DNA of 27,741 nucleotides, from assembly GCA_038046345.1 (NCBI GenBank), contig JBBSWJ010000003.1, positions 1 to 27,741 on the forward strand. The letters are read 5' to 3'. Position 1 is the first letter of the stretch. Every line of letters begins with the position of its first letter. Positions 1 through 27,741 of the stretch are shown here, piece by piece. Under the pieces are notes generated by a model that worked only from the letters and a program-made list of their open reading frames with translations, was not told the origin of the DNA and did not search any database. The translations under genes were made by a program, and so were the position numbers. The DNA is from Nanobdellota archaeon. Lineage in GTDB: Archaea > Nanobdellota > Nanobdellia > SCGC-AAA011-G17 > JACPNG01.

Positions 1-313
1 TTGCTCCACCCAAGTCTTCTCCGTCACATTCTTCAGTATCCTGATTTATTATTCCATCACCGCATAATAATGGATCTATTTCAAATGTACAACTATCTGT
101 ATTGTATTGACAGGTTTCTAAGCATGAGATTCTTCCACCTGTAAATTCTAGGCTTACGCATGTTTCTTGTCCAAGGTCTGTTCCATCGCATTCTTCAATT
201 ACTTGATTTACTCTTCCATCACCGCAGTATGGGGGTTGTTCACATTGTTGTGCTGTTAATAACAAAGAAAGTAGTGCTATCAAAAAAAAATGTTCTATCA
301 GCCCCTTCTTCAC
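1..313 (-). CDS. Secreted/lipoprotein Cys-rich repeat protein (Myxococcus Cys-rich repeat/DUF4215-like); runs off the left edge
   Basis: Not in the ORF track. Manual translation from GTG at 313: VKKGLIEHFFLIALLSLLLTAQQCEQPPYCGDGRVNQVIEECDGTDLGQETCVSLEFTGGRISCLETCQYNTDSCTFEIDPLLCGDGIINQDTEECDGEDLGGA. Hydrophobic leader, then two CGDGxxNxxxEECDG units. A TATATATA box lies ~25 nt upstream of the GTG; an in-frame ATG at 361 is an alternative start. Confidence 0.85.
   Translation of the reverse strand, partial: MKKGLIEHFFLIALLSLLLTAQQCEQPPYCGDGRVNQVIEECDGTDLGQETCVSLEFTGGRISCLETCQYNTDSCTFEIDPLLCGDGIINQDTEECDGEDLGGA
28..226. repeat. Intragenic direct repeat encoding the CGDG..EECDG unit, 162-bp (54-aa) period
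   Basis: ccatcaccgca occurs at 54-64 and 216-226; flanks ttcttcagtatcctgattta (from 29) and ttcttcaattacttgattta (from 191) are similar. Confidence 0.8.
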
Positions 314-480
314 ATTAACAGTTACACTCAAGTCGTATATATACCTGTCGATGGTCAACATTTAAAGGAAACTATCAAAAACGAGGATTTACAGTAAAGA
401 TACATGAAGTTTCCTTAGAAGAAGTTATTAGAAACGAACAGAGATAAAAATGAATTAATATTCTGAGCTATAAAATAATA

Positions 481-551
481 AGCGCAGGCTGGGATTTGCA
501 CCCAGGATCAGAGGGTTGCAGCCTCTTGCCTTACTGCTTGGCTACCCGCGC
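481..551 (-). tRNA. tRNA-Cys(GCA), no intron, CCA not encoded
   Basis: Reverse complement folds as GCGCGGG TA GCC AAGCAGTAA GGC A AGAGG CTGCAAC CCTCT GATC CTGGG TGCAAAT CCCAG CCTGCGC T. Anticodon GCA; U73 discriminator typical of tRNA-Cys. Confidence 0.95.
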
Positions 552-635
552 ATAGGATCATTAGTTTACTGAGTGTTTAAATAATTAACTTTGTTAATAT
601 GGGCCCAAGGGGATTTGAACCCCCGATCTACAGCT

Positions 636-658
636 TTCTTCTGGATAACTTATAATAT
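636..658 (-). other. tRNA intron 3 (23 nt, canonical position 37/38)
   Basis: ATATTATAAGTTATCCAGAAGAA. Central helix C32-U33-U34-C35/GAAG, 3' bulge AA|A38, outer helix AGC/GCU. Confidence 0.85.
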
Positions 659-667
659 TAGAAGGCT

Positions 668-688
668 TTAGCGAAACTTTTCAGTTTT
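668..688 (-). other. tRNA intron 2 (21 nt, anticodon stem, position 28/29)
   Basis: AAAACTGAAAAGTTTCGCTAA. Bulge AC|A, 4-bp helix GGCG/CGCU, bulge AA|A, hairpin AAACU-GAAA-AGUUU. Confidence 0.85.
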
Positions 689-703
689 GTCGCCTTATCC
701 AGG

Positions 704-729
704 TTCCCCGAAATGCTTAAAGCAATTCT
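704..729 (-). other. tRNA intron 1 (26 nt, D-loop, position 15/16)
   Basis: AGAATTGCTTTAAGCATTTCGGGGAA. Internal hairpin GAA-U-UGCU(UUA)AGCA-U-UUC; GGG pairs with exon C11-C12-U13; relaxed BHB. Boundary could shift by 1 nt. Confidence 0.75.
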
Positions 730-767
730 CTAGGCTATGGGCCCGCCTAGCTTATTTTCAAATAGAT

Positions 768-783
768 CTTTAAAAAACTTTCT
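768..783 (-). promoter_or_regulatory. BRE-TATA promoter of tRNA-Arg (possibly also tRNA-Cys)
   Basis: Minus strand AGAAAG-TTTTTTAAAG ending 24 nt upstream of tRNA G1. Confidence 0.65.
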
Positions 784-906
784 TTACTGTTTTTTTAAAA
801 CAACCAAGCTTAATCTAAAATATCTTTCATAATCATTAAAGAATTTTCAGTTTTTTGGAGTAACCTTATATTAACCACACTAAAAAAAATATTCCTAAAC
901 AACCTT

Positions 907-913
907 GGAGGTG
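907..913 (+). promoter_or_regulatory. Shine-Dalgarno site
   Basis: GGAGGTG four nt before the ATG at 918. Confidence 0.75.
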
Positions 914-917
914 CTAA

Positions 918-2120
918 ATGAAAAAATTAATTTTGTTATTAACATTGTTACTTGTCCAACCTGTTCTTGGGCAGGTATATATTTCAGAGATCATGTACAA
1001 CCCATATCCAATCAGTGATACCGACGCTGAATGGGTTGAGCTGTATAACTCTGGTCCAGAATCTGTAAGTTTAAATGACTGGACTTTAAATGGAGCAGAA
1101 TTCGATGATGTAACAATCCAGTCAAATCAATTTTTAGTAATAGCGCGTGAATTGACTGATGGTACTGACGAAGACCTTGACAGTTTTGAAACAATTTATG
1201 GAAATGGAGACGGAGTATGGAATGATGGCTTTACAGCTATCGACGGTTCAATATCCCTAACTGATGGTGAAGGAGCAATGCTTGCTAACTCAGACAGTGC
1301 GCAAGACATTGTAAACTACTCAAAATCATGGGGCGGAGATGGTAATGGATTTTCCATACGCAAGAAAGATTTAGTCGGTGAAAACACACCTGACAACTGG
1401 GCAGAACATAAACTTATTGGTGGTACACCTGGAAGCGGGGAGGGCTCAAGTTTGGAAGTATCTTTCTTTGTAGAATCTAGTTTATTAAAAATAAGTAAAC
1501 TATCATTCCCAGACGATACTCCAGCAGAAGGATTTCAAGTTATTCCAACACCGGGTGGGGTAAGAAACTTAACATTTGAAGTTATAGTAGAAGATGCACA
1601 AAATCCATCTGGTAGCATACTCTTCCTTAATGAAGAGATAACCTTAAACGTTGAAGGACCATTACTTTCAGGAAATATCCTGCTACCTTACTCTGTACAA
1701 CCGGGAGGATATAACATATCATACCACCTTGAAGACGGGCCTAAAACTTTGGATGGATCACTAAACTTTGAAGTTATGCCCCTTATTGCTTTACAAGCAA
1801 GTACAAATGCTCTGTCATTTGGGCTAATCCTTCAAAACAGTACATCTGCACCACAAGACGTTACACTAAGTAATCTAGGAAATGTTATTATTGATACAAG
1901 ATTACTTGCAAGTAACTTCTCAAGTAATTCAACAGTGCTTAACCCAAGTGTAATCTCTGTTAATTCTGGAGGGATAATAACAGCTCTGGACTACATAACT
2001 GAAGTTGAGCTTGATCTTGAACCAGGCACTAACAAAGCTGTTAGCTTTACTGCAAGTGTACCATCTGACGCAGTTGAAGGCGAATACACTGGTGCAATAA
2101 ACGTAATAGGAAGACCATGA
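918..2120 (+). CDS. Secreted lamin-tail-domain (LTD) protein with C-terminal Ig-like domains
   Basis: Signal peptide MKKLILLLTLLLVQPVLG; LTD signature VYISEIMYNP..DAEWVELYN..VSLNDWTL ending in GGTPG; beta-rich C-terminus ending VPSDAVEGEYTGAINVIG; SD present. Confidence 0.8.
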   Translation: MKKLILLLTLLLVQPVLGQVYISEIMYNPYPISDTDAEWVELYNSGPESVSLNDWTLNGAEFDDVTIQSNQFLVIARELTDGTDEDLDSFETIYGNGDGVWNDGFTAIDGSISLTDGEGAMLANSDSAQDIVNYSKSWGGDGNGFSIRKKDLVGENTPDNWAEHKLIGGTPGSGEGSSLEVSFFVESSLLKISKLSFPDDTPAEGFQVIPTPGGVRNLTFEVIVEDAQNPSGSILFLNEEITLNVEGPLLSGNILLPYSVQPGGYNISYHLEDGPKTLDGSLNFEVMPLIALQASTNALSFGLILQNSTSAPQDVTLSNLGNVIIDTRLLASNFSSNSTVLNPSVISVNSGGIITALDYITEVELDLEPGTNKAVSFTASVPSDAVEGEYTGAINVIGRP

Positions 2121-2587
2121 AAATCTTTCTTTTTTTCTTAATTTTTATTCCTTCAGTTTATGGTTTAGCTGTTAGCCCAGATTCCTTAAACTTTGAAGAA
2201 GAAACAGCTGTATTATACCTGATTAATGATCGCACTTACTCTGCTTTTTATACTATCCAATGGAACGATGGAAACACTGAGGTTATGTTAAAACCAAAAG
2301 AAGTAAAACCAATCCAATTAAACTCCAAAGAAAAATCTGGAGTTATCACAATAAGCGAAAAATTTGACGGAGAAGGTGTTTTACTTCTGCCCTCTATAGA
2401 AGTACCTTACCAATCAATAAAAAAACCATTTCTGAATAAGATTACTGGAAATGCTGCTGCTAAGTTTAAAGAATTAAATCTATCTAAAAAACATATTATG
2501 ATTTCAAGCGGTGTTGGCCTTTTGTTAATAATCAGCTTTCTCTTTTGGGGATTTCCTAAAAAAAAGAAGACCAAACCACATAAATGA
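2117..2587 (+). CDS. Membrane-anchored Ig-fold-like protein (signal peptide, C-terminal TM, Lys tail)
   Basis: ATGA overlap with upstream gene; leader ending VYG|LAVSP; C-terminal GVGLLLIISFLFWGFP then KKKKTK. Confidence 0.75.
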   Translation: MKIFLFFLIFIPSVYGLAVSPDSLNFEEETAVLYLINDRTYSAFYTIQWNDGNTEVMLKPKEVKPIQLNSKEKSGVITISEKFDGEGVLLLPSIEVPYQSIKKPFLNKITGNAAAKFKELNLSKKHIMISSGVGLLLIISFLFWGFPKKKKTKPHK

Positions 2588-2630
2588 AACAACAATATTT
2601 TTAAATATACTTTTCACTTGAAAAACTTTA

Positions 2631-5276
2631 ATGGACTTAGTAAAGATATCTAAAAAGTGGCAGAAAAAGTGGCAGGACGCACAAATCTTTAAAGTATCAC
2701 ATGACTTTAAGAAAAAAAAGTTTTATGTGCTAGAAATGTATTGTTATCCAAGCAGCCATCTACATATGGGCCATTTAAAAAATTATTCCCTTACTGATGC
2801 GTCTGCCCGATACAAAAGGCTTAACGGATTTAATGTTTTATACCCAACAGGCTACGATTCATTTGGTCTTCCAGCAGAGAATGCTGCAATTAAGTACGGT
2901 GATAACCCTAAAGATTACACAGAAAGAAATATCACAAGAATACGTGAACAACAAAAAGCAATTGGATGGAGTTATGACTGGTCTAGAGAGATTGCTTCTC
3001 ATCGATTAGACTACACTAAATGGGATCAGTATTTCTTCTTAAAACTATTTGAAAAAGGTCTTGCTTACAGGGACAATGCTCCAGTAAATTTTTGTCCTTC
3101 TTGCAAAACAGTACTCGCTAATGAACAAGTAGAAAATGGCACTTGCTGGAGATGCCATAGCAATGTAGAGACCAAACTTCTGGAACAATGGTTTTTACGC
3201 ATTACAAAATACGCTGATGAATTACTTGAAGATCTTGAAGTTCTGGACTGGCCGGACAGAGTTAAGGTCATGCAAAAAAATTGGATCTCCAGAAAAGAAT
3301 GGATTGATATTGACTACCAAATTGATGGTTCTGATAAAAAAATTAAAGTATCCACAACAAGACCAGACACTAACTTTGGTGCAACATTTATAGTTATCGC
3401 ACCAGAACATTCATTAACCAATACCATCCCATCAAAAAACAAGAAAGAAGTAAACGAATACATAGCATATGCAAAAAACAAAACCGAAGAAGACAGAATA
3501 AAAGAAAGCGGAAAGAAAACTGGTGTCTTCACCGGGCTTTACTGTATCAACCCACTAACTAAGAATAAAATGCCAATATGGATTGCTGATTTTATAATTA
3601 CATCAGTTGGCACCGGAGCAGTAGTAGGAGTTCCAGGGCATGACATAAGAGATTTTGATTTCGCTAAAGAATTTGATATTCCAATTGTAAGAGTAGTTAT
3701 TGGAGACAATGGAGACAAATCTGAGATTAATAAAAGAGAACAAGTTTATGAAGGAAAAGGAAAAATGATAAACTCTGGTTTTTTGAATGGTTTAGACACA
3801 GATACTGCTTCTAAAAAGGTTATGGATTATTTTGAAAAAAACAACTGCGGTAAACGAATAGTTCGTTACCGCTTAAGAGACTGGCTTTTATCAAGACAGA
3901 GATATTGGGGCGCACCAATCCCTATAATACACTGTAAATCTTGCGGCATGGTCCCAGTACCTGAATCAGAACTGCCTGTTGAACTACCAAAAAATGTTGA
4001 GTTTACTGGCAAAGGCAATCCACTAGAACATGCACATGATTTCGTAAATGTTACATGCCCAAAATGCGATGGTCCAGCAAAACGTGAAACAGATACATTA
4101 GACACTTTTTTTGATAGCTCATGGTACTTTTTACGTTTTTGTGATCCACAGAACAATGATGAGATGTTTAATGAGGAAATCGCTGACTATTGGATGCCTG
4201 TAGACCAATATATTGGTGGCATAGAACACGCTATACTTCACTTATTATATGCTAGATTTATCACAAAAGCATTAAGAGATCTTGGATTTACAACTATCTC
4301 TGAACCATTCAAGAAGTTATACACCATCGGAATGATAATAAAAGACGGTGCAAAAATGAGTAAATCAGTCGGTAATGTTGTAGACCCAATGCAGATTGCA
4401 GAAACTTTTGGACCAGACACAGCAAGATTATTTATTCTGTCTGCTGCCAGTTATGACAAAGAATTAGAATGGAGCGACAAAGGAGTTGAAGCAGCTAACA
4501 AATTTATCAAGCGTTTTGCTTTGCTGATCTCACCTAGAGCAGTTGTAAATAATACCCAAGATAAATATATTGAAAGTCATCTTAACCTTACCATCAAAGA
4601 GGTAACTGAGTGCATGGAGAAATTTGAATTAAATATTGCAGCTACTAAACTAATGTCATTCACAAATTATCTTAATAAATATAAAAACAATATCAGTGAT
4701 GATGTTTTTAATAAATCCTTAATGTCTATTACAATAATGTTTTCCCCCTTTATTCCACATGTTTGTGAGGAAATCTGGCATGAAATAGGCGGAAAGAATT
4801 TTGTTTCAATCAGCACTTGGCCATTACCTGATGATAAGAAAGTTGATCCTAATATCAAAGTGCTAGACTTAATGATAGAACAAGCTTCAAGAGATATTCA
4901 TGCTGTTCTAAGCTTAGTTAAAATAAAACCTAAAAAAGTTACATTATTCGTCTCTGAATCTTGGAAATATTCTTTATTTTCTAACCTTAAGACCATGCTG
5001 AACAAAACAAGAAATCCTGGCGAGTTAATAAAAGCAGTAATGATTAAGGAACATGCTAAAGAAATTCCTAGAATAGTTAATGACATTTTAAAAAATCCAG
5101 CTAAGATTCCTGCAGTAATGGTTAGTAAACTTGAAGAGCTAGAGGCATTAGAGAGATCTATTGAATTTTTTTCTAAAGAGATTAAACTGCCTGTAGAGGT
5201 AATTGACGCTGATAAATCCAAAGAACAAAAAGCAGCTCAAGCTTACCCAGGAAAACCAGCAATACTAATAGAATAA
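2631..5276 (+). CDS. leuS: Leucine--tRNA ligase
   Basis: HMGH and KMSKS class I motifs; [15 protein letters not shown]; editing-domain TTRPDT and [12 protein letters not shown]; [17 protein letters not shown]; [25 protein letters not shown] box 24 nt upstream of ATG. Confidence 0.98.
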
Positions 5277-5304
5277 GATAACATAAAAATTAGCTGATAA
5301 GTCA

Positions 5305-5320
5305 ATTTATTTTTTTTCTT
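5305..5320 (+). terminator. Oligo-T terminator-like tract downstream of leuS
   Basis: T-rich run (atttattttttttctttg) shortly after the leuS stop, at the end of the convergent gene. Confidence 0.4.
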
Positions 5321-5645
5321 TGTAAAACACTTCACCAGTTTGAGGCTCAGTGCTTTCTTGCTGATTGTTTATAACTGAGAATTCAGCTTCTTTTTTCTTT
5401 CTTTTACGGTATATAACAACAACAATAACCACTGCAATAACTATAAACAGTATACCACCAATACCTAAGTATAATGGCATTTTTGAACCGGAAAGCACAG
5501 CACTTCCAGTAACAGCATTGCGAGTGTATAACATAAAGCTTAGTAATAATACTACCACAAATGAAACAGTAACAATTTTTTTATTCATCCACTCATATGG
5601 AAAGTGTAACATTTTTTCTTTAGAACTTTTTTTCTTTGCTTTCAC
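5307..5645 (-). CDS. Small two-TM membrane protein, unknown function
   Basis: Two hydrophobic segments separated by NAVTGSAVL; RKRKKK after the second TM; upstream TTTAAATA box. Confidence 0.7.
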   Translation of the reverse strand: MKAKKKSSKEKMLHFPYEWMNKKIVTVSFVVVLLLSFMLYTRNAVTGSAVLSGSKMPLYLGIGGILFIVIAVVIVVVIYRKRKKKEAEFSVINNQQESTEPQTGEVFYKEKK

Positions 5646-5676
5646 ATAACACTAAAATTATTTAACTATTTAAATC

Positions 5677-6309
5677 TTATTGTGGCAATTGGTATCTTTG
5701 CCACTGCACATATTTATTTTGTATAATCTTATCTCTAACCTTTTGTGTCCATCCACCATCACCATCCTGATTCATAAACGAGCTCTCACTATCATGGTAA
5801 GTATCAGATTCGTTATCTTCAAATTTTATTCTAAACAGATGCCCAACCTCATGCAACATTGAGCTAAATGAATCTAACCTGCCAAATTCATAAATTATTA
5901 TTACACCGTAATCCCATGCTGCTTTTCCACCCAATAGGATTATTGCATCTTCCCCTTTTATTGAGTAACCAGTGCTTCTAGTAAAAAATATACTCACTTC
6001 AGATTTCTCACAAGTTTTCTGAATTTTTTGAAGAGAAAGATCTGTTTGTAGGATTACAACATAAGCAGTAACATTCTCGAGGTTATGCCTCTCAGCCTCA
6101 TAAAACTCAACACCCGCTTGTTCTTCATATTCTTGGGATAACCTTCTAAAATATAAATTTATAAGGCGCGGATCCGCTGGATGAAATACATCATTTACTA
6201 GGCAAGTACTTATACGTCTATTCTCTTGCGCATTCAAGTTATTAGGCGATCTGGTTAATGACAACGCCACAACAATACCGGCTAACCCACTCAGTAGCCT
6301 ACTTTTCAT
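5677..6309 (-). CDS. Secreted zincin (metzincin-like) metallopeptidase
   Basis: Signal peptide; MLHEVGHLF (HExxH); downstream YHD and SSFMNQ (possible third ligand and Met-turn). Confidence 0.7.
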   Translation of the reverse strand: MKSRLLSGLAGIVVALSLTRSPNNLNAQENRRISTCLVNDVFHPADPRLINLYFRRLSQEYEEQAGVEFYEAERHNLENVTAYVVILQTDLSLQKIQKTCEKSEVSIFFTRSTGYSIKGEDAIILLGGKAAWDYGVIIIYEFGRLDSFSSMLHEVGHLFRIKFEDNESDTYHDSESSFMNQDGDGGWTQKVRDKIIQNKYVQWQRYQLPQ

Positions 6310-6380
6310 TAAAAATTAAAAGTCACACTTGTATATAATTATTATTAAACATCAATATAAACACCACTTAAGCTAATGGA

Positions 6381-8879
6381 TTAACCACCAATATCTTTTT
6401 TGAATCTTAGTATTGTTTTAATAATATTTTCTGGTTGCGTTTTTAATAGTTTACTAATCTTATCCAAGACATCCCCATCATAAACAGCTGTACTTTTTAG
6501 TAATGTGTCAACATCTTTTTTCTTCTTTGTAACTTTCTTCCATAAATCAAATAATTCTTCTACTCTTCCAGGTAACTGTTGTATCTTGCAGTCTAGTAAT
6601 CTTGCTGCTTCATCAATAATCTCTTGTTCTTTACTTGTTTCTCCAACTGCTGCTTCCCCAGCTTTATATTCTAACCTTACGACTGAGTCGGATATTTTAC
6701 TTGATCTTACAATCTTTAATGGTTTTGCTTCTATTGTTGTATCCAAGTGCGTTCCACCACAACATTCCACGTCTACACCTATTATGTTTACTATCCTCAA
6801 TTTTTTACCAGGCACAGCCCCGCCCTGATATATGCCCATACCAAAACGATCTTCTGCCTCTCTTCTATCCATAAAACTTTTTTCTATTTTTATTTTTGCA
6901 TCAATAATCCTGTTTGCTTCCTTTTCTATTGCCTTTACTTCTTCTTGCGTTAAATTTTTGTAATGAGTTATATCTAAATGCCCTTTTTCAACGGTTTTTT
7001 TTGCTCCTGCCTGATTAATGTGATTCCCAAGAACTATTCTTGCTGCTGCATTAAGTATGTGCGCTCCAGTATGGTGCTTTGCTAACTGTGATCTTCTATT
7101 AGCATTAATCTTCCCGGTTATTTCATTCCCTTCCTTTAAACTTGGTTCCTTCCATAACTCATGTATAATAACTGCCCCCTGCTTAAACACATTTACAACA
7201 TTCTCTCCGTTGATTGTTCCTATATCATTTATCTGCCCACCAGACGTAGGATAAAAATAAGTTTTATCCAAAGCAAGATATTTTCCAACAATTTTTACAA
7301 TTCTAGATTTAAACTCTGTTTTTTTATAATCATCATAGTAACCTATCTCAGTATCTTTAACACCTTCAAATCCATCAATCTCCTCCGCCCTTGAATGTAT
7401 AAGCTCTTTTTTTTCATGTAATGCTGATACTTTTGAATAGAAATCATCCGGAATATATACTTTTTTTCCTAATCTTTCTGCTTCATCACGTATTAACTCT
7501 GGTGGTATCCCTTGATTATCATACAGGCTTAATAATCTTTTATCACTAATGTCCTCATTGATTATCCTTTTAATTATTGCTTTTGATTTTAGTTTTGTGT
7601 TTTCATATTTTTCTTTTTCAACGTCAAGTATGCTAGATATCTCCTTTAAGTTTTCTGATAGTTCTGGAAATATTGGTTTTAAATAATCTGCATGCCAACT
7701 AGCTATATCTTGAAGTGAAACATCCCACTTATACTTGTCAATAAATCCAAACACACGTCTTGCTAAAATTCTTAAATTATAACCACCCCCACTATTACTT
7801 GGTAATGCTCCATCATTTAACACGACAAGCAATGATCTTGCATGTTCTGCTATTGAATAAACCCCAGATAACTGCAGTATTTCTGTTCTTAACTGATTAA
7901 CATCTACTCCAATCTTTTTAGCTACATTCTCCCATGATTTATCAATATTTTGTGTTTCATCACAATTTAACTGCCCAGCATGAGGCACGTACTTTTTTAA
8001 TAATTTTAAGTCTAGATCAACTCCAATTGCTGACTTTAATTTTGATAGTACAGAAGGAAATGTTGCATCATATTGTGTTAATGTACCTTGGCTGAACCAC
8101 GCATTCCTTTCCATTCCCATGCCCATGTCCAACACTTTTATTTTTAGATCCTTTTTTCCTGCTTGTGTTTGTTCATACAGCATGTAAACCTGATTACCTA
8201 ACTCATTTCCTCTAGAAAAAAATTCCATGCAACATCCAAAGTTTCCACCACCAGCCCAAGCATCCTCATGGAATGTCAATTCACTATTTGGAAGCCCAAG
8301 TCCTTCTTTTAACCAAAGGTGAATGTGCCTAAATGCTTCATTCTGATCCCACTCTTCTGGCTGCACAAACATATGCTGGCCTATCATCACAAAACCGGTG
8401 TTATGACTCATTGTAACACCAACATTGTCTATATCACTGAATCTCATACAAAACTGAGGGATTACTAATTTGTTTGCTGGAGGCTGTATCTCCCCGCTTA
8501 TTACATATGGCTGAAAGGCAGCTATACTTGCATTAGTATACTCCATTGTTGGATTCCATCTAGCTACTACAGGATATCTCCTAATTGGAGTGTACCCAAA
8601 TTTTTTGAACATTTTTGAAAACTCTTTCCAAATATCTAAATAGCTTAATTGGTTTTTTGCTGGGCTTTTACCTATGAATGAGAAGCTTATTTCTTTATTA
8701 CATCCTGGATCACCACATAATATTTTGTTTGAGTCTGTTGACCAAAATGGTTTTTTGCAATTAGTGCATATTCTCCTGCAAAAACCTTCTTCTTTTAGAA
8801 CCTCTGTTGCATAATACTTTTCTGGATTCTTCCAAAATATTGGTCTAGACTGCTCTTTTATTTGCTTATCAGTTAGCAT
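6381..8879 (-). CDS. alaS: Alanine--tRNA ligase, archaeal type, short C-terminus
   Basis: Archaeal N-terminal Cys cluster CTNC..FW..CGDPGC; PVVARW..YTNASIAAFQP; GMGMER; YPTSGGQIND; editing motifs HHTGAH and CCGGTH. Confidence 0.97.
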   Translation of the reverse strand: MLTDKQIKEQSRPIFWKNPEKYYATEVLKEEGFCRRICTNCKKPFWSTDSNKILCGDPGCNKEISFSFIGKSPAKNQLSYLDIWKEFSKMFKKFGYTPIRRYPVVARWNPTMEYTNASIAAFQPYVISGEIQPPANKLVIPQFCMRFSDIDNVGVTMSHNTGFVMIGQHMFVQPEEWDQNEAFRHIHLWLKEGLGLPNSELTFHEDAWAGGGNFGCCMEFFSRGNELGNQVYMLYEQTQAGKKDLKIKVLDMGMGMERNAWFSQGTLTQYDATFPSVLSKLKSAIGVDLDLKLLKKYVPHAGQLNCDETQNIDKSWENVAKKIGVDVNQLRTEILQLSGVYSIAEHARSLLVVLNDGALPSNSGGGYNLRILARRVFGFIDKYKWDVSLQDIASWHADYLKPIFPELSENLKEISSILDVEKEKYENTKLKSKAIIKRIINEDISDKRLLSLYDNQGIPPELIRDEAERLGKKVYIPDDFYSKVSALHEKKELIHSRAEEIDGFEGVKDTEIGYYDDYKKTEFKSRIVKIVGKYLALDKTYFYPTSGGQINDIGTINGENVVNVFKQGAVIIHELWKEPSLKEGNEITGKINANRRSQLAKHHTGAHILNAAARIVLGNHINQAGAKKTVEKGHLDITHYKNLTQEEVKAIEKEANRIIDAKIKIEKSFMDRREAEDRFGMGIYQGGAVPGKKLRIVNIIGVDVECCGGTHLDTTIEAKPLKIVRSSKISDSVVRLEYKAGEAAVGETSKEQEIIDEAARLLDCKIQQLPGRVEELFDLWKKVTKKKKDVDTLLKSTAVYDGDVLDKISKLLKTQPENIIKTILRFKKDIGG

Positions 8880-8922
8880 ATTTGAGAATCATTATAAATA
8901 TTATTAAATGTTTTGGTGCCAT

Positions 8923-9261
8923 TCATAAATTTTCTATTTGTTTTCTTAGCTCATCTATCTCTTTTTCAATCACACTTGTTTCTTCTACCTTGGGCGGTTT
9001 TGGAATCTCTACTCTTTCTTCTTGCGGTTCTTCAATGTTTTGTGCTTCATATTCGGGCAACATTTTTATTAAACCATCAACATTTCTTTTCATAGAACTA
9101 ACCTGATTCTTAAGCTTACTTACCTGAATGCTACTTCTTGCACGTAATTTTAAAATGTTTTCATGGTCTTTTATCAGCTCAAGTAATTCTACATGTATCT
9201 TAAGAATGTCTTTTCTTTTTTGCTGGTAATCTTCTAACCTAAAATGTAATGATTCTTTCAT
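8923..9261 (-). CDS. Hypothetical coiled-coil protein (domain at N-terminus)
   Basis: 112-aa ORF with heptad pattern; ATGA overlap with upstream gene. Confidence 0.75.
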   Translation of the reverse strand: MKESLHFRLEDYQQKRKDILKIHVELLELIKDHENILKLRARSSIQVSKLKNQVSSMKRNVDGLIKMLPEYEAQNIEEPQEERVEIPKPPKVEETSVIEKEIDELRKQIENL

Positions 9262-9788
9262 TGCCCGAATAATGCTCTATCAACTAACTTTAATTTTGTT
9301 TTAATTCCATCAAGGTCTTGTTTCCATTGTTCTAATTCTTTTGATTCCTGAGATCTTAACTCATCTATCTTGCCAAGTGATTCTTCTGCCTTTTTTAGTT
9401 GTTGAGTGATAACCTCTATTTTTGCTGTTGCATCTTCGTATTGCTCAACTCTAACAAAAATTGTCTTACCCTGCTTGATTGTTTCATGCGCATATCCAAC
9501 TGGTTTGTAATGTTCTTCAGCTGGTTTTACAGGACTAAACTCTTCAGATTTATTATAATACTCCGGTTTAGAATACTGTTCATGCACGAATTGCGCTGTT
9601 TCTTGCTTAGGTAATGGCCTAAAGCTTTTTTCTTTATTGATAGCTGGTATTATTTTAGGCGGCGGAGAAATCGCATTTTTTATGTCTTCCCCGTCTTCAT
9701 TATCTGAAAGCTGTGAATGAAACACCGGAAACGCTAACTCTGCACTTTTTTTCTCTTCTTTTTTTTCTTTTTTAGAAAACCAGCTCAT
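9258..9788 (-). CDS. Hypothetical protein with low-complexity N-terminus and C-terminal coiled coil
   Basis: 176-aa ORF; GGAGGGG SD upstream (9791-9797); P/E/K-rich linker followed by IFVRVEQY and a long helix. Confidence 0.8.
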   Translation of the reverse strand: MSWFSKKEKKEEKKSAELAFPVFHSQLSDNEDGEDIKNAISPPPKIIPAINKEKSFRPLPKQETAQFVHEQYSKPEYYNKSEEFSPVKPAEEHYKPVGYAHETIKQGKTIFVRVEQYEDATAKIEVITQQLKKAEESLGKIDELRSQESKELEQWKQDLDGIKTKLKLVDRALFGQ

Positions 9789-9902
9789 GTCCCCTCCTTT
9801 TATTTGTATATGGATATTTTATTATTAAACCTTTCGTTTTGTAGAAGTTTGTATAAGCTATTATTACACATAATAAGGTTATTAAAACACATCCTTGCTT
9901 AC

Positions 9903-9917
9903 AAAAAAGTATATATA
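9903..9917 (+). promoter_or_regulatory. BRE-TATA promoter of tfe
   Basis: aaaaaagtatatata upstream of ATG 9960. Confidence 0.65.
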
Positions 9918-9959
9918 GCACTGGTTATTAATAACTGGTTAAACAGTAATTACAAGCAA

Positions 9960-10604
9960 ATGAAGATTGATCTAGAAAAAATAGAATCCTTAATCGGTGA
10001 TTTCGCTGGAAAGGATGTTATCCCCTTAGTTCGTATTCTAAGAAAGAGAAAAAATGTTTCAGAATTTAAGTTAGCAGAACGTATGAAGCTTGGAGTAAAC
10101 CAGGTAAGAAATATGCTCTACAGAATGAATGAATATAATCTTGTTTCTTCCACAAGAAAAAAAGACAAGAAAAAAGGATGGTATATCTATTACTGGACTT
10201 TCGATGATCATGAATCAGCTTTATTGTTGCAACATCACAAAAAGAAAACCCTTGAATCACTTCATAAAAAATTAAAAGACGAATCAGATACACAATTTTA
10301 TCTTTGCAAAACTGATAAACTTAGACTACATGCAGCTGAAGCATTAGAAAATAGTTTTAGATGCCCAGAATGTAATTGCCTGCTAGAAATTGAAGACAAA
10401 CAAAAAGTATTGAACGCACTTAAACGTAATATTGAGTTACTAGAATCTGAGGTTACTGAATTTGAAAAATTAAGCGAAGCTGAAACTAAAAAATTCGCTG
10501 AAAAAAATAAAAAAACTATTACTAAGAAAAAAGCTAAAGTAACTGCTGAGAAAAAAACCGCTAAAAAAAATACTTCCCCTAAGAAAGCATTAACTAAGCA
10601 CTAA
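9960..10604 (+). CDS. tfe: Transcription initiation factor E alpha (TFE)
   Basis: Winged helix VSEFKLAERMKLGVNQVRNMLYRM..RKKDKKKGWYIYYW; Zn-ribbon EALENSFRCPEC. Start reassigned to ATG 9960 because AAAAAG-TATATATA at 9903-9917 lies inside the longer ORF. Confidence 0.93.
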   Translation: MKIDLEKIESLIGDFAGKDVIPLVRILRKRKNVSEFKLAERMKLGVNQVRNMLYRMNEYNLVSSTRKKDKKKGWYIYYWTFDDHESALLLQHHKKKTLESLHKKLKDESDTQFYLCKTDKLRLHAAEALENSFRCPECNCLLEIEDKQKVLNALKRNIELLESEVTEFEKLSEAETKKFAEKNKKTITKKKAKVTAEKKTAKKNTSPKKALTKH

Positions 10605-11145
10605 GCAGACCATCCAGCACATGCCAACCATCAAATGGAGGTAACGGGATAAGATTGAACACGAATAATACTCCGTTTATCCTTTTTGTTAATATCACTA
10701 CATGCATAACCTTGGTAGATAACCGTTTATGACTTTTATTGAGAATATACCAAGCTATAAGCCACAACCCACCGTTCATAAGTGGACCAACAAATGCTAT
10801 TAATGCTGATTTCAATGGATCAACACCGCCGGGCATGGACACAAACCCTGGAACAAATATAATTAGCGGAGAAGAAACAAGCTTTAGCACTACTCCCAGC
10901 CCAAGACCAATTGTACTTATAAAAAATTCTGCCTGCAGTCCATAATAAAGAGCTACAAACTTATGCGCCATCTCATGCAATATTATTCCCGGTGCTGCTG
11001 CATAAATCCCTGTTTTTATGCTATCAAAATCAAAACGCTTTCTAGTTTTTAGTGGATCACTAAGGTTTGTAACATTTGAAAATATGTAACCTATAGCTAC
11101 CGTCATAACCGCCAGGCGAATTATTTCTGCTATTGAGATAATCAT
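10594..11145 (-). CDS. Site-2 protease, peptidase M50 family
   Basis: ILHEMAHK (HExxH), AFVGPLMN and NLIPLPPFDG motifs; multiple TM segments. Confidence 0.93.
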   Translation of the reverse strand: MIISIAEIIRLAVMTVAIGYIFSNVTNLSDPLKTRKRFDFDSIKTGIYAAAPGIILHEMAHKFVALYYGLQAEFFISTIGLGLGVVLKLVSSPLIIFVPGFVSMPGGVDPLKSALIAFVGPLMNGGLWLIAWYILNKSHKRLSTKVMHVVILTKRINGVLFVFNLIPLPPFDGWHVLDGLLSA

Positions 11146-11261
11146 GATGCTATGTAAACTTTTCTCTTACTTTCTGGTATACCTTCAAGATCTTCTATGT
11201 CAAAATCATCATGCTCTACCATTAAATCTTCAAATCTTGGTAAATGTTTAGGTAGTTTCAT
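11142..11261 (-). CDS. 39-aa acidic small protein, not in the ORF track
   Basis: MKLPKHLPRFEDLMVEHDDFDIEDLEGIPESKRKVYIAS; its TGA overlaps the M50 ATG; AAAG-TATTTAAAG promoter at 11283-11295. Confidence 0.7.
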   Translation of the reverse strand: MKLPKHLPRFEDLMVEHDDFDIEDLEGIPESKRKVYIAS

Positions 11262-11309
11262 CGTAGTTTGTTTAAGATTTAACTTTAAATACTTTATGGT
11301 AGTTCAGCA

Positions 11310-11627
11310 CTATTGTTTAGTAAACGAATTCTTTACACATTCTCCACTCACACACTTTACATCATTTGTAGGATCAAAATTATAATTATCAACGCATGAG
11401 ATACAATTTATATTGTCTGGTTTTTCTGGGCATCCAGGATCCCAATTTGTTGGCACTGCTATTACTCTCTGATCTTCCAGACTGAATGTTTCACAATATG
11501 GACAATACCTACAGCTTCCATCATACACCACCAATTGGCAATCAGAATCTTGCTCACATTGCAAGTTTTGTTTTGTACAACCAGCTGTTATTATTAATAA
11601 AATGATAAGAATGATATATCGATGCAT
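11310..11627 (-). CDS. Small Cys-rich putative lipoprotein
   Basis: Hydrophobic leader with ITAG|C lipobox; CEQDSDC, CRYCPYC, CP, CISC, CVSGEC. Confidence 0.75.
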   Translation of the reverse strand: MHRYIILIILLIITAGCTKQNLQCEQDSDCQLVVYDGSCRYCPYCETFSLEDQRVIAVPTNWDPGCPEKPDNINCISCVDNYNFDPTNDVKCVSGECVKNSFTKQ

Positions 11628-11628
11628 A

Positions 11629-12795
11629 TTAATACTCCGCCAAAGTTTTTTGTGATTTTATATCTTTTAATAACTTACTTCTCTCTTTGAATAATGTTAT
11701 TGGTAAAGCAAGACCTTCCTGCGCTTTTTTAAACGCATCATCTTGAGAAATACATTTTTCTGGATTCATGGACAACGCATTTCTTGTTAATTCCCGTAAC
11801 ACCCACACCCCGCATGGAGTGTCATATCCTTTTATTTGTCTCATTATTAGTACTGATGCTTGTCTTTTTCTTTTTATTAAATGTTCTGCTACTGCAACTC
11901 TTGCAGCATAATAACCACCCACTACACTTGACGCATAGGTTGTTCTCCCTTCATGGCTTTCGTAATCTTGCCAGAATTGGATTTTTGAATATTCTTGATT
12001 GTACTTTGCTTCTATAACCTCAAAACTCCATTGTCTTGGTAACAATATAATCCTATAATCATTACCAAGGTAAGCATCATGGTATAATTCTATGTTATTA
12101 ATCCATGGAAAATATTTGAGCTGCTCAATCATGCTCTCAGATATGATATTATCTGTTGCAGTTATGGCCCATTTGGTTGGTACTAATCTTCTTTGCGTGG
12201 CTATCCCTAATGTTCCTGCGCTTAATAGTTTTATAATGTTTGTAACTGGAAGTTTATGCTGATACAAATCGATGATACTATCTCCTGCCTTTAAGTGATG
12301 ATCTCCAACTATGTATTCTACTCTCTTGGTTATACTTGGGTTAGACTCCAACTTCGCTGTTCTTAATTTCGCCGGGTTAAATACTGGGGCATGCATATTA
12401 TCAAGTTTTAGATTTATTGTTGGTTTTTTTATAAGATCAAAATTTATATCAGTTGATTTATTCGCCATGCTTACTTCCTGCATTAAACTAATTAACTTTC
12501 CATTTTGTGATTTTACCTGCTGTACAAACCTTGGATAAATCATCCTGCCTCTTTCAATGAGGATTTCATATACACTTAATCTTTTCTGAAACCACTGCTC
12601 TGGGCTATCAAAGACTTCTTCATTACTTGTTTTTATTGGCGCAAGAATCCCAGCAAACACATTAGGATAATTATACTCACCTACAAACACATCAGGCGGG
12701 CTTGATCCTGTAAAATTTGTCCCAACTTTTTTAAGAATATCAATCTGTATATTCTTTAAAGCTCTAAAAGAGTTAGGATCATGGATTGGTTTCAT
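11629..12795 (-). CDS. nreA: Archaeal Nre family DNA repair protein with C-terminal PIP box
   Basis: GSSPPDVFVGEYNYP, RRLVPTKWAITATD, GGYYAARVAVAEHL and GVWVLRE motifs; terminal QKTLAEY PCNA-interacting motif. Confidence 0.9.
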   Translation of the reverse strand: MKPIHDPNSFRALKNIQIDILKKVGTNFTGSSPPDVFVGEYNYPNVFAGILAPIKTSNEEVFDSPEQWFQKRLSVYEILIERGRMIYPRFVQQVKSQNGKLISLMQEVSMANKSTDINFDLIKKPTINLKLDNMHAPVFNPAKLRTAKLESNPSITKRVEYIVGDHHLKAGDSIIDLYQHKLPVTNIIKLLSAGTLGIATQRRLVPTKWAITATDNIISESMIEQLKYFPWINNIELYHDAYLGNDYRIILLPRQWSFEVIEAKYNQEYSKIQFWQDYESHEGRTTYASSVVGGYYAARVAVAEHLIKRKRQASVLIMRQIKGYDTPCGVWVLRELTRNALSMNPEKCISQDDAFKKAQEGLALPITLFKERSKLLKDIKSQKTLAEY

Positions 12796-12857
12796 AATTG
12801 TTTGTTATTTTTTAGAAATAAAAAGATGTTGATAATGTTATGATTCTTGTTTAAGAA

Positions 12858-13072
12858 TTAATCACTATAATCTTCTGGTTTAGACTGTAATTGTAATGCT
12901 TTGTATCTTAGCGTGATAGCATAATTGCCATTACCATAATGCTCTTCAAGAACTTCTGCAAACCTATAGTATAGTATAATCCTGCAGCCTTGTCATATTC
13001 CCCCACCGCAGTCAGTTCTAAAGCTAAACTATTAGCTAAGCTTACAAGGTCTTCACCTAATGCGTCTCCCAT
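12858..13072 (-). pseudogene. Small TPR-like gene frameshifted by a 5-bp tandem duplication
   Basis: AGGAGT SD then ATG at 13072. Removing one 5-bp unit at 12965-12978 restores a 69-aa ORF: MGDALGEDLVSLANSLALELTAVGEYDKAAGLYYRFAEVLEEHYGNGNYAITLRYKALQLQSKPEDYSD. Confidence 0.65.
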
Positions 13073-13168
13073 ATGAATACTCCTTGTTGTTTTAATAAAC
13101 CTATATTATTTAAGGATTATTGTTATCTATCACAAACCTTTAAAAACTTATACTGATCTTCTGAGTTT

Positions 13169-13732
13169 ATGATAAACAAACGTGACTTTTTAAGAATTCA
13201 AAAAGATTTAACCTTATTCGATGAAGCTCGTGAACGCCAAATCTCTATTGCTCGTAAGGTTATTCAGCTGTCAAAATTAGTTATTTATAGCTTACAAAGA
13301 GATGACGTAACTGCTGCTAAAAAACATGTTTCTGAAATGCAAAAACATGTTAAAAAACTTTCAAAAGATTCGTTAAATGAAGGAATTACAAGAGTAGCGC
13401 ACCAGGAATTTGTTGAAGCTATGACTTACTTTTCTTTTATAACAAAAGGAATAATTCCATCTCAGAATAGTCTGAAAGTGAGCACAGAAGATTACTTAGC
13501 TGGATTGTGCGACTTAACTGGTGAGCTAGGCAGAGGCGCAGTTCAATGCATATTAAAAGGCAATAGTAAAGGCGCAGTTAAAATTCGTGATCTAGTTGAT
13601 GAATTATATGGAGAATTTCTTAAGTTTAACCTCCCTAATGGAGACTTAAGAAAAAAAGCTGATGCTATCAAATGGAATCTTAAAAAACTTGACGAAATAG
13701 TACTTGAAATAAAATTAAAAGATGGACACTAA
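13169..13732 (+). CDS. Translin/TRAX family (archaeal C3PO-like) RNA-binding endonuclease
   Basis: REREQI-like N-terminal helix (DEARERQISIAR), QEFVEA and EDYLAGLCDLTGELGR motifs, LRKKAD near the C-terminus. Confidence 0.88.
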   Translation: MINKRDFLRIQKDLTLFDEARERQISIARKVIQLSKLVIYSLQRDDVTAAKKHVSEMQKHVKKLSKDSLNEGITRVAHQEFVEAMTYFSFITKGIIPSQNSLKVSTEDYLAGLCDLTGELGRGAVQCILKGNSKGAVKIRDLVDELYGEFLKFNLPNGDLRKKADAIKWNLKKLDEIVLEIKLKDGH

Positions 13733-15527
13733 ACTTCGCACACATACTTGCAATGAACTGAGAGCTAGTAATACTAATAACAAAGTACGCTTATCAGGCT
13801 GGGTTGCTAAACGACGTGATCATGGTGGGGTTATCTTTATCGACCTGCGTGATCGTTATGGCATCACTCAATTAGTTTTTGAACCAGAATGCAAAGCTTT
13901 TGCTGCTGCTGAAAAACTTGGAAGAGAGTTCTGTATACATATTGTTGGCGTTGTAAAAAAAAGGAAACCAGGCATGGAGAATAATACGCTTGACACAGGC
14001 GCAATTGAGGTTTATGTCGATTCTCTTGAGATATTAAACAAGTCTGATGTGCCACCATTTGAAGTTGATGAACGTACAGAAGTTTCTGAGGATGTTCGAT
14101 TAAAGTATCGTTACCTTGATTTGAGAAAACCAAAGATGAGTAATAACCTTGTTTTTCGGGGGAAGGTTATCAAATTTATTCGAGATTGGATGTACAATGC
14201 TGGCTTTCTTGAAATTGAAACTCCAATACTAACCTCATCTTCGCCAGAAGGCGCCAGGGATTTTATTGTTCCTTCTCGTGTCCATCCAGGTAAATTTTAT
14301 GCACTACCTCAGGCCCCGCAACAATACAAACAACTATTAATGGTCGGCGGGATGGATAAATATTTTCAGATTGCTCCATGCATGCGTGATGAAGATCCAC
14401 GTGCTGATCGCAGCCCCGGAGAATTCTATCAATTAGATATTGAGACAAGCTTCTTATCCCAAGACGAATTTTTTGAATTGATGGAACCTTTACTTATTGA
14501 ACTATCCAAAAAATTTACTACAAAAAAAATCTTTAAAGTTCCTTTTCCTAAACTTGCTTACAAAGAGACGATGTTAAAATATGGCACTGACAAACCAGAC
14601 ATGCGCTTCGGTCTTGAAATCCAAGATGTATCCTCTTTGCTTAAGGACACCACATTTGAAGTATTCAAGCGCGCGCTGAAAGATAATGGCAGCATTAGAG
14701 TTATTGTTGCAACTGGAGCTGCAGATAAACTCTCACGTGCTGATCTTGATGAACTAACCAAACTTGCTGAGAGCCTTGGCGCAAAGGGTCTTGCTTATAT
14801 CTCATTGAAAGATGATGAAATTAAATCACCATTAATAAAATTTTTAGGTAAAGACATGATTGATACAATCATTGAAAAAGTTTCCGCTAAAAAGGGAGAT
14901 ATAATATTTTTTATGGCTGATAGTGATAAAAAAATTTCAGTAATCATGGGAGAATTGCGTTTAGTCCTTGGCAACAAACTAAACTTAATTAATCGTGAAT
15001 TATTATGCTGGGCATGGATTGTTGACTTTCCTATGTTTGAGTTTGATGAACTTTCTAGAAAGATTGTATTTGGTCATAATCCTTTCTCCATGCCTCAAGG
15101 TGGTTTAAAGGCTTTAGAATCCAAGAATCCACTCGATATACTTGCTTTTCAATATGATATTGTTTGTAATGGATTAGAACTATCATCTGGCGCAGTTAGG
15201 AATAATATTCCTGAAGTTATGTATAAAGCATTTGAAATTACTGGTTATACTAAAAAAGAAGTAGATGATAAATTCCGTGCTTTAATTAATGCTTTTAGAT
15301 ACGGAGCACCACCCCACTGCGGTTTTGCACCAGGTATTGAAAGATTAGTTATGCTATTAAGAGATGAGGTTAATATCAGAGAGGTTACTGCTTTTCCCAA
15401 AAATAAAGCCGCTGAAGACGTTATGATGGGAGCACCTTCAGAAGTCAGTGATATCCAATTAAAAGAATTGCATATTAAATGTGACATGATCAAAAAATCT
15501 GAACGTGCGTCTTTGCCTAAAAAGTAA
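13722..15527 (+). CDS. aspS: Aspartate--tRNA ligase, bacterial type, probably non-discriminating (Asp/Asn)
   Basis: 601 aa with the bacterial GAD insertion (YGTDKPDMRF...GDIIFF); RTHTCNELR; RDHGGVIFIDLRD; ALPQAPQQYKQLLM; YFQIAPCMRDED; GAPPHCGFAPGIERLVM. Confidence 0.97.
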   Translation: MDTKLRTHTCNELRASNTNNKVRLSGWVAKRRDHGGVIFIDLRDRYGITQLVFEPECKAFAAAEKLGREFCIHIVGVVKKRKPGMENNTLDTGAIEVYVDSLEILNKSDVPPFEVDERTEVSEDVRLKYRYLDLRKPKMSNNLVFRGKVIKFIRDWMYNAGFLEIETPILTSSSPEGARDFIVPSRVHPGKFYALPQAPQQYKQLLMVGGMDKYFQIAPCMRDEDPRADRSPGEFYQLDIETSFLSQDEFFELMEPLLIELSKKFTTKKIFKVPFPKLAYKETMLKYGTDKPDMRFGLEIQDVSSLLKDTTFEVFKRALKDNGSIRVIVATGAADKLSRADLDELTKLAESLGAKGLAYISLKDDEIKSPLIKFLGKDMIDTIIEKVSAKKGDIIFFMADSDKKISVIMGELRLVLGNKLNLINRELLCWAWIVDFPMFEFDELSRKIVFGHNPFSMPQGGLKALESKNPLDILAFQYDIVCNGLELSSGAVRNNIPEVMYKAFEITGYTKKEVDDKFRALINAFRYGAPPHCGFAPGIERLVMLLRDEVNIREVTAFPKNKAAEDVMMGAPSEVSDIQLKELHIKCDMIKKSERASLPKK

Positions 15528-15683
15528 ACGAAAAGTTAGACATTCGGGCAGTTATTTGACTATTCAAAAGTGTATAAGATCAGGACAACCTTGAAGCCCA
15601 CTTCTTGCAATTTTAACATATGCCTTTTGTTGCCTTTTTCTTTCTCTAAATCTAAATGTAAGCGGGGGTGTAATAGCTTCCTT

Positions 15684-15968
15684 CTATAAAGTTGCAAGAA
15701 ACTGTTTAATCTCACTCACCTTTCGTGGATTCAACGAGACATGATCATCTGAACCTCTACCTGTTCTTTTTGATAGAATAGTTATCCATTCATCATTCGT
15801 TAATTCTTTCAAAGCTTTCTCAACTGCTTTCTTTCCATCGTGTGTATTCCGATAATGTTCTGGAACTCCTTTAATTACAAAATCAAGAGGAGTATGTTTT
15901 CCACCCCAAATATTTCTTCTAATAAGCTTCTGAAGAATCAATTTTTTCAAAACATCTGTTTCTCCCAT
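15684..15968 (-). CDS. Small basic winged-helix-like hypothetical protein
   Basis: MGETDVLKKLILQKLIRRNIWGGKHT...KALKELTNDEWI...HVSLNP. ATG at 15968 preferred over the TTG at 15986. Confidence 0.75.
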   Translation of the reverse strand: MGETDVLKKLILQKLIRRNIWGGKHTPLDFVIKGVPEHYRNTHDGKKAVEKALKELTNDEWITILSKRTGRGSDDHVSLNPRKVSEIKQFLATL

Positions 15969-16070
15969 GTGCAATCTTGTACACAACTCATTAATAATAG
16001 TTTCTTAAACTTTTTGTACATCAATATATAACAACGAAAGATTTAAATATTATAATGTTTCATTATTGTT

Positions 16071-16400
16071 ATGAAAGAAGAATCAATCTTTTTGGATCAT
16101 GTTGGAGACAACCCGCGGATGAGGATATTACAATACTTCATAGAGGGCCGTGATTTCGACTACACTCTCACTGATTTACTCCATGCTGGTGTAAGCTGGG
16201 GAACTTTAAATACTTTAGTCCCTAAACTTTTAGAATTAGGTATCATAATAAAAACAAGAAAAATTGGACGAGCTACTTTGTATAAAATAAATCCAGAAAA
16301 TGTTGCTGTAATTCAATTAATTGAGTTATATGATAATCTACTTCTTGAAAAATTGAATTCAATAGAAAAAATTGGAAAGAAAGTTGAAATTCCTGCTTAA
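16071..16400 (+). CDS. ArsR/MarR-like winged helix-turn-helix regulator
   Basis: RILQYFIE..DYTLTDL..AGVSWGTLNTLVPKLLELGII.KTRKIGRATLYKIN; GAAAGATTTAAATA promoter ~24 nt upstream. Confidence 0.85.
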   Translation: MKEESIFLDHVGDNPRMRILQYFIEGRDFDYTLTDLLHAGVSWGTLNTLVPKLLELGIIIKTRKIGRATLYKINPENVAVIQLIELYDNLLLEKLNSIEKIGKKVEIPA

Positions 16401-16454
16401 TGGTTCATTCGCAAGCCACTTATTAAACCGTAGTTACCACACAACGCCTTGCAT

Positions 16455-16466
16455 AAAGCTTATAAA
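16455..16466 (+). promoter_or_regulatory. BRE-TATA promoter of the ribosomal protein operon
   Basis: AAAG-CTTATAAA upstream of rpl3. Confidence 0.6.
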
Positions 16467-16533
16467 CCATTAAAAAATATGACTTCCATCCCCTATTGAA
16501 TGAATCAAGTCGCTAGTTCTAAACATAAAAACC

Positions 16534-17481
16534 ATGGGACAAAAACATAGACCAAGACGGGGAAGCATGCAGTACTGGCCAAGGAAAAGAGCCAGAAAAG
16601 AAACACCTAGATTGAGAAACTGGTTTGATAACGGTGAAACATTCCTAGGATTTGCAGGATACAAAGCTGGAATGACCCAGTTACAAGTAAAGGACAATCA
16701 TCCAAAATATGGAAAATCAGGAGAAATAGTAACCCACCCTGTAACAGTAATTGAATGCCCACCACTAAAACCATTAGCATTAAGATTCTATAAAAGAGGA
16801 GAAGACGGTCTAAAAGTAAGTGGTTATGCATATTCTTCAACAGTAAACAAGGAGATCACAAGAAAGTTAAAACTTCCCAAAAACACTGATAAACTGCCAG
16901 AAACCTGGGATGAAGTAAGATTAATAGTGCACACACAACCAAAACTAGCAGGATTTGGAAAGAAAAAACCAGAAGTATTTGAAATGCCTGTAAAACAGTC
17001 TAATATTGAAGAACTTAAAAACCTGCTAACAAAAGACATAACAATCAAAGGAATATTCAAAGAAGGAGAATACCTAGACAGCCATGCAGTAACAAAAGGA
17101 AAAGGTTACCAAGGGGCTGTAAAAAGATTCGGAGTAACAATAAGACAAAAAAAATCAGAAAAAACAAAGAGAGGAGTAGGCAATCTTGGGCCATGGACAC
17201 CAAAAAGAGTAAGTTATAGAGTACCTCAAGCAGGACAGATGGGCTATCATCTAAGAACAGAATTTAACAAACAGCTGTTATATGTTGGCGAAAAACCAGA
17301 AGACATAAACCCAAAGGGCGGATTTATAAGATATGGTCTAGTAAAAAATGCATTTCTTCTAATCGCAGGATCACTGCCAGGACCTAAAAAAAGACTGATC
17401 ATACTAACACATGGAAGAAGAACAATAAAAAAACAAACAACCCCTTCAGTGATATCAATAAACAAAGAGAGCAAACAATGA
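16534..17481 (+). CDS. rpl3: 50S ribosomal protein L3 (uL3)
   Basis: HRPRRGSMQYWPRKRA, GYKAGMT, TKGKGYQGAVKRFG, PQAGQMGYH. Confidence 0.98.
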   Translation: MGQKHRPRRGSMQYWPRKRARKETPRLRNWFDNGETFLGFAGYKAGMTQLQVKDNHPKYGKSGEIVTHPVTVIECPPLKPLALRFYKRGEDGLKVSGYAYSSTVNKEITRKLKLPKNTDKLPETWDEVRLIVHTQPKLAGFGKKKPEVFEMPVKQSNIEELKNLLTKDITIKGIFKEGEYLDSHAVTKGKGYQGAVKRFGVTIRQKKSEKTKRGVGNLGPWTPKRVSYRVPQAGQMGYHLRTEFNKQLLYVGEKPEDINPKGGFIRYGLVKNAFLLIAGSLPGPKKRLIILTHGRRTIKKQTTPSVISINKESKQ

Positions 17482-18296
17482 AAGCAAAGATACTTGACAT
17501 AAACGGAAAGGAAATCAAAGAGATAAAACTACCAACCCAATTTGATGAACCATACCGCCCAGACCTAATCAAAAAAGCAGTCCTAGCAATACAAGCAAAC
17601 AACCGCCAGCCATATGGAACAAAAAAAGGAGCTGGTATGAGACAGCGGGGCAAACTATCAAGGCGAAGAAGAAAATACAAGGGAGCTTATGGAAGAGGCA
17701 TATCAAGAGTACCAAGAAAAACCATGACAAAAAGAGGCACACAATTCTATTGGGTAGGAGCAGAAGCACCATCCACAGTAGGCGGAAGACGAGCACATCC
17801 CCCAAAAGCAGAAAAAGATTGGCACCAAAAACTAAACTTAAATGAAAAAAGAAAGGCAATAAGAAGCGCACTAAACGCAACAACAATAAAAGAAATAGTT
17901 CAAGCAAGAGGGCACAGAACAGACATAGCCCCATTTGTTATAGATGGAAAAATTGAAGAAATATCAAAAACAAAGGAATTACATAAGATCCTAAACAAGA
18001 TAGGACTTGGCTCAGAACTAGATAGAATAATGAAAAAAAAAGTTAGAGCTGGAAAGGGAAAGATGCGAGGAAGAAAGTACAAGACTAAAACTGGACCACT
18101 ATTTATTGTATCAGAAAAATGTAAACTCATAGATGCAACAACAAATTTGCTTGGAATCGATACAACACTAGTAAACAACCTTAATGCAGCATTATTAGCT
18201 CCTGGTTGTACACCAGGCAGACTGTGCATATGGAGTGATAAAGCCATGGATAAACTTGGAAAAGAAAAATTATTTATGAAGAAGGTAAGAAAATGA
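17478..18296 (+). CDS. rpl4: 50S ribosomal protein L4 (uL4, archaeal L4e type)
   Basis: [39 protein letters not shown]. Confidence 0.97.
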
Positions 18297-18556
18297 AAGA
18301 TCCTTACTCTATAATAAAAAACCCACTAATGGTAGAAAAAGCAGTACGCTTAATGGAAGCAGAAAACAAATTAACATTTTTAGTTGCACTGGACGCAAAC
18401 AAAAGGGAAATTAAAGAAGCAGTGGAAACAATATTTAAAGTAAAGGTAGAAAAAGTAAACACAACCATAACTGGAAAAGCAATAAAAAAAGCTTTTGTAA
18501 AAATATCCTTAGATACACCAGCACAAGAAATAATATCAGGAATGGGGCTATCATAA
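18293..18556 (+). CDS. rpl23: 50S ribosomal protein L23 (uL23)
   Basis: [15 protein letters not shown]...[19 protein letters not shown]; operon position. Confidence 0.95.
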
Positions 18557-19282
18557 ATGGGAAAGAGAATTATCACACAAAGGCGAGGACGCGGAACATT
18601 AACATACACTGCAAATAGCCATAAAAGCAAAGGAAAAGTAAGCCATCGAGTAAGAGATGAACAAGAAAAAACAAGCAGTGTAACAGGAATTATAGAAGAT
18701 ATAGTCCACTGCAGCGGGCATAACGCTCCATTAGTTTTTATAAAATATCAAACTGGAGAAAGAATATTATTACCAGCACCAGAAAATGTAAGAGCATACG
18801 ATGAAGTAAGCGCGGGCATAACAGCAGAAATAAAACCAGGAAATGTCCTACCAGTAAAAAGCATACCTGAAGGCACAACCATATGCAATATAGAGTCATT
18901 ACCAGGAAAGATAAGCTTTTGCAGAAGCGCAGGAAGCTCAGCAAAGATAATACACAAATCACCAGTAGATGTAACAATTAAATTCCCATCATCAAGAAAA
19001 GAAAAAAAACTAAACCCAGAATGCAGAGCAACAATAGGCGTTGTAGCTGGCGGCGGAAAAAGAGATAGACCACTACTAAAGGCAGGTACAAGACATCACA
19101 AGATGAGAGCAAAAGGACAATTATACCCAAAAACTTCAGGAGTAGCAATGAACGCAGTAGACCATCCATTTGGGTCTGGAAGAGGAAGACATGTTGGTAA
19201 ACCCAAAAATGCACCAAAACACGCACCTCCTGGAAGAAATGTTGGATTGATAAAAGCAAGAAGAACTGGAAGGAAACGATAA
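18557..19282 (+). CDS. rpl2: 50S ribosomal protein L2 (uL2)
   Basis: MGKRIITQRRGRG, RSAGS, GVAMNAVDHPFGSG. Confidence 0.98.
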   Translation: MGKRIITQRRGRGTLTYTANSHKSKGKVSHRVRDEQEKTSSVTGIIEDIVHCSGHNAPLVFIKYQTGERILLPAPENVRAYDEVSAGITAEIKPGNVLPVKSIPEGTTICNIESLPGKISFCRSAGSSAKIIHKSPVDVTIKFPSSRKEKKLNPECRATIGVVAGGGKRDRPLLKAGTRHHKMRAKGQLYPKTSGVAMNAVDHPFGSGRGRHVGKPKNAPKHAPPGRNVGLIKARRTGRKR

Positions 19283-19283
19283 G

Positions 19284-19679
19284 GTGGTAAAAGAACTAAA
19301 AGTATACGGAAAAAATGAAGCAGAACTAAAAAAGTTAGAATCACAGGAACTACTTGCACTGCTACCATCAAGAGCAAGAAGGACACTAAAGAGAGAAGGG
19401 AAAAAAGCTGTTCATGCCCCATTAAACAAAAAGATACAACAAGCCATCAATGGAAAAAGAAAAAAGCCAATAAAAACTCATTGCAGAGAACTACTGATAT
19501 TACCATACATGATAGGATTAACAATAGCAGTATACAATGGTAAAGAGTATGCTAACATAATAATAATACCCGAAATGATAGGGCATTACATTGGAGAATT
19601 CGCATATACAAGAAAGTTCGGAAAACATTCAGGACCAGGAATTGGAGCAACAAAGTCTAGCAAGGCTGCTAAGAAATAA
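19284..19679 (+). CDS. rps19: 30S ribosomal protein S19 (uS19), GTG start
   Basis: IKTHCR, PEMIGHYIGEFAYTRK, HSGPGIGATKSS. Confidence 0.96.
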   Translation: MVKELKVYGKNEAELKKLESQELLALLPSRARRTLKREGKKAVHAPLNKKIQQAINGKRKKPIKTHCRELLILPYMIGLTIAVYNGKEYANIIIIPEMIGHYIGEFAYTRKFGKHSGPGIGATKSSKAAKK

Positions 19680-19681
19680 AA

Positions 19682-20113
19682 ATGAAATACAAAGAAAACC
19701 AAGCAATTGCAAGAGGATTAGATTTACCTATTTCAACAAAATTTAGCGTAGACATATGCAGCTTCTTGAGAGGAAAAACAGTTGAAAGATCAAGAAGGGA
19801 ACTGATGAACGTACTTGAAAAAAAACAAGCAATCCCATTAAACAAACATAAACAAGATATCCCCCACAGAAAAGGAAACATGGCAGCAGGAAGATACCCA
19901 CAAAAAGCTACACAACATATACTAAAAATTGTAAATTTAGCGGAGAGAAATGCACATAACCGTGGATTAAACACAGAGAATCTAATAATACGGAGCATCA
20001 AGGCAGACGGAGCAGGCAAACCAAACAGAACCGGAAGACATGGAAGAAGACAAATGAAGAGAACACATATTGAAGTTATTGTTGAAGAAATTGCAAAGAA
20101 GGAGAAAAAATGA
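19682..20113 (+). CDS. rpl22: 50S ribosomal protein L22 (uL22)
   Basis: ISTKFSVDIC, GRYPQKA, NAERNA-like LAERNAHNRGL, THIEVIVEE. Confidence 0.96.
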   Translation: MKYKENQAIARGLDLPISTKFSVDICSFLRGKTVERSRRELMNVLEKKQAIPLNKHKQDIPHRKGNMAAGRYPQKATQHILKIVNLAERNAHNRGLNTENLIIRSIKADGAGKPNRTGRHGRRQMKRTHIEVIVEEIAKKEKK

Positions 20114-20868
20114 TTGAAAGAAAATTCATTGCAAAGGGAGTAAATGAACTACAGATTCAAGAATATATAGGACAACAATTAGGAAGAGTAGGATATAGCA
20201 AAATTGAAATCAAAAAAACCCCACTTGGAGAAAAAATAGTTGTTCACACAAGCAGACCCGGAATGATTGTCGGAAAAAAGGGAGAGAATATACGCAAACT
20301 CACAGCACTGCTAAAAAATAAATTCGGTCTTGAAAACCCACAAATAGAAATTGCAGAAATAACCGACCCAATGTTGGACGCAAACAATGTTGCTGAGTCA
20401 ATTGCATACACATTTGAACGCTATGGAAGTAAAAGATTCAAATATCTTGGTTATGAAACTCTTAAAAGAATAATAGCAGCTGGAGCAATAGGCGCGGAAA
20501 TAATCATAAGCGGTACAGTACCAAGCGCAAGAGCAAAGAAATGGAAATTCTATGAAGGATATCTAAAAAGGTCAGGAGATGTATCATCCACAAAAGTAAG
20601 AAGAGCAACCACCACTGCAATATTGAAACGAGGTGCAATAGGCATAAAGGTAGCTATAATGCCTCCAGACATCGTACTGCCTGATACAATCAAGATATTA
20701 TCCCCAAAAGAAGTAATACCAGAACCAGAAAGGGAAGTACAAAAGAAAAAGCCAAGAAAAGCAGTGCAAAAAAATAAAAAAACTACTGAAAAACAATCAG
20801 ATGAAAAAAAGGATAATACAAATAAGATACCGGACAAACAGGAGGTAAAACCTGATTCAACAAATTAG
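20110..20868 (+). CDS. rps3: 30S ribosomal protein S3 (uS3)
   Basis: MIERKFI, KTPLGEKI, RPGMIVGKKG, GAIGIKVAIMPP; charged C-terminal tail. Confidence 0.97.
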   Translation: MIERKFIAKGVNELQIQEYIGQQLGRVGYSKIEIKKTPLGEKIVVHTSRPGMIVGKKGENIRKLTALLKNKFGLENPQIEIAEITDPMLDANNVAESIAYTFERYGSKRFKYLGYETLKRIIAAGAIGAEIIISGTVPSARAKKWKFYEGYLKRSGDVSSTKVRRATTTAILKRGAIGIKVAIMPPDIVLPDTIKILSPKEVIPEPEREVQKKKPRKAVQKNKKTTEKQSDEKKDNTNKIPDKQEVKPDSTN

Positions 20869-20870
20869 AC

Positions 20871-21092
20871 ATGGCAATAATTAAAAAAAATGATTTTAAA
20901 AAAATGAAAGAAGAAGAACTAAAAACAAAGTTAGATGCACTGCAACGAGAGTTAATGAAATTAAACGCACAGATTAAATGTGGAACTGTCCCAGAGAATC
21001 CAGGAAGGGTCAAGATCATAAAAAAAACAATTGCAAATATATTCAGAAAACAAAATGAAAATCAAAGGAAGGAGGCGCAAATACAAAAATGA
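20871..21092 (+). CDS. rpl29: 50S ribosomal protein L29 (uL29)
   Basis: ELKTKLDALQRELMK, NPGRVKIIKKTIA; operon position. Confidence 0.93.
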   Translation: MAIIKKNDFKKMKEEELKTKLDALQRELMKLNAQIKCGTVPENPGRVKIIKKTIANIFRKQNENQRKEAQIQK

Positions 21093-21397
21093 TTGACATA
21101 TGCAATACATGCGGATTAAACAAAGAACTTTGCGTGTGTGAAATTATAGCAAAGGAAGAACAGAGAATAAAAATAAAAACAGTAAAACGAAAATTTGGAA
21201 AACTAATGACAGTTATAGAAGGGATCAATGAGAAAGAAATAGACATAAAAGACGTTACAAAACAACTAAAATCAAAACTTGCATGCGGTGGCACAACAAA
21301 AAAAGGCGTGATAGAACTACAAGGAAACCATGCACAAAAAGCAAGAATAGAGCTGATAAAGCTTGGGTTTAAACAAGAAACAATAACAACAGGGTAA
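21089..21397 (+). CDS. sui1: Translation initiation factor SUI1/aIF1
   Basis: CNTCGLNKELCVC, KRKFGKLMTVIEG, LKSKLACGGT, IELQGNH. Confidence 0.95.
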   Translation: MIDICNTCGLNKELCVCEIIAKEEQRIKIKTVKRKFGKLMTVIEGINEKEIDIKDVTKQLKSKLACGGTTKKGVIELQGNHAQKARIELIKLGFKQETITTG

Positions 21398-21399
21398 AA

Positions 21400-21672
21400 A
21401 TGACAAAACACGAAATACTAAACGAAGAAATCATTGGCAAAAAAATAAAAGTTACACGCGCCGAGAATAATAGCTTGAATGGAATTGAAGGAACTATCGT
21501 AGATGAAACCAGAAATACAATAACAGTTGAGACAACAAATGGAGAAAAAAAATTGCTTAAATCACAGGTCGTACTCAAAATGGCCAGCAAAGGAAAAGTG
21601 TACGAGCTGGACGGAAGGCTATTACTTAATAGACCAGAGGATCGCATTAAGAAAATGAGGGTTATACAATGA
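21400..21672 (+). CDS. rnp1: Ribonuclease P protein component 1 (Rpp29/Pop4)
   Basis: EIIGKKIKV, GIEGTIVDETRNT, LDGRLLLNRPEDR. Confidence 0.93.
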   Translation: MTKHEILNEEIIGKKIKVTRAENNSLNGIEGTIVDETRNTITVETTNGEKKLLKSQVVLKMASKGKVYELDGRLLLNRPEDRIKKMRVIQ

Positions 21673-21992
21673 AAAAAAATATTGGAATAAACGTAGAAGT
21701 CCCAAAGAAAACATGCAATGATAAAAACTGTCCGTTCCATGGCTCAATTAGTCTTAGAGGCAGAAGATTAGAAGGAAAAGTAATCAAAATCAATCTAAAT
21801 AAAGGCGCAGTAATAGAATGGCATAGGCAGATATATCTCTCAAAATATGAAAGGTATGAAAAAAGAAGATCAAGGATACACACACACAAACCAGACTGCA
21901 TTGACTTAAAGCTGGGCGATATTGTAACGGCAGTTGAAACAAGACCAATAGCAAAAACAAAAAGTTTTATCATAATCGAGGTAAACAAATGA
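21669..21992 (+). CDS. rps17: 30S ribosomal protein S17 (uS17)
   Basis: CNDKNCPFHGSISLRG, KYERYEKRRSRI, ETRPIAKTKSF. Confidence 0.97.
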   Translation: MKKNIGINVEVPKKTCNDKNCPFHGSISLRGRRLEGKVIKINLNKGAVIEWHRQIYLSKYERYEKRRSRIHTHKPDCIDLKLGDIVTAVETRPIAKTKSFIIIEVNK

Positions 21993-22390
21993 AATCAATA
22001 ATCTCAAAAAATTCAAGAGGGCTAGAAACAGGAGCAGTAATAGATGCATGCGATAATTCTGGCGCTAAAAAAATAAGGATATTCACGGTTTACGGACATA
22101 AAACTGTAAAGAGAAGAAGAGCAAGAGCGGGCATAGCAGATATGGTTATGGCAAGTGTAGTCAGAGGAAAACCAGACATAAGAAAAAAAGTAGTTTATGC
22201 CGTCATAGTCAGACAAAAAAAAGAGTTCAAACGAGTAAACGGTTTAAGAGTATCCTTTGAAGACAACGCAGCAGTTTTACTAAAAGACAACAAAGGAAAC
22301 CCAAAGGGCACCGCTATAAAAGGGCCAATAGCTAAGGAGGTTACAATCCGCTGGCCAGCAATATCAAAGATTGCAAGTAATGCAGTATGA
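21989..22390 (+). CDS. rpl14: 50S ribosomal protein L14 (uL14)
   Basis: CDNSGAK, AVIVRQKKEF, FEDNAAV, GTAIKGPIAKE. Confidence 0.97.
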   Translation: MKSIISKNSRGLETGAVIDACDNSGAKKIRIFTVYGHKTVKRRRARAGIADMVMASVVRGKPDIRKKVVYAVIVRQKKEFKRVNGLRVSFEDNAAVLLKDNKGNPKGTAIKGPIAKEVTIRWPAISKIASNAV

Positions 22391-22773
22391 AAACATTTTC
22401 AAATAAATGGAAGTCAAGTAAGAATAGAAGAAAACAGCGTAAATACAGAGCTAACGCACCACTTCATACCAAGGGCAAGTTCCTTCATGCAATGTTATCA
22501 AAGGAACTGAAGAAAAAATACTCAAAAAATAGTATAAGATTAAGAAAAGGAGACAATGTGCTGATAATGAGGGGGCAGTTTAAGAAAAAAACTGGTGAAG
22601 TGACGGTTGTAAAAACAAAGATTGCGAAGGCATTTGTAAGCGGAGCAGAACTAACAAAGAAAGATGGAACAAAGATACATTATCCCATAGCAATAAGTAA
22701 TTTACAAATAACCGTGTTAAAGCTTGAAGATAATAAAAGAAAAAAATCATTAGAGAGGGGGGCAAAGAAATGA
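22387..22773 (+). CDS. rpl24: 50S ribosomal protein L24 (uL24)
   Basis: KQRKYRANAPLH, IRLRKGDNVLIMRGQFK. Confidence 0.96.
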   Translation: MKTFSNKWKSSKNRRKQRKYRANAPLHTKGKFLHAMLSKELKKKYSKNSIRLRKGDNVLIMRGQFKKKTGEVTVVKTKIAKAFVSGAELTKKDGTKIHYPIAISNLQITVLKLEDNKRKKSLERGAKK

Positions 22774-23462
22774 AACACCACCTAAAAGGATACAATGCAC
22801 CAACTAGTTGGCCAATAAAAAGAAAAAAAACAAGATACACTGGAAAACCTACACCAGGACCATATGCACTAAATGAGTCTATAACCTTATCATTAATAAT
22901 TATAGAATGGCTAAAACACGCAAAAAATCTAAGAGAAGTAAAGATCATCCTAAATGATGGAAAGGTACTAATTAACAAAAAAATAATTAAAGATCATAAG
23001 TTTCCAGCAGGGCTATTTGATGTTATTGAACTACCAGACTTAAAAGAAACATATAGAATTGGAATAAATTCATACGGTAAGTTAGCCATCACTAAGATTA
23101 ATGGCACTAACAAAAAGGTATACAAAATAAATAATAAGACAATACTAAAAAATGGAAGAACACAACTTAACCTAACCGGCGGTAGAAACATAATTGTCAA
23201 AGAAACCAACTTCAGAACAGGAGACAGCATAATATTTGATCATGAAAATAAAAAAATCGTTAAACACCTTAAACTAGAAAATGGTGCAAGAATATTCCTA
23301 AACAAAGGTAAACACGCCGGAAATGTAGGCACTCTTGAAGGAATGAACAAATATGAAGGCATGAGGAAAACTGATATTAAAATTAAGTCAAAGAACGGGC
23401 ACATTGAAACATTAAAGGAATATGGAATAGTTATTGATGACTCAATAGAGGAAGCACAATGA
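22770..23462 (+). CDS. rps4e: 30S ribosomal protein S4e (eS4)
   Basis: HLKGYNAPTSWPIKRK, PGPY, FPAGLFDVI, QLNLTGGRNI, GKHAG. Confidence 0.96.
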   Translation: MKHHLKGYNAPTSWPIKRKKTRYTGKPTPGPYALNESITLSLIIIEWLKHAKNLREVKIILNDGKVLINKKIIKDHKFPAGLFDVIELPDLKETYRIGINSYGKLAITKINGTNKKVYKINNKTILKNGRTQLNLTGGRNIIVKETNFRTGDSIIFDHENKKIVKHLKLENGARIFLNKGKHAGNVGTLEGMNKYEGMRKTDIKIKSKNGHIETLKEYGIVIDDSIEEAQ

Positions 23463-23959
23463 AAACAATAAGTATTGATAAGGTAACCCTTAACATAGGA
23501 GTAGGAGAAGCAGGCGACAAGCTAAACAAAGCAGTAAAATTACTGGACAGTATCACAGAATGCAAATCAATACAAACAAAATCTAAAAAGAGAATACCAA
23601 CATGGAATATACGCCCCGGACTGCCAATAGCAGCTAAGGTTACATTAAGAAGGGAAAAGGCACATAAAATGGCCAAAAGATTATTCTCAGCAAAAGGGAA
23701 TATATTACCCGCTAAAAAGTTTGATAATCATGGAAATGTTTCTTTCGGAATAAGCGAATACCTGGACATTCCAGATACAAAATATGACTCAGAAGTTGGG
23801 ATCATAGGATTAGAAGCTGCAATAACATTGAAGAGACCAGGATACAGAGTAAAGCAAAGGATGCTAAAAACAACAAAGGTAGGAAAGAAACAAAGGATAA
23901 CAAAAGAAGAAGCAATTGAATACTTCAAGAAAGAGTATAACCTCGAGGTGACCCAATGA
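23459..23959 (+). CDS. rpl5: 50S ribosomal protein L5 (uL5)
   Basis: [28 protein letters not shown]. Confidence 0.97.
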
Positions 23960-24186
23960 CAACAAGTGATTACAAAAAAATGTTCAAACAACTTAAAGCA
24001 AAACCAGTCAAACTAAAGAAATATATCAAACACAACGCACCAAAAAAAAGAGAATTTGGAAGAAGCACAAAAAAATGTAAAAGATGCGGTACAACACACG
24101 GATTTATAGGAAAATACCATTTAGGCATATGCCGTAGATGCTTCAGAGAAAATGCACAGAAACTAGGATTCAAGAAATATGACTAA
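23956..24186 (+). CDS. rps14: 30S ribosomal protein S14 (uS14, Zn type) with N-terminal extension
   Basis: CKRCG...[15 protein letters not shown]. Confidence 0.95.
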
Positions 24187-24198
24187 AGGAAAACAACA

Positions 24199-24588
24199 AT
24201 GAAACATGATACATTAGCAGACATGATGAGCAATATACTAAACGCAGAAAGAACAGGAAAGAGCGCAACACAGAGCACACCAAACAGCAAGTTAAACCTA
24301 AAGGTTCTTGAAATTATGAAAGAACGCGGGTACATTAAGTCTTTTGAAGTAATAAACAATCGAGAAGGCGGAATACTAAAGATACAACTTAACGGACGCA
24401 TAAATAATTGCGGCGCAATAAAGCCTAGGTTCAGTGTAAGCGTTAATGAAATAGAAAAATTTGAAAAAAGATACCTACCAGCAAGAGGATTCGGTGTAAT
24501 AATGCTTTCAACCACCAAAGGAGTAATTATGAATTATGCTGCAAAAGAAGAAAAAATAGGAGGAACACTATTAGCATTTTGTTACTAA
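24199..24588 (+). CDS. rps8: 30S ribosomal protein S8 (uS8)
   Basis: DTLADMMSNILNAE, GRINNCGAIKPRF, EKRYLPARGFG, STTKG. Confidence 0.97.
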   Translation: MKHDTLADMMSNILNAERTGKSATQSTPNSKLNLKVLEIMKERGYIKSFEVINNREGGILKIQLNGRINNCGAIKPRFSVSVNEIEKFEKRYLPARGFGVIMLSTTKGVIMNYAAKEEKIGGTLLAFCY

Positions 24589-24589
24589 A

Positions 24590-25141
24590 ATGAAGCAAGA
24601 CATCACAGAAAAAATCACAGTACCAGACGGAGTAAATGTTTCAATAAATAAACATTTAGTAAGCATACAAGGGAAACACGGATCACAAGAACGAAATTTT
24701 ATACATCCAACAATTACCATTGATAAAAAAAATAACTCTGTAATCCTTAATGTAAAAAATGGTACTCTAAGAGAGAAACGACTGATTAAAACATTTAAAT
24801 CACACATCATTAACATGATCCACGGATCTAATGAAGGATACACATATGAACTAAAAATCTGCTCAATGCACTTTCCAATGACCGTTACTGTAGAAGGGAA
24901 TGAATTAATAATAAAAAATTTCATTGGAGAAAAAAAACCACGACGATCAAAGATTATTAATGGAGTAAAAGTAAGAGTAAACGGTGATAAAATAATATGC
25001 GAAGGACATGACAAAGAAAAAACTGGGCAGACCGCAGCAAACATAGAACTAGCTACAAGAATAAGAAACAAAGACAGACGGATATTCCAAGATGGTTGTT
25101 ATCAAACTATTAAAGCAGGAAAACCAATAGGCAGGAACTAA
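24590..25141 (+). CDS. rpl6: 50S ribosomal protein L6 (uL6)
   Basis: HFPMTV, NFIGEKKPR, GQTAANIE, KDRRIFQDG. Confidence 0.97.
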   Translation: MKQDITEKITVPDGVNVSINKHLVSIQGKHGSQERNFIHPTITIDKKNNSVILNVKNGTLREKRLIKTFKSHIINMIHGSNEGYTYELKICSMHFPMTVTVEGNELIIKNFIGEKKPRRSKIINGVKVRVNGDKIICEGHDKEKTGQTAANIELATRIRNKDRRIFQDGCYQTIKAGKPIGRN

Positions 25142-25146
25142 CTAAG

Positions 25147-25680
25147 ATGGAAGACGCATTACTAAAACATAGGAGCATAACCAAAGCAAAAAAACCAGAT
25201 TTTATTAGACAGGATGCTGCACTTAAAAGACTTAGAAAAAAATGGAAACGCCCACGAGGTCTTGACTCAAAAAGAAGACTAAGAAAGGACGGACACCAAA
25301 GAAGACCAAGCAGAGGATACTCAAGCCCAAGCAAGGTTAAAGGACTAACAAAGGAAGGACTGCAAGAAAAAATTATCACAACAAGCTATGATCTTGACAA
25401 CTTAAAAAGCAACGAGATAGCAGTTATCAGCAGAAGACTCGGAGCTAAAAAAAAGCTTATCATCCTAAAAAAAGCTATTGATAAAAAGATCATGGTATCA
25501 AACATAAACCCAGAAGAATTCATAAAAAAACAAGAGGAAAAAATCGCTGAAAAAAAGAAGAAAAAACCAGCAGAAAAGGTTACAGTAGAAAAGAAGAAAG
25601 TAGAACCAACAAAAGAAGAACACAAAACAGAAAAGAAAAAGATCATGGAAAAGAAAATAACCACAAAGGCGGAATACTGA
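25147..25680 (+). CDS. rpl32e: 50S ribosomal protein L32e (eL32) with Lys/Glu-rich tail
   Basis: KKPDFIRQD, WKRPRGLDSK, PSRGYSSP, LGAKKK. Confidence 0.95.
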   Translation: MEDALLKHRSITKAKKPDFIRQDAALKRLRKKWKRPRGLDSKRRLRKDGHQRRPSRGYSSPSKVKGLTKEGLQEKIITTSYDLDNLKSNEIAVISRRLGAKKKLIILKKAIDKKIMVSNINPEEFIKKQEEKIAEKKKKKPAEKVTVEKKKVEPTKEEHKTEKKKIMEKKITTKAEY

Positions 25681-25681
25681 T

Positions 25682-26167
25682 ATGAACCTAAGAAATAGAA
25701 AAATGCTTGTAGCACGAATGGAGGGAGTGGGCGTTGACAGGGTTAGATTTGACCCAGATAGCCTTGATCAAGTAAGTGAAGCAATAACTAAAAGAGATTT
25801 CAAATCCCTTCTGTCAAAAGGAATAATCACAATAAAACAGAAAATTGGAACATCAACGGTGCGCCATAAAAAACAGCTAATACAGAAAAGAAAGGGTAGA
25901 AGAGCAGGAAAAGGCAGCAAAAAAGGAAAAAGAACAGCAAGATTACCAAAAAAAGACGCATGGAAATATAAAGTAAGATCACAAAGGAGTTTATTAAAAA
26001 AATTAAAAGATGCTGGAATGATTGAAAAAAGGGACTTTAGAGAGATGTACAAAAAGGCAAAAGGCAACGTATTTAGAAGCAAAAGGCACTTAAAGGCAGT
26101 TCTTGAAGAACAAACAATGATTAAGGAACATGGCAATATACAAAAGAAAAAAACAAGGAAGAACTGA
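25682..26167 (+). CDS. rpl19e: 50S ribosomal protein L19e (eL19)
   Basis: GVGVDRVRFD, AITKRD, GKGSKKGKRTAR, YKKAKGNVF. Confidence 0.95.
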   Translation: MNLRNRKMLVARMEGVGVDRVRFDPDSLDQVSEAITKRDFKSLLSKGIITIKQKIGTSTVRHKKQLIQKRKGRRAGKGSKKGKRTARLPKKDAWKYKVRSQRSLLKKLKDAGMIEKRDFREMYKKAKGNVFRSKRHLKAVLEEQTMIKEHGNIQKKKTRKN

Positions 26168-26672
26168 TTACAAAACAAGACTAAGGTTAGTCAGTTCAAG
26201 GAATATAAGATTAGTTATTCGGAAGAGTCTAAAACATATCACTTTACAAATTATTGACTACCATGAAGACGGAGATAAAGTAATCATAACACTAACCAGC
26301 AGAGAGCTGCAAAAGTATGGATGGAATATTCCAACAGGCAATATCCCAAGCGCATACCTAACAGGGCTATTACTTGCAAAAAAAGCTAAAGGTAAAAAGA
26401 TAACACATGCCATACTTGATATAGGCTTATCCAAAAGCCATAAAGGCGGGGTGATATACGCAGCACTAAAAGGAAGTGTTGATGGCGGTTTGATAATACC
26501 ATACAGTGATGTAGTATTCCCCAAAGAAGATAGAATCAACGGAAGTCATATTGGCGTATACTCAAAAAATGCTAAATCACCTCAGTTTAAGTCATATGAA
26601 AAATCAGGAGTAAAAGCAAACGAATTACCTTCATTATTTGATACTACCAAGAAAAAAATAATGGGAAGCTAA
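26130..26672 (+). CDS. rpl18: 50S ribosomal protein L18 (uL18)
   Basis: GRTDYKTRL, RLVIRKS, GNIPSAYLTGLL, ILDIGL, RINGSHI. Confidence 0.96.
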   Translation: MAIYKRKKQGRTDYKTRLRLVSSRNIRLVIRKSLKHITLQIIDYHEDGDKVIITLTSRELQKYGWNIPTGNIPSAYLTGLLLAKKAKGKKITHAILDIGLSKSHKGGVIYAALKGSVDGGLIIPYSDVVFPKEDRINGSHIGVYSKNAKSPQFKSYEKSGVKANELPSLFDTTKKKIMGS

Positions 26673-26676
26673 AAAA

Positions 26677-27402
26677 ATGAAAGAAGAACAGAAAGAAGAA
26701 ACATTCACACCACTAGAACGGTGGATACCTAAAACCAGTATCGGTAAAGCAGTAAAGAAAGGAGAACTCACAGATCTTAATATCATTCTAAACAAAGGTG
26801 AAAAAATACTTGAGAATGAAATCATTGATACACTGTTACCAAATCTTTCAACAGACCTATTAGAAGTAGGGCAATCCAAAGGAAAATTTGGAGGTGGAAA
26901 AAAAAGCATATGGAGACAAACCCAGAAAAAAACAAAAGAAGGAAACAAAATCAGGTTTAGTGCATGCGCTATTGTTGGAAACCAAGATGGCTTTGTAGGC
27001 CTTGGCCGGGGAAGCTCTAGGGAGACTATGCCAGCAAGAGACAAAGCAACAAGACAGGCAAAACTCCAGATAATAAAAGTACGCAGAGGATGCGGATCAT
27101 GGAAATGCGGATGCGGAGAACCACACTCAATCCCATTTAAAGTAAGCGGCAGTGTAGGCAGTGTTACCATCAATTTAATGCCAGCTCCTAAAGGGACAGG
27201 ACTAGTCATAGAAAAAGAATGCGCAAAAATTTTAAAATTTGCAGGAATAAAAGATATTCACACAAAGGCATACGGCAATAAAAGAACGAAGATCAACCTT
27301 GTATACGCATGCTTTGATGCACTAAAAGAATTAAGCAAAGTAAAAATGCCAAATGACTATAACAAAAAGGCAGGAGTATTAAGCGGAAATGAACAACACT
27401 AG
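26677..27402 (+). CDS. rps5: 30S ribosomal protein S5 (uS5)
   Basis: WIPKTSIG, TQKKTKEG, RGCGSWKCGCGEPHSIP, LMPAPKGTGLV. Confidence 0.97.
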   Translation: MKEEQKEETFTPLERWIPKTSIGKAVKKGELTDLNIILNKGEKILENEIIDTLLPNLSTDLLEVGQSKGKFGGGKKSIWRQTQKKTKEGNKIRFSACAIVGNQDGFVGLGRGSSRETMPARDKATRQAKLQIIKVRRGCGSWKCGCGEPHSIPFKVSGSVGSVTINLMPAPKGTGLVIEKECAKILKFAGIKDIHTKAYGNKRTKINLVYACFDALKELSKVKMPNDYNKKAGVLSGNEQH

Positions 27403-27741
27403 ACTGGTTATAGTCCGAGTAAGAGGAGTATGCAAGCTCAAAAAAAAAACTGAAGCTACTATGAGAATGTTAAGACTGTTTAAGAAAAACCACTGCTCTA
27501 TTGTAAAAAATTCCAAACAGGTTATTGGGATGATCCAAAAAATAAAGGACTATGTAACATGGGGAGAATTAGATGAAGGAACTATGAGGCTATTGTTAGA
27601 AAAAAGAGGGCGAATAATTGGCAACAAACCATTACAAGAATCATGGTTTAAAACTAAAGCTAAAATGGATTATGATTCATTCATAAAAGATTACTTTGAA
27701 CTAAAAACAGAATTAAAAAATATAGCAGGAATCAAACCTTA
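27389..27741 (+). CDS. rpl30: 50S ribosomal protein L30 (uL30, long archaeal form); runs off the right edge
   Basis: Not in the ORF track. Manual translation from ATG 27389: MNNTRLVIVRVRGVCKLKKKTEATMRMLRLFKKNHCSIV...GMIQKIKDYVTWGE...KRGR, open to the end; expected position after rps5. Confidence 0.93.
   Translation, partial: MNNTRLVIVRVRGVCKLKKKTEATMRMLRLFKKNHCSIVKNSKQVIGMIQKIKDYVTWGELDEGTMRLLLEKRGRIIGNKPLQESWFKTKAKMDYDSFIKDYFELKTELKNIAGIKP

Follow-up and report, generated by a model that had tools for sequence, protein, structure and literature searches.

The question raised by this locus is whether a perfect acceptor stem and a T-arm lying far apart belong to a working tRNA gene interrupted by several introns, and by which enzyme such a gene would be processed. 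The stretch of DNA analysed here, called the window, is 27,741 nt long (contig JBBSWJ010000003.1, positions 1 to 27,741 of the forward strand) and belongs to a genome of 821 kb with a GC content of 0.34, assembled in 35 contigs and 97% complete. Window positions 744..600 very probably represent the only tRNA-Arg(UCU) gene of this Woesearchaeales archaeon, interrupted by three short introns of the EndA-dependent type, whose splicing by a single α-type EndA together with RtcB we infer. Joined together, the exons give a canonical tRNA of 75 nt, identical or nearly so to intron-less orthologues.

Exon structure, splice motifs and intron-less orthologues

The precursor is 145 nt long, lies on the minus strand (window 744..600) and does not encode the CCA end. 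Its ends are formed by a perfect 7-bp acceptor stem, the T-arm and discriminator A, and the acceptor stem and T-arm described in the first-pass annotation as enclosing 70 extra nt were confirmed at this position. The inserts of 26, 21 and 23 nt that it had placed at tRNA positions 15/16, 28/29 and 37/38 were reproduced with exactly the same coordinates and the same 75-nt product. The extent of the whole gene (600..744) is supported by the acceptor stem and T-arm, by ARAGORN run on the spliced product, and by covariance model R1, which was built from 11 intron-less Arg(UCU) orthologues and aligns the window locus over model positions 1-75 with 50.8 bits.

All parts of the gene are on the minus strand. 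Exon 1 (730..744) covers tRNA positions 1-15, i.e., the acceptor 5' strand, U8 A9, the D-stem 5' strand and A14 G15. Exon 2 (689..703) contains the remaining D-loop (G18 G19 A20), the D-stem 3' strand, G26 and positions 27-28, and exon 3 (659..667) contains positions 29-37 with the anticodon UCU at window 662-660. Exon 4 (600..635) covers positions 38-73, encoding the anticodon-stem 3' strand, variable loop, T-arm, acceptor 3' strand and discriminator A. These exons are separated by intron 1 (704..729, 26 nt, HBh'-type) at 15/16 in the D-loop, intron 2 (668..688, 21 nt, HBh'-type) at 28/29 in the anticodon stem 5' strand, and intron 3 (636..658, 23 nt, hBH-type) at the canonical 37/38 site. 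The GC content of the exons is 0.59, and those of introns 1, 2 and 3 are 0.38, 0.29 and 0.22. A candidate archaeal TATA-like box, a T-run followed by AAAG, was read from the sequence at 768..777 (minus strand), some 24-33 nt upstream of the first tRNA nucleotide. No ORF of at least 80 aa overlaps window positions 362-917 on either strand, and the sole neighbour is an intron-less tRNA-Cys(GCA) gene at 551-481 on the same strand.

Removal of the introns (70 nt in total) gives a 75-nt product that ARAGORN identifies as tRNA-Arg(tct) with a complete cloverleaf. All 21 stem pairs of this product are standard (20 Watson-Crick pairs and one G-U pair in the T-stem), and U8, G18 G19, A20, U33, A37 and the T-loop UUCAAAU are retained. 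The anticodon loop carrying UCU is 7 nt long and contains U33 and a purine at position 37, and both A20 and the orthology described below also fit tRNA-Arg(UCU).

For the splice motifs, the archaeal bulge-helix-bulge (BHB) rule was applied, in which intron positions N-5 to N-2 pair with four exon bases, those lying immediately before the final two bases of the exon, and the cut was placed after the second base of each 3-nt bulge (marked below by an arrow). Intron 2 has a central helix GGCG/CGCU with 4/4 pairs, bulges AC↓A and AA↓A, and a 5-bp inner helix closed by a GAAA loop. Intron 3 has a central helix CUUC/GAAG, also with 4/4 pairs, and bulges UA↓A and AA↓A; its outer helix is the 5-bp anticodon stem and its inner helix is almost absent. 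The weakest motif of the three is that of intron 1. Its central helix has 3/4 pairs (two of them G-U) and its bulges are AG↓A and AA↓C; the inner helix consists of 6 pairs and one mismatch, and there is no outer helix. The strict hBHBh' motif was thus found in none of the three introns, each of which has one flanking helix and never both.

The BHB test was passed by 1.25% of random genomic positions, and none of 100,000 trials with shuffled introns gave a pass at all three sites, so that the BHB-like geometry proposed for every insert in the first reading of the sequence held against chance. For intron 1, the proposal stood in part: the inner helix supports it, but the central helix has just three of its four pairs and the BHB fold is not the local minimum, at -6.0 kcal/mol against a local minimum free energy (MFE) of -9.1 kcal/mol, i.e., 3.1 kcal/mol higher. 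Over the whole precursor, the MFE fold includes the motifs of introns 2 and 3 and excludes that of intron 1, and the conformation containing all three BHB motifs has -38.4 kcal/mol compared with -47.2 kcal/mol for the MFE.

In a splice search, up to three BHB-compatible excisions were enumerated, and BHB geometry and cloverleaf were scored jointly. The splice given above ranked first with a score of 24, followed by solutions scoring 23 and 21; this top rank requires that one mismatch be allowed in the flanking helices, and a stricter filter misses this splice. The lower-ranked solutions, together with the weak motif of intron 1, leave room for the same gene being spliced differently, either with a D-loop intron of 29 nt placed three bases towards the 3' end, which would leave a D-loop of 7 nt, or with two introns, one of them a 50-nt excision. 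Such splices lose G18 G19 or alter the D-stem; the next-best solution, which moves intron 1 only, loses G18 G19. A different splice is therefore considered very improbable, also in view of two intron-less orthologues (L103 and L004) whose D-loop and D-stem are exactly those given by the three-intron splice.

To collect orthologues, 40 related genomes were searched by BLAST with the locus, and metagenome contigs were scanned for a matching pattern. The metagenomic gene L103:9380-9454 is intron-less, 75 nt long and the same as the predicted product through all three junctions, differing by one compensated acceptor pair and in the T-stem only. The gene L004, from a genome of the same family (G013), is likewise intron-less and matches the junctions save for one D-loop base. 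Further intron-less orthologues with few substitutions were found in L017, L020, L005 and L015, and most of the intron-less orthologues are followed by tRNA-Cys(GCA), as in the window. When aligned with them (alignment A1), the window gene appears as three clean insertions, and this comparison is, in our judgement, the decisive evidence that the inserts are introns.

Uniqueness of the gene and tRNA introns in the rest of the genome

The unspliced locus was missed by ARAGORN with the intron option on or off, and by the Rfam tRNA model RF00005 at E<=10 on a 241-nt slice and at E<=1 genome-wide, as had been predicted for standard annotation. With this locus overlooked, the genome would seem to have no means of reading AGA, the arginine codon it uses most, so automatic annotation gives too small a set of tRNAs for this and similar DPANN genomes.

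The dominance of AGA, which the first-pass annotation had noted in the ribosomal-protein genes, is genome-wide: AGA makes up 4811 of 8507 arginine codons (57%) in 615 long ORFs, and 70% of the arginine codons in the ribosomal-protein block of the window. The proposed check for another tRNA-Arg(UCU) gene returned none in four independent searches of the 97%-complete genome; no second gene was recovered by ARAGORN with or without introns, RF00005, a scan for T-arms and acceptor stems, blastn-short or R1, whose remaining matches in the genome are catalogued tRNA loci with no Arg(UCU) among them. A genome-wide scan for the UCU anticodon arm gave 514 matches and was too unspecific to reveal a second gene. 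The other arginine tRNA genes have the anticodons GCG, UCG and CCU, the CCU gene carrying a 14-nt canonical intron. A second tRNA-Arg(UCU) gene, or a second EndA subunit, may sit in the missing ~3% of the assembly.

Introns were observed in 18 of the 38 decoded tRNA genes, about 27 in total, with some boundaries uncertain. In this count, the 35-nt intron of tRNA-Ala(UGC) was taken once although the script splits it into two nested pieces, and tRNA-Tyr was counted as having one intron, the script being ambiguous and ARAGORN giving one 56-nt canonical intron. The sites include the D-arm, the anticodon stem 5' strand, 37/38, the variable region and the T-arm, and most of them are non-canonical. 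Five genes have two introns each (Ile-UAU, Ile-GAU, Lys-UUU, Ser-GCU and Gly-UCC). Three introns were found in the initiator tRNA-Met(CAU) gene (L118, C21:12092-12251 (+), 160 nt, with an A1:U72 pair), with lengths of 22 nt (28/29), 35 nt (37/38) and 28 nt (close to the border of the variable loop and T-stem). Local alignment of introns 1-3 with the 24 other tRNA introns of the genome gave scores within the shuffled null, and the idea of intron transposition was dropped for this reason.

Several individual genes were also noted. The two-intron tRNA with anticodon UAU (Ile) at C2:10423-10557 (+) represents a rare archaeal way of reading AUA. The tRNA-Ala(UGC) gene (L117, C5:42224-42331 (-)), which has a G3:U70 pair and lies directly downstream of the 16S rRNA 3' end, contains a T-loop intron of roughly 35 nt, and tRNA-Phe(GAA) at C27:1838-1943 contains a 32-nt T-loop/T-stem intron.

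That standard finders do not see the gene, and that the assembly is unclosed (35 contigs), would also suit a decaying pseudogene with three insertions, AGA being read by an undetected tRNA. Against this, the exons carry no damaging substitution relative to the orthologues, all three inserts have a splice-motif geometry not expected by chance, introns of the same kind are present in 17 other tRNA genes of the genome, and no other tRNA-Arg(UCU) was found for a codon that accounts for 57% of arginine codons. A pseudogene is thus regarded as very unlikely, and an intron-bearing, functional gene remains the preferred reading.

Distribution of tRNA-Arg(UCU) introns among Woesearchaeales

The intron state of tRNA-Arg(UCU) was surveyed by a pattern search of 121 genomes (120 of the Woesearchaeales order and that of the window), which matched 19 others. 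Among these 19 genomes, the gene was intron-less in 6, had the 37/38 intron alone in 7, had the 28/29 intron alone in 2, had the 37/38 intron and one upstream intron in 3, and had three introns in 1 (G058: D-loop near 20/21, 28/29 and 37/38). The 37/38 intron was therefore present in 11 of the 19 order relatives matched by the pattern. In the family of the window's genome, G002, G003, G005, G013 and G014 are intron-less and G001 has the 37/38 intron alone; the window's genome is the only one of its genus in the comparison set. Since the same-family relatives examined have no intron or the 37/38 intron alone, the triple-intron state looks derived in the lineage of the window.

Introns at 28/29 were found at six other Woesearchaeales loci, three in metagenome contigs (L108, L110 and L112) and three (L122, L127 and, in G058, L123) in the genomes G111, G083 and G058. 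In all six, the central helix of GGCG with CGCY and the bulges are kept, and the inner helices are unrelated in sequence yet still pair, a pattern that would be expected for a splice motif constrained by structure. Compensatory change is available for the 28/29 intron only, over seven loci in all, and no homologous introns were found for a covariation comparison of introns 1 and 3. Judging from these sequences, tRNA-Arg(UCU) genes across Woesearchaeales have repeatedly used the 28/29 site for introns.

The three-intron gene of G058 (family f22) lies at L123:1414-1560:+ and is 147 nt long. It is independent of the window gene and contains introns of 30-31 nt in the D-loop near 20/21, 23 nt at 28/29 and 18 nt at 37/38, with 4/4 central-helix pairs in all three. 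An assembly or binning artefact, in which the inserts or the whole locus would be unreal, is scarcely credible, since errors do not make three BHB-bearing inserts whose removal restores a perfect tRNA and independent assemblies of relatives share the 28/29 design, G058 even having another three-intron allele, despite the metagenome-type assembly and the absence of this triple-intron allele from an independent assembly among 13 metagenome contigs.

Other inserts were also observed in relatives. Upstream inserts occur at about 9/10 in L125 (G100) and at about 26/27 to 27/28 in L137 (G077) and L124 (G108); each of these genes also has a 37/38 intron, and those of G100 and G077 were not cleanly resolved by the script. 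In several relatives with an intron-less tRNA-Arg(UCU), tRNA-Cys has a 13-14-nt insert after the anticodon (L004, L005, L111, L113 and L115). As tRNA-Cys is intron-less in the window and insert-bearing in these relatives, the intron load appears to have been swapped between the adjacent genes.

Taken as a series for one tRNA, these states record a fast turnover of introns at preferred sites, from none, through 37/38 or 28/29 alone, to two and then three, with the three-intron state reached twice independently.

Splicing endonuclease, proposed processing and comparison with known systems

The genome contains one EndA gene (C32, L021:1246-1785:+), whose 180-aa product combines a single N-terminal domain with a single catalytic domain at the C-terminus and matches both PF02778 and PF01974. 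The Tyr/His/Lys triad (Y116, H126 and K157) and the motif RVY-x-RG-x-KPG-x-DHAKW are invariant in six Woesearchaeales EndAs (alignment A3). Among proteins of solved structure, the EndA of this genome is closest to the M. kandleri fusion protein, the M. jannaschii α4 enzyme and the N. equitans α subunit. Its residues 14-180 align collinearly with the M. jannaschii enzyme (1A79), the single gap corresponding to one extra M. jannaschii residue. No paralogue or second subunit was detected at E<0.3 by Pfam, protein search or phmmer/jackhmmer, including all six-frame ORFs of the 97%-complete genome. The best other match, a weak EndA-like ORF on contig C17 (E 0.5), proved to be a nucleotidyltransferase with an HTH domain. 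Five relatives including G058 likewise have a single α-type EndA gene, with a highly conserved catalytic domain. The homologues come from records of Candidatus Woesearchaeota, Nanoarchaeota or Nanoarchaeia, in agreement with the DPANN host proposed in the first-pass annotation. A broad-specificity enzyme of (αβ)2 or ε2 type, as would have been expected, was not found; the only EndA is of the α type and has none of the published extra loops.

Three specificity loops with a conserved Lys, which confer cleavage of relaxed motifs, have been described for EndA, CSL/L1 and ASL/L2 being N-terminal insertions and L3 a Lys-rich insertion (PMC5829648, PMC3239211, PMC3488258). L3 was placed here between the catalytic Tyr and His, on the basis of K241 and K244 lying between Y236 and H251 in ARMAN-2 (PMC3488258). 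All three loops are absent from the genome's only EndA, as judged by the alignment with M. jannaschii and by the Tyr-to-His spacing. The present EndA, 41 related EndAs and the M. jannaschii enzyme all show a spacing of 10 residues, compared with 16 in N. equitans α and 15 in ARMAN-2, and therefore there is no L3 insertion.

A four-copy model of the EndA scored 0.61 against 0.35 for the best control. Of 30 proteins solved as homomeric pairs, 20 reached this mark, as did 1 of 23 solved as single chains. Contact agreement between the runs was at least 64% and pLDDT at least 81, and the C-terminal strand 171-180 forms part of the interface. As the similar M. jannaschii tetramer (1A79) is already solved, the score may merely echo that structure, and the model shows likeness only. 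A homotetramer (α4) is probable. One RtcB gene is present in the genome.

The processing of the precursor may thus be pictured as follows. Transcription would start from the candidate TATA-like box about 28 nt upstream, the α-type EndA, probably as a homotetramer, would cut the 145-nt precursor at six sites, and RtcB would join the four exons in three ligations. All three excisions would be needed for translation, because AGA is the commonest arginine codon and no other tRNA gene found reads it. The central helix of intron 1 uses the D-stem 5' strand and that of intron 2 the 3' strand, so the D-stem cannot form together with both motifs, and intron 1 is probably cut before or together with intron 2. 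A cleavage order in which intron 1 does not follow intron 2 is speculation at this stage.

In α4-type EndAs of DPANN archaea, broad specificity has been credited to the L3 insertion in the C-terminal domain (PMC5829648). By this published rule, an EndA without the published loops should not cut introns 1 and 2 efficiently (PMC5829648), and the combination of dense non-canonical introns with a loop-less EndA poses a testable challenge to the current rule for gaining broad specificity. It is possible, and we suggest it only tentatively, that the loop-less, M. jannaschii-like Woesearchaeales EndA is itself a broad-specificity enzyme, cutting HBh' and hBH motifs at a dozen or more tRNA positions. 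If so, CSL, ASL and L3 would all be dispensable for the recognition of relaxed motifs, and these archaea would have reached broad specificity by an additional route that has not been described, perhaps via the invariant Lys in GxKPG immediately preceding the catalytic His.

Both tRNAs with three introns and disrupted tRNAs of DPANN archaea are on record in publications, and the present gene is a well-supported further example. What goes beyond the literature consulted is the recurrent 28/29 site, the two independent three-intron alleles and the loop-less only EndA.

In Thermoproteales, multi-intron tRNA genes carry at most three introns (Sugahara et al. 2008; reviewed in PMC4033280). The present genome resembles them in having up to three short BHB introns per gene at canonical and non-canonical sites, many affected tRNA genes, and HBh' and hBH motifs. 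In contrast, Thermoproteales are Crenarchaeota with an (αβ)2 EndA bearing a crenarchaea-specific loop, whereas the present host is a DPANN woesearchaeon with one loop-less α-type EndA. Intron transposition between tRNAs has been reported in Thermoproteales, but the three introns described here have no similarity above chance to the other tRNA introns of the genome.

Within DPANN, α4-type EndAs of several lineages were linked with increased tRNA gene disruption by Kaneta et al. (2018), whose survey included one Woesearchaeota genome, RBG_13_36_6, and noted incomplete tRNA sets calling for manual curation (PMC5829648). That host belongs to the same superphylum and probably to the same order; the paper does not cover the present gene or its three sites (PMC5829648). 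In their explanation, broad specificity comes from the L3 insertion; the present EndA and its 41 relatives, with a spacing of 10, lack this insertion. Relaxed-motif introns of DPANN archaea are known from ARMAN and N. equitans (PMC3239211). ARMAN-1 and ARMAN-2 (Ca. Micrarchaeum) are similar to the present case as DPANN archaea with ultrasmall genomes, non-canonical intron positions and relaxed BHB motifs (PMC3239211, PMC3488258), but their EndA is a three-unit ε2 enzyme of roughly 390 aa with an ASL loop, compared with one 180-aa unit here (Fujishima et al. 2011; Hirata et al. 2012).

A similar combination of a D-loop HBh' intron and a 37/38 intron in one precursor, with an enzyme having no specific loop, is found in Methanopyrus kandleri pre-tRNA-Glu(UUC), whose HBh' intron was cleaved inefficiently in vitro (PMC5829648). 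M. kandleri has an (αβ)2 enzyme and few such introns, in contrast to three in the present gene and about 27 genome-wide. A further counterpart is the gene of G058: family f22 and a D-loop intron near 20/21 rather than 15/16 set it apart, and the intron sequences are unrelated, but it is the same tRNA in the same order with three introns, and it shares both the central helix of the 28/29 intron and the 37/38 site.
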